Origin: Candidatus Heimdallarchaeota archaeon
Lineage (GTDB): Archaea; Asgardarchaeota; Heimdallarchaeia; Heimdallarchaeales; Heimdallarchaeaceae
Reading direction: 5' to 3'
NCBI GenBank assembly: GCA_019057815.1
Contig: JAHLWR010000001.1
Location: 96,001-160,000 of the forward strand
Length of the DNA stretch: 64,000 bases
Shown one piece after another: positions 1 to 64,000 of the stretch. A program made the translations under genes and the position numbers. Each line of letters starts with the position of its first letter. The first letter of the stretch is position 1. The notes below the pieces were generated by a model that had not been told where the DNA came from, did not search any database, and saw only the letters and a program-made list of their open reading frames with translations.

Positions 1-666
1 ATATATAACACGAGATACTACTTGTGTTGTTAGGGGTTGTTTTTTCAATTCTAACTTTTCTAGAACGATTTTCTCAATTTCATCGGTTCCGTATGAAGCA
101 TAAGTTCCTACAGCTCCAGAGATTTTCCCATAAGCGACATTTGTATTTATTAATAATTCTTTAACTAAAATTAACTCATTCAAGAAATTACCTATCTTCA
201 TTCCATATGTTGTAGGGATAGCATGTTGTCCATGAGTTCGTCCAATACATACAAGATCTTTGTATTTTAAAGCTAAATCTGAAGCAATTTTGATTGTTTC
301 ATTCAGAGTTTCTAAAATGATGTTTCTTGCATCCTTTAGCTGTAAACCTCTAACTGTATCTTGAATATCATAAGAAGTGGCTCCCAAATGAATATAACCT
401 CCATATTCTCCACATTGCTCAGCTATAGCTTTAACAACACTCATTAAATCGTGATGAATTTCTTTTTCAATTTCCTGCGCTCTTTCCAACATTACATCGG
501 TTGTATTGCATTTTGAATTAATAATTTCAAAGGCTTCCTTTGGTATTTTACCAACTGAATAATTTGCTTCTGCAAGTACTTTTTCAACTAATAATTGGAG
601 TTCAAACTTTCTTTTTGTAGAAAAAACCTCGTTTAACGAGGTTTTATATCTTTCACTTTCTAGCAT
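1..666 (-). CDS. purB: Adenylosuccinate lyase (5' part; runs off window edge)
   Basis: Manual translation from ATG at 666: [10 protein letters not shown]...[10 protein letters not shown]...[14 protein letters not shown]...[15 protein letters not shown]...GKISGAVG. These are fumarase/ASL family motifs. Overlaps the purE stop. Confidence 0.95.
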
Positions 667-1045
667 TTTTCACACCTAAGATTCGAAGAGCTAAATAAGC
701 CGCATTTTGCCCATTATCTATTCCGACAGTTGCCACAGGGACGCCTTTAGGCATTTGAACTATTGATAACAAAGCATCTAAACCATTAAGGGCAACAGAG
801 ACAGGGACCCCAATGACAGGACGTTCAGTTATTGCAGCAACAACACCCGGAAGAGCAGCAGCTAGTCCAGCTATACATATAAAAATATCCGCTTTTGAGT
901 TCTTTACTTTATCCACAAGTTTTTCATGTTCTCTATGAGCTGATATATAATTAATTTCAAAAAAAACATTATTTTCCTCTAGAACCTTTGCAACTTTATC
1001 AACTATATGAGAGTCACTCTTACTTCCTGCTATTATATCAATCAT
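653..1045 (-). CDS. purE: N5-CAIR mutase / AIR carboxylase
   Basis: [38 protein letters not shown] motifs. Confidence 0.97.
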
Positions 1046-1047
1046 AT

Positions 1048-3228
1048 TTATTCCTCCATAAATTTAGGGATAGCATTTCTCCAATTATCATACAATTCTT
1101 GGATACAGAGAGAAATACTATCGTTAATTTCTATTCGAGTTTTTTCTGTAACAATACCCACAATTCCATAATCTGTTTTAAGTTCTTGAAGAACTTTTTC
1201 TGTTTCACACAAATTTTCAGAAGACACTTCAATCAAGTATCTGGCTGGCGATTCAGTGAAAAGATATTCTTCCATAGATAATTTGGTTTTTGAGGGAATT
1301 GAAGAAGTAGTTAACTTTACACCTAATTTGTTTTGAAAGGTCATTTCGATTGATGACACCACTAACCCACCATTTGATATATCGTGACAGCTTTCTATTA
1401 AATTAATCTTATTCAAATTAATAATTGCTTCAATCGAGTTATTTTCTTTCTTAAAATCATATTTGGGTATTGGTCCCGTTACTATTCCATGATTATATCG
1501 AAGATATTCAGAACCACCCAATAAGCCTTCAGTGCTACCTATTACTATTATATGGTTTCCGGTTTTTTGAAAGCTATTTTGTAATAATAAACTCTCGTTC
1601 TCAATAATTCCTAACATACCTATCGTAGGAGTAGGATTAATTCTTTCTCTTTTCTCATTGTGAACACTTTCGTTGTAAAATGAGACATTTCCACCAATAA
1701 TAGGGATTTGAAAATCATGAGAAAATTGACCTAAACCTTTTACAGATTCGACAAATTGCCAATAAGAATCAGGCTGCTCAGGGTTACCATAATTAAGACA
1801 ATCTACTAATGCATAGGGAGTTGCACCCATAGTTATAAGATTCCTCATTACCTCTGCAGCGGAGTTGGCAGTGCCGTTGAATGGATCTATATAAACCATG
1901 AAAGAATTACAATCTAATGAAAGAGCAATGTGTTTTCCATTGTCTAGTCTAATGACAGCAGCATCAGATCCAGCACCTTTTACAGTTTGTGTCTGAACAT
2001 GTTGATCATATTGTTGGTACACCCAGGATTTGTCACCGATATTTGGGGAGGTTAGTAGTTTAGATATTTCGGAACTTATATTCTCCGAAAGAGGTAAATT
2101 GATTTTGGAGTTTTTACCTATATAATCTGGTTTTACTGATTTCCTTTCTGGTTCAGGACATCCATTTACAACTAAATCAACAGGAAGGTCACTAACTTTG
2201 TTTCCATTATAATATGTAATAAAATGACTATTATCTGTCACTTCACCTATAATAGCGTGAAGAAGATCAAATCTATCTAAAATATATTGCACCCTATCAA
2301 CATTGTTTGGAGAAACAACTGCTAACATTCGCTCTTGAGATTCAGAAACTAGTATCTCCCATGATTCCATCTCTTTTTCTCTAAGAGGTACATCTTCAAC
2401 TCTTATTATTGCGCCTGTGTTACCCTTTTCAGTCATTTCTGAAACTGCACAACTTAATCCTCCCCCACCTAAATCTTGAAGTCCATCTAGTAGACCTTCT
2501 TCTACTAATTCAAGAGTTGCATCTATAACCACCTTTTCCATCAAAGGGTCTCCAATTTGTACAGCAGGTCGATCTTTATCACTTTTATCTGATAAATCCT
2601 TTGAAGCAAAGGAAACGCCATGGATTCCATCTTTCCCTGTTCTTGCACCATATAAAATTAGGAAACTTCCTGGTTTTGAAGCAATGCTTCTAACAACTTT
2701 TTCTTTTTCAATCAGACCTACACACATTACATTAACTAAACAATTACTCTCATAAGCTGTACTGAATTCAACTTCTCCACCTACTGTAGGAATCCCGCAA
2801 CAATTCCCATAGAAAGAAATTCCTCTAACCACATTTTCGAATAGATTTCTTGAGTGATGAGAATCTAAATCTCCAAATCTGATAGAATCTAGTAGAGCTA
2901 TTGGTTTACAACCTTGAGATAGAATATCTCTTATAATTCCCCCAACACCTGTTGCAGCTCCATCAAATGGACTTATAGCTGATGGATGGTTATGACTCTC
3001 GAGTCCCAAACCAATTAGTAAACCGTCACCGATATCGACAAGTCCAGCTCCTTCACCTATTCCTAAAAAGAGATATGGTGCTTTGATATTAAATAGATGA
3101 AACCAGCGTTTAGAGGATTTGTATGAGCAATGTTCACTCCACATTGCTTCCAGAATCGCTAATTCAGCTTTATTAGGTTCTCTGCCAATTGTCATCAATA
3201 CTTTTCCATACTCTTCTGGTGTTAGCAT
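1048..3228 (-). CDS. purL: Phosphoribosylformylglycinamidine synthase subunit PurL
   Basis: [59 protein letters not shown]. Confidence 0.98.
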
Positions 3229-3911
3229 TTTAATTCCTCGATTAAATTTTCGAAAATTGAACGTCCATCAATTGAACCTAAATAGTGGAAACTCGATCTT
3301 TCAGGATGAGGCATCATTCCTAGAACATTTCCCTTATCATTCACAATTCCTGCAATATTTGCAATAGAACCGTTTGGGTTACTCATAGACTCAACTACTT
3401 TTTTTTCATTACAGTACTGGAAAGCAATTTGAGAATTATCTTTTAATTGTTTGATTGATGCTTCAGTATTGTAATAATTACCCTCATAATGAGCAATAGG
3501 AATTCGCAGAACCTTTGATTCTAACCCTTTGAGGAGAGGAGAATTAGTTTTATTTACTTTAATATTAACCCATTTTGAGATAAATCTTGTTGAAGTGTTT
3601 GTAGTAAGAACACCTGGTAGATAATTAGCTTCACATAACATCTGAAAGCCATTACAAATACCAAGAACGAACTTTTCAGAAATTATAAAATCGTGAAGTT
3701 CATCAATTAGACTTGTTCTTGCAGCTACTACTCCGGCACGTAAATAATCACCATAAGAGAATCCACCAGCAAGAATCAAAGCATCAAAATCTTTCAGCTT
3801 CCTATAATCTCTTGGATATAATAACTCATTTTCGACATTAAGACAATTTAAAACACGTGTAACATCTTGTTCATTATTTGTTCCTGGAAACTTAGTAATG
3901 CCTATTTTCAT
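3222..3911 (-). CDS. purQ: FGAM synthase glutaminase subunit PurQ (start probably ATG 3911)
   Basis: FPGTN, GGFSYGDYLRAG, GICNGFQ, NPNGS, MMPHPER. Confidence 0.97.
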   Translation of the reverse strand: MKIGITKFPGTNNEQDVTRVLNCLNVENELLYPRDYRKLKDFDALILAGGFSYGDYLRAGVVAARTSLIDELHDFIISEKFVLGICNGFQMLCEANYLPGVLTTNTSTRFISKWVNIKVNKTNSPLLKGLESKVLRIPIAHYEGNYYNTEASIKQLKDNSQIAFQYCNEKKVVESMSNPNGSIANIAGIVNDKGNVLGMMPHPERSSFHYLGSIDGRSIFENLIEELKC

Positions 3912-3915
3912 TTTA

Positions 3916-4884
3916 TTATCTCTCCTCTTCAAACCACAAATCTATGGAATAATCTTCAATTAACGGATTCGAGAAGAGTTTTTCGCTCATATCATTTAAA
4001 TTCTTTAATAATTCGGAAGAAGGAGCAGTTAGGCAGTTAACAAAAACATGTTTTCCCAATCTTACATTATCTATTTCTTGATAATTCATCCTATTTAATG
4101 ACCTTAGAGTTACTTCACCTGCAGGATCTAATACAGTTTTTTTCAGCTTGACAATAACCTGAGCCTTTGTTGATAAAGATAATTCAGGTAACTTTGACAA
4201 TTTGGATAATTTGTCGTAGACATCATTATAATGTTGAATAACATCACCCATGTCTTTTCGATAACGATCTTTATCTTTTACTTCACCAGTTTCTTTATCC
4301 CACAACCGCATGGAATCCCCAGAAATTTCATCGGCAACAATAATCCTCCCATCATGAGTTCTCCCAAATTCTAGTTTAAAATCAACAAGTTGGAGTGAAA
4401 TCATATCAAAGAGTTCAACCAATATAGTGTTTACGGCCCTTGTTACTGCTTTCATAAGCATCACCTCTTTTTTGGTCATCCATTCAAGTTGTATAGCAAC
4501 TTCTTGAGTAACTAGAGGATCATATAACTCATCATCTTTGTAGAAGAACTCAATGACTGGTGGTAAAAGCTCCAGTCCTTGTGTTACTCCATATCTTCTA
4601 CAAAAACTACCAGCAGTAACATTTCTACAAACGACTTCAACTGGAATTATCTCAACTTTATCGCATATTAGCGTGTTATTATCTAGCATGGAATGATAAT
4701 GAGTACGAATGCCATATTCGTTAAGAATCTCAAAAAGCTTTGCTGACATTCTACAATTAGCTTCTCCTTTTCCTTGTATAATATCTTTTTTTTCTCCATC
4801 AAAAGCAGAAATAGAATCGCGAAAAATTAGCTTGACTTTGTTATTTTCATAAATCTTAACATCTTTTGCTTTTCCAGAATACAT
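3916..4884 (-). CDS. purC: SAICAR synthetase fused to a C-terminal PurS domain (start probably ATG 4884)
   Basis: YSGKAK, IPVEVVCRN, VDFKLEFG, ADEISGDSMRLWD, DKDRYR; the last ~80 aa match PurS (VLDPAG, VRLGK, LFSNPLIEDY). Confidence 0.92.
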   Translation of the reverse strand: MYSGKAKDVKIYENNKVKLIFRDSISAFDGEKKDIIQGKGEANCRMSAKLFEILNEYGIRTHYHSMLDNNTLICDKVEIIPVEVVCRNVTAGSFCRRYGVTQGLELLPPVIEFFYKDDELYDPLVTQEVAIQLEWMTKKEVMLMKAVTRAVNTILVELFDMISLQLVDFKLEFGRTHDGRIIVADEISGDSMRLWDKETGEVKDKDRYRKDMGDVIQHYNDVYDKLSKLSKLPELSLSTKAQVIVKLKKTVLDPAGEVTLRSLNRMNYQEIDNVRLGKHVFVNCLTAPSSELLKNLNDMSEKLFSNPLIEDYSIDLWFEEER

Positions 4885-4967
4885 TATAGCGCATAACCTC
4901 TTTGCAGTATATTGTAAATTCGTGTTAAGTTTACTCTGACCAATTGAAATAAGTTTAATTAATAAAG

Positions 4968-5105
4968 TTTGCGAAAACAAACATAAGAAAAGGTGTGTTC
5001 AACTCAAGAAGATTTAAAAACAATTGCTCTTTATTCCGCTTAGCGAAATAGTTTGCAGTGTAATGCAAATGGTTTCGTTTTATTTTTGATTCATTAGCGA
5101 AAAAT
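4968..5105. promoter_or_regulatory. Repeated GCGAAA boxes in the divergent pur / PurR-like intergenic region (candidate operator)
   Basis: GCGAAA at 4971, 5043 and 5097 in AT-rich context; the CGAA core resembles Firmicute PurBoxes. Confidence 0.3.
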
Positions 5106-5172
5106 AGTGATAGAAAAAGCATCAAGAAAGCATTATCATAGTTACTTAACTTTTCATTGAAAGAATGATGTT

Positions 5173-5982
5173 GTGACATACCAAAATTTTTTACTTAAGC
5201 TTCATAATGAATATATGATGACTGTAGACAGCTATGTTGATTCCCAAGAAAAGTTAATGACAATTAATCTTTTACAAATAGCATTCAAACGCTTTGAAAC
5301 TTTAGAGAATTTAAAAAATTACCTTTTGAAAAAAGGTGTTGAGGTTTCGATAGCGAACTTATCTCGGTATATAAATGGTAAAGCCTTACCAAAATCGAAG
5401 TTAAAAGAAAAACTTCTAAATGTGCTAATTCAAAATAAAGACTTAGGCTTAACAATTCAAACATTAATTAACAAACGCATTACAATTATATCAAATAACT
5501 CTGAAAATATTTCTGTTAATAATAGCCATTTGTTAAATGATTCAAAGATTCTTACTACAATATTGTTTATAGCATTACGCAAAGGAATCATAAGCAGAGA
5601 TGTTGATAAAGTTATCACGGCTGAAGTAGATGGAATTCCCATTGGTATGATTTTAGGGCAACTCTTGAATGTTGATTGCGTTTATGCAAGGAAGAAAAAA
5701 CTTGTAGGAACAACAAAAGTTCATTATGAAGATGTACAATCACATGGTTCAGGGAGGATGGATACGCTATACTTACCGGATAAATTCATCAGAAATGGTG
5801 AAAAAGTGATAATAGTCGATGATGTTATACGCTCAGGATCAACACAAAGAGCGTTAATAAGCTTGGTAAGAAGATCAGGAGGAAACCCAAGCCAGATAAT
5901 AACATTGATAGGAATTGGTGACCATTGGAAAGAGATTACAACACTTGATTCGATACCATTTAAATCATTAATAATTCTTTGA
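5173..5982 (+). CDS. HTH + phosphoribosyltransferase protein (PurR-like purine regulator); true start may be 5215-5257
   Basis: N-terminal HTH (SIANLSRYINGKALP), PRPP loop VIIVDDVIRSGST, TAEVDGIP, YARKKK; divergent from pur operon. Confidence 0.8.
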   Translation: MTYQNFLLKLHNEYMMTVDSYVDSQEKLMTINLLQIAFKRFETLENLKNYLLKKGVEVSIANLSRYINGKALPKSKLKEKLLNVLIQNKDLGLTIQTLINKRITIISNNSENISVNNSHLLNDSKILTTILFIALRKGIISRDVDKVITAEVDGIPIGMILGQLLNVDCVYARKKKLVGTTKVHYEDVQSHGSGRMDTLYLPDKFIRNGEKVIIVDDVIRSGSTQRALISLVRRSGGNPSQIITLIGIGDHWKEITTLDSIPFKSLIIL

Positions 5983-6039
5983 AATCAATTCCGAGAAATT
6001 ATCCAAACCTTTTTTAAAAATCGCAAACATTACTTAATT

Positions 6040-6939
6040 ATGCCATATGATAGGATGACAAATAACTTGCACCAGAGTGTTTTTGCGTTAATTATTGGGG
6101 CAGGATTTAGTTCACTGTTAATCGCATTTTTTGGAGTAGAATCGCTGATTTTTGCAATTCTTGAAGTTCCTTTAGCATTCTTAATAGCTTTAATAACTAT
6201 AACAGAGTGTATCTATTCGTACAATGAAGAGGTCTCAATGCAAACAACGTTCAATATGGTTGGACCTTTATTAAAGTCGATTTTAATCTCAATTCCTGTC
6301 GTTCTGATGTACTCTGCTATTATCTTAATATTAGATAAAACCGTCACCAAATTTCATGATGCAATACAACCTCTTTTTGATCAGACAATTCAAAGTTTAG
6401 GTCCAATAGCAGCTATCCCTATCATATGCTTTTTACCCGTTCTACTGATGAATTTCGCTATGCCTTTGTTTCTATATTTCTATGGAAGCGTCCACGTCTT
6501 ATTCTGGGGAAGAAAAGCAAGATCTGATAAAAAAAGAGCGAAAGATGAACTAGCAGGCGATGTAAAGGAAAAAGAGTATCAAGATAAAGTAGATGAAGTC
6601 ATCGCTAAATTTGAAGATGATGCAACAAAATTGCACCAATACCTTCTAGAATTACAAGCTTTTGATTCACTAATCGAACAAATAGAAGATCATGTATCAT
6701 ACAAAGGGATGGCAAGTAGACTAGTAATGATGAAAGATTATGTCATTTCTCTAGCAGAAGTCCCTGAAGAAAAAATATACAAAACAATTATAAAAGAAGA
6801 TGAAGTTAAAGAGAAAGCTGAAGCGGTAGAGATGCAAAGCAAGACAGTTATAGACATCGTTGAGAAAAATATGAAGAAATTAATAGATGAAAAGGGACAA
6901 TTTGAGAAAGAACCAGAAGAAGAAAGCGAAGAATATTAG
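6040..6939 (+). CDS. Hypothetical membrane protein (~4 TM plus charged helical C-terminus)
   Basis: Hydrophobic N-half, E/K-rich C-half; no family recognised. Confidence 0.7.
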   Translation: MPYDRMTNNLHQSVFALIIGAGFSSLLIAFFGVESLIFAILEVPLAFLIALITITECIYSYNEEVSMQTTFNMVGPLLKSILISIPVVLMYSAIILILDKTVTKFHDAIQPLFDQTIQSLGPIAAIPIICFLPVLLMNFAMPLFLYFYGSVHVLFWGRKARSDKKRAKDELAGDVKEKEYQDKVDEVIAKFEDDATKLHQYLLELQAFDSLIEQIEDHVSYKGMASRLVMMKDYVISLAEVPEEKIYKTIIKEDEVKEKAEAVEMQSKTVIDIVEKNMKKLIDEKGQFEKEPEEESEEY

Positions 6940-6975
6940 ATAAGAAAATAAAAAGAAAGGATAGAAAAAGGAAGT

Positions 6976-7635
6976 CTAATTTTTATTAAAAGCTTCCATT
7001 ACTTTTGAAATGAACATGTCTTCAGGGACGCCACCTTCAAAGGTAACTTTGCCATCATCGATGACAGTTTTGGGGACACCCATCACATTGAATTTTTGAG
7101 ATAAAGCTGAAAATTCGGTAGCTTCAACCATCTCCCCAACAACATTAGGATTAGCCATAGCAATTTTATGGGCAACACGAACAGCTACAGGACAATATGG
7201 ACATGTGGGTGTAACGAATACTTTGATATTCATTGGTCGATCGATTTTCGCAATTTTCTCTAGGTTCTCTTTCTTCAGGGATACTTTCCCATTTGATATA
7301 TCTAGTATACCTTCCACTATTGTGCCGAATTCATAACCTGAAGGTATTCCTGTAAACAGTACTTTTCCTTTAGCTTCTCCTTCAATAAAAGTAGAAGGGT
7401 AGTATTTTACGCTGTATTCCTCAATCTCTGGAGGATTATCTTCCTTTAAGAATTCAATAATTTCTATTTTATCTTTGGGAGCTAATTCTTTTAACATTTC
7501 AAGAATAGCTTTTGTTTCATGACAAGTCAAACACTTTTCTTTATCAATAAACAGTTTAATGGTTACTGTCTTTTCCATGTGTTGGAAAATTTCTCGCACT
7601 TGTCTCTGAACATTCTCGTCTACATTAACACTCAT
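6976..7635 (-). CDS. Protein disulfide oxidoreductase (PDO, two thioredoxin folds)
   Basis: CLTC and CPYC sites, GIPSGYEF, FVTPTCPYCP, VMGVPK. Confidence 0.93.
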   Translation of the reverse strand: MSVNVDENVQRQVREIFQHMEKTVTIKLFIDKEKCLTCHETKAILEMLKELAPKDKIEIIEFLKEDNPPEIEEYSVKYYPSTFIEGEAKGKVLFTGIPSGYEFGTIVEGILDISNGKVSLKKENLEKIAKIDRPMNIKVFVTPTCPYCPVAVRVAHKIAMANPNVVGEMVEATEFSALSQKFNVMGVPKTVIDDGKVTFEGGVPEDMFISKVMEAFNKN

Positions 7636-7724
7636 TATATTTCATCTATGTGCGGTTACTATACACACTTGGATTTTCTTTAATTTAAACATTGTGCACT
7701 AGCAAAAAAGAGAAAAAGAAGAGG

Positions 7725-7997
7725 TTAACCTGTTCGTTTTATAATATGATAGCCAAATTCTGTTTTAACTGCTCCCGACACTTCCCCTTTAGCCAAGGAA
7801 AAAGCTGCTTTCTCGAACTCTTTTACCATTTTTCCTCTTGTAAAGAAGCCTAAACTTCCACCTTTTTTACTTGAAGGACACAAAGAATATTTCTTTGCTA
7901 ATTCTGCAAAGTCTGCTCCTTTTTCCATTTCTTTCAGAATATTATCTGCTTCTGATCTTTTTTTCACCAGTATGTGACTTGCCTTAACTTTCGACAT
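7725..7997 (-). CDS. ppiC: Parvulin-type peptidyl-prolyl isomerase
   Basis: [42 protein letters not shown]. Confidence 0.95.
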
Positions 7998-8019
7998 TTT
8001 TTTTTCACTTCCATTTCCT

Positions 8020-8733
8020 TTATTCTAGGATTATTCTAGCATCTATTGTTATAAGTCCTTTTTCTGTTGCAACAACAGGATTAAGATCCATTTCTTTTAT
8101 TATTGGATTTTCTTCTATTAGTTTTGAGATTTTTAGCATTAGGTTAGTCAATTCTTCCTTTTTTACTTGAGGAAGACCTCTAAAACCTTCAAAGATTTTT
8201 TTCCCTTTAATTTCATTCATCATTTCTTTTACATCCTCTTTTGTTATAGGTATCAATCTAAATGTTACATCTTTGTAAATCTCAGTAAATATTCCCCCGA
8301 TTCCTAGAGCTATCATTTTTCCAAATTGACTGTCAGTCGTACTTCCTATAAGTACTTCTGTCCCTTTGACCATTTCTTCAATGCTGACACCGTCAATTTT
8401 TGCAGTTGGATAATGTTTTTTGATACTAATCATCATATCTTCATAAGATTTCTTGAGCTCTTCATCGGATTTTATTCCTACCTTTACCCCACCAGCATCA
8501 GATTTGTGAATTACATCTTCGGAGACAATTTTCAATGCGATAGGATACCCCACTTCTCTCGCTTTTTCTATACTTTCTTCAGCATTTGTTGCTAGAGCCA
8601 TTTTATTCAATGGTAAACCAGCTAAATCGATTATTTTGCGAGATTCTTCGTAGGTTAGAACTTCCCTTCCTTGGTCTTTTATTTTTTCCAGCATTTTTTT
8701 TATTTCTATGTTCATTTCTCTCATTCTCATCAT
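8020..8733 (-). CDS. acdB: Acetate-CoA ligase (ADP-forming) beta subunit, ATP-grasp
   Basis: [46 protein letters not shown]. Confidence 0.9.
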
Positions 8734-8759
8734 ATTTTTTAGTTATACCTGCAACATTT

Positions 8760-8915
8760 TCCTTTCCAAGAAATTAACCTTGATCTACTAGAGCTTTTAT
8801 CGCAATATTTACCTACTCAGGAGCACTAAAAGTTGGTAGACCAAATCTTCTAACCACCTAAAACACTTTAGGTCTTCCAGACCAACAAATGCTATGGTTA
8901 TGGTTTCTCTAGCGC
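8760..8915 (-). pseudogene. Decayed 3' fragment of an acetate-CoA ligase alpha subunit
   Basis: Minus strand reads RETITIAFVG...(frame change)...FGLPTFSAPE*VNIAIKALVDQG*, resembling the AcdA C-terminus (KPivvafvGG...GiPtfptPErAvkAl); stops at 8813-8815 and 8774-8776; directly upstream of acdB. Confidence 0.55.
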
Positions 8916-9002
8916 TTATATCAGTTTCTAGAAAAACTTCTACCACATTCAGTTAAAAAATCTACTATTCGGAATGAAACTTAATTCAAAAAAGAAAGAA
9001 AA

Positions 9003-11756
9003 TTATGAAAAAAGAATGGGAGGAATTCTAATTTCGTATTTTCTAGATATATCACTAGTTGCAAGTCGAAGGATAAGCAGTGTTGTTATAGAAATATTAA
9101 CAACAAGATCTGGTGATGCAGTAAAGACATCACTCCAGTGTTGATCACTGTGATCAGCGCGGAATTTGTAATCACCGGCGCCAACACCAGTAAATAATGC
9201 GTAACCAGAAATATTAGTGTATACATTCTTTCCAGTATATCTGTTTGTAGAAGTAAAAAGATAGACTCTAATATTGATTCCGTGATTACCATCAACTTCA
9301 ACATAGCATAGTATTGTACCTCCACCTAAATCATAATCAAGGATTGTACCATTGATAGCTTCAAACTCTGGTGACCAGAATTGTTTGGAGAGATAATCCA
9401 CACGCCATTTGAAAGTACCGTTACCAATAGCATCAAATTCAATATAACCTGAAGCGTTCAAGTCACGATATATTCCTGTGTAGCTATTTGTAGATGTGAA
9501 GAGATAGCATCGAGCTCCTGTGATAGGTGTATCACTTGCATCATGAGCATACATCCAAACAATACCACCACCGATGTTGAACTCAAAAAGCAAATCTGGT
9601 GTAGCTGCAAAAACATTGGACCAGTATTGTTTTGCCAAATAGTCTGCTCGAAACTTGTAATTAGCTTCACCAATACCGGTAAAAACAGCGATACCAGACG
9701 AGTCCGTATTAGCATATTTTCCAGTGTAACTGTTGCTTTCTGTAAAAAGATAAATTCTGACACCGGAAATATCAATTCCATAGTTATTGGTAAGATGGGC
9801 ATAGATATCCCCTCCACCAAGATCAATGTCAACAATTAATTCATCAGAAGCTGTAAAGATATCCGACCAGAACTGACGGCTTAAGTAATCGACTCTTAGT
9901 TTATAATCACCGCCACTAAGAGCGAATTCGGCTATTCCATATTCATTTGTGTTAGCATAAGTACCAGTATAGCTACCACTGGAGGTGAAAACATATACTC
10001 TTGTGTTAGTTATAGGAGTTCCACCAGCTGTTATATTGGCATAAACTGTGCCACCACCTACATCATGATGAACTATAGCTGTTTCATTGAAGAAAAAGAT
10101 ATCAGACCAATGTTGACTAGCTTGATAATCAACTCTCATCTTATAGCTACCTTCACCTACACCTTGAATCTCAACAATACCGCTTAAATCCGTATTGCCA
10201 TAACGCCCTGTATAACTGTTAGTATCTGTAAATAGATACACTCTCACATTGACTAACGCATTTCCTCCAGCAGTAATGTTGCCAAACAGAGTACCTCCAC
10301 CAATTGAAGCTTGAACAACATAACCATGAGTTGCGTTGAATATTGGAGACCAGAATTGTTTGGCCATGTAATCAATTCGTATCTTAAACCATCCACCTGC
10401 TATCCGCTCATATGTTGCGATACCGTCGTTATTGGTGTTTGCGTAACGTCCAGAATAACTTCCGGATTGTGTAAATAGATATGTTCTAGTGTTTATTATG
10501 GGATTTCCAGAACCATCTGTAACATTAACATAAATTGTACCTCCCCCTACATTAATAGGGATAACACTATTATGTGCTGCTCCAAATGTCTGACTCCAAA
10601 GTTGTAATGCTAGGTAGTCTACTCTAAACTTGTATAGTTGTCCACCTGCTATTCCCAGAAACTCAGCATAACCTGTATCATTTGTTCTATCACTTTTTCC
10701 AGTATAGGAGCCACTTTCTCTGAATAAGTATACCCTTACATTTGTTATTGGATTGTCTGCGCCATCTATAACTTTACAGTATATATCTCCTCCTCCTACA
10801 TCAATTATAACAGATGTTTGATTTGGGTATGTAATTAACGCGCTGTAGTATTGCCCTCCCAAGTAGTCAGCTCTGAAAATATATCTTCCACCTTCTAGTG
10901 AATAAGTTGCTATACCATCTAATCCTGTGGTTGTAGAATCACCTAAATAATGACCGTTATCATCAAACAAATAGGTTATTACAGAACTTAGAGGAGTTGC
11001 TCCAGATTGTACTTTCAATGAGAATGTTCCACCCGTTACTGCTAAGTGGATTAAACCCTCTCCTGGATGGAGAAATGGTTCTGAATAGTAAAGCGATACT
11101 CCACTAATTGCCCTAGCATAGTAACGTCCAGGGAACAGATAAGTTTCAGACATCCCTTGATCATTTGTTAGGTCACCATTATATGCATATTCACCTGTTT
11201 CATAATAAAAATCGACGTTTGCCCCCTCAATAGGTATTGATGAAGCATCCACAAATTCTACTTGTACAGGATTGCCAGTGATTACTGAAATCACTCCGAT
11301 TTCAAAAACATCGACAGCTGCTTCGTTACTAACAATAGTCACTGCCACATCGGATCCTTGTGGTATTTCATCAGTATCATCTTGTTCTGCGATTAACTTA
11401 ATTGTCCTAGTACTCCCTTCCAGAATTGTTCTAGATTCATTAGTAAAGGGAATCCAAGAAGTTTCTTTTGATTCAGTCCCTATAGCTCCAAGAATAATAA
11501 CTTGCGTAATTGTAGCATCTGCACCTCCAGGAAGATTATTTATTTGTAACACCATATAGTCGCAAGAGCCATCATTATCATAATCTCTGAAACTGACTGG
11601 ATCTAATATAAGATTGGGTGACATACTTGAATCTAACATAGGAATTACTACCAGAAAAACGATTGCAGCAGCAGCCAGAGTCAACCCTATGATAAGCACG
11701 GTTGCAACAACTGGAGAAACTGCTTTTTTATTTTTCAAAATTTTAAGAACACTCAA
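9003..11756 (-). CDS. Large surface protein: archaeal type IV pilin (class III) signal plus nine ~81-aa beta-sandwich repeats
   Basis: KKA|VSPVVATVLIIGLTLAAAAIVF; repeat consensus GGG.i...v.....pi.n.RvYLFt..gsYtG.y.nT...G.a.f....g.YkfRvDY...qfWS..F; DYDNDG Ca-loop-like motif. Confidence 0.85.
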   Translation of the reverse strand: MSVLKILKNKKAVSPVVATVLIIGLTLAAAAIVFLVVIPMLDSSMSPNLILDPVSFRDYDNDGSCDYMVLQINNLPGGADATITQVIILGAIGTESKETSWIPFTNESRTILEGSTRTIKLIAEQDDTDEIPQGSDVAVTIVSNEAAVDVFEIGVISVITGNPVQVEFVDASSIPIEGANVDFYYETGEYAYNGDLTNDQGMSETYLFPGRYYARAISGVSLYYSEPFLHPGEGLIHLAVTGGTFSLKVQSGATPLSSVITYLFDDNGHYLGDSTTTGLDGIATYSLEGGRYIFRADYLGGQYYSALITYPNQTSVIIDVGGGDIYCKVIDGADNPITNVRVYLFRESGSYTGKSDRTNDTGYAEFLGIAGGQLYKFRVDYLALQLWSQTFGAAHNSVIPINVGGGTIYVNVTDGSGNPIINTRTYLFTQSGSYSGRYANTNNDGIATYERIAGGWFKIRIDYMAKQFWSPIFNATHGYVVQASIGGGTLFGNITAGGNALVNVRVYLFTDTNSYTGRYGNTDLSGIVEIQGVGEGSYKMRVDYQASQHWSDIFFFNETAIVHHDVGGGTVYANITAGGTPITNTRVYVFTSSGSYTGTYANTNEYGIAEFALSGGDYKLRVDYLSRQFWSDIFTASDELIVDIDLGGGDIYAHLTNNYGIDISGVRIYLFTESNSYTGKYANTDSSGIAVFTGIGEANYKFRADYLAKQYWSNVFAATPDLLFEFNIGGGIVWMYAHDASDTPITGARCYLFTSTNSYTGIYRDLNASGYIEFDAIGNGTFKWRVDYLSKQFWSPEFEAINGTILDYDLGGGTILCYVEVDGNHGINIRVYLFTSTNRYTGKNVYTNISGYALFTGVGAGDYKFRADHSDQHWSDVFTASPDLVVNISITTLLILRLATSDISRKYEIRIPPILFS

Positions 11757-11968
11757 CTTAACAACCTCTTAAAATAACAATGTGAATATTGTTTTTTATC
11801 TTTTTAGTTAGTTTTTTGTGATTGGTTTTAGTTAGATGAATAAAATTTGTATCGAATAGAAAAAACCACTAAACCTAATATTATCGAAATATGGTGATAA
11901 GGAATTGAATATATTAAAACAACTACAAATTCTATATATTAAAAAAAAGAGAAAAAAGGAGAGAATTA

Positions 11969-13837
11969 TCACGTTGAATACTTTCTCTTCAGGAAATAAT
12001 ATCCTACAGCACCTAGAATGAGTATTCCACCAGCTGTACCGAGTATTATTCCTAGTGCATTTGAATCAGGCTCATCTCCATTTGTTGATGTTGTTTCTGT
12101 TGTTTCTACTTCAACGGGATTAACTAAAACCTCTAGTATTTCAATCTCTGAAATATCATACCCAGGAAAATTCGCTTGTATGTTGAAGGAATACTGTTTT
12201 ACTTGAGTAACTGTCATATCTGCTGTAATCCATATAAATTTTACATAACCAGTAGAATTAGTGTTAATAGTAGCAATTACTGAAATAGAGCTTTCAAAAA
12301 CACCATCTTGGGCGGTAATCTGTACAGAAACACCTTCAATAGCTTGTTCATTTGCTGATACAAATACAATTATTGTAACATTGTCTCCCTGAGTTATTGA
12401 ACTAGGATTCGCGTTGCTATCAGTACTAAGCTTGAGTATTATGGGATTAACATGAATACTAATTGATGAAGAATTGCTATTATAAGATTCTTTTATTAAA
12501 GACACTTCAATTTGGTAATCTAGCCCACCTATAGTAGGCTCCAAATCTGATGTGTCCCAGACTACAACAACTATTCCTAACGCAGAAGAGGTAAGTTCAA
12601 TTGTATCTGTTCCAGATCCAACAAATGTACCATCTGGTGCAACAAATGTGGCATTAGCTCCTTCAGTCGGATTACTGAGTTCATTAAGTATAGTTAGAGT
12701 TATTTCTACTAATTCCCCAACTGTTACAGTTGTTATATTAGCCTCCAGTTCAATACTAGCAAACTCATGTACAAGTGGGCTAACAACAATATCATCTTCT
12801 ATTATTTTGACCACAACTACATCAGGATAATTTATCGTTGCAATTATTGTGATATTTATTATTTCAGTAACTTCTGGTGCTGTCCATGTTTCTACATATA
12901 ATCCACTAATATCTGAATATCCGATTATAGTTGTTTCATCATTTACAAAAACTCCACCAAGAGCGTCCAATTCAATTAATGCTCCAGAAACTGGACCGAT
13001 AGTTCCAGAGGTGGTAACAGTTACAGCTACAGCTGATCCTCCACTTACTTCACTCTCTGAAAATTCTAGAGTCGAAGTGTCAAAATCAATTGGGTGTACT
13101 GTTATATTTTGGGAAAGGAATGATGATACAATTTTTCCAAGAAATGTAATAGTTGCTGTAATGTTTACATCAAAAGCAGGTTCTTCACTAATAATAGCTG
13201 GTGCTTGCCATACGACTACTGCTTTTCCCTCATCAGCTGTGTTCACAGAAATAGTAGGGTCACCATTAACTGATGGGAATCCACCTCTTTCCAAACTCTC
13301 AATAGTAACATTCGCTCCATTGATTGTACCATATACGCCCTTAGCTTCTACAACAATAGAAGAGTTGTGAAATTCATAGACTTCATCAAACGTTGCCATA
13401 ACGGTGCTTAAACTAAAATCGATTGGATGAATAGTAATACCATGATTTATGATCAGTTGATCTGATCCCGAAGTGATATTAGCGCTAATTGTGACAACTA
13501 TTGATGATGTTTCGTTATCTGTATCAGGAGCTCTCCAAGCTACTGATACCTCACCTGAAACGTCAGTTATCAGCTCAATCCACTGGCCCCCATTATCTAC
13601 AAAACTTCCAAAAGGAGCAGAGATGTTAACTGTTGCACCTTGAACTAATCCCTCTGTTCCATTCACAGTAACATTGATCAATGTTGTTTGTAAAACATGC
13701 ATATCAGTAACAGCTGAAATTTGACAGTCATCAAGATTTAATGCTTGGATGTTTATAGTGTTAAAATAGAGCATTGATGTACTTAAAAGGATTAGGAGAA
13801 ATAGTTGATTCTTCAAACTTAATTTGCTTATCATCAA
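11969..13837 (-). CDS. Cell-surface protein with Ig-like (Big_1-type) repeats and C-terminal TM anchor
   Basis: Signal peptide, ~5 repeats (GAnVti.a..G.F...T...G...v.W.AP), many NxS/T sequons, Thr-rich linker, TM followed by KRK. Confidence 0.85.
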   Translation of the reverse strand: MMISKLSLKNQLFLLILLSTSMLYFNTINIQALNLDDCQISAVTDMHVLQTTLINVTVNGTEGLVQGATVNISAPFGSFVDNGGQWIELITDVSGEVSVAWRAPDTDNETSSIVVTISANITSGSDQLIINHGITIHPIDFSLSTVMATFDEVYEFHNSSIVVEAKGVYGTINGANVTIESLERGGFPSVNGDPTISVNTADEGKAVVVWQAPAIISEEPAFDVNITATITFLGKIVSSFLSQNITVHPIDFDTSTLEFSESEVSGGSAVAVTVTTSGTIGPVSGALIELDALGGVFVNDETTIIGYSDISGLYVETWTAPEVTEIINITIIATINYPDVVVVKIIEDDIVVSPLVHEFASIELEANITTVTVGELVEITLTILNELSNPTEGANATFVAPDGTFVGSGTDTIELTSSALGIVVVVWDTSDLEPTIGGLDYQIEVSLIKESYNSNSSSISIHVNPIILKLSTDSNANPSSITQGDNVTIIVFVSANEQAIEGVSVQITAQDGVFESSISVIATINTNSTGYVKFIWITADMTVTQVKQYSFNIQANFPGYDISEIEILEVLVNPVEVETTETTSTNGDEPDSNALGIILGTAGGILILGAVGYYFLKRKYST

Positions 13838-13995
13838 ATAAACCTCTTAATGGATACTAATCTATAATATAGGTATTGTATCTTTTAATCTTTTTTAATA
13901 GGTAATTTGAAAAAAACGAAAATCCTTGTTCAAGTTTTTTGAATTAGTGATAACTTAATCAATGAATAAGAAAAAAGGGGATGAATTTTCTTCCT

Positions 13996-15885
13996 TCATA
14001 TTAAAACCATTTCATATTTTTCCATTGGGGGAAAGAGCTCAACACCAGTTCGTTCTTTAACTAAATCAATGATATGTTGGTAAAGTTTCCTATAATCAAA
14101 TTCCTTTGTGCTGTTTTTTCCAGGAATCACAAGATTATGTTTCTCACCAACCTCTATTGCTTTTTCGTAACCAGCTGCAGAAAGGCGTAAAATTGCACTT
14201 AAGGGATCCCAAGTGAGAACGCGGAAGAGTTTCTCCTGGGAAATATGTGTCCCATCAGCAAGTATAACTTGTCCAGCATGAAGACTATAACCTACACCTA
14301 CTCCACCACCGCCATGATAACTTACCCATGTTGCACCAGAAAGAGCATTCCCTAGAAGGTTAATCACCGGATAGTCACCTATTGCATCACTCCCATCTTT
14401 CATTCCTTCTGTTTCCCTATTAGGAGAAGCAACAGATCCACCATCTAGATGATCTCTTCCGATTACAACTGGAGCTTTAAGTATCCCATCTGTCACTAGT
14501 TTATTCATTAGCATGCCGAAAGCTGCACGTCCAATGAACCCTGCCCAGAAAACTCTAGCAGGAAGACCTTTCTCAAATGGTATAAATTTATCAGCTAACT
14601 CTAACCAATTAACAAGTTGTTCATCATCATAGAATAATTTCTTCGCATATTGGTCTGTAGTCCTTATATCAGAGGGGTCATTACTTAATGCCATCCACCG
14701 GAACGGTCCCTTTCCTTCACAGAATAAGGGTCTAACATATTCCAAAACAAATCCTGAATAGTTGAAAGCATCTTTTACTCCAAGTTCATATGCTTGTTGT
14801 CTAATATTATTACCATAATCAAATGTCTCTGCACCTTTTTTATGAAGTTCTGTCATAAGGCTAACATGTTTGACTACTGTTTTTCTAGATTTTTCTAGAT
14901 ACTGTTCAGGGCTTTCAGTTCTTAGGATATCAGCTTCATCATAAGTCAAACCTGTAGGATAATAACCATTGAGAAGATCATGTGCGGATGTTTGGTCTGT
15001 AAGAACATGAGGTGTGATATTATTTTCAATAAGATAGCTTAGAAGCTCTACAGCATTACAAAGTACTCCAATAGAAATGTTTTCATCTTTTTCAGCAGCT
15101 TCTTTTGCAATTTTTACGGCTTCTTCTATTGAATCTGTTTTATAATCCAAGTATGGTACTCCTTGATCTCTACCTGTATTGTACATACGATCAATAAGAA
15201 TGGGATTAACTTCTGCTATTAAACCAATTTTTCCACACATTTTAATTGATAAAGGTTGAGCACCGCTCATTAATCCCAACCCAGCACTAACAATTAGTTT
15301 CTTTTCAAAATTCGAAAGCTTCTGATAAGCAGGTTTTCCTTCTGCTGTTTTAATTGCTGCAGCGATCGTTTCATAAGTTCCTTGAATAATCCCTTGCAAG
15401 CCTATAAAAATGAAAGAACCAGCAGTCATTTGTCCATACACAGACAAACCAGCAGCAACAAATTCCTCAAAATTTGGAGACCAATGTGGTACAATAACAC
15501 TATTAGTTATCACACATCGTGGAGCCCATCTAGTTGTCTGCATTTTGCCATAAGGAACACCAGATTGCAAGAAAAGGGTTTCATTTGGTTCAAGAGTTTT
15601 TAGAAGATCTATTGTTTCAAAAAAGGATTTCCAATCTCTTGCTACTTTTCCAGAACCACCATAAATGTATAGGGTTTTCCAATCTCTACCATTATGAAGA
15701 TTTGAAATCATTGCCCTGATAATAGCTTCAGTCTCCCAACCTGCTTTTGTTGAAGGTTTTAAAGCTTCATCACCTTTCGGAAGAGCTGGAATAGCTTCTG
15801 GTATATTATCCATTCTTAATCTTTCTTCCTCTATTAAACGACATTTGCCATCCATAATCTCTTCCATTTTGTTTCGGTATTCCAT
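13996..15885 (-). CDS. hutU: Urocanate hydratase (start probably ATG 15885)
   Basis: YGGSGKVAR, YGQMTAGSF, QGIIQGTYET, TDQTSAHD, FDYGNNIR, GRDHLD, ASPNRETE, HGGGGVG. Confidence 0.96.
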   Translation of the reverse strand: MEYRNKMEEIMDGKCRLIEEERLRMDNIPEAIPALPKGDEALKPSTKAGWETEAIIRAMISNLHNGRDWKTLYIYGGSGKVARDWKSFFETIDLLKTLEPNETLFLQSGVPYGKMQTTRWAPRCVITNSVIVPHWSPNFEEFVAAGLSVYGQMTAGSFIFIGLQGIIQGTYETIAAAIKTAEGKPAYQKLSNFEKKLIVSAGLGLMSGAQPLSIKMCGKIGLIAEVNPILIDRMYNTGRDQGVPYLDYKTDSIEEAVKIAKEAAEKDENISIGVLCNAVELLSYLIENNITPHVLTDQTSAHDLLNGYYPTGLTYDEADILRTESPEQYLEKSRKTVVKHVSLMTELHKKGAETFDYGNNIRQQAYELGVKDAFNYSGFVLEYVRPLFCEGKGPFRWMALSNDPSDIRTTDQYAKKLFYDDEQLVNWLELADKFIPFEKGLPARVFWAGFIGRAAFGMLMNKLVTDGILKAPVVIGRDHLDGGSVASPNRETEGMKDGSDAIGDYPVINLLGNALSGATWVSYHGGGGVGVGYSLHAGQVILADGTHISQEKLFRVLTWDPLSAILRLSAAGYEKAIEVGEKHNLVIPGKNSTKEFDYRKLYQHIIDLVKERTGVELFPPMEKYEMVLI

Positions 15886-16014
15886 AATATCGCCTTTATC
15901 TATTATTAAAAAGAATAGGAAATAAGTTATCAAAAAGTTTACTCTTGGGAGAAAAACTGAAAATGATATCAATTATGCACAAATTATTTATTCTGTTACG
16001 CGAAATATTATTTA

Positions 16015-16515
16015 ATGAAAAAAGTAGTATTTGTTTCTGCTTTTTCACATCTTGGCCCAGAAATTTTAGAAATATATCCAAGATTAGTTATATCAATAGA
16101 ACAAGAAAAAGCAATAGCATTAAAATGCATTCCCATGGGAGGGAAAGAGGGGGATTTCATAACAGTACATGAGGGAGACTTCCAAATCGCTAGTCTTCTA
16201 ACAGTTATTCCAAGTTATATGGAAACAGAGGACAAAAGAAATACTTACGCTTCAGTTGGGTTTTTACTAGATAGTGATATAAATCCAGTTCCTTATAAGA
16301 AACTGCTAGAACAAATAATTGATGCATGTAAAGAACATAATCTGCTCAATGCAAATACTCTCAAAAAGATTCCTCACCAATTGTATAAGATTCTCGAACA
16401 AACTGAAGTTTCTCTTGATCTAAAAGAAGGAATAACAGTTGAACTATCTTTGGAAGCAAAGAAAAAAGACAAAAATGGTTTAGATTTACTTAATGATGCA
16501 CTTTGGCGAGTATAA
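16015..16515 (+). CDS. Putative longin/uDENN-like domain protein
   Basis: VVFVSAFSHLGPEILEIYP...IALKCIPMG...ASVGFLL resembles the uDENN pattern (F...GP.i...YP...i...c.P.G) of the AVL9/DENND6/NPRL2-type fold; pattern recognition only. Confidence 0.55.
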   Translation: MKKVVFVSAFSHLGPEILEIYPRLVISIEQEKAIALKCIPMGGKEGDFITVHEGDFQIASLLTVIPSYMETEDKRNTYASVGFLLDSDINPVPYKKLLEQIIDACKEHNLLNANTLKKIPHQLYKILEQTEVSLDLKEGITVELSLEAKKKDKNGLDLLNDALWRV

Positions 16516-17141
16516 TGATCGAAAATGTCCCACTAATCATTAATATATGTGTTCTAACAACGATTTGCCTAATATATCTCGTAATATTAATATCAAGATT
16601 TGTTAAAAAGCACTTTTCACTAACTTTGATAGGTATTTCTTGGGTATTGTCATATATAGGATTATTAGTATCACAGCTATTTGAAGAAACAATTTTCCTA
16701 GTTCTGACTCTTTGGTGCATTTATCAGTTTTTTTGGTTTCTTCTAGTGAGTAAAGTCTTTTACAACCAAAAATCTCTAGTGTTCAGATCAAGTCAAATTT
16801 TTCTTTTTTCAAGCGCTTTAGGTTTGATAATATCTTTAATTATAGATGATTTGGATAATTTGGACATAATTTCTTTGATAGTCTTAGTTGCATTTCTTAC
16901 TCTACCATCACTAGTTGGATATGTATTCTTAATATCTAAAATGCTAAAATCGAAAAATTATATTCACAAAGTTTTATCATTTAGTGGATTTAATCTTTTT
17001 TCAAATATTACCATTTTCTTTTATTTTACCACTATTATTTACAATATTCCAGTATTAACCATAATTTTTACAATCTCTTATGTCGCTACAGGATGTGCTT
17101 TAGTCTATTATTTGTTTAGTATTTTCATTATAGGGAGGTAA
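16515..17141 (+). CDS. Seven-TM membrane protein (start probably ATG 16515, TAATG overlap)
   Basis: Seven hydrophobic segments by inspection. Confidence 0.7.
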   Translation: MIENVPLIINICVLTTICLIYLVILISRFVKKHFSLTLIGISWVLSYIGLLVSQLFEETIFLVLTLWCIYQFFWFLLVSKVFYNQKSLVFRSSQIFLFSSALGLIISLIIDDLDNLDIISLIVLVAFLTLPSLVGYVFLISKMLKSKNYIHKVLSFSGFNLFSNITIFFYFTTIIYNIPVLTIIFTISYVATGCALVYYLFSIFIIGR

Positions 17142-17144
17142 AAA

Positions 17145-17909
17145 ATGTCATCAATTCCCATTGGACCGGTAATTATAGAAGGAATAACTTCGTTTATTTT
17201 ATTAATCCTAACAATTCAAATATTAAGACGTTATTATTCTAAGAAGTCCAAAATCACCCTATTACTGTATCTATATTTTTTGTTTCTTTTTTTAGCAGCC
17301 TTAACAAGTTTTATGGGAAGATTAATAGTATATACTAGAACTCTAGAAGCTTATAATACACGCCCTTTTGCTATTGGAGCTGGTCTTTTTTCTATTATTG
17401 GAATCTTCATCATTGTTGCTTTTGCTCAAAGACTATTCTTCAGTAAAAACAGATTTATTTTACATTGCGTAAGTATATTCCAAGGTTTAAGTTTAGGTTA
17501 TGGGTCATATATCTTGATTAATTATTCAGCTTACGAACAAGTTGAATATGAAAAAATATTGTTTATCATAGCATCTGGAATTCATGCATTCTTCGGTATT
17601 ATTTGCTATGGTTTAGTTTTTTATTTTGCTTTTAAGGCATCTAGACGTGAGAAGGATGTTCTTAGAAAAAGATGTGCAGAAGCAATCAGCATTTATGGTA
17701 TAGTCCATATATCCGCAATGTGTTTCTTAATCTTTGATCCATTATTAGCAAAAGATTTCAGCGATTACACCATTTTTTATTTCATCGGTTGGACGATGTT
17801 GATCATAGCTTGCATTATTGCTTATATTGGATATATTCAACCATGGTGGTTTAAGAAAATAGTCCTAAGGAAAATAAGTACTGATAAACAAGTAAAAGTG
17901 CTAGAATAA
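17145..17909 (+). CDS. Seven-TM receptor-like membrane protein
   Basis: Seven hydrophobic segments, basic loops after TM1 and TM5, C-terminal GYIQPWWFKK. Confidence 0.75.
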   Translation: MSSIPIGPVIIEGITSFILLILTIQILRRYYSKKSKITLLLYLYFLFLFLAALTSFMGRLIVYTRTLEAYNTRPFAIGAGLFSIIGIFIIVAFAQRLFFSKNRFILHCVSIFQGLSLGYGSYILINYSAYEQVEYEKILFIIASGIHAFFGIICYGLVFYFAFKASRREKDVLRKRCAEAISIYGIVHISAMCFLIFDPLLAKDFSDYTIFYFIGWTMLIIACIIAYIGYIQPWWFKKIVLRKISTDKQVKVLE

Positions 17910-18273
17910 GAAAAATAAAAGAAAGTTTAAGAAAAATGTTTCCTAAACTCTATATTCCTGTTTTCCTTTAGATTTTACTTGAAATATCTCTTAGTGTAGC
18001 TAGTATTTGTTTTAACAGTTCTTCTTCTTCAAGCGCGGGTGCTGTTTCCATAATTTTTTAGAAACAATTTTTTTCGCTGAAACATACGCGTATAACAAAG
18101 AACCAAACATAGAGGAAAAAAACAATTTGGTCTAAGAAATACTAAAAAAAGCACTAAATCCGCAATAAAGAATTAATGCGAGTTTTACGCAGTTCTAAAC
18201 TATTTTCAATGGAAACTCTAGAACACATAGGTTTGTCACAAGATATATAAAGATTAGAAAAAAATACAAGTTC

Positions 18274-19626
18274 ATGAAAGTAGTTATTATAGGACATGGT
18301 TCTTCTGGATGGACTACAGCAGCAACTCTTCGAGCATGGGACAGAAAATGTGAGATCACTGTTATTGATGCTAAACACTATGATGCTTATCATCCTTGTG
18401 CTATGCCTTATGCTATTGGTGGTTTGCTGGAGGATGAAACTCCACTCAAAGAATCTATGAATTATGAAAGGATGAATATTAACTTTTTACGTCGCCATAA
18501 AGCAATGAAAATCGATTGTGAAAACAAGAAGGTTTCAGTTAAAAATCTTGAGAATGAAGAATTATTTGAAGTTGAATATGATAAACTAGTTATCTGTACT
18601 GGTTCAATAGCCAAATATCCACCTATACCTGGAGCTGATGGTAAGAACATCTATGCTCTCAAATGGATAGAGGATTCAGAAACAATACGTAAAGCTGCTG
18701 CTACGGCCTCCAAAGTTGTCGTATTAGGCGCTTCAGCTATTGGGCTTGAAGTTGCTACTGAACTTGCTCATAGAGGTATTGAAACGGTTGTATTAGCTCG
18801 TTCTCGAATTATGCGTCTTCTAATTGATCCTGATTATGCTGCTGAAACTGTTAAACTTCTTGAAGAAAAACTACCAAAACTCAAAATTATCTCTAGTATT
18901 GGTATACAAGAAGTAGTTCTTGATGAAAATGGTATGGCAAAAAAAATTACTACCGATCAAGGAGATTTTGAATGTGACTTCGTTGTTGCTGCTACAGGAA
19001 TCAGAGCAGAAGTTACTTTAGCTCAAGAAGCAGGCATAAAAATTGGTGAAACAGGAGCTATTGCAACTGATGAAGAGCTTTACACTTCTGATCCGGACAT
19101 TCTAGCAGTAGGTGATTGTGCAGAGACAACACATCTTGTTTCCAATCAGAAGGTACACTCTGCTTTGGCAACTTGTTGTGTTAGAATGGCAAGAGTAGCA
19201 GCTATGACACTAGGTAAACCTGGAAAAGCGAAGTTCCCTGGGACATTGAACAACTTTATCGTTCCTTATATTGACCTTCGTGTTGGTTCTGTAGGACTTA
19301 TAAAAAAAGCAGCAGAAGATGCAGGATTTGATGTGTTAAGTGTGAAAATAAAAACACACGGTAAACCTACATACATGCCGGGTGCTAAAGAACTCTACTT
19401 CAAGATTCTTGTAGAAAAAGAAACAGGAATGATACTTGGTGCTCAAGCTATTGGACCTGATTCAATTTCTGATAATTTGAATATTGTTGCTATGGCTCTA
19501 CAGAAAAAGATGACCTTCCAAGAATTGCTAGAGGCTGATTTATGTTATGCTCCAGCGATTAATGAAACAATCTATCCAGTAACACAAGCTTTAGAGATGG
19601 TTTCTAGAAGATTATTAAGGAAATGA
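18274..19626 (+). CDS. NADH oxidase / CoA-disulfide reductase family flavoprotein
   Basis: GHGSSG FAD loop, YHPCAMPY single redox Cys, GASAIG, AVGDC, ILGAQ, DLCYAP. Confidence 0.9.
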   Translation: MKVVIIGHGSSGWTTAATLRAWDRKCEITVIDAKHYDAYHPCAMPYAIGGLLEDETPLKESMNYERMNINFLRRHKAMKIDCENKKVSVKNLENEELFEVEYDKLVICTGSIAKYPPIPGADGKNIYALKWIEDSETIRKAAATASKVVVLGASAIGLEVATELAHRGIETVVLARSRIMRLLIDPDYAAETVKLLEEKLPKLKIISSIGIQEVVLDENGMAKKITTDQGDFECDFVVAATGIRAEVTLAQEAGIKIGETGAIATDEELYTSDPDILAVGDCAETTHLVSNQKVHSALATCCVRMARVAAMTLGKPGKAKFPGTLNNFIVPYIDLRVGSVGLIKKAAEDAGFDVLSVKIKTHGKPTYMPGAKELYFKILVEKETGMILGAQAIGPDSISDNLNIVAMALQKKMTFQELLEADLCYAPAINETIYPVTQALEMVSRRLLRK

Positions 19627-19814
19627 TTCACCAATCAGTAATTTAGAAATTGTTCATTATACTTTTTTTCTTCTTCTTTGGTTTTCTTAGTGTTTTATAT
19701 CTAAAATTAAACTTCTGAATGCATCATATTTTTCAAAACTGTTTCTAGTTGTGATAGTTCAAGTCTTTCTCGTAAGGAAGCTTTTTCCTCAAATAACCTA
19801 ACCCAATCATCCAT

Positions 19815-21455
19815 TTATTTTAAAAATGACTCTTTTTCTTTGTAAATTCTTTTAACTAACGATTTTAGCCCTTTCTCACTAGCAATAGCATATGCCTTAT
19901 CTAATAACGCCTGTGCTTTTTCAATATCAAATTCTAGCAAGGCTATTTTTGATTGAAGTAAATATGTCTCTGAAAATAACCAATATGAGTGCTGACTCTT
20001 CGCGACTTCCCACAATTTGTCAACTAATTTCTTGACTTCTTCTAAAACAACCTCTTTACCTGTTTTTTCTAACTCATAAATAAGATATCCACACATGTTT
20101 AACAAAGCATCTACTGTAAAATCGTAATAAACCATTTTACCTTCAATTACTTGTTCGAAGATTTGTTGAGCCATTCCTTTCTTGGCTAATCGATCACTTC
20201 TATTATAGATTAGAGCCTTAGCCAAACTATATGCTTGGTTAATTATCTTATTCTCTTGCCTATCGTTGATTTCTTTTAAATCAGCTAAATGATTTGAAAG
20301 AACGGGAAGAGGCAAATATGCTATAAGAAAGCGGATAAAATAATATAGAGTTAAGGATGTATAAATGTCATTACCTACCTTTCTGATTAATTTATAAGCA
20401 TTATCGAAATATTCTCTAGCAACTTCTAGTTCCCCTTTATAACTATAGACTATTGCGATATTGTTTAGAGAAGTCCCAACAAAAAGCTTATTACCTGACT
20501 TTTTCTTAATCTGAAGACTTTTTTGATGATATTCCAGAGAGAGATCTAATTCTCCTCTATCTGAATAAATAATTCCGAGATGACTGAGAACAATAGATAT
20601 ACCTCTCTGATTGTCAAGCTCTTCAAATATCTTCAAGCATTTCTGGAAGGTTTGAAATGAATCTTCAATCTCACCTGAACTACGATATACATCACCAATA
20701 CCATAAAGTGCAGAACCTATCAGATACTTATTGTCAAGCTTTTGACTCAATGATAAACTTCTTTTGTAAACTTTTAGTGCTTGATTCAATTCACTCTTGT
20801 GTTTGTAAATAGCACCTTGATTCTGTAAAGATAATGCAAGAACGGGCAAATAATTAGCAGATTCACTTATCCTTATACTTTCCAAACAATAATCCATCGC
20901 TTTGTTCATTTTTCCTTGGCTTAGAAATCCTTCACTAACATTCAAAAGCGTTATAGCGGTGAAATAGTCATTACCAACGTTTAGACACAAATTAAGACTT
21001 TTTTTATGTAAGTCTAAAGATTGAACAAAATTACCTGATTTATATTCTATGACACCTTTTGATGTCAACAATCTCGCTTTTCTCGCAATAATAAGTGAGG
21101 GATCTTTTTTTGCTACTTTTTTGATATTCTTTTCCACGATTTTTATAAGACTGGACACTTCACTTTTTTTTTCTAACTTTATTAGGTTCAATATCTTATA
21201 TAATAGTCCATCAATTTCTCTCATTTTGTTTTCGTATTGTATTGCCTTATCCACAAGTTGATTTGCTGTTCTGAGCCCATCTTCATAGCAATTTATAGAA
21301 ATATAATAGGTACATTTTAAATCTAAATATGTTAATAATTTATCATCAATTAAAATTCTTGATTTTTCGATTCCCTCAATTTTCTTTTTTGCTTTAGAAT
21401 TTTTTCCTTCATAAATTAATTTATAGATATTTCCGAAATTGAAGGAATCTTTCAT
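19815..21455 (-). CDS. Tetratricopeptide repeat protein (reading frame continues past TAA to 19707)
   Basis: Multiple TPR_12-like repeats (SLNNIAIVYSYKGELEVA); in-frame tail MDDWVRLFEEKASLRERLELSQLE after the stop. Confidence 0.88.
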   Translation of the reverse strand: MKDSFNFGNIYKLIYEGKNSKAKKKIEGIEKSRILIDDKLLTYLDLKCTYYISINCYEDGLRTANQLVDKAIQYENKMREIDGLLYKILNLIKLEKKSEVSSLIKIVEKNIKKVAKKDPSLIIARKARLLTSKGVIEYKSGNFVQSLDLHKKSLNLCLNVGNDYFTAITLLNVSEGFLSQGKMNKAMDYCLESIRISESANYLPVLALSLQNQGAIYKHKSELNQALKVYKRSLSLSQKLDNKYLIGSALYGIGDVYRSSGEIEDSFQTFQKCLKIFEELDNQRGISIVLSHLGIIYSDRGELDLSLEYHQKSLQIKKKSGNKLFVGTSLNNIAIVYSYKGELEVAREYFDNAYKLIRKVGNDIYTSLTLYYFIRFLIAYLPLPVLSNHLADLKEINDRQENKIINQAYSLAKALIYNRSDRLAKKGMAQQIFEQVIEGKMVYYDFTVDALLNMCGYLIYELEKTGKEVVLEEVKKLVDKLWEVAKSQHSYWLFSETYLLQSKIALLEFDIEKAQALLDKAYAIASEKGLKSLVKRIYKEKESFLK

Positions 21456-21622
21456 TAAAAATTACCCACAATACACGTCACAATATGTCTTATTAAAAGT
21501 TACGTTTAAGTTTTATGGAACTACGTAATAAAGGAGTTAAATAACTCAACTTATAACATCTCAAAACATACAGTCTTTTTCTTAAAGTAATATTATTATA
21601 CATACTTTTAGACGAATAAATT

Positions 21623-23671
21623 ATGAATGATATTAAAAAGCCACCAATTGCAAAAAAAGAAATGAAGATTACAGAAATTCATGGAATTGAACTTAAGGAC
21701 GATTATTTTTGGTTACGTGATAAAGAAAATCAAGAAGTAATAGATTACCTAAATGCAGAAAATGATTATACTAAAGAAAAAACTAAACATTTGGACGATT
21801 TTACGGATAAATTATTCAATGAAATGAAAAATCGTATCAAAGAAGACGATGAAACAGTTCCTTATAAATTCAAGGATTATTTTTACTATTCAAGAACTGA
21901 AAAGGACAAAGAATATAGTATATATTGTCGAAAATACAAAAACTTAGATAATAAAGAAGAAATTCTACTTGATTTAAATGAAATGGCTAAAGGACATGAA
22001 TATTATAAATTGTATACCTCTAAAATAAGTCCTAATCAGAATATACTGGCTTACTCAATTGATGATACAGGTTATGAGAAATTAGTTATCTATTTTAAGG
22101 ATTTGACAACAGGAGAAATCTTTGCTGAAAAACTTGAAAATGTTGGTTGGAATTTTGAATGGACAGATGATAAAACGCTCTATTATACAATTAGAGATAA
22201 AGCGCAACGACCATATGCATTAAAACGACACGTGTTGGGTGCTAATCCTTCGGAAGATGCCCTAATTTTTGATGAGAAGGATGTTAAGCGGAATGTTTCT
22301 ATAAGTAAAACTAAAAATCAGAAATTCTTACTATTGAGTTCCAATTCAAAATTAAGTAATGAATATCATTTTCTTGACCTCAAAGACCATCTTGGGAAAT
22401 TTGTAGTTTTTCTACCAAGGGAAGAAAAACACGAATATATTATAAATCATAAAGATGGTTATTTCTATATTATCACAAACAAGGATGAGTCACCAAATTT
22501 CAAACTCATGCGTACTTCTATTAATAAACTTAGTATGGAAAATTGGGAAGAAATAATTGCTCACAATAAGGATGTCAAAATCGATTGGATTGAGACTTTT
22601 AAAGACTTTTCTGTAATTTCAAAAAGAGAAGAAGGATTGGATAAATTCGAGATTTTCTACGATAAAAATGATGAAAGAAATCACAACATAGAAATGCCCG
22701 AAACAGTTTATGGTGCGTGGTTTGGAGATAACCTTGAGTATTCATCTAATATTTTCAGATTTGTCTATACATCTTTAATTACTCCTAAATCAATCTATGA
22801 CTATTCTTTAAAAGAAAGAAAATTGGAATTGAAGAAGCAAGATGAAATTAAAAATTATAATAAAGAAGACTATGTCACAGAAAGAAAATATGCTATTGCC
22901 CGAGATGGTACCAAAGTTCCTATTTCTATTGTTCATAAAAAAAACATAGTTACACCTGCTCCAACATTGTTGTATGGATATGGATCTTATGGATATCCTA
23001 TGGATACTTACTTCAGTCCTTCTCGAGTCAGTTTGATAGAACGAGGGATAGTATACGTAATAGCACATGTGAGGGGTGGAGGTGAGCTTGGGAGAAAATG
23101 GTATGACGACGGTAAATTTTTGAAAAAGAAAAACACATTTTTCGATTTCATTGATTGTGCAGAATACCTGTTAAATAAAGGAATAACAACTAAAGACAAA
23201 TTTATAATACAAGGAGCAAGTGCAGGTGGCTTATTAGTAGGTGCAGTGATGACAATGAGACCTGATCTCTGTCATCTAGTTGTAGCGGAAGTACCTTTTG
23301 TAGATGTTGTTAATAGTATGTTGGATGCAAGTATACCACTTACAGCAGGGGAATGGGAAGAATGGGGTGACCCAAGTGAAAAAGACTTTTTTGATTATAT
23401 GTTATCTTATTCTCCTTATGATAATATAAAAGCTATAAATTATCCACACACTTTAGTCACCACAGGACTTAATGATCCAAGAGTAGCTTTCTGGGAACCT
23501 GCAAAATTTACAGCAAAACTTAGAGCTTTAAAAACAGACAATAATGAATTAGTACTTAAGACTAATATGGGAGCTGGGCATGGTGGCGCTTCTGGTCGAT
23601 ACGAATCCATGAAAGAAATAGCTTTTATCTACTCTTATGTGTTAGATAAAATGGGATTAGTCGACAACTAG
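21623..23671 (+). CDS. ptrB: Oligopeptidase B (peptidase S9A)
   Basis: DDYFWLRD, YGYGSYG, HVRGGGELG, GASAGG, DPRV, AGHGGASGRY. Confidence 0.95.
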   Translation: MNDIKKPPIAKKEMKITEIHGIELKDDYFWLRDKENQEVIDYLNAENDYTKEKTKHLDDFTDKLFNEMKNRIKEDDETVPYKFKDYFYYSRTEKDKEYSIYCRKYKNLDNKEEILLDLNEMAKGHEYYKLYTSKISPNQNILAYSIDDTGYEKLVIYFKDLTTGEIFAEKLENVGWNFEWTDDKTLYYTIRDKAQRPYALKRHVLGANPSEDALIFDEKDVKRNVSISKTKNQKFLLLSSNSKLSNEYHFLDLKDHLGKFVVFLPREEKHEYIINHKDGYFYIITNKDESPNFKLMRTSINKLSMENWEEIIAHNKDVKIDWIETFKDFSVISKREEGLDKFEIFYDKNDERNHNIEMPETVYGAWFGDNLEYSSNIFRFVYTSLITPKSIYDYSLKERKLELKKQDEIKNYNKEDYVTERKYAIARDGTKVPISIVHKKNIVTPAPTLLYGYGSYGYPMDTYFSPSRVSLIERGIVYVIAHVRGGGELGRKWYDDGKFLKKKNTFFDFIDCAEYLLNKGITTKDKFIIQGASAGGLLVGAVMTMRPDLCHLVVAEVPFVDVVNSMLDASIPLTAGEWEEWGDPSEKDFFDYMLSYSPYDNIKAINYPHTLVTTGLNDPRVAFWEPAKFTAKLRALKTDNNELVLKTNMGAGHGGASGRYESMKEIAFIYSYVLDKMGLVDN

Positions 23672-23765
23672 GTTCTTTTTTTCTTCCTCAAAATTAGGTT
23701 TTTCTTTTTTTTGTACAAACCTTTAATTAGATTATTACGCCAAATCACAAGATACACAGATTTTA

Positions 23766-24725
23766 GTGATAATATTGAATAAATACAAACCAGTTGATCC
23801 CTTGAAATCCCCGAGATTCTTAGGGATTAAGACATTCATGCGTTTACCTCACGTAAGAACATTAGAAGGGATAGATTTTGCAATTATAGGTGTTCCAGCT
23901 GATCAGGGAGCATCGTTTCGAACAGGACAAAGAGATGGACCTGCTGCTATAAGAAGAGTATCATCTTTACTGCGAGGGCATAATCCTATTTTGAACATTA
24001 GTCCATTTGAGTATGTTTCTGGAATAGATTATGGAGATTTACCTGTTGTACCAGGATATATTGAAGATAGTTATACAAAAATAGAAGAAGGTCTTTTTCC
24101 AGTAATTGAAGCAGGCATCATTCCTATACTTCTAGGAGGTGACCATGCAATAACCTTACCAGAACTCAGAGCAATTGCAAAAAAACATGGTCCAGTTGCT
24201 TTGGTGCATTTTGATGCACACAGTGATACATCAGATGAATATTTTGGGCGTCCATATAATCATGGAACACCTTTTTCAAGAGCAGTTGATGAAAATCTTC
24301 TCCTTGTTAACCATTCAATTCAAGTTGGTTTGCGAGGTTCTACATTTTCCGAAAATCATTTGGAAATACCAAAATCTATGGGGTTTGAAGTTATAACAAT
24401 GGAAGAAATACGTAAAATAGATATTGATGACTTGATTCAAAAAATAATCGATAGAGTAGGAAATGCAAAGGTTTTCCTTACTTTTGATATAGATTTTGTT
24501 GACCCTGCTTATGCTCCAGGAACGGGTACGCCTGAGGTTGGAGGAGCTACGAGTGGAGAGGCAATGAGATTGGTGAGAGGACTAAAAGATTTGAATTTTG
24601 TAGGATTTGATATTGTTGAAGTTCTACCAGCATTTGACTTATCGGAAATAACTGCTCTCCTAGCAGCAAATATTGTATATGAATTCATCTCAATAATTGC
24701 CTACAATAAAAGAAGAACATCTTAA
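23766..24725 (+). CDS. speB: Agmatinase-like ureohydrolase
   Basis: TFMRLP, GGDH, DAHSD, HGTPF, DIDFVDPAYAPGTGTPEVGG; substrate not certain. Confidence 0.8.
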   Translation: MIILNKYKPVDPLKSPRFLGIKTFMRLPHVRTLEGIDFAIIGVPADQGASFRTGQRDGPAAIRRVSSLLRGHNPILNISPFEYVSGIDYGDLPVVPGYIEDSYTKIEEGLFPVIEAGIIPILLGGDHAITLPELRAIAKKHGPVALVHFDAHSDTSDEYFGRPYNHGTPFSRAVDENLLLVNHSIQVGLRGSTFSENHLEIPKSMGFEVITMEEIRKIDIDDLIQKIIDRVGNAKVFLTFDIDFVDPAYAPGTGTPEVGGATSGEAMRLVRGLKDLNFVGFDIVEVLPAFDLSEITALLAANIVYEFISIIAYNKRRTS

Positions 24726-24731
24726 AGAGTC

Positions 24732-25424
24732 TTAAGTATAAACCTGCATTGAAAGATAATTAAAAATTATTGTCAAGGGTATCTCATAGCATTGTGCATC
24801 AAGGTTTGAAGTTTCATAAAAGACTATTTCTCTATCAATGACAGAAGAAAAAACGATTCTTTCCGCTACATCTTGTCCTAGATATATCCCTTTTTCCTTC
24901 AAATCTGATTTATTGATAAACACGATTACAGGAATTTTTCTATTTTTCCTCTGTTCTTCCATACTTACCAAACTAAGGTAATGAGTAATTTTCTCTATGG
25001 AGGAAATATTTGTTCCATCAGCCATGATGATTACTAAATTTGCACCTTTAATTGCAATATCTTGCATGAAATCAAAGCGCTCTTGACCTGCAGGATCATT
25101 AAATACTACATTGAATGCTTCATCAATTGATTCAAAATCTATTGTTTCAAACTCTTTGTATTTCTTCACTATTACTTTATTAAAACGCGTTAAAACAATA
25201 ACCGAATTAACAACATTTAGAGAGATAGTTGTTGTACTGTTTGTAAAATCATTATACTTCAATGGAGTAAAATCAAGATTACTACTAACTTCCTTGAATA
25301 TTTGTCTAGCAACATCATTCTTTTCGATATCTCCAAAAAGAGTCTCTAGTAAAGTTGTTTTGCCACTACCTGTTGTACCTAAGATGGTTATTTTTTTCAT
25401 GGTTAATGATTTAGCTAACATCAT
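24732..25424 (-). CDS. Ras-superfamily small GTPase
   Basis: G1 GTTGSGKT, G3 DPAGQERF, G4 NKSD, G5 ETSN. Confidence 0.9.
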   Translation of the reverse strand: MMLAKSLTMKKITILGTTGSGKTTLLETLFGDIEKNDVARQIFKEVSSNLDFTPLKYNDFTNSTTTISLNVVNSVIVLTRFNKVIVKKYKEFETIDFESIDEAFNVVFNDPAGQERFDFMQDIAIKGANLVIIMADGTNISSIEKITHYLSLVSMEEQRKNRKIPVIVFINKSDLKEKGIYLGQDVAERIVFSSVIDREIVFYETSNLDAQCYEIPLTIIFNYLSMQVYT

Positions 25425-25513
25425 CTTTGGTACCTCAATATTATATAACCAAAGAATCTCTTCATAAGTTTTTACTTATTCCTAGTTTATGCAAAATATG
25501 AATGGATGTACTT

Positions 25514-26908
25514 TTAGAGAGATAATTTCTCGAATCTTGCTTGGAAAAATCTCAAATACTCTGGTTCATAAATCATTTTTAATCCTGCAATTGTATCTCT
25601 TTTTTCATATAGATTTATTACTGAATTTGCAACATACTCCATGTGAGTATTTGTATAAACCCTTCTAGGAATCGTTAACCTAACCAATTCTAATGCAGGG
25701 AAGATATTCTCACCAGTTTTTGAATCTCTACCTATTGAAACAGCACCTCTTTCCATAGTCCTAACTGCAGAATCTTCATATATCGCTGCTGATAATGTTT
25801 GCCCGGGCCATTGTTCTCTTTGTAGATGAGGTAGGAATTCTAATGCATTAATAAAAATTGCATGACCACCAATAGGTTTCACAATTGGGACATTAGCCTG
25901 TATAAGCAATTCTCCTAAGTAGCGAACTTGATTTATTCTATACTTTAGATATTCATATTGTGTTCCTTCCCTTAGTCCTCTTGCAAGAGCCTCCATATCT
26001 CGCCCTGCCATACCACCATAAGTATGAAGACCTTCATAGATAACTACTGAACTTCGTGTTGCTTCAAATATCTCCTTATCATTCGTTGCGATGAAACCGC
26101 CTATATTTACTAGACAATCTTTCTTCGAACTATGAATACATCCATCAGAATAACTCATCATTTCATTTAAGATGTCAATTATTGGTGTATCTTCATAACC
26201 TTTTTCCCTTTCTCTTATAAAATAAGCATTTTCACAAGAACGTGTGATATCATATATTACCTTGATTTTATAGTCATTACAAAATTCCCTTAACTTTCGA
26301 AGATTTTCCATAGAGATAGGTTGACCACCAGCCATGTTGACATTCATTTCCACATTAACAAAAGCTATCTTATCGAGTCCATATTCATCTATGTAACCTT
26401 GCAACTTCTCAAAATCTATATTGCCTTTGAAAGGGTGTAAATTTTCAGGATCATGGGCTTCATCTATTACTGTATCAATCATCTTTCCACCAGCTATCTC
26501 CACATGTAGTTTTGAAGTTGTAAAATACATATTTCTAGGAACAATTTGCCCTGGTTTTATAAGATATCTTGACATTAGATGTTCAGCAGCTCTTCCTTGA
26601 TGAGTTGGAACAACGTATTTATATCCGAGTATATCTTGTACTGCTTTTTCTAGATTATAGAAATTCTTACTGCCTGCATATGCTTCATCTCCAAGCATCA
26701 TACCAGCCCATTGATTATCAGACATAGCAGATGTACCAGAATCTGTTAAAATATCAATATAAACGTCTTCAGATAACAGCAAAAATGTATTAAATCCTGC
26801 TTCTCTTATTGCTTCTTTTCTTCTTTTTTCAGAAGGAAGATTGACAGGTTCAACAACTTTAATTTTAAATGGTTCAACTGGAGGTTGCATATTCTCAATC
26901 ATGCACAC
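25514..26908 (-). CDS. tpl: Tyrosine phenol-lyase (beta-eliminating lyase)
   Basis: TDSGT, GDEAYAGS, THQGR, PLP-lysine in SSKKDCLVNIGG; TPL-type residues YFTT, MERG and LRFF rather than tryptophanase FDTT/LRHF. Confidence 0.8.
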   Translation of the reverse strand: MCMIENMQPPVEPFKIKVVEPVNLPSEKRRKEAIREAGFNTFLLLSEDVYIDILTDSGTSAMSDNQWAGMMLGDEAYAGSKNFYNLEKAVQDILGYKYVVPTHQGRAAEHLMSRYLIKPGQIVPRNMYFTTSKLHVEIAGGKMIDTVIDEAHDPENLHPFKGNIDFEKLQGYIDEYGLDKIAFVNVEMNVNMAGGQPISMENLRKLREFCNDYKIKVIYDITRSCENAYFIREREKGYEDTPIIDILNEMMSYSDGCIHSSKKDCLVNIGGFIATNDKEIFEATRSSVVIYEGLHTYGGMAGRDMEALARGLREGTQYEYLKYRINQVRYLGELLIQANVPIVKPIGGHAIFINALEFLPHLQREQWPGQTLSAAIYEDSAVRTMERGAVSIGRDSKTGENIFPALELVRLTIPRRVYTNTHMEYVANSVINLYEKRDTIAGLKMIYEPEYLRFFQARFEKLSL

Positions 26909-27110
26909 CTAAATTAAAAAGATTTTGTGGTCAAATTACCACCTGTTTCTAAAAGCTAAAACACAATTGAGTGGTACATGCGTTATGAGAGTTAAATCTT
27001 CTTGAAAAAAGTTCAAATTTTTTACTCATTTTATTAAGATAGAAAAAAAAGAATATTTCATCCAATAAGCAGATTAGATAATCTTTATATCTGGTAAGAA
27101 AAAAAATCAT

Positions 27111-28286
27111 GTGGTTATTAAAATGACAGAGTTAACAAAGACTCCGATGTGGAAAGTACATGAGGAAGCAGGAGCCCGTATGACTGATTTTGCAGGTTAC
27201 TACTTACCCGTTTCTTACACAGGTATTGATGAAGAGATTATGGCTACAAGAGAGAATGTATCCATAGTTGAAGTAACAGACATGGGTCGTTATTCCTTGA
27301 AAGGCAAATATGCATCCAAACTTATGGAACTTCTTACTCCTCGAGATATTGCTGCCATGTCTGACATGAAATGTGGTTACACTTATTATCTTAATGAAAA
27401 CGGTGGTTATCGTGATGACACAATTATTGGTAAAAAGAACGCAGAAGACTTTTTCAATGTCTGTAATGCAGGCTCTCAAACTACAAAAGTTTTAGCTTGG
27501 ATAGGTCAGTTTGTTGAAATCTTTAAAGAGATGACAGGTGAACCTCTTGAATTCAAAGATTGGACACTAGAAACCACTATGTTCGCTGTTCAAGGACCCA
27601 ATTATAAAATCATTCTAGATAATTTGGGTGTTCCTGATACTGGTAGATGGAAGATGGTTGAAGCTGAAGTAGCTGGTTGCAAATGTTTATTCACAGGAAC
27701 AGGCTACACAGGTGAGAGTGGTTTTGAAGTAGTAATCTTTGATTCTGATCTTGCAAATCCTGAAAAAGGTATTAAAGTTTGGAACGCCATTCTTGAAGCA
27801 GGCAAGGAAGTTGGTATTGCTCTTTGTGGTCTTGGTGCTCGAGATATCCTACGTTTAGAAGCTGGTTTACCTTTATATGGTGAGGACATTCATGAGGATG
27901 TTAATCCCTATGAAGCTGCCTTTGGATTTCCAGCATTCTGTAAAACTGATAAGGAACCATTTTTCTTTGGTAAAGCCGCTGTAACAAAGGCTAAACAAGA
28001 AGGCGTCAAAATTATGCATGTATGTATTAAACTCAAAGAAAAGGGTATCCCACGTGCAGGATACGACATACTGAATAAAAATGGTGAAAAAATTGGACAT
28101 ATGGTTAATGGTGGACGTTCCCCCACAATAGGAAATATTGGTATCGGTATGGGGTTTGTAGATATTGAATACTCCAAACCAAATACAGAGGTTCTAATCC
28201 AAATACGTAAGAAACAAATTCTAGCTGAAGTTGTACAAATGCCCTTTTATGACATGAAAAAATGGGGATGGAAGAGAGAAGCCTAA
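27111..28286 (+). CDS. gcvT: Glycine cleavage system T protein
   Basis: DFAGY.LPVSY, AVQGP, TGYTGESGFE, GLGARDILRLEAGLPLYG. Confidence 0.95.
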   Translation: MVIKMTELTKTPMWKVHEEAGARMTDFAGYYLPVSYTGIDEEIMATRENVSIVEVTDMGRYSLKGKYASKLMELLTPRDIAAMSDMKCGYTYYLNENGGYRDDTIIGKKNAEDFFNVCNAGSQTTKVLAWIGQFVEIFKEMTGEPLEFKDWTLETTMFAVQGPNYKIILDNLGVPDTGRWKMVEAEVAGCKCLFTGTGYTGESGFEVVIFDSDLANPEKGIKVWNAILEAGKEVGIALCGLGARDILRLEAGLPLYGEDIHEDVNPYEAAFGFPAFCKTDKEPFFFGKAAVTKAKQEGVKIMHVCIKLKEKGIPRAGYDILNKNGEKIGHMVNGGRSPTIGNIGIGMGFVDIEYSKPNTEVLIQIRKKQILAEVVQMPFYDMKKWGWKREA

Positions 28287-28295
28287 GTTCTCCTC

Positions 28296-28322
28296 AATTT
28301 CTTTTTTATTTTTTACTTTTAT
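28296..28322 (+). terminator. Oligo-T archaeal terminator
   Basis: T-rich tract right after the gcvT stop. Confidence 0.5.
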
Positions 28323-28341
28323 TATCAATACTCATTGTTCA

Positions 28342-29127
28342 CTATTCAAATTCGAACTCAGCTATTTCTCCGCCTACTATATGATAATGCATGTCGATAC
28401 GCTCAGCTTTAGGGATTTTTTCACTGTTCATTTCCTTTTCAATTTTCTCTTTCAACTTATTAAATTCAACTTGAAAACTTGTCAATAATTTTAAGATTTC
28501 AAAAGTATGTCTAGGTTTAGATATCTTCATAACAAGAGGGAAGTTGGCTAAACTTCCTAGTGGATAATTTGGATTCTTGGGTTTAGCCCCGCGCATAAAT
28601 GCCTTTTCAGCATTATCTAAATTATTAAGCATAATATTTTCAAGAATACGATTATAAGCAAAACTTCTTTTCTCTTTCTTACATTGCTGTCCTAAGTCAG
28701 GATGATTTGCAAGCAGTTCCATATAAATTTTTGAGATCTCCTTATCAGACTGTTCTAATAGTTTATCAAAAACAGCCATCATCTTATCTTCTACATCTTC
28801 CTTAGAGGGTTCTCCGAAATGCCGACTTGCTAACGAGGAAAGACAATAGTAGATACCTTTGTGTGAATCTGTCATTTCGACATCGATTTCTAGTAAGGAT
28901 GGAGGTTTTTTCATTTCCTTTATATGATGGTAGATAGTAGCATCGTTCTTACCCAAAAGTTTTGCCAATTTCTTTATATTTGCTGAACCAAAATTGGTAA
29001 TTGCCATTATTATGGCGTATCTTGTCTCAATACTGTATGTTTCATCTATCTTTTTTTGAATAACTGGGTCTTTCAATGCTTCCTTCAATTTCTTGTAATC
29101 TATTTTTATTTTATCTTGTTTATTCAT
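28342..29127 (-). CDS. Winged-HTH (ArsR-like) transcriptional regulator
   Basis: RYAIIMAI...NIKKLAKLLGKNDATIYHHIKEM...GIYYCLS. Confidence 0.8.
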   Translation of the reverse strand: MNKQDKIKIDYKKLKEALKDPVIQKKIDETYSIETRYAIIMAITNFGSANIKKLAKLLGKNDATIYHHIKEMKKPPSLLEIDVEMTDSHKGIYYCLSSLASRHFGEPSKEDVEDKMMAVFDKLLEQSDKEISKIYMELLANHPDLGQQCKKEKRSFAYNRILENIMLNNLDNAEKAFMRGAKPKNPNYPLGSLANFPLVMKISKPRHTFEILKLLTSFQVEFNKLKEKIEKEMNSEKIPKAERIDMHYHIVGGEIAEFEFE

Positions 29128-29185
29128 CCCACTATCTCCAGTTTTAGGTTCTAACTATAGAAAATAAAGCTTTCAGATATATAAA

Positions 29186-29258
29186 TTTAACCATCAAAAC
29201 AATTTGATTATCAAAATGTTTATAAACAAGTCGAAGTAAATAAGATTTGATGATTAAA
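29186..29258. promoter_or_regulatory. Three 13-bp palindromic operator boxes (TTTGATNRTYAAA) around divergent TATA boxes
   Basis: TTTAACCATCAAA 29186-29198, TTTGATTATCAAA 29203-29215, TTTGATGATTAAA 29246-29258; TATA-like tatataaa ~29178 and tttataaa ~29219. Confidence 0.7.
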
Positions 29259-29298
29259 TTATTATCATAGCCAAATCAGTATTAGTGAAATATCAAAA

Positions 29299-30339
29299 GT
29301 GAAACATATGAATACACTGACAAGTACGAAAATAATTGTAGAAAATGAAGAATTAGAATTCAGAGAATGGAATTTTGAGAAGGATCATGAAAATGTATCA
29401 GCCCTACTTGAAATAGTTTTTGAGAAAGAATTGGAATCAAAAGGTCTTAGTATTAAAAATATCTTCAATGAATATAAATCAATGCTCCCTTTTCTCAAAT
29501 TCTTGAGTATATTCAACAAAAATTTCAAGCACATTTTGGATGGCTATGTTATTGAAAACGAGGAAGGTAACATTGTTTCTTCTGTTAATGTTGGTTATGC
29601 TATGGGAGATAAATATGAAGTGGCGATGGTTGCTACTCATCCAGACTATAGAAGAAGAGGTTTAGCTAGGAAATTGGTTACAAAGGCAGTTAATCATGCT
29701 AAAAATCTTGGTGCTAAGATGTGCGTTCTTGAAGTTTTGGATATAAATGAACCAGCTTATAAATTGTATCGAAGTTTAGGTTTTGTTCACTATGATAGTA
29801 TCACTAGACAAAAATTAGATCACGAGAAGTTAGCAACAATTAATTCAATTGAAATTCCTGACAGATATCACTTAAAAGAGATGAAGCGTAATAAAAAAAC
29901 CAATCAAGCTAGGTTTGATTTAGATAAAAGAGTTACACCTAAAGAAGTGCAAAGGTTTAGACCTATTGAGAGGAGTAAATATCATAAGTCACTCATAATA
30001 AAAATAATTCGACCTTTTGCTAAATTAGTTCTTAGAATCAAACTCAGTAGCTGGACTATTCACCATGACAACAAACTGGTGGGAACAATTTACGTTAATG
30101 TTAGTCGTAAAGAAGGAACTCCGCATAGAGTAGATTTGATGATCGACCCTGAACATACTGAAAGATTAGCTGAACCTATGTTAACTTATGCTTTGGAGTT
30201 CACTGAAAAGAATTTGACAACTGAACAAAAGATTATAGTTGAGTTTCGAATTTCTGAAGAAAATCAGATAGCAGCTTGCAAAAAACATGGCTTTGTTGAA
30301 GTCGAAGCAATGCATCTACTAGGTTTAAAATTCGAATAG
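29299..30339 (+). CDS. Tandem GNAT acetyltransferase
   Basis: VATHPDYRRRGLARKL, NEPAYKLYRSLGF; degenerate second GNAT domain. Confidence 0.9.
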   Translation: MKHMNTLTSTKIIVENEELEFREWNFEKDHENVSALLEIVFEKELESKGLSIKNIFNEYKSMLPFLKFLSIFNKNFKHILDGYVIENEEGNIVSSVNVGYAMGDKYEVAMVATHPDYRRRGLARKLVTKAVNHAKNLGAKMCVLEVLDINEPAYKLYRSLGFVHYDSITRQKLDHEKLATINSIEIPDRYHLKEMKRNKKTNQARFDLDKRVTPKEVQRFRPIERSKYHKSLIIKIIRPFAKLVLRIKLSSWTIHHDNKLVGTIYVNVSRKEGTPHRVDLMIDPEHTERLAEPMLTYALEFTEKNLTTEQKIIVEFRISEENQIAACKKHGFVEVEAMHLLGLKFE

Positions 30340-30346
30340 ATACAGT

Positions 30347-31210
30347 TTAAAATGATAAATTATCTTCTTTTTCTCTTTCTTCTCTTTCTTCTCTTTCTCT
30401 TTCTTCTTTCTTTTGCAGATATTCGTTTGGATTTTCCCAGACAGGTATTTTTCCTTTATTTATATGCTCGTTTAAGAATATAGTAGCTGCAGTATCTAGG
30501 TCTAATTCTCCGCCTTTCTTTCTTTTATTCCTTTTTTCAGCAAATTTTTCTATAAACTCTACAGGTGTTTCATAATTAATACCATAGATTTCTTTTATAA
30601 CATTAGGTTTAATCGTATCTATCCGATTAACTAATGCCCATGAAGCTCTTAAAGTATCTGGGAGTTGTTCAGGTCTAATAGTTCCTAGTAGTAGTTTATC
30701 TGTAAGTGAAAGATTTGAAGGGAGGACTCCAGGGGTATCGAATATACGTAGACGAGTTGTAATTCTCAGTACTTGTATTGCTTTTGTGAACCCTGGTATT
30801 GGGGCCACAGGTGCACTAGAACGTCCTTTTAATATATTTATCAATGAACTCTTTCCAGTGTTAGGTAATCCAATAAAACATGATGTAATAAAGAAAATCT
30901 CCCCTTTAACTGATCGGATTATCGCTTTTTTTAGTACATTAGTACTAAGTCTTTCTCTTGCAGAAGTTGCAATAACGGATATTCCTTCGTCCATAAAGAT
31001 TTTTTTCCACTGGTTTACCACCTGTCTTGGCACTAAATCTACTTTATTCATTGCAATGAGTAAAGTTTTACCTCTTACTCTTTTCACCATGTTTTCATAT
31101 TTCTTTGCACGAGAAAGGCTAGGAAAACGACCGTCGATTACTTCGACTACTACATCACTTCCCCTAATCATCTTTCGTACCATTGCTGGATAGTCTCTCT
31201 TTTTACCCAT
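30347..31210 (-). CDS. Circularly permuted ribosome-biogenesis GTPase (RbgA/YlqF/Nug family); start probably ATG 31210
   Basis: G4 NKVD precedes G1 GLPNTGKSS, G2 PGFT, G3 DTPG. Confidence 0.92.
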   Translation of the reverse strand: MGKKRDYPAMVRKMIRGSDVVVEVIDGRFPSLSRAKKYENMVKRVRGKTLLIAMNKVDLVPRQVVNQWKKIFMDEGISVIATSARERLSTNVLKKAIIRSVKGEIFFITSCFIGLPNTGKSSLINILKGRSSAPVAPIPGFTKAIQVLRITTRLRIFDTPGVLPSNLSLTDKLLLGTIRPEQLPDTLRASWALVNRIDTIKPNVIKEIYGINYETPVEFIEKFAEKRNKRKKGGELDLDTAATIFLNEHINKGKIPVWENPNEYLQKKEEREREEREEREKEDNLSF

Positions 31211-31232
31211 TAGTTTCACTGTCTTTTTGAAC

Positions 31233-31418
31233 CTAAATTTCTCGTGGAGGACCAACATCTGGGTGACCGGGTCTAAAAGGGTCCTTAGGAGGTATGTCGG
31301 GTTTAAAAGGTGGAAAACCATGATCTCTGACGTGGGTTTCAATCAATCTACGTAATCTTTCCACCTCACGCTCAAGTTTTTCTACTCTCTCTTCAAGAAT
31401 TATAGATTTTCGTTCCAT
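31233..31418 (-). CDS. 61-aa coiled-coil + proline-rich protein
   Basis: MERKSIILEERVEKLEREVERLRRLIE heptads then FPPFKPDIPPKDPFRPGHPDVGPP; fills the gap between the GTPase and tatD. Confidence 0.65.
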   Translation of the reverse strand: MERKSIILEERVEKLEREVERLRRLIETHVRDHGFPPFKPDIPPKDPFRPGHPDVGPPREI

Positions 31419-31469
31419 GATTTCTCTGATACAAACAAAAAATATAAACGATGTGTTTCTTGTTAAAAT

Positions 31470-32243
31470 ATGAAATTTCATGATGCCCATTGTCATATTC
31501 CTGTTAACTACTTTTACAATAGAATTGACCAACACATGAAAATGTGGCTTGAAATGGGATTAGAATATGTTATTGGAGTATCAACAAAATACAATGAATC
31601 ATTGAAAATTTTAGAAGTTAGTAAGAAATATGAACAAATTATACCCGGTATTGGCATTCACCCTTGGAAAGCAAAATCACCATTGAAAGAAGAGACAAAA
31701 AAATCTTTTTCCGACATTCTAGAAAACAATTCCCTGATTGTCATAGGAGAAATTGGTTTAGATCATCATTTCATCAAGAAAACAGAATTATATCCATTCC
31801 AAGAAGATTACTTGAAGTTTTTTTTGAGCTTAGCCGAAAAACATTCAGTTCCAGTTAATATTCACACTAAGGGTGCAGAAAAGGAGTGTTCAGATATCTT
31901 ATCATCTTACAAGATTCATAGTAGTAAGATCCTTATTCATTGGTATAGTGGTCCAAAAACCGTTTTGAGAATATTTCGGGATAGAGGATATTATTTCAGT
32001 GTTAATCCTTCAATACTTGGCGGAAGTACCCACATTAAAGTAGTTGAAGAGAATGACATATCGCAACTTTTGACAGAGAGTGATGGCAATGTTAAGTACA
32101 ATATAAATAATGAACGTGTTGTAGGATCACCAAAACTTGTTCCACAAATAATAGAAAAAATAGCATCTCTAAAATCGGAAACTATAGATACTTTAAGTAC
32201 TGTTATACATGCAAACCTTCTTAGATATCTGAATCTTCCGTAA
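31470..32243 (+). CDS. tatD: TatD family nuclease
   Basis: DAHCH, GIHPW, IGEIGLD, IHT, IHWY, TESD. Confidence 0.93.
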   Translation: MKFHDAHCHIPVNYFYNRIDQHMKMWLEMGLEYVIGVSTKYNESLKILEVSKKYEQIIPGIGIHPWKAKSPLKEETKKSFSDILENNSLIVIGEIGLDHHFIKKTELYPFQEDYLKFFLSLAEKHSVPVNIHTKGAEKECSDILSSYKIHSSKILIHWYSGPKTVLRIFRDRGYYFSVNPSILGGSTHIKVVEENDISQLLTESDGNVKYNINNERVVGSPKLVPQIIEKIASLKSETIDTLSTVIHANLLRYLNLP

Positions 32244-32300
32244 AATAATAAAAAGATATCAAACGAAAATAAGAAAAAGACCTACTAAGATACATAGTTC

Positions 32301-33332
32301 ATGCCTTCTATGAGTCTCAGTAGTGTTCTTAATCAGAAAAAACATTACAAAGATACTATTAAATCTCTACTTTCTGATTCTAGACCTAAAGTTGCTTTCC
32401 ACTTTAATTGTTGTGATGGCATGGTTTCTGCAGCTATTGTTTACAAGCTTTTCGAAAAAACGGATTTGCTTTTTTTACCTATAGACTATCCTATTATTAG
32501 AGACAAAGATATAGCACTAGATTTATCTCAATCAAACTGGCATACAATTGTAGATCTTGAACCTTTTAATACTGAAGAATTAGAACTTTTTGCAGATCAC
32601 CACATTTCTAATCAAAATAAGGAAATAAAAGCAAAAACCAGTTATTTCACTGCTGGTGCCCCTAGTACAGCTTTTCTTCTTTCCCAAGCCTTCCACTCTC
32701 AACTTCCTGAACACTTACTTGAACTTGCTAAGATGACAGAAATCACTGATACAGCTAGTTACAAAATTCCACCCCCTACAGTTTTTTCAGAAAATCAAGA
32801 AAAATACACATGGGATGAAAGGATTTGGCTACTTGAAGATGCTTGCAAAACTACTTTCACAGTTAAAAATCATCAAAAACTTGTAAAAATCCTAGCTGAT
32901 GAGGGTTGGGAAGGATTATGGAAGAAGGACATTTTAAAACGTATTAAGAATCTCCGTTATGGAAAATCCCAAGCAATGGACATTGCTAACCAAATCGAAA
33001 TAACCAATTTTCCAATCATTATTGATAAACCCGTTCACCATAATTTGACATTTATTGCTTATGAAATAATGCGTCAAGGTTCAATCGGTACAGCTTACTT
33101 GACTGTTTATCCCTCTGTAACTCGAATCAGTTTAAGATTAAGTAAATCTCTTTCAGATGAAGAAATTGAAAAATACAGAGTGGACCTCTTGGCTAAAAAA
33201 ATGTCTGGTGGAGGACACAAACCTGCTTCAGGAGCCCAGACTGAGAACCTTGAGATAGCTCTTGAGACTATTCAAAAATGGGTAAAAAAAGTGGGATTGA
33301 GTTTCTCTATTGCCGATTTAAGAGATTTTTAA
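32301..33332 (+). CDS. DHH/DHHA1 phosphoesterase family protein
   Basis: CDG, IVDL, ADHH, ISLR, GGGHKPASG. Confidence 0.8.
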   Translation: MPSMSLSSVLNQKKHYKDTIKSLLSDSRPKVAFHFNCCDGMVSAAIVYKLFEKTDLLFLPIDYPIIRDKDIALDLSQSNWHTIVDLEPFNTEELELFADHHISNQNKEIKAKTSYFTAGAPSTAFLLSQAFHSQLPEHLLELAKMTEITDTASYKIPPPTVFSENQEKYTWDERIWLLEDACKTTFTVKNHQKLVKILADEGWEGLWKKDILKRIKNLRYGKSQAMDIANQIEITNFPIIIDKPVHHNLTFIAYEIMRQGSIGTAYLTVYPSVTRISLRLSKSLSDEEIEKYRVDLLAKKMSGGGHKPASGAQTENLEIALETIQKWVKKVGLSFSIADLRDF

Positions 33333-33358
33333 GGAAAAGAAAAAGAAGTTTTGAACCC

Positions 33359-36358
33359 TTATCCTTTAACATTTCCTATAGGTCTTAATCTAGCAACAGG
33401 GTGACTAATTGAGGATTTCTTCAGTGCATCTACTACAGAATCTATGTTTTTGTAAGCAAAACCTGCCTCTTCAGCTAGTCCAGGCATAGAAGCACCTTTA
33501 ACATAAATCCCTTTTTCTCTCATTTTACGTTGAAGAAAATCACCTCTAATTTGTCTTCTTGCTCTACTTCTGCTCATTGTTCTCCCAGCACCATGAGCTG
33601 TTGAACCGAAAGAAACTTCCATTGCTTTCTTAGTTCCTGTTAACAAATATGATTCTGTTTCCATTGACCCACCAATTATTACTGGTTGCCCAATTATTTG
33701 ATATTCTGAGGGTATTTCGGGATGTCCTGGACCAAATCCTCTTGTCGCTCCTTTCCTATGCACAAGTAATTTCCGTTTTTCTCCATCTACTATATGGTCC
33801 TCAATTTTCGCTATATTATGTGCCACATCATAAATCAAATCTAATCCTAATTCGTCTTGATCCATATTGAAAACTTCTTCAAACACTTTTCTTACATGAT
33901 GAGTTATCACTTGTCTATTTGCGAATGCCATATTTGAAGCCGCGCTCATTGCTGCAAAATAATCTTGTCCTTCCTTTGAATCTATTGGCACACTAGCTAA
34001 CTCTTGATCTAATATAGGTAGGTTATACTTTTTCATTGCTATTAAACAGGTTCTCAAATAATCAGTAGCCACTTGATGTCCTAATCCTCGTGATCCACAG
34101 TGAATCATCAATGTCACTTGGTTAGGTTTGTTTAATCCAAGAGTCTCTCCTATCTCTTTGTCAAGCAAGTCTCCGGGTTTCATCACTTGTACTTCACAAT
34201 AATGGTTACCAGAACCTAAAGTGCCAAGTTGATTAATACCTCTATTCTTGGCTTTATCACTGACTTTAGAAGAATCAGCATAAGGCATATTACCTTGACT
34301 CTCAATATGACGAACATCGTCTTCACGAGCATAACCATTCTCTAAACACCATTGGGCACCGGTGTCAAGAACAGAATTAAAAGAAGAGCGAGATAGAGAA
34401 GCCATCTTGGGATCATGTTTGAGCTTGACACCAACACCAGCAGGAACACGACGGAAAAGAAGATCAATAAGTTCGCGAATACGAGGACGAACATCCTTCT
34501 CCTCGAGAGTAGTAGTAAGCATACGGACACCACAATTGGAAACAACCATTGAATTTGCTATAAAGTTGTGAGAATCGTGTTCTACGGTGAAATCATAAAC
34601 ATTTCCTTCAAAGTTTTCTACTTTTTCGATTTTCTTTATTTCATCCCAAACCATACCACTATTCTTAGTAGTTAATAACTGTGATGCGATATAAGAATCA
34701 AAATGAGGAAATTGCTGTGAGGGGCGTGGGTTAGTTGTTAAGCCTTCATAAAGCACTCTTTCTACAAATCTTCTATTAACACCATGGCTTCTTGAGATTT
34801 CTTCAGCAATTTGTACAATTCCCATTCCCTCTTCAGAAAATGCCTGAATTTTCTCTTTTGCTTCTGATCTCTTCTTTATCTCATTTTCTTTATGTTTAAG
34901 GTACACAATGGCACCATTAGCTAACCACCTTTTTTTTCTATTATACTCGAAATTTATCTTTGAGTAGAAAGTAATTAAGTTCTCAGAGTTAGATTTTATA
35001 TGAATTCGGATTCTAAAACTCTCATCCCCTTGATTGTCTGTATAATTGTGCTTTTCTTCTGATATACTGTATTTGACACCAAACTCTTCTAGTATTTTTC
35101 CATATTGTTTTAGAAAGTCTAATCCTGATGCAATATAATTTGATCTTTTATTCATACCAACCGTTGGCATATAGAAGGTATAACCGAGATCAGTAGCAGT
35201 GGATGGAGTTGACATCTCAGCACCTTGAAAAGCCGCTATAAACAATCTTTTCATCCAGAGAGGAAGATCAAAGATCCAAGAAGGTAATTCCCAATCCTGT
35301 TTTGATTTGTTGCCAATGGGAATACCTAAAGCATGCAACAAAGTAAGGAAAGATCTAGCTGATACTTTTGCACTATGCTCAGTTGAATGAATAATCTTAT
35401 CTCCATATTTAGAACTAAAATTTATATCCCTATGACGAGTATATGTTCTAGAACAAGTCCATCCTAACCCTATGACATCCGCTCTTATATCTTCAAGATC
35501 CTCAGGTTGCCCATAAAACCAAACATAACCTTTCAATGTATTCTTTCCCTTCTCAGGAGATACAATTAATGAGCCATCGCCTAGAACAAAACCAAGTATT
35601 TTAAGCAGAAGTGGTAGTTTTGGTGAATCCATTTTTAAAGGAAGTAAATTTCTTTTTTTAAGTTCTTGAATTACTGTTGGGGTGTCAAAATCGAGTTCAA
35701 GTTTTTCAATATCCCTTTCTTCCAAGATTACACAGTCTGAAGGTTTCTCATAGGGAATTCCCTCAAAAGGATAAATGGCTATTTCATCATTGATGATAAG
35801 ATCCTTAAGTAGAATCATCCCTTCTTTAGTCCAAAAAGGATGATCTTCAGTTGCTTTTATTTCATAACCTGCTTTTGTTTGAATTTTATAAACTGAACTA
35901 GGTTTTACTTCTATGAATCGACTTATTAGAGAGCTTTCATATATTGAAGAATCAAAATCAATAACAACTAGATTTTCGTTTTTCCATTTATCCTTGAAAT
36001 CCTTTATAGCTAATGAATAACCAAGACTTGACAGAATTTTTGTATCTCCAGTAAGACAATTTATATCAAAACCCACGCCTCCAGGGCTTATTACTCCTTC
36101 TTCCATATCCATCGCAGCTATAGCACCAATTGGAAAACCATATCCAGCATGTGTATCTGGCAGTGCCAATGCATGTTTCACCACTCCTGGTAGTGTTGCT
36201 ACATTTGTTATCTGATCTACCACCCTCATTTCCAACCCTTTTTTCAGTTCTGGTGTTAATATGAATCTAGCTGGTACTTTCATTCCTTTTTTGTATGAAG
36301 TTGGTATTTCCCACGTTACATCATCAATTTTTTTCATTGGTACATTATCAATTGACAT
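33359..36358 (-). CDS. rtcB: RNA-splicing ligase RtcB containing an intein
   Basis: LPDTHAGYGFPIG, GFDIN|CGVR, GTLGSGNHY, HCGSRG, HNIAK, HRKGATR, STAHGAGR. Confidence 0.97.
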   Translation of the reverse strand: MSIDNVPMKKIDDVTWEIPTSYKKGMKVPARFILTPELKKGLEMRVVDQITNVATLPGVVKHALALPDTHAGYGFPIGAIAAMDMEEGVISPGGVGFDINCLTGDTKILSSLGYSLAIKDFKDKWKNENLVVIDFDSSIYESSLISRFIEVKPSSVYKIQTKAGYEIKATEDHPFWTKEGMILLKDLIINDEIAIYPFEGIPYEKPSDCVILEERDIEKLELDFDTPTVIQELKKRNLLPLKMDSPKLPLLLKILGFVLGDGSLIVSPEKGKNTLKGYVWFYGQPEDLEDIRADVIGLGWTCSRTYTRHRDINFSSKYGDKIIHSTEHSAKVSARSFLTLLHALGIPIGNKSKQDWELPSWIFDLPLWMKRLFIAAFQGAEMSTPSTATDLGYTFYMPTVGMNKRSNYIASGLDFLKQYGKILEEFGVKYSISEEKHNYTDNQGDESFRIRIHIKSNSENLITFYSKINFEYNRKKRWLANGAIVYLKHKENEIKKRSEAKEKIQAFSEEGMGIVQIAEEISRSHGVNRRFVERVLYEGLTTNPRPSQQFPHFDSYIASQLLTTKNSGMVWDEIKKIEKVENFEGNVYDFTVEHDSHNFIANSMVVSNCGVRMLTTTLEEKDVRPRIRELIDLLFRRVPAGVGVKLKHDPKMASLSRSSFNSVLDTGAQWCLENGYAREDDVRHIESQGNMPYADSSKVSDKAKNRGINQLGTLGSGNHYCEVQVMKPGDLLDKEIGETLGLNKPNQVTLMIHCGSRGLGHQVATDYLRTCLIAMKKYNLPILDQELASVPIDSKEGQDYFAAMSAASNMAFANRQVITHHVRKVFEEVFNMDQDELGLDLIYDVAHNIAKIEDHIVDGEKRKLLVHRKGATRGFGPGHPEIPSEYQIIGQPVIIGGSMETESYLLTGTKKAMEVSFGSTAHGAGRTMSRSRARRQIRGDFLQRKMREKGIYVKGASMPGLAEEAGFAYKNIDSVVDALKKSSISHPVARLRPIGNVKG
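34535..36058 (-). mobile_element. 508-aa intein with LAGLIDADG homing endonuclease in RtcB
   Basis: CLTGDTKI start, block B TEDHPF, LGFVLGDG and FIAAFQGAE, block F VYDFTV, ends VVSN followed by extein Cys. Confidence 0.95.
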
Positions 36359-36806
36359 AATTCTCAATAGGTGGTTAACAATTATAATAATAAACGTCTT
36401 GATTAGTCAGAAAAAAACATCTCACCTAATATTAGGAATGAATCAAATGATAGCCGAGAAAATCAATAAACGAATTAACAGAGACTTGATATAAGCTTTA
36501 CTCATGAAAAACCCGTTCTACAAGTCAATAAAAGGTTTTTCTTTCTAAGGGCTCCATTTAGTTCTGTAGCTTAGCTACAAATAATGAAAATTCTAACATG
36601 TAGTCTTCTTAATGTAAAAAGAAGTTCCTTTTTCAAATTACTCACATATGATATGTAAAACCAGATGCTGACGTAATTTCGTCCAAAAACAATCTTTAAA
36701 AAGCTATCATTAGATAGTTTGTAATAGTATAGTAGTATATCAATTAAAAGTAGTATTCTATTTTTAGAGGATTGAACCTGTATTTCAAAAAGTATGGTGA
36801 TAATAT

Positions 36807-36959
36807 ATGGGATATAATGATAGACCCCCTAGAGAAATGCATAAAGTAACTTGTGCAGAATGTGGAATGGAAACAGAAGTACCTTTCAAACCTGACGGTG
36901 AACGTCCAGTTTATTGCAGAGATTGCTATAGAAAGAGAAGACCTCCAAGAAGATATTAA
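36807..36959 (+). CDS. CxxC-x17-CxxC zinc-ribbon small protein, copy 1 (50 aa)
   Basis: MGYNDRPPREMHKVTCAECGMETEVPFKPDGERPVYCRDCYRKRRPPRRY; GGTGA SD upstream. Confidence 0.92.
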   Translation: MGYNDRPPREMHKVTCAECGMETEVPFKPDGERPVYCRDCYRKRRPPRRY

Positions 36960-36963
36960 ACAA

Positions 36964-37015
36964 AAAAGTAAGTAAATAATAAAGAATTTTTTATCCTTAC
37001 TTTTATTTTTTATTT
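36964..37015 (+). terminator. Stem-loop plus T-tract after the zinc-ribbon gene (also at 38944-38995)
   Basis: aaaagtaag...cttactttt followed by T runs. Confidence 0.55.
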
Positions 37016-37072
37016 CAAAAAAGATTTTTATATTTTTTTAGCAATGTTCAAAAGACCTATAGGTTTTTCATT

Positions 37073-38014
37073 ATGGGGTACGAAGAAACAAATCCAGTTG
37101 ATATAAAAATATCCAAAGTACAAAAACTAATTCAAGGGTTTTTCCCGAATATTAGAAATGAAGAAATCATTTTCTTTTATCATGGTACATATAACACATT
37201 TATAGTTAAGGACACTTTTATTTTCCGTTTCCCAGATAAGAGCTTGTATAATGACAAGGGATACAGGTTAATACTTAGAGAAGTAAAAGTTCTAGATACG
37301 ATCAGGAACCTCCTTTCTTTCCAAATCCCTAAACCTCTTTACGTTTCTTCTGACCCGAATAATCCTTTTGTAGGCTACAAGAAAATCCCAGGAGTTTCGC
37401 TTTCAAGATGCCTAAACAACGCATCATACACTAAAAAGAAGAACGTTGCTAATGAAATAGGTAAATTTCTTTCAGAATATCATTCAAGAGCCGTTTATGA
37501 AGTTTTTAAACAGAGTTTTTATCCCGAGCAAGAACTTTCGTCTGGACACCATAAGAAAAAATGGTTGGATTACAGAGAAAAGATGGAACGAATTGTCTTC
37601 CCTCTCGTAGGAAAAAAAAATATATTATGGTTATCCAATCTTTTTGATAATGTTTTGGAAAATAAAGAGAATTTCACTTATTCGTTAACAGCTACTCATG
37701 GTGATTTTGATACATCTAACATTCTAGTAAATCCTGAAAGCTTTCAAGTAATAGGTATAATCGATTTTGAGGATGCAAGCATTGCTGATCCAGCTTATGA
37801 TTTGTGTTTTATTAAGGAAGGAAAAGTTTTTTCTGACGCTATTTTTGAAAGCTATACGGGTATTATTGATTCAACAATGAAAGACAGAATAAAGTTCTAT
37901 TATTGTCGGGCTGGAACCATATATATAATCACAGGTGTTGAATGGAACAATCCACGAATGGTTGAGTATGGAAAAAAACTTCAAGAGAAAAGAATGAAAG
38001 AGTTTCCAGCCTGA
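37073..38014 (+). CDS. Aminoglycoside phosphotransferase (APH)-family kinase
   Basis: FIFRFP, IPKPLY, HGDFDTSNIL (Brenner motif), GIIDFEDA, DPAYDL. Confidence 0.88.
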   Translation: MGYEETNPVDIKISKVQKLIQGFFPNIRNEEIIFFYHGTYNTFIVKDTFIFRFPDKSLYNDKGYRLILREVKVLDTIRNLLSFQIPKPLYVSSDPNNPFVGYKKIPGVSLSRCLNNASYTKKKNVANEIGKFLSEYHSRAVYEVFKQSFYPEQELSSGHHKKKWLDYREKMERIVFPLVGKKNILWLSNLFDNVLENKENFTYSLTATHGDFDTSNILVNPESFQVIGIIDFEDASIADPAYDLCFIKEGKVFSDAIFESYTGIIDSTMKDRIKFYYCRAGTIYIITGVEWNNPRMVEYGKKLQEKRMKEFPA

Positions 38015-38111
38015 TATCGATTTAGTATTATTTTATCTGAATATGTTTTTATACCAAATCTACATGAGATATTTCAAAAAACTTTGAATTAGACCTTAAG
38101 AGGTAATTTCA

Positions 38112-38534
38112 ATGACAACAACACAAGAAAAAACAAAATTTGATTTTCCAAAAATGGTTGTAGTATTCACAACCTTTGTTGGAGCAGGAATAGGGGCTAT
38201 TGCTATTTGGTTATTAACAACTGTTTTCATTGGTGGGGAGTTTCCCTTTGTTTCAAACGATTATTCTGCTTTCATTGCACTCACTATTATCGGATTTACT
38301 ATGTGTTCCATAACATTCCCAATTCGCGCAACTATGCAAAATGGTTTCAAATGGTTAAGTTTTTTCACTATTAGTTCTATTGTACTTGGGGTTTCAATTT
38401 CAGTTTTTGCCGGACTTATAATCGCTAAAATTCAGATTCCCTTAATTACAGAGCGTATAGCTATAATCATCTTATCAGTGCTTGTTTTAGTGAAATTTAT
38501 TATCTCTACAACACATTTATTCATCAAAATTTAG
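38112..38534 (+). CDS. Hypothetical 4-TM membrane protein
   Basis: Four hydrophobic segments; GAGGT SD upstream. Confidence 0.75.
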   Translation: MTTTQEKTKFDFPKMVVVFTTFVGAGIGAIAIWLLTTVFIGGEFPFVSNDYSAFIALTIIGFTMCSITFPIRATMQNGFKWLSFFTISSIVLGVSISVFAGLIIAKIQIPLITERIAIIILSVLVLVKFIISTTHLFIKI

Positions 38535-38786
38535 CATCATAAAAATAATACAAGTAGTTTTCAGAGAATTAGAATCACCAAAAGTATCTATCTTTGATAG
38601 AGAAAATCCTACTTAAAAGAACGTAGAATTATTTTTTAAGCACTAGTTGCGTTATGTGGAAAAATAACTTGTACAAGAAGACTATTTTTATATATAGCTA
38701 TAGGGGAAGATGGATATAGAAATTAAGAGTCTATTTCAAAATTAGACAATTAAAATCTATATTATCAAAAATATGGTGAATAGTAA

Positions 38787-38939
38787 ATGGGATATAATGA
38801 TAGACCCCCTAGAGAAATGCATAAAGTAACATGCGCAGAATGTGGAATAGAAACAGAAGTACCTTTCAAACCTGACGGTGAACGTCCAGTTTATTGCAGA
38901 GATTGTTATCAAAAGAGAAGACCTCCAAGAAGATATTAA
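38787..38939 (+). CDS. CxxC-x17-CxxC zinc-ribbon small protein, copy 2 (50 aa)
   Basis: As copy 1 with M21I and R42Q. Confidence 0.92.
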   Translation: MGYNDRPPREMHKVTCAECGIETEVPFKPDGERPVYCRDCYQKRRPPRRY

Positions 38940-38995
38940 ACAAAAAAGTAAGTAAATAATAAAGAGTTTTTTATTCTTACTTTTATTTTTTATTT
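38787..38995 (+). repeat. Direct repeat copy 2
   Basis: See 36807-37015. Confidence 0.95.
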
Positions 38996-39061
38996 TTACT
39001 TTTATTTTTTATTTATTTAACCACAACAGATTAATTTTTATTTGTTTCACTCAATCTTCAA

Positions 39062-39499
39062 GTGTTTAGAATGTTCAAGTATAAACATCTTGAGGAAGAA
39101 TCTAAAGGTGATTTTGCTTTCGAGGTTTATGCCGACACTCTTGAAGAGCTCTTTAAAGGCGCTGGTTTTGCTTGTATGAGTGCTATGGTTAAAATAGATG
39201 CTCTAACAACGAATATAAAATTTGATTTTTCTTCTAAAGCTCCTGAACTTCCGTTGTTGCTTTACGATTTTCTTTCAGAACTTGTTTATTTGAAAGATGT
39301 TGAATCTGTCTTGTTCAAAGATTTTGAAATTAAAATATCTAAAAATATTGATTTCAATCTTCAATGTGTTGCAAAAGGTCGACTAATTAATTGGGACACT
39401 GATGAGTTGTATACCGATGTAAAAGCAGTAACGATGCATACAATGGTAGTTGAACAACGGGAAAACCAGTGGTATTGTCACGTTTTATTAGATTTGTAA
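39062..39499 (+). CDS. Archease (RtcB activator)
   Basis: D...EVYADTLEELF, LLYDFLSELVY, DVKAVTMH, C-terminal LDL. Confidence 0.92.
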   Translation: MFRMFKYKHLEEESKGDFAFEVYADTLEELFKGAGFACMSAMVKIDALTTNIKFDFSSKAPELPLLLYDFLSELVYLKDVESVLFKDFEIKISKNIDFNLQCVAKGRLINWDTDELYTDVKAVTMHTMVVEQRENQWYCHVLLDL

Positions 39500-39637
39500 G
39501 ATTGTTGTAATCACTTTGTTAACTTTGAACATTGCTGTTGATAGAGATACTTGAAAGTTTCTGAACAAAAACTTTTAAACACCACATAAATAGATACAAT
39601 CGCAATATAATAGGTTAAAATAAATGAGGTTTATACA

Positions 39638-40057
39638 ATGTCTGATGATATAAATATTGTAGATAAATATATTATAAAAACGGATAGGCTTTATACAACA
39701 ACCCACGAGTGGGTTAAGAAAGAAGGCGATGTTTGGCTTTACGGCATTACAGGATACGCTAGTGTCGAAATGGGAGAACTTGCATTTGTAGAGTTTCCAG
39801 AAGTTGGAGACAAGTTCCCTAAAGGGGAACCAACCCTTACTATCGAAGCCTTAAAAACAGTAGAAGACTCATATGCTCCATTTGACTGTGAAGTTGTCGA
39901 AGTAAATGAGCCATTAGAAGATGATGCTAATATTATACATGAAGACCCCTATGAAGAGGGATGGCTTCTAAAATTAGTACCCACAGGATCTGAAGAAGGC
40001 TTAATTTCTCCGGAAGAATATGCAGATATAGTCAAAAAAGAGATAGAAGTTCAATAA
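39638..40057 (+). CDS. gcvH: Glycine cleavage system H protein
   Basis: YTTTHEWV, GITGYA, lipoyl-Lys EALKT, DPYEEGWL. Confidence 0.95.
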   Translation: MSDDINIVDKYIIKTDRLYTTTHEWVKKEGDVWLYGITGYASVEMGELAFVEFPEVGDKFPKGEPTLTIEALKTVEDSYAPFDCEVVEVNEPLEDDANIIHEDPYEEGWLLKLVPTGSEEGLISPEEYADIVKKEIEVQ

Positions 40058-40071
40058 AAGGGTGATTTTCA

Positions 40072-41454
40072 TTGAGTGATTATTCTCACCCCTATCTCGC
40101 AAATTGTGCTACTGATATTGAAGAAATGTTAAAAGAACTCGGTATTAGTAGCATAGACGAACTCTTTTCGGATATTCCTGAAGAAATACGTTTTAAAGGA
40201 GAATTGAAAATCCCACATTATCCAAGCGAAATGGAAGTTAAAGAACACGTAGAGGATTTGCTAAGCAAGAATAAAACAACAAGAGAAATTAGATCATTCT
40301 TAGGTGGAGGAGTTTTAGACATTTACATACCAGCAGCGCAAGATGAACTACTGAGAAGAACAGAGTTTTACAGCGCGTACACCCCTTACCAACCAGAAAC
40401 ATCTCAAGGTACGCTTCATACTCTTTTTGAATTTCAAAGTATGTTATGCGAATTATTGTCTATGGATACTACCAACTGTTCTATGTATGATTGGGCTACT
40501 GCTCTTGGTGAAGCTGCTAATATGACTGTTCGTTTGGCAAAGAAGAAGTTCACTTTCCTTTATACTGGCGCTATTGCACCTAATCGACTTGAAGTTCTAA
40601 AAACCTATGTTATTGGTTCTAATGTAACCTTGGTTGAAGTTCCTTATGATACAACAACCGGAAAAATGGACGTTACTAAAGCTATTGAACTTATGACAGA
40701 AGATGTCGCAGGAATCTACTTTGAAAATCCAAACTACTTTGGTGTTATTGAAGATAATATCAAACCAATAATAGAAGCAGCAAAAGAAAGAAACGTTATG
40801 GTTGTTGCAGGCGTAGATCTTAGTTCTCTTGGTCTTATAGAAGGACCTGGTGATTATGATGTCGATATAGCAATTGGTGATGCACAATGTGTTGGCGGCG
40901 GACCAATGAATTTTGGTGGGCCAATGACTGGTGTCTTTTCTATGAAATTCGACAGAAAATGGACCAGACAAATGCCTGGAAGATTAGTAGGTATAACTTT
41001 AACTCCTGAAGAAGGAAAATGGGCTTTTACTAACACTTTGCAAACAAGAGAACAACACATTAAGAGACACAGAGCAACCAGTAACATCTGCACTAATGAA
41101 GCTTTAACTGCTATGAGTGTTGCGTTTCATCTTGCCCTTCTAGGTCCTCAAGGAATCACAGAAACAGGAGAGTCAATGTACTATAATGCTCACTATCTTA
41201 AGGCAGAACTCGAAAAAATTGGTGTAAAACCCGTTTTCAATGGTGAGTTCTTTAACGCATTTACGGTTGATTTAAAGATTCCAAAAGACAAGAAGAAAGA
41301 GTTTACTACTTTCATGCTTGGAAGAAAAATCTTTGCTGGTATTCCTTATTCATTTGATGGAGAAAACTACGACTATTTAGTAACTACCTCTTACTTGCTG
41401 AGGAAGAAAGATCTTGATGATTTTGTCAAGGCAATTGAAGAATGGAGGAAATGA
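40072..41454 (+). CDS. gcvPA: Glycine dehydrogenase subunit 1
   Basis: AYTPYQPETSQG, SMYD, MPGRLVG, LQTREQHI, ATSNICTN. Confidence 0.96.
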   Translation: MSDYSHPYLANCATDIEEMLKELGISSIDELFSDIPEEIRFKGELKIPHYPSEMEVKEHVEDLLSKNKTTREIRSFLGGGVLDIYIPAAQDELLRRTEFYSAYTPYQPETSQGTLHTLFEFQSMLCELLSMDTTNCSMYDWATALGEAANMTVRLAKKKFTFLYTGAIAPNRLEVLKTYVIGSNVTLVEVPYDTTTGKMDVTKAIELMTEDVAGIYFENPNYFGVIEDNIKPIIEAAKERNVMVVAGVDLSSLGLIEGPGDYDVDIAIGDAQCVGGGPMNFGGPMTGVFSMKFDRKWTRQMPGRLVGITLTPEEGKWAFTNTLQTREQHIKRHRATSNICTNEALTAMSVAFHLALLGPQGITETGESMYYNAHYLKAELEKIGVKPVFNGEFFNAFTVDLKIPKDKKKEFTTFMLGRKIFAGIPYSFDGENYDYLVTTSYLLRKKDLDDFVKAIEEWRK

Positions 41455-42995
41455 AAATGTACAGACAAGCAATCTATGATGAACCACTGATTTATGATTT
41501 GGGCAAAAAAGGAAGAAGAGCCCATTTACCTCTAAAAACAGATGTTTCACCCATAGATATTAACATTCCAGAGAGCATGAAAAGAAAAGAAGCACCAGAA
41601 CTCCCCGAACTACACGAAGGAGAAGTTATGAGACATTACCTTCATCTCGCTCAAATGAATTACTGTGTTGACTCGGGTATCTACCCTCTTGGTTCTTGCA
41701 CAATGAAATATAATCCAAAAATCAACGAAGCACTAGCTAGAGCGGAAGGGTTAGCTTATACTCATCCATATCAACCTGTAGAGACAATTCAAGGGACACT
41801 AGAAATGATGTATGAGTTACAAAAGGCTCTCACTGAATTAGCAGGATTACCATATTGTTCACTTCAACCTCCGGCTGGAGCAGCTGGTGAATATACTGGA
41901 TTGGGCTTGATTAGAGCTTATCATCAAGACAAAGGAGATTTTGACAGAGATGAAATTGTAACTCCAGATTCAAGTCACGGAACGAATCCAGCAAGTACTG
42001 TGATGAACGGCTACAAGATTATAGAAATCAAATCAAATGAAAATGGTCAAGTTGATCTTGATGCTCTTCGTGCAGCAGTTTCGGAAAAGACAGCTGGATT
42101 TATGATTACAAATCCAAACACACTTGGGATTTTTGAATCTGATATTTGTGAAATTGCTGAAATAGTTCACGAATCTGGTGGTTTACTCTATTATGACGGT
42201 GCTAACTTCAACGCAATTATTGGAATAATCAGACCAGGTGAAATGGGATTTGATGTTTTGCATTATAACTTACACAAAACATTCTCAACTCCACATGGTG
42301 GTGGTGGTCCCGGAGCAGGTCCAGTTTGTTGTTCCGAGAGGTTAAAAGAGTTCTTACCTGTACCAACAGTCGAGTATGAAGAAGAAAAAGACTTCTATTA
42401 TTTAAACTACGATTTACCAAAAACTATTGGTAAAGTTCATGGTTACTATGGCAATACTGGTATCGCACTTCGAGGTTATGCATATATTTGTGCTCTTGGT
42501 GCTAAAGGGTTAATCCATACTTCTGAACAAGCAGTATTAGTTGCTAATTATGTCATGAGAAAAGTCGAAGCTATCGATGGTTTAAGACTTAGATTCAACA
42601 GAAATCTTCCAAGAAAACACGAGTGTGTTATTGACGCATCACCACTAAAACACCAAATTGGTGTTGGGGCTATGGACATAGCTAAAATGTTGATCAGCAG
42701 AGGAAAACATGCTCCAACCGTGCTATTTCCACTTATTGTACATGAGGCTTTAATGATTGAACCGACAGAAAATGAAAATAAAGAAAGTATAGATCAGTTT
42801 GTTCAAGTCCTTAAAGAAGAAATCGATAAAGCACGAGACAACCCCGATTATGCACATGATGCGCCTTACTGGACATCTGTTGGTAGAGTAGATGATTCTT
42901 GGGCTGTTAAGAATTTAATCCTAAGCTATAAGATGATCAAAAATCTTAAAACTAAAGGAGAATGGCCACCAAAATGGCCAGAAGACCATCACTAA
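41442..42995 (+). CDS. gcvPB: Glycine dehydrogenase subunit 2
   Basis: YPLGSCTMKYNP, HGTNPAS, NLHKTFSTPHGGGGPG, MIEPTE. Confidence 0.97.
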   Translation: MEEMKMYRQAIYDEPLIYDLGKKGRRAHLPLKTDVSPIDINIPESMKRKEAPELPELHEGEVMRHYLHLAQMNYCVDSGIYPLGSCTMKYNPKINEALARAEGLAYTHPYQPVETIQGTLEMMYELQKALTELAGLPYCSLQPPAGAAGEYTGLGLIRAYHQDKGDFDRDEIVTPDSSHGTNPASTVMNGYKIIEIKSNENGQVDLDALRAAVSEKTAGFMITNPNTLGIFESDICEIAEIVHESGGLLYYDGANFNAIIGIIRPGEMGFDVLHYNLHKTFSTPHGGGGPGAGPVCCSERLKEFLPVPTVEYEEEKDFYYLNYDLPKTIGKVHGYYGNTGIALRGYAYICALGAKGLIHTSEQAVLVANYVMRKVEAIDGLRLRFNRNLPRKHECVIDASPLKHQIGVGAMDIAKMLISRGKHAPTVLFPLIVHEALMIEPTENENKESIDQFVQVLKEEIDKARDNPDYAHDAPYWTSVGRVDDSWAVKNLILSYKMIKNLKTKGEWPPKWPEDHH

Positions 42996-43075
42996 ACTCT
43001 TTTTTCTTTTCTTTTATTTTTTATTAACTTGTTTGATAAAAAGAGGGGATATTGTACATGCCACGGTTCTATTAA

Positions 43076-43555
43076 TTACTTCTTCTTGCCTTTTTGAAAA
43101 TCAACGGGTGGATTAATGAAGAATGCAGCTAATAAAATGAGTGACATCCCGATTATTTCTTTTAATGTAATATCATCGACAACTAGATTAGGCATAGCTT
43201 CGCGTATCGGTTCTATAACTTGAAAGAGAAAGAACACAACAAAGAATTGAAGCACATAATAGAGGGCAATACTAATTAAAGATCCTCTTAATATGTAACG
43301 AAAGACTTTTCTATCTTTTTCACTACGAACTTTACCCAGAAGATATTCTGAAATAAGCAAAGCTACTGCACTAAGAACTATAGCCGCAAATATCGGAAAA
43401 GCGATTAATAGAGGTAGAAAACCTTCTTTATTTAATTCTACAACCTCACTTAAGAAGTATATATGTGGTATTTGAGCGAAAACTGAAATCGAAAAAAGCG
43501 CAATAACGCTAGGTACTGCTGCTTCTTTACTCCATATTCTTATTTTTGTACTCAT
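43076..43555 (-). CDS. Hypothetical 4-TM membrane protein
   Basis: Hydrophobic pattern. Confidence 0.7.
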   Translation of the reverse strand: MSTKIRIWSKEAAVPSVIALFSISVFAQIPHIYFLSEVVELNKEGFLPLLIAFPIFAAIVLSAVALLISEYLLGKVRSEKDRKVFRYILRGSLISIALYYVLQFFVVFFLFQVIEPIREAMPNLVVDDITLKEIIGMSLILLAAFFINPPVDFQKGKKK

Positions 43556-43731
43556 ACTTATCGGCCTTTGGTGTTAACTCGCTTCTTGGAACATACAAAA
43601 ACGTTTTTTTATAACTTTTTTGATGATGTGTTTTTCTTTTAACATAAGCTGTTACAATTTTTGCATAAGAATGAATAAAATAAGAATGAATAAAAAATCA
43701 TTTAAAGTAACTAAATTACTCCAATTATTTC

Positions 43732-45303
43732 TTAGTCATCATTTTCATCCATAGAATAGCCTTTTTCAATTCTAAATTCGCAGAAATTGTGCCCAGTCCC
43801 ATGACATTTTGTTTCTGTTACAATTGGAGGGTCTTTTAATATTAATGCCAATCGTCCTGCAATGTAACCAGCTTGGAAATCACATAGTGTTTCATTTAGA
43901 TTTGTTTCTGTGAGATTTGCACCAGAAGCATAAGCGCATTCATGAATTCTTATAAACATCTCGTCCTCATCTTCACCATCTACTATTTCCACAAATGAGT
44001 ACCCTCTTGTCAAATAATTAGTAGGATGAGTAAGATATTTGTAAAGAATTTCAGTAGCTTTTTTCAAAGAACCAACAGGCAAATTTTCATTTACAACCAA
44101 ATCATAGACAATATTCTTGGCTGGACCAATGACACCAAGTTCTCTACCAGCAGAATACAATAAAGCACCGCAGAATTTATCTCTAAATTTCAGACTCATT
44201 ATTTGCTGTTGAAGTAAACTAATATGCACGAATTCTTTCCCACCAGGTCGCAAAACATTTTTCATTAGTAGAGAATTGTAACCATGTTGAGTAGTTTCAT
44301 GTATAAACTCATAGAATAATTGCCTTCGAGCTTCTTCTTTTGTAAGATCTCCTAGAAATATTATCTTCTTCTCATCTTCTTTCAACTCATGTATTTTATA
44401 TGGTGCCTTACCAGGCTCTTTTCCTGGAAACACTTCAATATCAAATTCACAGTATGTATCACCTAATCCTTTACATTTTGTTTCAACAACAGTAGTTGCT
44501 GAACCTATCATTGCTTCGATAGTTCCAGCAATTTCACCGGCTGTAAAATGACATAAAGTTTCTCCAATATCAATAGCACCTGCACTATTAACTAGATCTA
44601 TGATACGTAGAGTGGCATTATATCCATCAATGTTTGCAATATCACAATGAGTTGCTTGGTAAAGAGGAACAATATCGTTATCAGTATACAGTTTAGCTAA
44701 AGCAATTAGTGCTTCTTGAAAGCGTTCCTCAGGAGTAACAGCACCAACTTTGGGATTTAAAACTGTGAGATAATAGGGTGAAGCTCCATAAATTCCTAAC
44801 TCTCGACCGCTCTGATAAAGAAGTTGGGGTATCAGTGGGTCTAGAGCCAATAAGGACATCATCACTTGCTGATAAACACTAATATGAGTATAATCCCCAA
44901 TGTTTTTACGAACTAATTCCTGAGAAATTATACTACTAATTGTATTTGTAGTAAGGATTACCATGCTTTCTTTACGTAATGTATCACGCTCTCGATTAAT
45001 AATATTGGGCAATATTTGCGACCAAAGTTTTTCACGAATTACATCTTCAGTTATCATACCTTGGGCAATTATTTCCTCATTCATCATTACAACTGGAACA
45101 GACAAAATATTGTACTTATTGGCTATTTCAAGATCTTCGTCAACGTAAATTTTACTTACATGAATCATATCTTGCATGGATGTTCCTGCAACTTGTTCGA
45201 TAACACGCTCGACCTCTGGACACCAAGTACAAGAATGAGAAGTGAAGAATAACAAACGTATTTTCTCGGTTAGGTCTTGTGTTGGTTCATCAAATGAATC
45301 CAT
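43732..45303 (-). CDS. Thioredoxin-domain protein fused to two V4R domains
   Basis: N-terminal CTWC...SVP thioredoxin fold; two V4R units ending LCHFTAGEIAG...ETKCKGLGDTYCEF and LCDFQAGYIAG...ETKCHGTGHNFCEF. Confidence 0.85.
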   Translation of the reverse strand: MDSFDEPTQDLTEKIRLLFFTSHSCTWCPEVERVIEQVAGTSMQDMIHVSKIYVDEDLEIANKYNILSVPVVMMNEEIIAQGMITEDVIREKLWSQILPNIINRERDTLRKESMVILTTNTISSIISQELVRKNIGDYTHISVYQQVMMSLLALDPLIPQLLYQSGRELGIYGASPYYLTVLNPKVGAVTPEERFQEALIALAKLYTDNDIVPLYQATHCDIANIDGYNATLRIIDLVNSAGAIDIGETLCHFTAGEIAGTIEAMIGSATTVVETKCKGLGDTYCEFDIEVFPGKEPGKAPYKIHELKEDEKKIIFLGDLTKEEARRQLFYEFIHETTQHGYNSLLMKNVLRPGGKEFVHISLLQQQIMSLKFRDKFCGALLYSAGRELGVIGPAKNIVYDLVVNENLPVGSLKKATEILYKYLTHPTNYLTRGYSFVEIVDGEDEDEMFIRIHECAYASGANLTETNLNETLCDFQAGYIAGRLALILKDPPIVTETKCHGTGHNFCEFRIEKGYSMDENDD

Positions 45304-45436
45304 TTCTATCCCTACAATGATTTAACGATTCATATTCTTCCTAAAAACCTTTTCATAACTTGATTTGAAATGTATTTTCTTAATTGAAATTAAGTTAAGT
45401 AAATAGTTATTAAACGGAGAAATACTCCATTTTCTC

Positions 45437-45733
45437 TTATTCTACTTTTTCACCACATTTACGGCAAAATTCATCTTGTTTTTCAACTTTCTTCCCGCAT
45501 TTTGGACAGTGATGAATAATCTTATCTTGTTTTTTACGTCTTCGTTCTATCACTATTTGTGCTATTGCGAATAGAGTAAGCACACAACCTACTGAAGCTA
45601 GAATAATGTACAACACTTGTGGATCTCGAACATCAATAATTCCGTAAAGACCATAGACTAATGCAGCTAAACCAAGTACTAGTTCTGTTATTATCCAAGT
45701 AATTTTATCAAATTTTGATCTTTTCTTAGTCAT
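45437..45733 (-). CDS. 2-TM protein with C-terminal zinc ribbon
   Basis: CPKCG...FCRKCG. Confidence 0.8.
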   Translation of the reverse strand: MTKKRSKFDKITWIITELVLGLAALVYGLYGIIDVRDPQVLYIILASVGCVLTLFAIAQIVIERRRKKQDKIIHHCPKCGKKVEKQDEFCRKCGEKVE

Positions 45734-45916
45734 GCTCGAATGATAAATAAGATTGAGGAATAAAAACTTTTCTTGATGCTTGAAGCTATTTTACCGGTTC
45801 AAAATAGCTTTATGAAGAACTTAGAAGCAATTCAGTCGAAAATAAGAAAAATCGTAAGTTTTATATATCGAGCTTTGGCAGAATGAACTATAAATCAATT
45901 ATTTAAGGGATTAAAA

Positions 45917-47590
45917 ATGATAGGTCAAGGGCAAATACCAGTTCTGATTTTAAAAGAAGGTACACAACGTAGTAAAGGAAAAGATGCGCAAAAGAACAAT
46001 ATTATGGCAGCAAGTATTGTAGCGGAAACAATAAAATCAACTCTAGGACCGAAAGGAATGGATAAGATGTTGGTAGATGGTTTGGGAGATATATTGATAA
46101 GCAATGACGGTGCTACAATTCTCGATGAGATTGATGTTCAACATCCAGCCGCCAAAATGATTGTTCAAGTAGCTAAAGCTCAAGATCAAGAAACGGGCGA
46201 TGGTACCACTTCCAGCGTTATTATTGCTGGTGAACTTCTCAAACTTGGTGGTGATCTTATTGATAAGAAGATTCATCCTTCTCTAATTGTTGAAGGTTAC
46301 AAAGCTGCAGCTAAAAAAGCTCAAGAAATTATTGTTGAATTATCTCAAAAGCTTGAACCATTTAGCGAAGAAAACAATCTTTTATTTAAAATCGCTGTTA
46401 CCGCACTCCATAGTAAAGCAGTTCATTCAGCTAAGGAACATATAGCATCTATCGCAGTTAAGTCTGTAGAGAATGTTTCAGACATTGAAGATGGAAACTA
46501 TACAGTCGATCTTGATAACATTAAAATCCTTCAAAAACAAGGTAAAAGTCTTGCTGATTCTGAGCTTATTGAAGGAGTTATTGTTGATAAGGAAGTTGCT
46601 CATTCAGGAATGCCAAAGAGAGTTAAAGATGCTAAAATTTTGCTTCTAAACCAAAATATTGAGGTTAGCAAAGGTGAATTTGATAAAGAAATTCGTATTT
46701 CTGACCCACTCGCAATGCAATCATTCCTTGATAATGAAGAAAATATGCTAAGAGAAATGGTTGAAAAAGTCGTAGCATTGGGAGCAAACGTAGTTGTCTG
46801 CCAGAAAGGTATTGATGATATGGCACAATATTTCATGTCTAAAGAAAAAATACTCGCTGTTCGTCGAGTTAAGAAATCAGATATGGAAAAGATCGCCAGA
46901 GCTACAGGTGGTAAAATCATTACAAGTTTAAATGATGCAACAAAAGAAGAATTAGGATATGCTGGGATTGTTGAGGAGAAAAAGATTGGTGATGACGAAC
47001 ATGTCTTCATTAAAGAATGTAAGAATCCTAAAGCAGTCTCCATCATTCTATATGGTGCTAGCAAATATGTAACTGATGAAGCTGAAAGAGCACTACATGA
47101 TGCGTTATGCGTTGTTAGAAATGTTGTTGAGGATAAGACCTATTTACCTGGTGGTGGAGCAATTTTTACAGAACTTGCTTTGAGAATAGGTGACTATTCA
47201 GAGACATTCAAAGACAAAAAACAATTAGCAGTCAAAGCATTTGCTGATGCATTAGAAATCATTCCTTCTACCATAGCTGAAAATGGAGGTATTGATCCAC
47301 TTGATATTATTAACAAACTTAAAGCAGCTCACGCTGAAGGTAAAATCTCAGCTGCACTCAACATTTTCAAACAGGATGTAATCGTTGATGCTTTTGAAGA
47401 TGGAATTCTTGAACCTGCAAGAGTTCTTACTCAAGCTATTAAATCTGCTTCTGAGTCAGCAGTACTAATTCTTCGTATTGATGATGTCATAGTTTCAAAA
47501 TCTGAAAAACCAGCCATGCCCCCAGGTGGAATGCCAGGTGGAATGGGCGGTATGCCAGGTGGAATGGGCGGTATGCCCGGAATGATGTAA
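45917..47590 (+). CDS. ths: Thermosome (group II chaperonin) subunit
   Basis: [43 protein letters not shown] tail. Confidence 0.98.
47517..47587 (+). repeat. GGM-coding tandem repeats
   Basis: atgccaggtggaatgggcggt x2 plus partial units. Confidence 0.85.
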
Positions 47591-47625
47591 TTTTTTCTTT
47601 TTTCCCTTTTCTTTTCTTATTTTTA
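47591..47625 (+). terminator. Oligo-T terminator
   Basis: T/C tract directly after the ths stop. Confidence 0.6.
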
Positions 47626-47686
47626 CAACTTAATCTAAATCACTAGCTGGAGAAAGGTCATAAGTGTCTAAGCTGTATTATGTTAT

Positions 47687-48127
47687 ATGACTACTATTGA
47701 TTCACTGAAATCACAATATTCATCAAAAAGAAAAAAGCTTTTCTTTACATTCATACTAATTGTTATATCAATCGTTATTCTATTAATCCTTAAAGAAACC
47801 AGTATTGTTGAGTGGTGGCAAATAGGAATCATAATAATGTCTCTTATACTTATTTTTGGTAGTCAAGCAACAAATTATATTTCAACTGAACAAAACTATA
47901 GAAATGCCCTTTATACTTCCAACAAAATGCTGAAAAAAGATTCCGCTTTAGATTATACCGTTTCGTCTTATTTGATGTCAAAACAAGAAAATGAAGCTCA
48001 AACCAAGAATAAAACCGAAAAAAACGAAATAAAATCCGTTTCATTCTGCATTAGTTGTGGTAGAAAGTTCGCAAAGAAATATACATTTTGCCCCTCATGT
48101 GGTAGTTGCAAAATTACATCTTACTAA
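47687..48127 (+). CDS. 2-TM protein with C-terminal zinc ribbon
   Basis: FCISCG...FCPSCG. Confidence 0.8.
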   Translation: MTTIDSLKSQYSSKRKKLFFTFILIVISIVILLILKETSIVEWWQIGIIIMSLILIFGSQATNYISTEQNYRNALYTSNKMLKKDSALDYTVSSYLMSKQENEAQTKNKTEKNEIKSVSFCISCGRKFAKKYTFCPSCGSCKITSY

Positions 48128-48182
48128 AATGCAAGAATTATCAAACGAATGGTTTTAAAGAGATTTTTTTAAATATTATTTA

Positions 48183-49517
48183 ATGCATGGTTTAATAAAA
48201 AAAATTGTTTTTGATAACAATAAATTAAGAATTATTTCTTGTTGTCATAATAATCAAAATCTTCAAACGTGTGATTATGTATCTGATGGGATTAAATTAT
48301 ATGTAGCTGAAAATGAAAAATCTAGACTTGTTCAACAAATTCTTTTCAATCCAAAAACGCTTGTCTCTATAGGAGCTAATGATGATATTATTAACATTAG
48401 AGCGTATGCTAGTATAGTTAAAAAAGATAAAATCAAAAGTGTAATTATAGAAGATTTATCAAAAAAAGAGGATATTTCGCTTAAAGCCAGCTCTAGTATT
48501 AAAATTTTAGAAATATTACCTACAGAGATATCTTATCCCAAAAATAATTGCTCACAAGTTTTTCCAGAGAATCAACCTTCTTTCTTAAAAGAACTATCAA
48601 GTACTTTCAAATCTAGCATCAAACTATGGTTAAAAGCCACAGCAGCACAATTTCTTGTTGCCTCTACATTACCAGTTATTTTTGGTTCTATATTTGCATT
48701 ATATTTCTCAGGAAGCTTTAACTGGTTATTTTTTATCCTAACATTAGTAGGAATCACGTGTATCCATGCAGGTACTAATTTAATTAATGACGCCTTTGAT
48801 GTAGAAACTGATTCCATTAATCGATATGTTACACCATTCTCAGGAGGAAGAGGGACAATTCAAGGTGGTCTTTTTTCTAGATCTAAGGTTTTCATTAGTG
48901 GAATAGTTTTCTTAATAATTGGTAGTGTAATTGGATTATACTTAAATTCCAGATTAGATAACAATATAATTTTGTATATTGGAATAGCTGGTGTAATCGT
49001 CGCTTTCTTTTATGTTATTGGACCAATAAAATTTGCTTATCGAGGAGTAGGAGAAATATTCTTGTTTATTGGCTTTGGACCATTGCTAGTTATAGGGTCA
49101 TTTTATGTTCAAACCTCAGATTTTTCATGGATATCATTTTATGTTTCTATTCCTGTTGGATTACTTGTGGTTTCTATTTTACATATCAATCAATTTCCAG
49201 ATTATGAAGCAGATAAAGAAGTTGGCAAAAATAATTGGGTAGTTTTAATGGGTAGAAGTGTTTCTAGATACGTCTATTTACTAATTATATTGGGGGTTTA
49301 CATCTCACTTGTCGTTTTGATTGTTAAAAGTGTTTTACCGCTATTGAGTCTTTTGACACTAATTGTGACACCATTAATAATTAAAGCAGTTATTATTCTA
49401 TTTAAATATTACAACAAACCATTCAGATTGATACCAGCATTAGCTCTTACAATTTTCCACATGATTTCCTTTATAATACTGCTCACAATCTCAGTTATTT
49501 TAGCATTTTATATCTGA
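48183..49517 (+). CDS. menA: MenA-like UbiA prenyltransferase with N-terminal PNPOx-like split-barrel domain
   Basis: NLINDAFD, TPFSGG, YRGVGE, INQFPDYEADKEVGK; N-terminal DGIKLYV...SRLVQQILFNPK...IRAYASIV. Confidence 0.78.
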   Translation: MHGLIKKIVFDNNKLRIISCCHNNQNLQTCDYVSDGIKLYVAENEKSRLVQQILFNPKTLVSIGANDDIINIRAYASIVKKDKIKSVIIEDLSKKEDISLKASSSIKILEILPTEISYPKNNCSQVFPENQPSFLKELSSTFKSSIKLWLKATAAQFLVASTLPVIFGSIFALYFSGSFNWLFFILTLVGITCIHAGTNLINDAFDVETDSINRYVTPFSGGRGTIQGGLFSRSKVFISGIVFLIIGSVIGLYLNSRLDNNIILYIGIAGVIVAFFYVIGPIKFAYRGVGEIFLFIGFGPLLVIGSFYVQTSDFSWISFYVSIPVGLLVVSILHINQFPDYEADKEVGKNNWVVLMGRSVSRYVYLLIILGVYISLVVLIVKSVLPLLSLLTLIVTPLIIKAVIILFKYYNKPFRLIPALALTIFHMISFIILLTISVILAFYI

Positions 49518-49547
49518 AAAAACGTATATTGGAAAAATTCCTTTAGT

Positions 49548-50831
49548 TTAGGTGGTATTTTTCACAATTTCTTTGTTTTTAACGACTAAGTTACCATTTT
49601 TAATAACATCACTTACGTGGTTTCGATCAAATTGGTAAACGAGAGAATCAATAGAAGGGACATCAAGAACGGTAATATCAGCATTCATCCCAAGATCTAG
49701 TGAACCAACTTCTTTTTCGATTTTCAGAGATTTAGCACCACCATAAGTAGCAGCTTTTAATGCTTCTTTTGGCAACATTTTCATCATAAAGCTACCTAGA
49801 GCTATTACTGTTTGCATATTTAGAACATAACAATTAGGATTGAAGTCAGTTGATAAAGCAACTGTAACTCCAGCATCTCTGAACATAGGGAAGTTTGCAT
49901 AATTATTAGACATTAATACAAAAGGAGTACCTGGCAATAAATTGGCAACAACATTTGCATCTGCCATTGCATTTGCTGAGATAGCTTCAGCTTTTAACAA
50001 GTGATCAGCTGAAACAGCTCCCATACTTGCTGCCATTATTGCAGCTCCAACATTTTCCATTTCATCAGCGTGAATACGTAAATCAAAACCATTTTCTTTA
50101 GCAGCTGTAAGAAAAGCTGTCGATTCCTCAATACTGAAAGCTCCATAATCTACCCATATGTCAACAAAATTAGCCATATCCAATCTTTTAATCTCTGGTA
50201 GGAGTTGTATCATAAGTTCTACATAATCCCAGTTATTTCCGGTGAAATCTTCCGGTTTTATATGACATCCCAAAAATGTGGGAATAATATCTATGGGATG
50301 TTTATTGTTTAATTCATTAGTTACTTTTAGTAATCTCATTTCTGATTCAGGAGTCAAACCATATCCAGTTTTAGCTTCGATTGTTGTTGTGCCATGCAAC
50401 AACATTTGATTTAACCTTTGTATTGCAAGTCTTGAAAGTTCTTCTTCTGAAGCATTACGTGTTTCTTTAACTGTATAGTTTATACCACCACCAGCTTTAG
50501 CTATTTCTAAATATGATTCGCCTTGAATTTTCATAGATAATTCATGTGATCGATTTCCTGCAAAAACAAGATGAGTATGAGAATCAACAAAACCAGAACA
50601 TACTATTTTTCTATCATTGCAATTAATTATATCATAATCACTCCTAGAATAGTCAGCAAAAATTCTTGTAGTTTCACCAATAGCTTCAATCTTTCCATCT
50701 TTTATTACAAGAGCGTCTGGCTTTTCATTAGCATAAACAGGTTCATATTTGTGAATTGGTCCTAGGAATAATTCTGCAATATCACAAATAATTATACCTT
50801 CTTTTTTGACATTCAGCATAAATCTCAACAT
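49548..50831 (-). CDS. hutI: Imidazolonepropionase
   Basis: GFVDSHTHLVFAGNRS.E, GGGI, GTTTIEAKTGYGL, IHADE, SADHL, STDFNP. Confidence 0.95.
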   Translation of the reverse strand: MLRFMLNVKKEGIIICDIAELFLGPIHKYEPVYANEKPDALVIKDGKIEAIGETTRIFADYSRSDYDIINCNDRKIVCSGFVDSHTHLVFAGNRSHELSMKIQGESYLEIAKAGGGINYTVKETRNASEEELSRLAIQRLNQMLLHGTTTIEAKTGYGLTPESEMRLLKVTNELNNKHPIDIIPTFLGCHIKPEDFTGNNWDYVELMIQLLPEIKRLDMANFVDIWVDYGAFSIEESTAFLTAAKENGFDLRIHADEMENVGAAIMAASMGAVSADHLLKAEAISANAMADANVVANLLPGTPFVLMSNNYANFPMFRDAGVTVALSTDFNPNCYVLNMQTVIALGSFMMKMLPKEALKAATYGGAKSLKIEKEVGSLDLGMNADITVLDVPSIDSLVYQFDRNHVSDVIKNGNLVVKNKEIVKNTT

Positions 50832-51035
50832 TTAGGCTAAAACATTGTTTTTAAAGTTTACTTCAATCATTGAAAATAAAAACTAGTTCCATTTTTCATT
50901 AATCGACATAATAGCTGGTACTAATATCGTTTGAATGATTAAAGTTAGTTATAGTTTATATTCTTGTCTAAAAAGAGGTAGAAGAAATGAGTAAATTCAA
51001 CACATTCCTATTCGATTTTATTACCTATACCAAAT

Positions 51036-52559
51036 TTAGCCTAAGCTTCCAATTTCTTTTTCAACTTCTTCAAGGATTTCACAAGATTTGACTAAAGCTT
51101 TCATATTTGTATGATCATCATATAATGGTCTGTCTATATCTAAGAATTCAACGTGTCTTCGAATAACTTCTTTAGCTTTAGTGACACCTTTACCAAATTG
51201 GAACTCTCTAAAGTCTAATGCCTGAGCTGCTGCCATTAGTTCAATGCCCAATACTCCATATGCATTATCCATTATTTGGAAGTTCTTAATAGCAGTATTC
51301 ATCCCCATGGATACAAAATCTTCTTGATCTGCTGCTGCTGCAATAGATTGAATACTCGCTGGCATTGATAAAATTCTCATCTCTACTATTTGCATATCTG
51401 CAGTATATTGGCTTAACATTAAACCTGACATTAAACCGGCTCCTTTTGATAAGAATGGAGGTAATCCTACACTTAAAGCTGGGTGGTTTAATCTATTCAT
51501 TCTACGTTCGGACATTACACAAACCATTGTAATAGCTGTACCAGCCATATCCATTGGCAAGCAAACAGGTGATCCTTGGAAATTAGCTCCTGTTAAAGTA
51601 ATTTTTTCATCCGGAAAGAAGACTGGATTATCCCCTACTCCATTTAATTCAATTTCAACTTGAGTTTGACACCATTCTAAGGCGTCATGTGCAGCTCCTA
51701 GTACTTGAGGTGCAGAACGCATAGAATAAGCATCTTGAACTTTAACCTTTAGTCTTGCTTCGAATAAATCTCCACCTTTGAAAAGTTTGGATAACGATTT
51801 TGCGCATCGTACTGCTCCTGGGAAACCACGAATTTCATGTAACATTGGAGTGTAAGGTTTCATATTTCCCATTAATGCTTCTATCGACATGGCACATGCG
51901 ATTTCAGCTTGTTTCATGAATCGCATAGCATCATACAAAAAGATAGCACTCATAGCAGTAAGAAGGTTAGAACCATTAATCGCGGCTAATCCATCTCTTG
52001 CCTTTAGACCAGGGACTTTGATGCCTGCTTTATCCATAGCTTCTTTACCATCAAGCAATTCCCCTTTATAATAGGCTTTTCCTTCACCCATTAATAATAA
52101 AGCAATTTGTGACATTGGGGCTAAATCACCAGATGCGCCAACAGATCCTTTCTGGCAGACGAAAGGAGTTAAGTCTTTATTTAACATTTCAACAAGTGTA
52201 TCAGCAATAATAGGTCTGTTTCCAGAATTACCATGAGCTAAAACATTAATTCGTCCCAACATTGCACCACGTACATATTCTAAAGGTGCGGGGTCTCCTA
52301 TACCAGCAGCATGGTTATAGATCAAATACTTTTGAAATAAACCAACTTCTTCATCAGAGAGAACAACTTCAGAGAATTCACCAATACCTGTATTGACACC
52401 GTACATGATCTCCTTTGCTTCAATCTTTTCTTCTAGCATTGCTCGACATTTTTTCATTCGCTCAATTGCATCTGGATGCAATTCTACTTTTTCGTTATAA
52501 CGTGCAACTTTGACAATATCTTCAATTGTTAGTCCTGAACCAGTAATTACATAGGTCAT
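51036..52559 (-). CDS. MIO-dependent aromatic amino acid ammonia-lyase (non-canonical, possibly Phe/Tyr)
   Basis: YGVNTGIG, GSVGASGDL, QDAYSMR, GANFQG, DQEDFVSMG; LIYNH in place of HAL SH. Confidence 0.85.
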   Translation of the reverse strand: MTYVITGSGLTIEDIVKVARYNEKVELHPDAIERMKKCRAMLEEKIEAKEIMYGVNTGIGEFSEVVLSDEEVGLFQKYLIYNHAAGIGDPAPLEYVRGAMLGRINVLAHGNSGNRPIIADTLVEMLNKDLTPFVCQKGSVGASGDLAPMSQIALLLMGEGKAYYKGELLDGKEAMDKAGIKVPGLKARDGLAAINGSNLLTAMSAIFLYDAMRFMKQAEIACAMSIEALMGNMKPYTPMLHEIRGFPGAVRCAKSLSKLFKGGDLFEARLKVKVQDAYSMRSAPQVLGAAHDALEWCQTQVEIELNGVGDNPVFFPDEKITLTGANFQGSPVCLPMDMAGTAITMVCVMSERRMNRLNHPALSVGLPPFLSKGAGLMSGLMLSQYTADMQIVEMRILSMPASIQSIAAAADQEDFVSMGMNTAIKNFQIMDNAYGVLGIELMAAAQALDFREFQFGKGVTKAKEVIRRHVEFLDIDRPLYDDHTNMKALVKSCEILEEVEKEIGSLG

Positions 52560-52728
52560 ATTCTAATTCCTCAATTTGGTTTTGAGAAATCTTTAAGCAC
52601 TCTGTTTAAAAATTTTTGTCCAAGTATCTGAATAAATCAAAGAAAATAGTTTTGCTATCATCAGAGTTTTCTTAATGGTAGGTAGCATAATGAATAAATA
52701 TTACAACCTCAAGAAATATTAGATAGCC

Positions 52729-54264
52729 ATGCACCAGGAAGTTACAGTTTTAGATGGAGATTCCTTAACTATTAATGATTTACTTGAAATTACACGTTTT
52801 GGAAAAAAAGTCAAAATCAGTGAGGAAGGCATAATAAAAATTGAAAAAGCAAGAAGAATTATTGAAGAGAAACTTGAGGAGAATGAAATCATTTATGGTG
52901 TTTCGACAGGTTTTGGAAAACTTACTAATACTATCATATCTCCATCTGAAAGAGAGACACTTCAAAAGAATCTTATTAAATCTCATAGTATTGGTTTTGG
53001 TCCTTATCTCCCTGATGAAATTGTCTTAGGTGCTATGGTTATAGAGCTTAATTCCTTTTGTACAGGAGGAAGTGGCATTCGAATTGAAACAGCTGAAATG
53101 CTTAAGAAGTTAGTCAATAAGAAAGTCATACCACTGGTACCTAGTATAGGCTCTTTAGGAGCTAGCGGAGATCTTATACCTCTTGCATATATAGCAAGAA
53201 TTCTCATAGGCGAAGGAGAAGCAAAATTAGAAAATGAGATACTCAAAGGTTCTGAAATTCTTTCAAAGCTTAATTTGTCTCCCATTGAATTACACGCTAA
53301 GGAAGGAATATCTCTAATTAACGGAACTCATGTACTTACTTCTTTCGCCGCACACACTGTTTTTGATTCTTTAAATATTTTGAGAAATTCAGTTATCTCA
53401 ATTGGTTTAACTTTAGAAGCATTTGAAGGTAACATCAATGCCTTCTCAGCATTTATTATGAATCTACGCCCTCATAAAGGACAAATAAGATTTGCTCAAG
53501 CAATTCTTGATGTTCTTGAAGGAAGCGATTTACTCATTAAACAACCAAAAAGAATTCAAGATCCTTACTCAATAAGATGTTCTCCACAAGTTCATGGAGC
53601 TATTTTAGATGCAGTTGAGCATTGTAAGAATCTAGTTGAAATTGAAATAAATTCAACAACTGATAATCCTCTGATTGACATAGAAACTTCAACAGTAGCT
53701 TCTGGGGGTAATTTTCATGGAGAGCCTATAGGGCTTGCTATGGATTATTTGTGCATAGCCATGACTGAGTTAGGGAACATCTCTGAAAGAAGAGTAAGTA
53801 TTCTATTAGATTCATCAATATCTGGACTTCCCTCCTTCTTGATAAAAAAACCTGGTCTAAACTCTGGATTAATGATGATACAATATGCTGATGCAGCTAT
53901 TTCTGCTGAAAACAAAGTTCTTGCATCTCCAGCTTCAATTGATAATGCTTCTGTATCAGCTAATCAAGAAGATCATGTTTCGATGGGTCTCACAGCAAGT
54001 AAAAAAGCTTACCAGATAGCCAAGAATGTTGTTCAAATGACAGCAATTGAAATTTATACAGCATACCAAGCTTTAGAGTATAGAGGAGATAGAGTTATTT
54101 CTAAATCATTAGAAAAAATATACTCACATATTAAGAACACCATTCCTCACCTTGAAGAAGATAGATACTATGATAAAGAAGTTGAATGGATCTCTGAGAA
54201 CATAGAGAGTACAAAATTTATTCAATTAGCAGAAGAAGAGTCAGAAAAACTTCTCGGTGATTAA
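52729..54264 (+). CDS. hutH: Histidine ammonia-lyase
   Basis: YGVSTGFG, LIKSH, GASGDL, QDPYSIRC, GGNFHG, NQEDHVSMG. Confidence 0.93.
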   Translation: MHQEVTVLDGDSLTINDLLEITRFGKKVKISEEGIIKIEKARRIIEEKLEENEIIYGVSTGFGKLTNTIISPSERETLQKNLIKSHSIGFGPYLPDEIVLGAMVIELNSFCTGGSGIRIETAEMLKKLVNKKVIPLVPSIGSLGASGDLIPLAYIARILIGEGEAKLENEILKGSEILSKLNLSPIELHAKEGISLINGTHVLTSFAAHTVFDSLNILRNSVISIGLTLEAFEGNINAFSAFIMNLRPHKGQIRFAQAILDVLEGSDLLIKQPKRIQDPYSIRCSPQVHGAILDAVEHCKNLVEIEINSTTDNPLIDIETSTVASGGNFHGEPIGLAMDYLCIAMTELGNISERRVSILLDSSISGLPSFLIKKPGLNSGLMMIQYADAAISAENKVLASPASIDNASVSANQEDHVSMGLTASKKAYQIAKNVVQMTAIEIYTAYQALEYRGDRVISKSLEKIYSHIKNTIPHLEEDRYYDKEVEWISENIESTKFIQLAEEESEKLLGD

Positions 54265-54266
54265 TA

Positions 54267-55127
54267 ATGAGATTCGCCATAATAGGGGACTTACACGGAT
54301 GTGTGAGCGACTTAAAAAGAATAAAGAGAAAAATTATGAAGTGCCAAGCTCTTTTTATCACAGGAGACATTGCGGGGACAATATCCTATTCTTTGATTCT
54401 CAAGTCCATTATTAAGAGTGGAAGAATCTCAAGGGAAAAATATATTGAATTGGTTTATGGACAATATCTTCATCAATTTACAGAATTTCAAATAAAAACT
54501 GCTGAAAAAATATTTGAGATCTTATTAGAAGTGAACATTCCAGTTTTCCTTACTCATGGAAATAGCGATACTAAAGGAGTTAGAGAACATCTAAAACTAT
54601 TAGCGAATGAAAAGTCAAATTCCATTTTCTATATTGGTAATTCAGTTGTTGAATATGATAATTGGGTTATAGTAGGTTATGGTTTCTGTTCTCCTGCAAA
54701 TTACAGAATGCCATTTCAAACACCAGGAGAAAAGGAGAAGGATGATATCAGAGAAGATCTTTCCAAATTGGAAATAAAAATTAAAGATCTTGAAACGAAG
54801 GATAATCACATCCTATTAGGTTTGTTCCATGAACCTCCAAAAGATTCCAATTTAGATTACATCCCAAAACAATCCGCACATTGTGGGAGTGAGCTTATTA
54901 GAGAGCATATTTCAAAAATGCATTATAATTATGTTTTTGCTGGACATGTTCATGAATCACAGAATTATGAGTACAAAAACAATCAGCTTTTGTTGAATCC
55001 AGGAGCACTAGTTGAAGGTAAATGGGCTATTATCAATATTAAAACTAGAGAAGTCGAGCTTCATAAATCACTTAGACGCCTTTCTTTTGGCAATTTAATT
55101 TATAAAATTCGTCATATTTTCAAATAA
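54267..55127 (+). CDS. Calcineurin-like metallophosphoesterase
   Basis: GDLHG, TGD, GNSD, HEPP, GHVHE, NPG. Confidence 0.88.
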   Translation: MRFAIIGDLHGCVSDLKRIKRKIMKCQALFITGDIAGTISYSLILKSIIKSGRISREKYIELVYGQYLHQFTEFQIKTAEKIFEILLEVNIPVFLTHGNSDTKGVREHLKLLANEKSNSIFYIGNSVVEYDNWVIVGYGFCSPANYRMPFQTPGEKEKDDIREDLSKLEIKIKDLETKDNHILLGLFHEPPKDSNLDYIPKQSAHCGSELIREHISKMHYNYVFAGHVHESQNYEYKNNQLLLNPGALVEGKWAIINIKTREVELHKSLRRLSFGNLIYKIRHIFK

Positions 55128-55184
55128 ACACACTGTTTAAACAAAAATTTTAAAAGGACTTAATTTAACTCAAATATAGTTAAT

Positions 55185-56321
55185 ATGATTCCTGTTGTAG
55201 ATGTTAATATTAGAGAAAAAGAAGTTGAAGCAGTTATTGAAGTTGTAAAAAGCCGTTACTTAGCTGAAGGGAAATTTGCTCGAGCTTTTGAGGAGAAATT
55301 TTCAGAATTTACTGGGGCAAAACATGTTGTAACAGCTGTAAACGGAACATGTTCATTACATATGGCTATTACAGCTTTAGATATAGGTCCCAAGGATGAG
55401 GTAATAACAACCCCTTTTACATTTATTGCGTCCTCAAATGTTATTTTCTTTAATGGTGCAATACCAATTTTTGCAGACATTAATCCTGAAACGTACAATA
55501 TTGATCCTGAAAAACTTGAAGAAAAAATTACTAACAAAACAAAAGCTATAATGCCTGTACACATTTTTGGTAACCCTTGTGATATGAAAGCTATAAAAGA
55601 TATAGCAGAAGATTATGACCTTAAAATTATAGAAGATTGTGCTCAAGCTCATGACGCTAAAATTGATGGAAAACATATGGGGAATTTTGGAGATTTGGGA
55701 TGTTTTTCGTTTTATGGTACAAAAAATTTAGTATCTGGTGAAGGTGGAGCAGTTATCTGTAATGATGAAACCATTTATGAAAAATTGAAAAGTATTAAAA
55801 ATCATGGTCGAAACCCAGTGGGAGGGTATTCGCATTACCGTATTGGCTACAATTATCGTATAACAGATATGGCTGCTGCTATTCTTTGTGTTCAAATAGA
55901 TAGAGCTAATGAGATATTGTCTAGAAGACATAGGAACGGTAAGATCTACAGGAATCTTCTCGGTGAAATTGAGAATTTACGTATACAAAAAATCTTACCA
56001 GGACATCAACACTCCGATTACATAATGGCGCCAGTACTCCTTAATGAAAAAAGGAAACCAAAAGAAGTCATTGAATATCTTAAATCAAAGGGTGTCAGTT
56101 CAAGAACTATATATGAAACCTTATCCTACGAACAAGACTGCTACAAGGATTTGTCTACTTGGCATATGTCACGAGTTATCAATTATCCTGATTATAGTAA
56201 GGTTTCTTGTCCCAATTCTGAATACACTGCCCGTAACCATTTTGAAATTCCTATGGTTTCTACTTTAACCGATGAAAAAATTCAATACATATCTCAAACA
56301 CTTAGAGAATTTTTGAAATAA
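55185..56321 (+). CDS. DegT/DnrJ/EryC1/StrS PLP aminotransferase
   Basis: NGT, IMPVHIFG, IEDCAQAH, FSFYGTKNL, GEGG, GYNYR. Confidence 0.93.
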   Translation: MIPVVDVNIREKEVEAVIEVVKSRYLAEGKFARAFEEKFSEFTGAKHVVTAVNGTCSLHMAITALDIGPKDEVITTPFTFIASSNVIFFNGAIPIFADINPETYNIDPEKLEEKITNKTKAIMPVHIFGNPCDMKAIKDIAEDYDLKIIEDCAQAHDAKIDGKHMGNFGDLGCFSFYGTKNLVSGEGGAVICNDETIYEKLKSIKNHGRNPVGGYSHYRIGYNYRITDMAAAILCVQIDRANEILSRRHRNGKIYRNLLGEIENLRIQKILPGHQHSDYIMAPVLLNEKRKPKEVIEYLKSKGVSSRTIYETLSYEQDCYKDLSTWHMSRVINYPDYSKVSCPNSEYTARNHFEIPMVSTLTDEKIQYISQTLREFLK

Positions 56322-56337
56322 CCTAAAATTATTTCAA

Positions 56338-56541
56338 ATGGGCAACTATTGGTCATGTTGGTCAGAGAGAGGTTCTTATGCTATTGATGGTTCAGCTGGT
56401 GCTGTTGACATATACCCACTTGATGAATATTTTAAACATTCTACAGATGAAACTCAAATATTTTTCACATCTACTCTACTAATGGTAGTAGTTTCTTTGC
56501 TACTCACAAGGATTATCTCAAAAAAAGCAAAGAAAAAATAG
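56338..56541 (+). other. Short ORF, probably the C-terminal anchor fragment of a surface protein
   Basis: Ends in a hydrophobic helix plus KKAKKK; no signal peptide; sits at the island border. Confidence 0.35.
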
Positions 56542-56836
56542 AACAGTTGTTAGAACCAATAGCAGTTAAAAGAATAAGTGCAGTTTCTGAAACCATTTTT
56601 ATCAATAAAATACTAGGAGAAACAAGAATATGAACTTTGTTATTTTTTTACATCACATTAAACACTACTAGCCAGTTTTAAGATTCAAATGATTTCGTAC
56701 TGTCATCATAAACAATAAGATGGAATATTCACAAACTTTCTTCATATTATCCTTTGGGAGAAATTTTAAACCTGTAAATATATTAAATAAGATCTAATAA
56801 TATGAGAATAGTCTGTATAGGGAAGAAAATCAATAA

Positions 56837-56890
56837 TGGAGTTAGTCTTGTCATGAATTGGTGATTCAGACAGTGAAGAAACTAACTCCA
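56837..56890. repeat. Nested inverted repeat / hairpin at the left edge of the skewed unit
   Basis: TGGAGTTAGT...ACTAACTCCA (perfect 10 bp) enclosing TGTC-A-TGAAT-tggtg-ATTCA-GACA. Confidence 0.8.
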
Positions 56891-57038
56891 AGAGAGAAGT
56901 AGACTAGAGGGTTAATAAGAATTAGCTAAAAAGAAAAAAGGGTTAATATAAAGAATTTATTACTTTCAATGGTCTATGGACGGTTTTGACACTAAAAGTT
57001 TAAGTGTACATAAGTATATGTTAACATGGTGATTCAAA

Positions 57039-57458
57039 GTGACAGTAGAGGAGTATCAAGAAGAAAGAAACAAGAAAGAAAGTAAGAAACTAAAAGGAAA
57101 ACCCTCATTTGCTATTTTATGGGTAAGTTACATACACAAGAGAGTAGAAGAAGAAATAGATTATATGATGAACCCATATGGAAGAACAGAAGTAAGAACA
57201 CAAACTTATGAGCGCAAAAGAGAGAGTATAAGAGGGATAAAGGAACTAGCAGAGAAATATATAGAATATATGCAAGAGGTAGAAAGAAACCCAGAAAGAT
57301 ATTCGAGCATATTTGACGAGTGGGAGAGTTTCAGAGTAAGGATAGTAGACCAAGAGGAAGAAGAGATAGAGATAAATCAGGAGATAATAGCAGAGAAAGC
57401 TGTAGAACATATAGAGATACAAGAGATAATAGAATTAGAAGAGGAGGGAGAAAGATGA
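57039..57458 (+). CDS. Hypothetical E-rich protein (mobile-element-like)
   Basis: GGTGAT SD then GTG; ATGA overlap with next gene. Confidence 0.7.
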   Translation: MTVEEYQEERNKKESKKLKGKPSFAILWVSYIHKRVEEEIDYMMNPYGRTEVRTQTYERKRESIRGIKELAEKYIEYMQEVERNPERYSSIFDEWESFRVRIVDQEEEEIEINQEIIAEKAVEHIEIQEIIELEEEGER

Positions 57459-57742
57459 GTTACGAAGAAATAGAAGAGATATGTGATGAGCTAAAAGTAG
57501 ATTCAATACCATTTTACAATGCGATAGAAATCAAAGGAAAAACAGTGATACTAGACAGAGAAAGACTAGAAGAAGAAATAGAAGCAAAAAAAGGAATGAC
57601 ATATGAAGAATTCAGAGAGTCAGAACATACAATAATGAACAATTCAGAAGAAGAGATAGAAAAGACAATAGACAAGTTAAGAAGCTATTACAAGGAAAAT
57701 CTTATCATTTTCATCAAGAAGAACACCAGAAGGGGGGAGTGA
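57455..57742 (+). CDS. Hypothetical protein (95 aa, MSYEEIEEIC...)
   Basis: ATG 57455 overlaps previous TGA, GGAGG SD; the longer track ORF start is likely spurious. Confidence 0.7.
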   Translation: MSYEEIEEICDELKVDSIPFYNAIEIKGKTVILDRERLEEEIEAKKGMTYEEFRESEHTIMNNSEEEIEKTIDKLRSYYKENLIIFIKKNTRRGE

Positions 57743-57743
57743 A

Positions 57744-58697
57744 GTGATAAGAGAGAAAGAAGAATACAAAAAGATACCAATAAGATTGAAGGGGACGAAC
57801 AAGACAACAAAAGCAAATCACAAGGGGAAGGAATGGGGAAGGAAACAGATACAAAAAGGAGGGAATTGTATGGATACAGTAAGAGGGTGTCCAGCGTATG
57901 AAGACCAAGAATATCCAAGATGTAGGTGGGATTGCTACTCGGAGGAAGCAGTGAGAAGATACAAGAAGATATTCGGAAAACCAGTAAAAATGATATTGAA
58001 AGAAGAGCTATTGAGAAAGGATCTGAAAAAGTGTAAAGAGAGATGGATAAGGATAGGAGTAGACGGAGCACCAAGCTGGGATTGGGAACTAACAACAAGA
58101 TGTGCGGAAATAGTAGCAGAGAAGGGAAAGACACCGGTAATAATAACAAGGATGTGGAAAAGACCAACAGAAAGACAAATAGAGAGAATGATAAGAAAAG
58201 AGACGATAATAAACATAACAGTGTCAGCAGTAGATGAAAAAGAGGAATTAATAGAAAGGATAAAGCTAGCAGAAGAATATCAAGAGAAAGGGGGGAAAGT
58301 AGCTTTAAGAGTAGTGACATTTGCGTTCAAAGAAAAAGATGAAAGATGGGAGAAACAAGGAGAATTGATGAGAGGGAAAATACCAACATTGGAACAACCA
58401 GCAAGAATATTGAGAAAGACAGAGAAAACAAGAAGAAAAAATTCAATGTGGGAAGAAGTAGAAAGGGAAAGGTATAAACCATACCAAAGTTATATGACGG
58501 GAAAAAAGAATGCGAGATGGAGAACAGCAGGGAAATTATACGAAGGAAAAGCATGCATATCAGCATGTCCAGAATGTGAAGTAAAATGTATGGTGGGAAT
58601 ATTCCAACAAGAGAAAAAACAAACCTTAGACTTCTTTTTGACGGAGCTAATCAGTGAATCACCAGAAGGAGAGATTTTGGGGAGTGTCAGTAGTTGA
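57744..58697 (+). CDS. Atypical radical-SAM-like Fe-S protein
   Basis: DTVRGC-x10-CRWDCY, IRIGVDGAPS, VIITR, INITVSAVD, LRV barrel-strand pattern; C-terminal CISACPECEVKC. Confidence 0.55.
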   Translation: MIREKEEYKKIPIRLKGTNKTTKANHKGKEWGRKQIQKGGNCMDTVRGCPAYEDQEYPRCRWDCYSEEAVRRYKKIFGKPVKMILKEELLRKDLKKCKERWIRIGVDGAPSWDWELTTRCAEIVAEKGKTPVIITRMWKRPTERQIERMIRKETIINITVSAVDEKEELIERIKLAEEYQEKGGKVALRVVTFAFKEKDERWEKQGELMRGKIPTLEQPARILRKTEKTRRKNSMWEEVERERYKPYQSYMTGKKNARWRTAGKLYEGKACISACPECEVKCMVGIFQQEKKQTLDFFLTELISESPEGEILGSVSS

Positions 58698-58717
58698 CAC
58701 TTCTCCTTCTCCTCAAA
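58677..58717. repeat. Hairpin over the stop codon at the right edge of the skewed unit
   Basis: AGTGTCA-gtagt-TGACACT core, extendable (tttgggg...cctcaaa; agaaggaga...tctccttct). Confidence 0.75.
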
Positions 58718-58841
58718 TGTGAAAGTATCCCTCTTTATATACTACATATAAGATTTATAAGTGAGAAAGAAAGTTCATTAAATCTTAGAGAGAAAGAATA
58801 AGAAGGAGAAAAAGTCTTAAACAGGAAAATTAACCATATTT

Positions 58842-59465
58842 ATGGAACAATGGCTAATCAATTTACTTTCAAATTTAACTGTTGTAACATTAAGTGGTTT
58901 ATTTGCTTTATATGTTATTCATCGTTATCAGAGAAATAAAGAACGGAGGGAATTAAAAACTGTTTTTTTAACAGAGATTTCTGAAATTTTTACACTTCTT
59001 AGGAATTTTAAATTGAATTTTTCAAATTGGGGAAAGTTGGTTTTTGTAGCTAATAAAGCATATTTTGGATTGCAACATGTGAAGAACGAAGACCAAAGAC
59101 AAATAATTAAAGAAATGTGGGCTACGAGTAATCAACATGCTAATGATGCTCATACTAATTTCTCAAAATATCAACTTCAGAATGATTTATTATTAAAAAA
59201 AATCGAACTAAATAGGAAAAAAAGACACATAATTTTGAGAAGAAAAAAACGAAAAGAAGAGTATGATTTTATGAAGGAATTAATTACTCTTTTAATGAAT
59301 TTGGGAAAAAAGAATTCTTCAATTGTTGAAGGAATAAGTAAAATGACAAAAGATGTGAGTGGTTTTACCGAAGAAAACATAAAGAAGGTAGAAAAAATTG
59401 CGGATGAGCTTATTAAAATATATCCAAAACTTAATTCATTTATTTTTAAGATGAAAATGAAGTAA
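58842..59465 (+). CDS. Hypothetical protein with N-terminal TM and helical body
   Basis: ORF integrity; N-terminal hydrophobic helix. Confidence 0.7.
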   Translation: MEQWLINLLSNLTVVTLSGLFALYVIHRYQRNKERRELKTVFLTEISEIFTLLRNFKLNFSNWGKLVFVANKAYFGLQHVKNEDQRQIIKEMWATSNQHANDAHTNFSKYQLQNDLLLKKIELNRKKRHIILRRKKRKEEYDFMKELITLLMNLGKKNSSIVEGISKMTKDVSGFTEENIKKVEKIADELIKIYPKLNSFIFKMKMK

Positions 59466-59476
59466 TTCTTCATTAC

Positions 59477-59715
59477 TCTTTTTTGGTTCTTCAAAATCTT
59501 TGCATCCCAATATTCTTGATTGGATTGTGGTCTTTTGTAACATTTTGGGCACCCATGCCAGAAACAACCATCACAAAATATTATAACTCGTTCTTTAGGA
59601 AAGACAATGTCAGGTTTACCTATGATTGGATAGTGAATCCTATACCTATACCCAAGATTCCATAAACTTGATCGTAGTTTAATCTCTATTTTTGTATCTT
59701 TTTCTCTCGATTCTT
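59477..59715 (-). pseudogene. vsr: Truncated very-short-patch repair endonuclease Vsr
   Basis: Minus strand KDTKIEIKLRSSLWNLGYRYRIHYPIIGKPDIVFPKERVIIFCDGCFWHGCPKCYKRPQSNQEYWDAKILKNQKR; in-frame TAA upstream with no start before the core, C-terminal GW..RFWE segment missing. Confidence 0.88.
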
Positions 59716-59787
59716 AAGAGATTTCAAGTTTTAGGCTTTGAAAAGCGCTTTTTTTATTATACAGAAACGTAGTACTATTGAATCAAC

Positions 59788-60054
59788 ATGAAAAACAATG
59801 AAAAAAAATATTATGAAAAAGTATGGAATGAGATAGAGAAAGAGTTAGATAGACAACACAATAGTCTGTGGAAAGAACATCAAGAACATATAGGAGATGA
59901 AAAAATGAAGAAATATGAAAAACAATGGAAAGAAATAGATGAAGAGTTAGCTAGACAACACGATATTCTATGGAAAGAACATCAAGAATATATAGAACTA
60001 TATAAATGGAAAATATACCGAATCCTTCTAGAATTTTTAACAGGTGATGAATAA
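59788..60054 (+). CDS. Small protein made of two 33-aa tandem repeats
   Basis: EKKYYEKVWNEIEKELDRQHNSLWKEHQEHI / EKMKKYEKQWKEIDEELARQHDILWKEHQEYI. Confidence 0.65.
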   Translation: MKNNEKKYYEKVWNEIEKELDRQHNSLWKEHQEHIGDEKMKKYEKQWKEIDEELARQHDILWKEHQEYIELYKWKIYRILLEFLTGDE

Positions 60055-60286
60055 AATAACACATTTTTCTTTTTTTTCTTGTTATTACCCTGTCTTTTTA
60101 TAATTTTCTTGTGGTAAGATTTTCAATCTGTTTCTGACCTAGGTTCTAATTCCGTAGAGGGATTTTTCAAATTATTATGCAAACTGAAAATGTATTACGC
60201 TGACCTTTTATTGATTTTTTTCTATTGATATATTATCAACTAGTGACATAAGAAAATCTATTAATCTGCTAGTATATAGTTTACTT

Positions 60287-60787
60287 ATGGTAGATTGGGA
60301 AGTTGCATTAGCTTTAGGAGCAAGTGGATTAACTTTTGTTTTATGGGTAATAACGACTTATTTATCATTTTTCAAGACTCGACCAAAACTAGTTGTTAAA
60401 GCTCCACGATATGTTGAGAAGAATAATGAATGGGCTATATATGTATACAATGAAGGTAATAGATCAACAAGAATGCTTGAACAAGAAACATATTTAATTG
60501 CTAAAGAAGGAAGGACTAAGACAATAATATATGGTAAATTTAGACCTGCAGATAGAGTAGATTATTTTGTTGCTGGTCCAGGAGCTTATCATAATTTCTA
60601 TACAATATATGAAAGAACCATATTGGATGATCTATTTGAAGGAATGAAAGCAAGAATCTACTTAGAAATGAAATATGATAATGGAAGAAAAACAAAAAGA
60701 TATAAGAAAAAAATCAAACTAGATCAAGAAGATTTTGAGAAATATAGAGAGAAATCAGAACAAGAGGATATTAATTGTAATGATTAA
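60287..60787 (+). CDS. Hypothetical TM-anchored beta-rich protein
   Basis: N-terminal TM, PKLVV...IYVYNEGNR pattern. Confidence 0.7.
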   Translation: MVDWEVALALGASGLTFVLWVITTYLSFFKTRPKLVVKAPRYVEKNNEWAIYVYNEGNRSTRMLEQETYLIAKEGRTKTIIYGKFRPADRVDYFVAGPGAYHNFYTIYERTILDDLFEGMKARIYLEMKYDNGRKTKRYKKKIKLDQEDFEKYREKSEQEDINCND

Positions 60788-60804
60788 ATAACGGTGATAA
60801 AGAG

Positions 60805-61701
60805 ATGCAATTCCCTCGAATCCTTGAAAAATGGAATTATGACATAATTAAGGAATTAGTTGATAAAAATTACTTCGAAACAGAATTCTTTGATTTTAAA
60901 GCTAATCTGCAAGCACCACTAAAGCAAGAGAAGATAGTTTGTGCTTTTGCTAATACAAATGGTGGATTTTTGATTTTTGGAGTAGGAGATATTAAAACAA
61001 CTGATAGAATTATTGGAATTGATAGAAAACGAGACCTGAGTAAAGAATTTTATGACAAAATTAGAATGATAAATCCTAGCATTAATTTTGAATTCAAACA
61101 ACCACCAATTCAAATACCTCATTCTGATAAAATAGTACCTGTGTGTTATATCCCCAGAAGTAATGAAAGACCACATATAACTAGAGAGAACCACTTTTAC
61201 ATTAGAACAAGTGGAGGTTGTAATGAGAAGATGAATTATAATGCAATACGAGAATCCTTCTATGGATTTGAACAACGAAAAATAAAAATCGAAATGCTTA
61301 GTTTAGAACTAGCTTATTTAGATATTATATTAAAAAAAATGATTGTACCTGAAAGTGAAATGGAAGATAAATACTTTTTATATGAAGCAGAGTCATCACT
61401 ACTAGTTGATTTAATGGGGCAGACTTATTCTGTTATTAAAGATGATTGGAGATTGATTTCCCTGCTTCTTGGAATAAGAGGTGATTTAGGATCATTAAAT
61501 CAAACCAGAAGATCTTTCTTTTTTGAACCATCAGTTCCAGTGATGGGTCGAACAGCGCTATACAGACAATATAATCAGAAAATAAAGGAGTTTGTTGATA
61601 TTTTGACTAAAAACATAAATGAAGCTTTAGCCATTCTTAAGGAAAAATATGGGATTGAAATACCAACTGAAAAAACATTCGTATTCAATAAGTCTGAATA
61701 A
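60805..61701 (+). CDS. Schlafen / AlbA_2 domain protein
   Basis: ETEFFDFKA...VCAFANTNGGFLIFGVGD...IIGI...PH...FYIR. Confidence 0.88.
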   Translation: MQFPRILEKWNYDIIKELVDKNYFETEFFDFKANLQAPLKQEKIVCAFANTNGGFLIFGVGDIKTTDRIIGIDRKRDLSKEFYDKIRMINPSINFEFKQPPIQIPHSDKIVPVCYIPRSNERPHITRENHFYIRTSGGCNEKMNYNAIRESFYGFEQRKIKIEMLSLELAYLDIILKKMIVPESEMEDKYFLYEAESSLLVDLMGQTYSVIKDDWRLISLLLGIRGDLGSLNQTRRSFFFEPSVPVMGRTALYRQYNQKIKEFVDILTKNINEALAILKEKYGIEIPTEKTFVFNKSE

Positions 61702-63877
61702 TGTTTTCTTTGTTTAAGAACTGTATAAAATCATGAAATTCTTGATTTTCTGAGGATACTAATTCTTCTACCAAATCAAGACAATCCCTAAATGACAAAT
61801 TCTCCCACTTATCCTTGATAAAATCTGGTCTAGTTCTTTTGATCATAAATTCTAAATCTTTTTCCCATGAAAATATTTTTTGAGTTCTGACAAATTTCCT
61901 AATTTCACTGTTAAGTTCATTGAGTTTACTTTTGTCATTATCTAATGTAGAACCCTTTAAATCAACATCGAGGATATGTGTCAATATTTTCCCAATCCTA
62001 CTTTCTGTTATATTTTCTTTATTTGGTTTAAATGCATCAAAATCACACAATAACATGAAAGGTATTTCAAAGAATTTGACTATATTTAGAGCTTTTGAAC
62101 TATTGTCTTTTCCTGAGATTCTGATAATATCCCATTTGATTAGTGTATTATCTTCAAGAAAATTGAGACTATCTTGAATCATTCTTCTCTCTAATGATGA
62201 TTTGAGAGCAATTAATAATCTTTCATCATGTAAACCTTCTACAAAAATAACACCTGTAGAGAAAAACAGGTCAGCTAAATCTGGATCTAACAGGAAGTTT
62301 CTATATTTTTGCTTATTTTGTTTTATCTCTTTTTTTTCAAAAAAATCTTTCATATATTTGACATTGCTTCCTTTATCACCTTTAGAGCATCTAAGTATAG
62401 AATCAAGGAGTTCATCAGATATTAAATCTGAAGTATGAGTTACTAACAGATAAGTACGTTCTTTATCTAGTTTAATATAATCTCTAAGTTTTTTTCGCAA
62501 GGAAGGATGGAGAGTTTTACCAGGTTCATCTAATATAACTGTATCAGCTTCAAATCCATGTATTGCACTTAAAACCATTATTACTTCATATGCTCCTCCA
62601 GGAGAAGTCTTTAAACTAAAAGAAATTTTACTTGTTGTATCTTGAAATTGAATTTCTGGTCTCTTTGCTGTAATCTTAACATTAGGTTTTGATTTGATGA
62701 AATATTTTGTAACTTGATTAGATGATGATTCTGTTTCTGGTTCAATAAAGAGAGTTTGAGTTTTTTCTAAATTCACATCTTCTGATTGTAAAACTACATT
62801 TATCTCATAGTTTCCATTAAATAATTCTTTAAATAATTTTTTAATCTTTTTAAATGTTTTTTGTTCTTTAGGATCAGGACTTGTAGCTTTTTTGAAAAGC
62901 TCATTCTCAACTTTTTTCAGAGTTAATACATTAGCAGGTGTATGCCAACTTTTAGAAACAAATTTTTCTTTTATCAATCCTCTATCTTCACGTAAAATTA
63001 CTACTTTCTTCTTGATTAAATCTGAAAGAAATTCCCCTAGATATTTTGGATATTCCTTGCTTTCTAACTCATATCCCCAATCTCTTAGTAAAAGCTTAAA
63101 ATCTACTGAAATATCATGTAAACTTGAAATAGCATCAATATTGTTAAAGTCCAGTTCTTTGAGATTTAATGTTAACTCTTTTCGTAAGATCTTTTCAAAA
63201 AAATCTTCGTAGAATAATTTTTCAATATCGTGCTCTTCCAATTCTTCATCTTTTTGTTTTTCCTTTGAATTAAATACATTGATTGAATCGACACATCTCC
63301 CGATTTCATCGAAATAGATCATTGATGTATTTTTAATATCATCAAAATTCACATCATGAGACTTTTTATTGTTAATCAAAGTGATTATGTTAGAAAAAGG
63401 ATTCTTAATAAAAATTCTACATTTTTCATTAAGAGAAAGAATCATAAAGTAACGCAATTGCTCTGTATTTCTGTTGTCCGTTTTAAAACCAATCCGCAAT
63501 TTTAAAAAGGAATTCTCAAAAAGATTTTGATATTTTTTATAAAAGGAATGGATTGCAATTTCACCCAGCTCTTTTTTAGAACTAATATGCATTGAACCCA
63601 TAGATAAAACTAAGAATTTTTTTATAAACTCTTTTTCATATTCTTGGAGTTCAAAATCCAAATAAATTAGTGTTTTTTCTCTTGAATTCCAATAAGGATG
63701 TTGATACCAATCTATCCTATCTGAGGAAGAGTTAGAAATAATAAAATCTATTATTCTAATAATATTTGATTTACCCGAACCATTTTCTCCAACTATAATG
63801 GACTTATCGTCTAGTATAATATCTTGTTCTTGATAATAAGAAAGAAAATTCTTGATAAAAATTCTCTTTAGTTTCAT
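61685..63877 (-). CDS. OLD-family ATP-dependent nuclease (ABC ATPase + TOPRIM)
   Basis: IKNFLSY, GENGSGKSN, LDEPGKTLHP, VTH; TOPRIM IFVEGLHDE, GK, CDFD, DLE. Confidence 0.9.
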   Translation of the reverse strand: MKLKRIFIKNFLSYYQEQDIILDDKSIIVGENGSGKSNIIRIIDFIISNSSSDRIDWYQHPYWNSREKTLIYLDFELQEYEKEFIKKFLVLSMGSMHISSKKELGEIAIHSFYKKYQNLFENSFLKLRIGFKTDNRNTEQLRYFMILSLNEKCRIFIKNPFSNIITLINNKKSHDVNFDDIKNTSMIYFDEIGRCVDSINVFNSKEKQKDEELEEHDIEKLFYEDFFEKILRKELTLNLKELDFNNIDAISSLHDISVDFKLLLRDWGYELESKEYPKYLGEFLSDLIKKKVVILREDRGLIKEKFVSKSWHTPANVLTLKKVENELFKKATSPDPKEQKTFKKIKKLFKELFNGNYEINVVLQSEDVNLEKTQTLFIEPETESSSNQVTKYFIKSKPNVKITAKRPEIQFQDTTSKISFSLKTSPGGAYEVIMVLSAIHGFEADTVILDEPGKTLHPSLRKKLRDYIKLDKERTYLLVTHTSDLISDELLDSILRCSKGDKGSNVKYMKDFFEKKEIKQNKQKYRNFLLDPDLADLFFSTGVIFVEGLHDERLLIALKSSLERRMIQDSLNFLEDNTLIKWDIIRISGKDNSSKALNIVKFFEIPFMLLCDFDAFKPNKENITESRIGKILTHILDVDLKGSTLDNDKSKLNELNSEIRKFVRTQKIFSWEKDLEFMIKRTRPDFIKDKWENLSFRDCLDLVEELVSSENQEFHDFIQFLNKENIIQTY

Positions 63878-64000
63878 ACTAAATGATTAACAAAGATAAC
63901 ATAATAACAATTTCTATTGATTATCTAAATTATTCTGTAGGAGGAGGATTAATAAGATAAGAATCTATATTATTAGTAAAAAAGGATTTAAAAGCCACCT

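Follow-up and report, generated by a model that had tools for sequence, protein, structure and literature searches.

How might a soluble longin protein and two seven-helix membrane proteins, encoded back to back in a Heimdallarchaeal genome, work together? The genes in question occupy positions 16015 to 17909 of the window, i.e., the whole 64,000-nt stretch of DNA that was analyzed. A first-pass annotation had proposed that the two membrane proteins form a sensor pair that signals through the longin to a small GTPase encoded at 24732-25424. We know of no native regulators or membrane partners of Asgard small GTPases, and genome layout seldom pairs these GTPases with regulators (Tran et al.; PMC10933270). 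In our reading, the operon is a GTPase-regulator module with a membrane-docked longin, in a variant that has no Arf gene.

Layout of the operon and its longin protein

The three genes and all of their features described here lie on the + strand. Gene 1 (16015-16515; ORF call) encodes P0001, a soluble longin protein of 166 aa with 0 TM segments. Gene 2 (16515-17141; ORF translation) encodes TM-A, a membrane protein of 208 aa counted from its ATG, and gene 3 (17145-17909; ORF and AF2 model) encodes TM-B, a 254-aa protein with seven TM helices plus a helix 8. Reading of the sequence showed that genes 1 and 2 are joined by a TAATG stop/start overlap (16513-16517), in which the TAA at 16513-16515 shares a base with the ATG at 16515-16517; gene 2 could alternatively begin at a TTG (16503). 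The stop codon of gene 2 (17139-17141) is followed by a 3-bp gap and then by the ATG of gene 3 at 17145. A Shine-Dalgarno-like run (GGGAGG; 17133-17138), also read in the sequence, lies within the end of gene 2, 7 nt 5′ of the gene 3 ATG. The overlap and gap were therefore as first annotated. A second copy (paralogue) of the three-gene unit occurs in the same genome (C9:40931-42808), and the unit is also found in three related genomes (G002, G001, and G005), such that the gene order is kept in relatives. Because the unit recurs, chance adjacency of the three genes was ruled out. No RNA runs were listed as containing this stretch; its carriers were sediment metagenome DNA runs only, two of which may be its source.

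The AF2 model of P0001 (pLDDT 82) has the topology β-β-α-β-β-β-α-α-β-β, with strands at residues 4-11, 14-21, 48-53, 56-65, and 77-86 and helices at 28-38, 92-107, and 113-127. It is thus predicted to form the α-β-α sandwich of a longin domain (b1-b2-a1-b3-b4-b5-a2(-a3)), followed by a β-hairpin and then the C-terminal tail. Foldseek ranked first a GATOR1 chain as long as NPRL2 (E 8e-8), and 15 of the 15 matches at E ≤ 0.001 were chains of GATOR1 or SEA complex entries. The search output does not name these chains; their length, together with the chain letter N in entry 6ces, leads us to take the matched GATOR1 chains to be NPRL2. Using VIA, 153 of the 166 residues were matched to NPRL2-length chains (Z 14.7, rmsd 3.4 Å; model residues 1-156 against chain residues 6-168/169). 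The next matches were a Lokiarchaeal longin (Z 10.5), FLCN (10.0), DENND1 (9.2), and Ykt6 (8.1), and longin domains made up the majority of the top 50 matches in both searches.

No tie of P0001 to NPRL2, FLCN, or DENN was found at the sequence level in Pfam or in the PDB sequence search. Pfam gave 0 matches for P0001 at E ≤ 1 and 0 for 16 longin family members at E ≤ 10. NCBIfam gave none for P0001, and when PDB sequences were searched with the longin family profile, the outcome was likewise 0 matches (E ≤ 10). The NPR2/NPRL2 family model (PF06218) did not match, and P0001, which ends at residue 166 just past the hairpin, has no NPRL2 C-terminal domain. The soluble ORF had been called longin/uDENN-like. 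The longin part of that description was borne out by AF2, Foldseek, and VIA; the uDENN part was not, since DENND1 scored well below NPRL2 (Z 9.2 vs. 14.7) and the protein, at only 166 aa, has no cDENN or dDENN and no Pfam DENN match. A whole-library HMM search with the longin family alignment (A1) returned 75 matches, all of them small proteins save one 2705-aa repetitive surface protein, which was judged spurious as a longin relative on inspection. A search for related loci with a smaller longin alignment (A5) gave 9 loci, whose titles name Heimdallarchaeota, Hodarchaeota, or an uncultured archaeon.

Residues G14, P22, P40, P66, G82, P93, and Y94 are invariant in A1, and the F..GPEI..YP...CIPMG pattern that had caught the eye of the annotator is a genuine signature of this small longin family. 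By the definition in PMC12290439, GAP-type longins carry a GP motif either in the loop that precedes strand b2 or where b2 begins. In P0001, G14-P15 (codons 16054-16059; family alignment and AF2) are the first residues of that strand (14-21). G14 is invariant throughout the family; P15 is found in the operon type and its nearest stand-alone paralogues, and L or N occurs elsewhere. Clade conservation marks Arg75 (codon 16237-16239), in the β4-β5 loop, as a candidate arginine finger. It is the sole Arg among residues 66-88, and its context reads D-x-R-D/N-T in the P0001 clade and R-D/N-N in the Arf-linked clade. Arg75 falls where NPRL2 Arg78 is expected, as judged from the VIA ranges only (1-156 vs. 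6-169) and not residue by residue. Taken together, gene 1 was shown in silico to encode a longin with a predicted fold nearest NPRL2, a GP motif, and a conserved Arg. Two longin paralogues are encoded elsewhere in the genome, and no second longin gene was found within the operon.

The membrane proteins TM-A and TM-B

Seven hydrophobic segments were read by eye in TM-A, although a strict Kyte-Doolittle threshold gave only 4-6. Its K/R-rich and D/E-rich loops alternate, fitting a predicted N-out/C-in orientation. No Pfam or NCBIfam domain and no GTPase motifs were found in TM-A, and the Protein Atlas returned unnamed clusters only, with a recognition value under the usual mark. Orthologues or paralogues were found only in this genome, which has two copies, and in G002 and G001; G005 yielded a weak candidate. 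TM-A belongs to a narrow, fast-evolving 7TM family. No similarity between TM-A and TM-B was detectable (BLASTP E 1.3; hhalign probability 1.7%).

The AF2 model of TM-B (pLDDT 92.9, pTM 0.89) has helices at residues 6-33, 36-65, 69-98, 104-125, 134-168, 172-201, 210-231, and 234-253, the last being an amphipathic, C-terminal helix 8. K/R-rich loops lie on alternate sides, and the predicted orientation is again N-out/C-in. Neither a Pfam or NCBIfam domain nor an output domain was found in TM-B, and the earlier view of two stand-alone 7TM-type proteins without an output domain agrees with the AF2 model of TM-B and with the hydrophobic segments of TM-A. VIA matched TM-B to Ste2 (Z 14.8), designed GPCR-like folds, GPR156 (13.8), and GABA-B (13.7), in a flat list (Z 14.8 to 11.7) that included rhodopsins (12.3-12.6) and PAQR/ACER proteins (11.9-12.9). 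In the Atlas, the 7TM part of sensor histidine kinases came first (TM 0.66), and Foldseek E values were only 0.03-0.15. As modeled, the fold of TM-B is a generic receptor-like bundle.

In silico, TM-B has the seven helices, N-out/C-in orientation, and helix 8 of a GPCR, and none of the GPCR signatures that were sought (DRY, CWxP, NPxxY; Pfam 7tm) was found in it. TM7 (210-231) contains no Lys in TM-B, and no conserved Lys occurs there in the TM-B family alignment (A4), which sets these proteins apart from microbial rhodopsins and their retinal-binding Lys. No His is present among the 30 most conserved TM-B positions, which separates them from the PAQR/ACER (CREST) hydrolases, whose bundle has a conserved His/Asp/Ser zinc site. 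Only the fold is shared with HisKA_7TM/7TMR-DISM proteins, as TM-B has no fused output domain. A search for fused TM-B relatives of 500-2000 aa found none, which is weak evidence. This genome also encodes 7TM-longin fusion proteins, the 7TM part of which aligned with TM-B over 158 co-linear columns (hhalign probability 31%, E 5e-4). This possible Rosetta-stone link is suggestive only and carries no weight in our argument.

The TM-B family, with members of 230-349 aa, is present in 41 of the 61 relatives and in 85 of 201 genomes of the phylum, and its distribution is Asgard-wide. The TM-B protein of this operon is nearer to the TM-B proteins linked to Roadblock proteins. Twenty of the 30 most conserved positions fall within four stretches assigned to cytoplasmic helix ends, and the face so assigned is both conserved and basic. 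Conservation picks out K-Y-x-x-R-K, F93, K-x-G-F, and Y-x-G-Y-x-M-P-x-W, and no GPCR signature is among these motifs. The last of them, which the alignment extends to Y-x-G-Y-x-(M/Q)-P-x-W-x-(K/R) (17823-17855), is the most conserved and lies where TM7 meets helix 8 on the cytoplasmic side; all 36 aligned TM-B sequences have G229 and P233.

A complex prediction of TM-B, TM-A, and the longin scored 0.36. In the calibration, 58 of 80 solved complexes attained the mark, as did 2 of 110 pairs that were mismatched; only 7 of the solved complexes, and both of the mismatched pairs, did so with a score of 0.60 or under. The best of three controls scored 0.01, and replacing TM-B in the complex lowered the score to 0.01. 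At least 97% of contacts agreed among the runs, with partner pLDDT values of at least 73. The runs lend weak support to the predicted TM-B/TM-A/longin complex.

The C-terminal tail and gene neighborhoods

P0001 ends in D161-A-L-W164-R-V (16495-16512), which family comparison identifies as a candidate 7TM-docking motif. Soluble proteins encoded upstream of TM-B share a tail of the form [D/E]-x-[L/F/V/I]-W, and the partners bearing it comprise GP-longins, Arf-linked longins, Roadblock/LC7-like proteins, and small longin-like proteins. Within the longin family, a tail of [D/E/A]-[L/V/I/M]-[W/Y] plus 0-2 residues was present in 32/32 members with a TM-B gene downstream of them and in 0/19 without one, a correlation that amounts to two independent contrasts only, as tail and 7TM link switch together twice on the longin tree. 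The stand-alone longin paralogues have no tail. The tail also closes the Roadblock and small longin-like partners, which are not homologous to the longin family. At the Heimdall loci, a tail-bearing ORF lies ≤1.1 kb upstream of 60 of 65 distinct TM-B genes, and the other tail-bearing ORFs listed among 584 ORFs were copies of the same genes in overlapping loci. Only 3 of the 3428 ORFs in this genome end in the tail. Outside the class, a tail-bearing neighbor was found at 1 of 18 TM-B loci.

The codons of the tail vary synonymously, and it is therefore conserved at the protein level. We also considered whether the terminal Trp could be a by-product of a ribosome-binding site, since TGG-TGA contains GGTGA. 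This was rejected as a full explanation because many of the genes have TAA or TAG stops, 1-2 residues may follow the Trp, the spacing is not constant, and there are synonymous differences in the codons for D, S/A, and L/F.

The longin family adjoins the TM-B family in more than 30 loci, many of which were retrieved via the longin itself, a bias in the sampling. In 24 of these loci, from 12 genomes, an Arf-family GTPase gene (Pfam Arf, 127-143 bits) lies between the two. The longin is followed directly by TM-B in 5 loci, and the GP-longin/TM-A/TM-B order accounts for 5 loci. TM-B is paired with Roadblock/LC7-like and small longin-like proteins as well. Of 18 loci sampled from other Asgard classes, 4 have a small GTPase gene beside the TM-B relative. 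As far as gene order can tell, these results support a link between the longin/TM-B module and small GTPases.

In the operon at hand, the A1 longin ends in a D-x-L-W tail and a TM-B gene comes after it, with TM-A in the place where the cassettes have the Arf gene. No copy of the longin-Arf-TM-B cassette was found in this genome (95% complete), no Arf match lies near either copy of the operon, and no GTPase gene occurs in or beside either copy. This absence could mean that no GTPase takes part in the function of the operon, the longin being a subunit that regulates or helps to assemble a TM-A/TM-B complex (a transporter, a lipid-handling enzyme, or a receptor with another output) and the Arf cassettes a separate specialization. 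In keeping with such a role, most TM-B genes of genus g3 are paired solely with a Roadblock-like protein, with a GNAT acetyltransferase next and no GTPase near, and the 7TM hydrolases ACER3 and AdipoR, along with rhodopsins, score almost as high as GPCRs against TM-B. We nevertheless regard it as unlikely. Longin and Roadblock domains are known chiefly as small-GTPase platforms, the Arf-linked clade retains the tail, the Arg, and the TM-B partner, and GTPase genes adjoin TM-B relatives in other classes, too. Moreover, TM-B has neither a conserved His/Asp metal site nor the TM7 Lys. It appears somewhat more probable than otherwise that the operon is a membrane-docked longin module, i.e., the Arf-less variant of a Heimdall-group cassette that joins an NPRL2-like, GAP-type longin to a small GTPase and a receptor-shaped 7TM protein.

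Proposed activity of the module

In the membrane-docked module, TM-A and TM-B would sit together in the membrane, and P0001 would dock via its D-A-L-W tail onto the basic cytoplasmic face of TM-B. The docked longin, probably as a dimer, may then act on an Arf-like GTPase encoded elsewhere in the genome, where stand-alone Arf-like GTPase genes lie at C7:10028-10588, C39:34660-35220, and C46:580-1131. By analogy with NPRL2 Arg78, its most likely activity would be that of a GAP working through Arg75. The 7TM proteins may serve as ligand sensors or only as an anchor for the longin. A bolder proposal, which we consider doubtful, is that TM-B proteins are true receptors of an Asgard-specific signaling system: their conserved cytoplasmic face would read the [D/E]-x-hydrophobic-Trp tail and so recruit interchangeable platforms (NPRL2-like longin, Roadblock, or small longin), with a ligand or lipid state gating Arf-like GTPases.

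The majority of longin-based regulators are GEFs or platforms (PMC12290439, and as is generally known). The unit could instead be a GEF or a recruitment platform, with the longin activating or tethering a small GTPase beside the 7TM proteins in the manner of the DENN, Mon1-Ccz1, and TRAPP longins. P0001 also matched DENND1, Fuzzy-Inturned, and AP sigma subunits in VIA (Z 7-9), and the other partners of TM-B resemble Roadblock, Sybindin, or Fuz_longin proteins, which are of the GEF or platform types. Against this, NPRL2 leads the fold matches by ~4 Z units, with the region past the longin core included, and P0001 has the GP motif and the conserved Arg; DENND proteins, TRAPP subunits, and adaptins are without a GP motif (PMC12290439). 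A GEF or platform is thus improbable in our estimation.

Of the small-GTPase link first proposed, the general idea finds backing in the 24 longin-Arf-TM-B loci, and the GTPase that was named does not. The gene at 24732-25424 encodes a 230-aa Ras-superfamily protein (Pfam Ras, 43.8 bits) 7 kb from the operon, and its orthologue has a longin-7TM pair at a distance of ~2.3 kb in G056:C21 and of ~1.7 kb in G048:C16, which count as one observation because both genomes belong to the same genus. Signaling from the 7TM pair through the longin to this GTPase is very unlikely, given that its gene lies on the opposite strand beyond four unrelated genes (oxidoreductase, TPR protein, S9 peptidase, and arginase-family enzyme), is conserved and mostly single-copy in 51 of 61 relatives with or without the operon, and is found in G001, G002, and G005 on other contigs or >40 kb from the operon.

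Under the membrane-docked reading, gene order names partners that can be tested: an NPRL2-like longin, a dedicated 7TM family, and, in the sister cassettes, a specific Arf GTPase. The tail offers a simple, mutable handle on the docking of platform proteins to 7TM proteins. If confirmed, the recruitment of GAP-type longin regulators by multi-pass membrane proteins would be older than eukaryotes. Should TM-B proteins also be receptors, they would constitute a prokaryotic counterpart, and possibly a forerunner, of the eukaryotic PQLC2-CSW and LYCHOS-GATOR1 arrangements, in which the recruiting multi-pass proteins are lysosomal.

Comparison with known systems

P0001 shares the longin fold with NPRL2 (yeast Npr2) of GATOR1, FLCN-FNIP, and C9orf72-SMCR8, NPRL2 being the best match of all PDB chains. 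Like the longin GAPs, it has a GP motif at strand b2; a conserved Arg, the candidate finger, lies ~60 residues on. Eukaryotic longin GAPs are heterodimers of two different longins, the second of which is non-catalytic (NPRL3, FNIP, or C9orf72), whereas the operon has one longin gene. The operon also differs from GATOR1 in having no NPRL2 C-terminal domain, NPRL3, or DEPDC5, and it has no DENN parts; conversely, the D-x-L-W tail is a feature of P0001 and not of NPRL2. The client would differ too, being a Rag GTPase for GATOR1 and, by analogy with the cassettes, a likely Arf-like GTPase for P0001. Eukaryotic longin GAP complexes are recruited by multi-pass membrane proteins, namely PQLC2 for CSW and GPR155/LYCHOS for GATOR1 (introduction of PMC12290439; also general knowledge).

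Asgard archaea have been reported to possess abundant NPRL2-like longin domains (PMC12290439; Liu et al., bioRxiv 10.1101/2020.10.19.343400). The GP motif and Arg finger, taken as the mark of GAP longins, have both been reported in Heimdall longins, and the same authors raise the question of which GTPases, ArfR or Rag, the Heimdallarchaeia GP-motif longins have as clients, naming no partner (PMC12290439). Liu et al. found most eukaryotic-signature genes outside conserved neighborhoods and gave no longin partner (bioRxiv 10.1101/2020.10.19.343400). The Asgard GP-motif longins of the FLCN/SMCR8 type and the NPRL2-like ones are the same kind of protein as P0001 and come from the same lineage (Heimdallarchaeia). 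In the literature examined, we found no linkage of longins to 7TM proteins or Arf genes and no shared tail.

The Heimdall longin-Arf-7TM cassette agrees with the operon in its longin (family A1) and its TM-B protein (family A4), as well as in gene order, tight coupling, and the tail, and it differs in its middle gene, an Arf GTPase instead of TM-A. The longins of the two form two deep clades, with G-L in the cassette clade and GP in the P0001 clade. Seven helices are common to TM-B, GPCRs, and HisKA_7TM-type modules, and helix 8 and the predicted N-out/C-in orientation are as in GPCRs, from which TM-B differs in having neither DRY, NPxxY, or CWxP nor a heterotrimeric G protein. The fused output domain of the HisKA_7TM-type modules is absent as well. 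A membrane sensor, a Roadblock protein, and a Ras-superfamily small GTPase are encoded together in the actinobacterial conservon (CvnA-D) and in MglA/MglB systems. The conservon combines a histidine-kinase-like sensor, a Roadblock platform, and an MglA-like GTPase, whereas the operon combines bare 7TM proteins with an NPRL2-like longin and has no GTPase gene. The likeness is to the longin-GTPase-7TM cassettes, in which, as in the conservon and MglA/MglB, a prokaryote co-encodes a membrane protein, a Roadblock/longin platform, and a Ras-superfamily GTPase.

The three-gene operon and its longin-fold product

The operon consists of three ORFs arranged head-to-tail on the + strand, encoding the longin protein P0001 (16015-16515; 166 aa) followed by the membrane proteins TM-A (P0002; 16515-17141; 208 aa) and TM-B (P0003; 17145-17909; 254 aa). 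As read from the sequence, the stop codon of the first gene overlaps the start of the second in a TAATG at 16513-16517, while genes 2 and 3 are spaced by 3 bp and a GGGAGG run occurs within the 3′ end of gene 2. The coupling of the three genes, including the overlap and the 3-bp gap, was therefore confirmed as described in the first-pass annotation. Upstream, the operon is bordered by a divergent urocanase gene (13996-15972, - strand), and downstream by a 365-bp gap followed by a gene for a pyridine-nucleotide disulphide oxidoreductase, indicating that the three-gene unit is self-contained. The G+C content at the operon is 29% vs about 33-35% in its surroundings. The genome itself is 3.7 Mb and 95% complete, and the relatives used for comparison carry titles such as Candidatus Heimdallarchaeota archaeon or Hodarchaeota archaeon.

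Genes for peptide and amino-acid breakdown surround the operon; besides the urocanase gene, these encode an S9 prolyl-oligopeptidase-family peptidase (21623-23671, +), an arginase-family enzyme (23766-24725, +) and a beta-eliminating lyase of the tryptophanase/tyrosine phenol-lyase type (25514-26908, -). Eukaryotic NPRL2 functions in amino-acid sensing. Also nearby (11969-13837, -) is a gene for a 622-aa protein that begins with a signal-like stretch, contains repeated segments of Ig-like appearance and carries a TM anchor at its C-terminus; no Pfam match was found for it at E <= 1e-5.

P0001 had no match in Pfam or NCBIfam, and its relatives are restricted to close kin. Two near-identical proteins were found among 5.8 billion clusters, a search of 1.8 billion proteins with a family profile gave 75 representatives, and the family is present in 21 of the 61 related genomes with up to nine copies per genome. 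An AF2 model built from 16 family members (pLDDT 82, pTM 0.76) shows the b-b-a-b-b-b-a-a order of longins, after which come a beta-hairpin and a short C-terminal helix that is poorly modelled. The structural search against longin folds proposed in the first-pass annotation bore out this topology, as all 15 Foldseek matches with E <= 0.001 were GATOR1 or SEA complex chains (best E 8e-8). In the VIA structural comparison, the highest-scoring matches were GATOR1-entry chains of 362-370 residues (Z 14.7; rmsd 3.4 Å over 153 residues, model 1-156 on chain 6-168/169), taken to be NPRL2 from their length and from chain N of entry 6ces. These were followed by the yeast SEA complex counterpart (Z 12.5), an NPRL3-length chain (Z 11.3), the Lokiarchaeal longin 8yqg (Z 10.5), FLCN (Z 10.0), DENND1 (Z 9.2), AP sigma subunits (Z about 8.5) and Ykt6 (Z 8.1). 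Because the NPRL2 match includes the hairpin after the longin core, the resemblance exceeds generic longin likeness.

Residues G14-P15 of P0001 are the first residues of strand b2, exactly the position given for the GP motif that marks the GAP longins NPRL2, FLCN, SMCR8 and C9orf72, whereas DENND proteins, TRAPP subunits and adaptins are without it (PMC12290439). Arg75 sits in the b4-b5 loop and is conserved, within D-x-R-D/N-T in the P0001 clade and R-D/N-N in the clade linked to Arf genes; judged from alignment ranges only, its position is compatible with that of NPRL2 Arg78. As a lead, the human NPRL2 sequence around Arg78 is presumably ...S-R-N-A...L-G-F, compared with K-R-N-T...V-G-F in P0001. 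Taken together, the models suggest that the nearest known type is an NPRL2/FLCN-like GAP longin and not uDENN. The soluble ORF had been called longin/uDENN-like; its longin character is supported by AF2, Foldseek and VIA, but the uDENN assignment was not upheld, given the Z scores for NPRL2 vs DENND1 and the presence of the GP motif.

Membrane proteins TM-A and TM-B

The AF2 model of TM-B (pLDDT 92.9, pTM 0.89) consists of seven TM helices and a C-terminal amphipathic helix. Its best 50 Foldseek matches were all GPCRs, with weak E-values of 0.03-0.15 and a TM of about 0.5. A second search that works independently of Foldseek matched Ste2 (Z 14.8), two designed GPCR-like folds (Z about 14.4), GPR156 (Z 13.8), GABA-B (Z 13.7), ACER3 (Z 12.9), microbial rhodopsins (Z 12.3-12.6) and AdipoR2 (Z 11.9), a flat list that points to a common seven-helix arrangement. 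Atlas gave as its best match the 7TM module that serves as input in bacterial sensor histidine kinases (TM 0.66, 212 residues, rmsd 3.4 Å). A TM7 lysine, conserved histidines and GPCR signature motifs were looked for in TM-B and none was found. Twenty of the 30 most conserved positions fall in four stretches assigned to cytoplasmic helix ends; among them are K-Y-x-x-R-K following TM1, F93/F98 where TM3 ends, K-x-G-F preceding TM6 and, where TM7 joins helix 8, Y-x-G-Y-x-M-P-x-W-x-R. The family is annotated as hypothetical protein in every source, and is present in 41 of the 61 relatives and, in a sample spanning the phylum, in 85 of 201 genomes; a search for longer, fused forms of TM-B found none.

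TM-A has seven hydrophobic segments joined by loops that are alternately K/R-rich and D/E-rich. It was seen only in the genome of the window (G000), which has two copies, and in G002 and G001; a match in G005 is doubtful. TM-A has no detectable relation to TM-B. The description of two stand-alone 7TM proteins without an output domain thus holds for TM-B by its model and the failure to find fused forms, and for TM-A as far as its seven hydrophobic segments go. Other 7TM proteins of G000 (C1:86639-87730, C7:6860-7996, C7:15682-16764 and C46:35912-37048) carry a fused soluble domain at the C-terminus. Their 7TM part and TM-B gave a co-linear but weak alignment over 158 columns (hhalign probability 31%, E 5e-4). 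A firmer tie would give Rosetta-stone evidence for 7TM-longin coupling.

A three-chain prediction of TM-B, TM-A and the longin scored 0.36, the best of three controls scoring 0.01. Of 80 solved complexes, 58 reached the mark used for such scores, as did 2 of 110 mismatched pairs; at scores of 0.60 or below, only 7 of those 80 solved complexes reached it, along with both passing mismatches. The runs shared at least 97% of contacts, partner pLDDT was at least 73, and replacing TM-B abolished the score. The prediction lends weak support to a longin, TM-A and TM-B complex.

Gene neighbourhoods and a shared C-terminal tail

A paralogous three-gene unit, 38-49% identical, is present on contig C9 of G000, and the unit is also found in G002, G001 and, probably, G005, so that the gene order is conserved in relatives. 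At L014:6209-7748 (contig C48), a third, tail-less longin paralogue has no 7TM neighbours and is followed by a gene for an MscS-like mechanosensitive channel protein of ~327 aa (PF00924, 50 bits). The sister genome G001 has this arrangement too (L008, C259).

The neighbourhood survey covered every longin-family member found in the 61 relatives. The order longin, Arf-family GTPase, TM-B was observed at 24 loci in 12 genomes, with genes abutting or overlapping and GTPases that match Pfam Arf at 127-143 bits and begin MSF(L/I)..LF. At five loci the longin gene is followed by TM-B with no GTPase in between, and the other longin paralogues stand alone. In family f1 (L066, L069, L070, L072, L076 and L041), two further genes regularly follow the cassette, indicating that the conserved unit may exceed three genes. 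The first encodes a flavin-reductase-like protein (~290 aa) and the second a ~470-aa protein whose N-terminus resembles, below threshold, the first longin domain of INTU/CCZ1/HPS4 (PF19031, 19.8 bits).

When TM-B genes were sampled in their own right, one of two protein kinds was encoded upstream. In genera g3 and g4, a 148-aa Roadblock/LC7-like protein precedes TM-B, one example reaching PF03259 at 25.4 bits, above the cut-off. In families f3 and f6, two tandem TM-B paralogues come after a protein of 138-152 aa whose similarity to Sybindin or Fuz_longin is sub-threshold. A small platform protein accompanied by two 7TM proteins is thus a design that recurs, and the operon is one form of it. 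In g3 (L019-L026), the gene after the Roadblock-like and TM-B pair consistently encodes a 333-aa protein whose C-terminal domain is a GNAT acetyltransferase. Among 18 TM-B loci from other Asgard classes, a small GTPase gene adjoins TM-B in four and a tail-bearing small protein in one, most being solitary. The adjoining GTPases are of 176-215 aa with weak Arf-profile matches only (L102, L105, L106), or two of 315 aa (L108); at L093, a 137-aa protein ending ...REAVW comes after the TM-B gene, not before.

Longin-family members with a TM-B gene downstream all end in [D/E/A]-[L/V/I/M]-[W/Y] plus 0-2 residues, as in ...LLNDALWRV (P0001), ...DDLWK (Arf-linked clade) and ...EDVW (others). This tail is present in 32 of 32 such members vs none of 19 without a TM-B gene. 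In a longin tree computed after removal of the tail columns, the 7TM link and the tail each require two changes, on the same branches; these two independent contrasts run in the same direction and are too few for a statistical test. The stronger argument is the occurrence of a common ending on unrelated TM-B partners, with ...SDSFW or ...SDSLW on the Roadblock-like proteins and ...KDALW, ...KESLW or ...RDAFW on the small longin-like ones. Across all Heimdall-class loci fetched, a tail-bearing ORF lies at most 1.1 kb upstream on the same strand for 60 of 65 distinct TM-B genes; the five exceptions include two cut by contig ends and one with Y replacing W. Many loci were fetched through the longin, a bias in the sample; those sampled through TM-B give the same pattern. 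The Heimdall-class loci contain 584 ORFs of 100 aa or more, among which the only other tail-bearing ones listed were copies of the same genes in overlapping loci. Synonymous variation in the tail codons, along with differing stop codons and spacing, indicates that the tail is conserved at the protein level.

Only three ORFs of the whole G000 genome have a tail-like ending, out of 3428 that encode 100 aa or more. Two of the three are the operon longins; the third, a 395-aa protein ending ...DALWTE (C21:10844-12031, -), may be due to chance. Two divergent longin-family members (L084:2952-3524 and L090:2996-3556) contain an internal D-(E/D)-D-L-W followed by an acidic extension of ~25-30 residues. 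Neither has a TM-B neighbour, and unrelated 6-TM genes lie near L084.

Candidate mechanism and comparison with known systems

Judging from the model and loop charges, TM-A and TM-B would be membrane-inserted with their N-termini outside, and their translational coupling, together with the tandem TM-B pairs of relatives, suggests that they probably pair. Since the extracellular loops are short, any ligand would be small or lipid-like and bound inside the bundle. On the cytoplasmic side, the tail may dock platform proteins on the conserved, basic face of TM-B; in the operon, the D-A-L-W tail would hold the longin there, consistent with the tail pattern and the weak model support. By comparison with the sister cassettes, the docked longin may regulate an Arf-like GTPase made from another locus, most likely as a GAP acting through Arg75 next to the GP motif, by analogy with NPRL2.

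A GEF or platform role for the longin unit is one competing reading, with Roadblock-like and small longin-like proteins occurring upstream of other TM-B genes; the GP motif and Arg75 favor the GAP reading. A membrane complex operating without any GTPase is consistent with G000 itself, in which no longin-Arf-TM-B cassette was found and none of the many Arf-like genes lies beside either operon copy; the Arf gene at 24 loci of relatives argues for a GTPase, supporting this part of the first-pass annotation. The particular client it named, a 230-aa Ras-superfamily GTPase whose P-loop and DxxG are separated by a long insert (24732-25424, -), is improbable. Its gene lies on the other strand, beyond four unrelated genes, and is not near the operon in G001, G002 or G005; 51 of the 61 relatives (14 of 14 high-quality ones) have it, mostly in single copy. 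A weak hint in its favor comes from one genus, where its orthologue lies about 2.3 kb (G056:C21) or 1.7 kb (G048:C16) from a longin-7TM pair. Thus, the first-pass observation is confirmed and its interpretation is partly supported, the preferred reading being a GAP-type longin held at a 7TM pair and serving an Arf-like GTPase encoded elsewhere.

NPRL2-like longin domains have been reported as abundant in Asgard archaea (Liu et al., bioRxiv 10.1101/2020.10.19.343400), and a 2026 preprint described GPCR-like and '7TM' structural clusters common to Asgard archaea and eukaryotes. Published accounts of Asgard Arf GTPases give no gene-context analysis, and in MK-D1, GTPase genes as a rule do not share an operon with Roadblock or longin genes (Tran et al., PMC10933270). 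A limited literature search returned nothing tying GP-motif/NPRL2-like Asgard longins to 7TM proteins, Arf genes or a common tail. For Heimdallarchaeia, GP-motif longins with an Arg finger have been reported and their client GTPase posed as an open question (PMC12290439), on which the operon bears and from which specific, cheap experiments follow. To these accounts the window adds an Arf-less, double-7TM variant, the pairing of TM-B with three different kinds of platform protein, and a tail that unites them.

Follow-up and report, generated by a model that had tools for sequence, protein, structure and literature searches.

A three-gene module with extreme sense-strand purine bias as a candidate accessory unit of Heimdallarchaeaceae defence islands

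The window analysed here, a stretch of 64,000 nucleotides from contig C38 of a Candidatus Heimdallarchaeota genome, contains a 1.94-kb module, unit A (window 56835-58772), in which three genes follow one another closely on the plus strand (Table 1). The stop codon of ORF1 overlaps the start codon of ORF2 in an ATGA (57455-57458) preceded by GAGGAGGG, and a single nucleotide separates the ORF2 stop (57740-57742) from the GTG of ORF3 (57744), which has AGGGGGGAG upstream. This arrangement, read from the sequence, agrees with the translational coupling through SD sites proposed in the first-pass annotation. The leader contains a TATA-like A/T-rich box (TTAATATAAAG, ~56941-56951) and an imperfect palindrome at TGACACT (56988), and would serve as promoter; the GGTGA ribosome-binding site lies in the second TGGTGATTCA (57027-57036).

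Table 1. Features in and around unit A, in window coordinates
Feature	Position	Strand	Remarks
DegT/aminotransferase gene, last ~200 bp	56138..56339	+	left direct repeat of the ~60 kb island
Multi-copy repeat of ~200 bp with 67-aa ORF	56341..56559	+	~12 copies in G000, ~10 in G001, 72-81% identity
Decayed 3' end of a 155-aa gene of family B	56766..56834	+	78-79% identity to B-unit 3' ends on C24 and C43
Unit A	56835..58772	+	leader, three genes, terminator-like hairpin, downstream promoter-like tract; sharply bounded second copy on C24
Left boundary hairpin	56837..56890		loop with one TGGTGATTCA; dG -13 kcal/mol (DNA), z -4.86, 0/200 shuffles
Conserved non-coding leader	56891..57038	+	nearly invariant in three copies
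ORF1, 139 aa, acidic, helical	57039..57458	+	fourfold-site purine 0.83; no known family
ORF2, 95 aa, small alpha/beta domain	57455..57742	+	AF2 pLDDT 81-90 (ORF2 part); no known family
ORF3, 317 aa, putative divergent radical-SAM-fold enzyme	57744..58697	+	family alignments, AF2 model, structural matches
TGGTGATTCA, inverted copy	58655..58664	-	in the non-conserved C-terminal tail of ORF3; complementary to the 57027 copy
Right hairpin	58677..58717		spans the ORF3 stop, then pyrimidine tract; 7-bp perfect core stem, z -1.98, 10/200 shuffles
Promoter-like tract with TTTATATA box	58701..58804	+	93% identity to C35:8797-8900, upstream of an unrelated gene

Strong hairpins had been described at both ends. 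That description holds for the left one (z -4.9), which begins exactly at the former stop codon of an ancestral upstream gene of family B, but the right one is modest (z -2.0). The right hairpin is identical across three copies, lies 55 nt inside the end of the unit and looks terminator-like; folded as RNA, neither the leader nor the 3' end is significant (z -0.24 and -1.26). The reported recurrence of two motifs is borne out. TGGTGATTCA, which stands at 56859 and 57027 and in inverted form at 58655, occurs 26 times genome-wide, with three occurrences in each of the two copies of the source genome against 0.010 expected per unit (Poisson P=2e-7), and TGACACT or its complement occurs four times against 0.18 expected (P=4e-5).

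None of the three proteins has a match in Pfam, PADLOC, PHROGs or NCBIfam, and the PADLOC models also fail to match the fused ORF1-2 protein that a 1-nt insertion (indel at 57439) creates in the C24 copy. ORF1 has close relatives only (79-86% identity) and an AF2 pLDDT below 50. A distant homologue of ORF2 is encoded as a separate purine-loaded ORF (L027:9454-9708, E 2.5e-9). Fold searches with the AF2 models of ORF1 and ORF2 returned generic helical matches, none above Z 5, and a search of atlas features gave no usable match for either.

ORF3 belongs to a family of 198 representative clusters, which was aligned with 16 (A2) and 55 (A5) members. Both alignments conserve three cysteines followed by a tyrosine (C49-x10-C60-x3-C64, within D-x2-R-G-C-x10-C-x3-C-Y), and the protein carries a C-terminal C-x3-C-x2-C-x3-C cluster. 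The AF2 model (pLDDT 85.5, pTM 0.84) shows the partial (beta/alpha)6 TIM barrel expected of radical SAM enzymes; its best structural match is spore photoproduct lyase (SPL; 4fhc, Z 13.4 over 230 residues, rmsd 3.7, 10% identity), and nearly all of its top neighbours are radical SAM enzymes (Z 7-13.4), with Foldseek concurring more weakly. The CxxxCxxC motif for the [4Fe-4S] cluster is absent from the 16 and the 55 aligned members. A few radical SAM enzymes have a non-canonical cysteine spacing; because such spacings exist, the missing motif lowers the case for radical SAM membership without excluding it. By sequence, ORF3 has no match to PF04055, which is weakly matched by seven of the 55 distant relatives (best E 1.3e-4), DUF5131 and Fer4_12 being matched by two each, and searches of the PDB with profiles A2 and A5 (E<=10) recovered neither radical SAM nor SPL chains. 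ORF3 is thus best described as a divergent, putative non-canonical radical-SAM-fold enzyme. Its fold, a DNA ligase fusion within the family and the neighbours of its relatives (Pol III alpha, an Mre11-like protein, Dam and N6/N4 methylases, AlkZ, DNA_alkylation, BglII) suggest that it acts on DNA, in repair or modification. The viral link suspected earlier is supported for this largest gene, whose family is otherwise found in virus contigs, where distant relatives adjoin DNA-metabolism genes.

The feature that sets unit A apart is its composition. Purines make up 72.7% of the plus strand from 57000 to 58650 (A 47, G 26, T 17, C 10%), the maximum among all 1600-nt windows (mean 0.502, sd 0.051), with GC skew and AT skew each peaking at about +0.5; the interval 57040-58600 reaches 73%, 4.5 SD above the mean. 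At fourfold-degenerate sites the purine fraction climbs from 0.83 in ORF1 through 0.90 in ORF2 to 0.97 (A.70, G.27, C.02, T.01) in ORF3, against 0.29-0.59 in the remaining genes of the window and a genome-wide mean of 0.476 (sd 0.085, n=2985 ORFs). The extreme skew first noticed by eye of the letters is therefore not explained by amino-acid composition. Its extent, given before as ~57.0-58.65 kb, is real but narrower: it is limited to ~57040-58600, beginning at the ORF1 start codon and fading ahead of the ORF3 stop, and the non-coding ends of the unit are 42-72% purine, the leader and the 3' hairpin region not being purine-rich. The bias reaches all codon positions. Serine is encoded by AGY (.62) and never by TCY, arginine by AGR (.99) and isoleucine by ATA (.91), while Glu, Arg and Lys are about twofold enriched and Asp, Asn, His and Phe two- to threefold depleted in the proteins. 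A decoding preference for R-ending codons was rejected because of the AGY enrichment at serine; codon bias for host expression was rejected as well, as the ribosomal-protein operon (0.45-0.58), EF-1alpha (0.43) and EF-2 (0.42) of the host lie within 0.42-0.58.

As had been supposed, this composition is intrinsic to the module. All copies of units A and B have a fourfold-site purine fraction of 0.94-0.98, sandwiched opposite-strand genes one of 0.47-0.50, and a HEPN gene that takes the place of ORF3 at locus L050 one of 0.59. A putative class of biased cassettes would comprise unit A, a pair of 105- and 155-aa genes, a 264-aa CxxC protein and, with a less extreme bias, Rce1-like genes and cas1-cas2-cas4 modules. 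Mirror-image synonymous bias exists in real genes of the genome, hsdR (0.15) and a TFB paralogue (0.18), in which synonymous sites alone are shifted. A continuous, strand-wide skewed patch at the locus was rejected, the neighbours being normal and hsdR the sole skewed gene in its operon. Since distant homologues of ORF3 from virus-like contigs lack the skew (0.34-0.54) and other Heimdallarchaeaceae cassettes are intermediate (0.70-0.85, with host-like G+C), the bias arose in the Heimdallarchaeaceae pool.

Comparison of the copies, which are ~8% diverged, shows no net drift to host composition. Polarised changes are balanced (33 R>Y, 31 Y>R) and predict an equilibrium of 70% purine, with 71-73% observed. 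At fourfold sites, 2 of 21 differences between unit copies exchange purine and pyrimidine, against 21 of 41 between host orthologues, a small sample (Fisher P=0.0018). ORF3 differences between the C38 and C24 copies fall 13/4/44 on the three codon positions, a pattern of purifying selection on the protein as judged from this alignment. The purine bias thus seems to be actively maintained, and its confinement to coding sequence, the compositional equilibrium and the suppression of R<->Y change together favour ongoing selection on the sense strand. The copies may also have diverged in a replicon, so far unseen, that mutates with a spectrum of its own, and have been inserted recently, which would mimic such selection.

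Unit A is present in six copies or more, which are spread over at least three assemblies and differ in their surroundings: C38 and C24 of the source genome, the MAG 8H_bin2, GCA_025960485 (twice) and one ENA metagenome. The C24 copy (C24:13640-15578, minus strand) is 91.5% identical to the C38 copy over 56835-58772 and has sharp ends. The stretch in common covers 56832-58772 at L051 and L052, 56767-58728 in 8H_bin2 and 56832-57766 only at L050, and the core 56835-58726 is present in every full copy. The right end, set earlier at 58717, has to be moved, since the repeated unit runs to 58772. Flanks are unrelated between copies, which show neither terminal inverted repeats (TIRs) nor target-site duplications (TSDs). 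The junctions vary (56766 or 56832 on the left, 58728 or 58772 on the right, 57766 for the sub-block), which fits recombination better than precise transposition. C38, 8H_bin2 and L053 have in common a B-gene remnant upstream of the unit, whose translation in 8H_bin2 (YIKLGLINGNSLCREENQ, stop, W) matches the C-terminus of B (YIKLGLINEDSLCKEESKKW, stop); because this decayed 3' end precedes unit A, B followed by A was the ancestral adjacency. At the other end, the promoter-like tract is matched by the C24 and L051 copies only as far as 58772 and looks, by its sequence, like a recombination joint. Two simpler pictures were discarded: the three genes are no fixed trio, given that the L027 and L030 cassettes have other upstream genes and L050 has ORF1-2 without ORF3, and a 317-aa ORF downstream of the C24 copy, taken for an ORF3 paralogue by its length and KEEYK start, is an unrelated Rce1/CPBP-type protein.

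On C38, a ~60 kb island (window numbering 56340 to ~115910; C38:152340-211910) holds unit A ~500 bp inward from its left end and is bracketed by the DegT 3' end and its second copy (C38:211911-212113, 92% identity). Both flanks of the island are contiguous in a genome of the same genus (G001), which therefore has the empty site. The 67-aa ORF of the multi-copy repeat beside the left edge looks like the membrane-anchor C-terminal end of a surface protein gene, that is, gene-end debris. In the island core two giant ORFs of 2071 and 4628 aa stand in tandem (C38:185845-205943), with a 296-aa ORF just upstream (C38:184226-185116) matching AAA_31, CbiA, ParA and MipZ; a tRNA search of C38:149685-154334 and 160001-214000 found none. 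Defence-type genes are associated with every copy of unit A: AlbA_2/Schlafen and hsdR on C38, Rce1-like, HEPN AbiV and AlbA_2 genes on C24, and HEPN RiboL-PSP genes (weak matches) in 8H_bin2 and at L050. Differing contexts and the same-genus genome without the island support the claim of a discrete, mobile or exchangeable module rather than a syntenic core operon. Of the observations that the first-pass annotation had named as fatal to its reading (a skew due to amino-acid composition, orthologues that are syntenic core genes, hairpins found nowhere else), none was made. The unit contains no integrase or transposase, as stated before, and PF00589 (tyrosine recombinase) has no match in the source genome, an absence that its completeness of 95% leaves unproven, with 14 of 14 control genomes positive. 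The genome has two Y1 transposase genes and ~35 TnpB copies. At L053, the distance from the unit copy to a TnpB gene is 2.3 kb.

With modest confidence we propose that unit A is a mobile accessory module of defence islands, exchanged by recombination and subject to nucleic-acid-level selection on its sense strand. In the model, the module would belong to a flexible defence-island gene pool of Heimdallarchaeaceae and would swap between loci and genomes, either entire or as sub-blocks; the most likely route is recombination at joints formed by gene ends, terminators and promoters, with no dedicated recombinase. In the source genome it is found where a strain-specific island of ~60 kb, aloposon-like in its core, begins on the left. 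The purine excess of the sense strand would be kept by purifying selection that acts against pyrimidines wherever a position is free, and this selection would be strong enough to turn Asp/Asn into Glu/Lys and to favour AGY codons over TCN at serine. The agent that we favour would act on the transcript, selecting for pyrimidine-poor, unstructured mRNA with few U-runs, which would evade pyrimidine-directed endoribonucleases or premature termination. A purely RNA-level pressure is awkward in view of the leader and 3' hairpin, which are not purine-rich, unless most of the leader escapes transcription or other functions constrain both; and a rule that purine-rich mRNA is good fails for the mirror-image genes, given the values of hsdR and the TFB paralogue. 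It is distinctly doubtful that the cassettes are 'RNase-proof' in the narrow sense, their near-pyrimidine-free transcripts surviving neighbouring (HEPN, Schlafen/AlbA_2, PIN) or invader endoribonucleases while still being translated.

The skew had originally been put down to strand-specific mutation or selection in a source replicon, for example through an ssDNA phase or base modification. The mutational reading, by which unit A would be the relic of a virus or plasmid with a long-lived ssDNA stage or modified bases and would have inherited its purine excess as a strand-specific signature, is disfavoured by the coding-only skew, the equilibrium of the copies and the suppression of R<->Y change. 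It would account for ends that are discrete, have subterminal hairpins and lack TIRs and TSDs, for ORF3 relatives on virus contigs, for mirror-image genes in the same genome, as from a donor replicon with genes on both strands, and for bias at all codon positions, as a nucleotide-level process would produce. Yet the skew stops with the ORFs, fourfold sites being 97% purine and the unit's own non-coding DNA 42-72%; after ~8% divergence the copies have not shifted, on balance, to host composition; Rep/HUH, capsid and replication genes are absent in or beside all copies; virus-borne ORF3 homologues are unskewed; and the mirror-image genes are shifted solely at synonymous sites. Transitions leave purine content unchanged, and known ssDNA damage (C deamination) makes strands T-rich rather than purine-rich. 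An ssDNA relic is unlikely, and less likely than sense-strand selection on a mobile cassette.

Genes of thermophiles show purine loading, are rich in Glu, Lys and Arg and use AGR and ATA codons. The very E/K/R-rich proteins of unit A, its dominant AGR and ATA codons and a bias foreign to the host genome would fit a fossil of horizontal transfer from such a purine-loaded donor organism or mobilome, for example a hyperthermophile. A genome whose fourfold sites are ~97% purine is not known to us, the bias is graded (0.70-0.98) across separate Heimdallarchaeaceae assemblies with host-like G+C, no amelioration is seen and the more distant homologues are unskewed, all of which makes this origin very unlikely. 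Even less probable is a non-autonomous IS200/IS605-type (PATE-like) element with passenger genes, moved as ssDNA by a resident Y1 transposase through its end hairpins. The subterminal hairpins (the right one weak), the precise recurring ends without TIR or TSD the resident Y1 and TnpB genes and the TnpB gene near the L053 copy point in that direction; but the unit's hairpins have nothing beyond chance 7-8-mers in common with the LE/RE hairpins of the autonomous element, a genome search found the unit's hairpins in its own copies alone, the sequences 5' of the left end show no conserved target tetranucleotide, the weak right hairpin is 55 nt inside the end, and the variable junctions suit recombination better. 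That an ordinary host operon owes its skew to charged, Glu/Lys-rich proteins is practically untenable: the proteins are truly E/K/R-rich, but fourfold sites are 83-97% purine, and the unit is non-syntenic and multi-copy, sits in varied contexts and is missing from the empty site of the same-genus genome.

Synonymous sites are commonly taken as nearly neutral, and Asgard archaea are the closest archaeal relatives of eukaryotes. Mobile Asgard genes with 94-98% purine at synonymous sites, changing almost only between A and G, would represent a strong constraint on nucleic-acid composition, which may reflect an RNA-level arms race (nuclease evasion, termination control) or a novel replication mode of Asgard mobile elements. 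A literature search turned up no publication about purine loading of mobile elements in Asgard archaea. When Asgard genomes are screened, the bias can serve as an easy compositional criterion to spot members of this gene pool. ORF3 in turn defines an uncharacterised, virus-associated, radical-SAM-like family in which the cysteine motif is non-canonical and the fusions and neighbours are DNA-related.

Among known enzymes the predicted fold of ORF3 is closest to SPL, within the radical SAM enzymes (viperin, PFL-AE, QueE), and the DNA substrate of SPL is paralleled by the DNA-related fusions and neighbours of the family; ORF3 differs in having C-x10-C-x3-C and a C-terminal cluster instead of CxxxCxxC, and in lacking a Pfam or NCBIfam match. 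The aloposons of Heimdallarchaeum (Wu et al. 2022, PMC8813620) carry tandem giant genes of 3,000-6,000 aa with a MinD/ParA-like ATPase upstream; the tRNA gene at which they are integrated lies downstream of the giants. The ~60 kb island resembles them in having a ParA/MinD-like ATPase just upstream of tandem giant genes (2071 and 4628 aa, of which the former falls short of 3,000 aa), but lies at a duplicated DegT 3' end, with no tRNA in the stretches searched. The description of aloposons (PMC8813620) mentions neither purine nor radical SAM; the three-gene unit has not been listed among aloposon parts and also occurs away from giant genes. As in cassette exchange of defence islands by recombination at duplicated gene-end, terminator or promoter DNA, and in C-terminal displacement arrays such as rhs loci, duplicated gene ends bracket islands and units here (the DegT 3' end, the B remnant), unrelated genes share a promoter tract and sub-blocks are swapped exactly at gene junctions; but that model is silent on composition, and purine loading is an extra layer in unit A. 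IS200/IS605 PATEs and integron cassettes are likewise hairpin-associated, free of TIRs and TSDs and equipped with passenger genes; in unit A, by contrast, the hairpins are unrelated to resident IS ends, the junctions vary and no tyrosine recombinase was detected in the source genome (95% complete). Szybalski's transcription-direction rule describes purine loading of mRNA-synonymous strands, and polypurine tracts are known in thermophile mRNAs. Unit A shares with such loading the A + G excess of the sense strand, at third positions and in amino-acid choice. It differs in that the bias is restricted to few mobile modules, the ordinary and highly expressed genes of the host being unbiased (genome mean 0.476), in that some genes are oppositely biased, and in being far more extreme, with 97% purine at fourfold sites.

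The window, C38:96001-160000, comes from a 3.7 Mb Heimdall-group assembly (G000), and its interval 57000-58650 contains 72.7% purine on the + strand, the maximum for windows of 1600 nt (mean 0.502, sd 0.051), with GC skew and AT skew each of about +0.5. At fourfold-degenerate sites the purine fraction reaches 83% in ORF1 (139 aa), 90% in ORF2 (95 aa) and 97% in ORF3 (317 aa; T 1%, C 2%), the three + strand genes of the module termed here unit A, against 29-59% in the remaining genes of the window, which rules out amino-acid composition as the cause; the genome-wide mean is 0.476 (sd 0.085, 2985 ORFs). The skew sets in at the start of ORF1, ends some 100 nt short of the ORF3 stop and extends nowhere beyond, and the non-coding ends of the unit contain 42-72% purine. 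The first-pass annotation was thus right in describing a skew far beyond that of the neighbouring genes, as well as translational coupling of the three genes, seen as an ATGA overlap, TGA-N-GTG and GGAGG-type SD sites. The recurrent sequence TGGTGATTCA is present three times in each of the two G000 copies (0.010 expected, P=2e-7) and the TGACACT motif is enriched; of the two end hairpins first described as strong, the left is confirmed as such (z -4.9) and the right is modest (z -2.0). The genes are not syntenic core orthologues, the hairpins are not confined to this locus, and the finding stands.

Unit A is a mobile accessory cassette. A second copy on contig C24 is 91.5% identical across the whole unit, the copy of 'Candidatus Heimdallarchaeota archaeon 8H_bin2' (ORF3 94% identical) spans the equivalent of 56767-58728, two copies are carried by GCA_025960485 (contigs L051 and L053) and more by an ENA metagenome (L052, L050). 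Their left end lies at 56832-56835, or at 56766 in copies that also carry a 68-bp remnant of a different gene, and their right end recurs at 58772. Such repeated copies with sharp ends and mutually unrelated flanks bear out the discrete mobile module suspected initially; neither terminal inverted repeats nor target duplications were found at the ends. In L050 only the leader, ORF1 and ORF2 are kept, a HEPN gene having replaced ORF3 precisely at the gene junction, and in the C24 copy a 1-nt insertion fuses ORF1 with ORF2, which are split in all other copies seen. The 68 bp 5' of the left hairpin in C38 (the contig of the window), 8H_bin2 and L053 are the decayed C-terminus of the 155-aa gene of a second gene pair, unit B, and the hairpin starts at the former stop codon position; units A and B are adjacent again on C24 and L051. 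The recurring ends, the L050 swap, the unit B remnant and a promoter-like tract common with contig C35 fit a model in which blocks would be exchanged at gene-end, terminator and promoter joints, the last two being predicted from sequence. Mobilisation of the IS200/IS605 type is not supported, the ends of the resident element being unrelated to the unit A hairpins although Y1 transposases are present (two genes, with about 35 TnpB copies). A search with PF00589 (tyrosine recombinase/integrase, XerA family) gave no match in G000, which is 95% complete, and was positive in all 14 control genomes.

Features of the window and of related loci (plain numbers, window positions)
Feature	Location	Remarks
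Unit A	56835-58772	
Left hairpin	56837-56890	
Right hairpin	58677-58717	
Promoter-like tract (predicted)	58701-58804	3' of right hairpin; same segment upstream of unrelated gene on C35
Strain-specific island	56340 to ~115910 (C38:152340-211910)	~59.6 kb, past window end; missing at this site in G001
~200 bp repeat	56341-56559	Codes C-terminal membrane-anchor-like peptide; about 12 copies in G000, about 10 in G001, 72-81% identity; may be common 3' end of surface-protein gene family, or recombination joint
ORF3 fragment	C48:90913-91089	171 bp, 89% identical, one in-frame TGA; decayed third copy
Unit B (105-aa + 155-aa membrane protein)	C24:10686-11471; C39:116140-116925; C43:9607-10392; C22 (partial); L051:10334-11119	About 920 bp; fourfold purine 91-100%
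Family C (264-aa CxxC protein)	C34:5759-6553; C43:268381-269175	92% identical pair; fourfold purine 86-92%
cas1-cas2(-cas4) modules	C18:27265-29248; C20:463-1738	Coding strand purine-loaded; single genes 0.66-0.95 at fourfold sites
hsdR (1070 aa)	C38:163626-166838	About 3.6 kb past window end; fourfold purine 0.15
TFB paralogue	C48:177025-177996	Fourfold purine 0.18
cas6 ORF	C46:79296-80228	Beside CRISPR array; fourfold purine 0.06 (94% pyrimidine)
Four more tandem giant ORF sets	C1:65237-79386; C7:18929-46876; C16:144872-172278; C39:49372-77075	2,000-6,000 aa

The skew of unit A is one case of a class: in G000, about 14 islands have a strand with more than 67% purine, and the ones biased at synonymous sites are unit A, unit B (four loci), the family C protein (two loci), Rce1-like genes, two cas adaptation modules and a few others. 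The copies of unit B, which belongs to no known family, are 91-95% identical and repeatedly lie near unit A; family C gave no match in any library. Since the ORF3 cassettes of two further Heimdallarchaeaceae MAGs score 0.70-0.85 at fourfold sites, beside normal housekeeping genes, whereas more distant ORF3 homologues on virus-like contigs score 0.34-0.54, the bias originated in the gene pool of this lineage. A few genes of opposite bias also occur. In hsdR and the TFB paralogue the shift affects synonymous sites only, with normal amino-acid composition and 47-65% CGY for Arg, and hsdM, hsdS and the PIN gene of the hsdR operon are normal. In the cas6 ORF the Cas6 match is confined to the C-terminal 120 residues (the C-terminal third), and its 5' portion could stem from antisense read-through of a purine-rich stretch.

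Host codon bias is ruled out as the cause by the values of 0.42-0.58 in the ribosomal-protein operon, EF-1alpha and EF-2. In the purine-loaded unit Ser is AGY in 62% and TCY in 0%, Arg is AGR in 99% and Ile is ATA in 91%, while Glu, Arg and Lys are raised about twofold and Asp, Asn, His and Phe lowered two- to threefold; the bias is therefore directed to total purine content and not to wobble choice. All copies of units A and B score 0.94-0.98 at fourfold sites, against 0.47-0.50 in opposite-strand genes sandwiched by units and 0.59 in the L050 HEPN gene, so that the bias is a property of the module and not of the locus. Changes among three copies, polarised by the odd one out, number 33 from purine to pyrimidine and 31 in reverse; per site the latter are 2.4 times as frequent, predicting an equilibrium of 70% purine (71-73% observed). 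Between the two G000 unit copies 18 of 21 fourfold-site differences are A-G exchanges and 2 are purine-pyrimidine exchanges, compared with 21 of 41 in G000-G001 orthologues, a small host sample (Fisher P=0.0018, from a single unit pair because the three pairs are not independent). Together with the distribution of ORF3 differences by codon position (13/4/44), the equilibrium and the scarcity of purine-pyrimidine changes indicate that the bias is maintained.

Selection that continues to act against sense-strand pyrimidines is the best explanation of the purine loading. The ssDNA phase invoked at first would make the skew a purely mutational signature, which could apply if the divergence of the copies took place in a replicon as yet unseen. 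That origin is disfavoured, however, because the unit's own non-coding DNA is unskewed, the purine excess lies beyond the reach of transitions, the copies have not decayed to host composition and the virus-borne relatives are unbiased. In unit ORFs YY dinucleotides are one third as frequent as in host genes (8.2% vs 23.7%), T5+ runs one quarter and palindromes about half as frequent; conceivably, then, selection against pyrimidines would serve to evade pyrimidine-directed RNases, prevent oligo-U termination, keep the mRNA unstructured or avoid restriction sites. As purines occupy the coding strand in nearly all biased genes, we favour an agent acting at the RNA level.

The family of ORF3 is without annotation; a word search retrieved 16 clusters of it and a profile search 198 representatives. 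Its invariant residues are D44, R47, G48, C49, C60, W62, C64 and Y65, and a cysteine cluster lies at the C-terminus. ORF3 had no match in any library model searched, and PF04055 matched weakly in 7 of 55 distant relatives. Structural neighbours of its confident AF2 model (pLDDT 85.5) are nearly all radical SAM enzymes, with spore photoproduct lyase at the top (Z 13.4 and rmsd 3.7 over 230 residues) and viperin among them (Z 12.1), but the canonical CxxxCxxC motif is missing in ORF3. In distant relatives the fusion partners are an ATP-dependent DNA ligase domain, an amidohydrolase, a TauD dioxygenase and, as a weak match, a DNA methylase; on virus-like contigs the homologue has Pol III alpha and an Mre11-like phosphoesterase as neighbours, or lies near DNA methylases, and in one MAG it stands amid AlkZ, DNA-alkylation-repair and BglII genes. 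From these fusions and neighbours ORF3 is a putative DNA-directed radical enzyme of repair or modification. For the acidic, helical ORF1 and for ORF2, a small alpha/beta domain, only close relatives and no recognisable fold were found, and neither is a fixed partner of ORF3. Small ORFans arrayed in one direction, in some cases together with Dam-type methylases, surround ORF3 homologues on contigs L029 (Logan SRR31655977, 70 kb), L046, L048 and L049, which lack the purine bias and are probably uncharacterised viruses.

In the same-genus genome G001 the DegT gene is joined directly to DNA that in G000 is 59.6 kb distant, and the last ~200 bp of DegT are present at both G000 junctions (92% identity); unit A, about 500 bp from the left edge, thus lies inside a strain-specific island. 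The island contains AlbA_2/Schlafen, a type I restriction operon with a confirmed hsdR, a ParA/MinD-like ATPase, tandem genes of 2071 and 4628 aa and, at its right end, an Rce1-like plus Zn-ribbon gene; no integrase was detected for it. Defence-type neighbours accompany the C24 copy (Rce1-like, HEPN AbiV, AlbA_2) and those of 8H_bin2 and L050 (HEPN RiboL-PSP, weak matches). Given the four additional sets of tandem giant ORFs, aloposon-like elements may be numerous in G000. The integration site published for aloposons is a tRNA, whereas the island junctions are without one; of the three hallmarks set out in section 10 of PMC8813620, the island shows two, wholly or in part.
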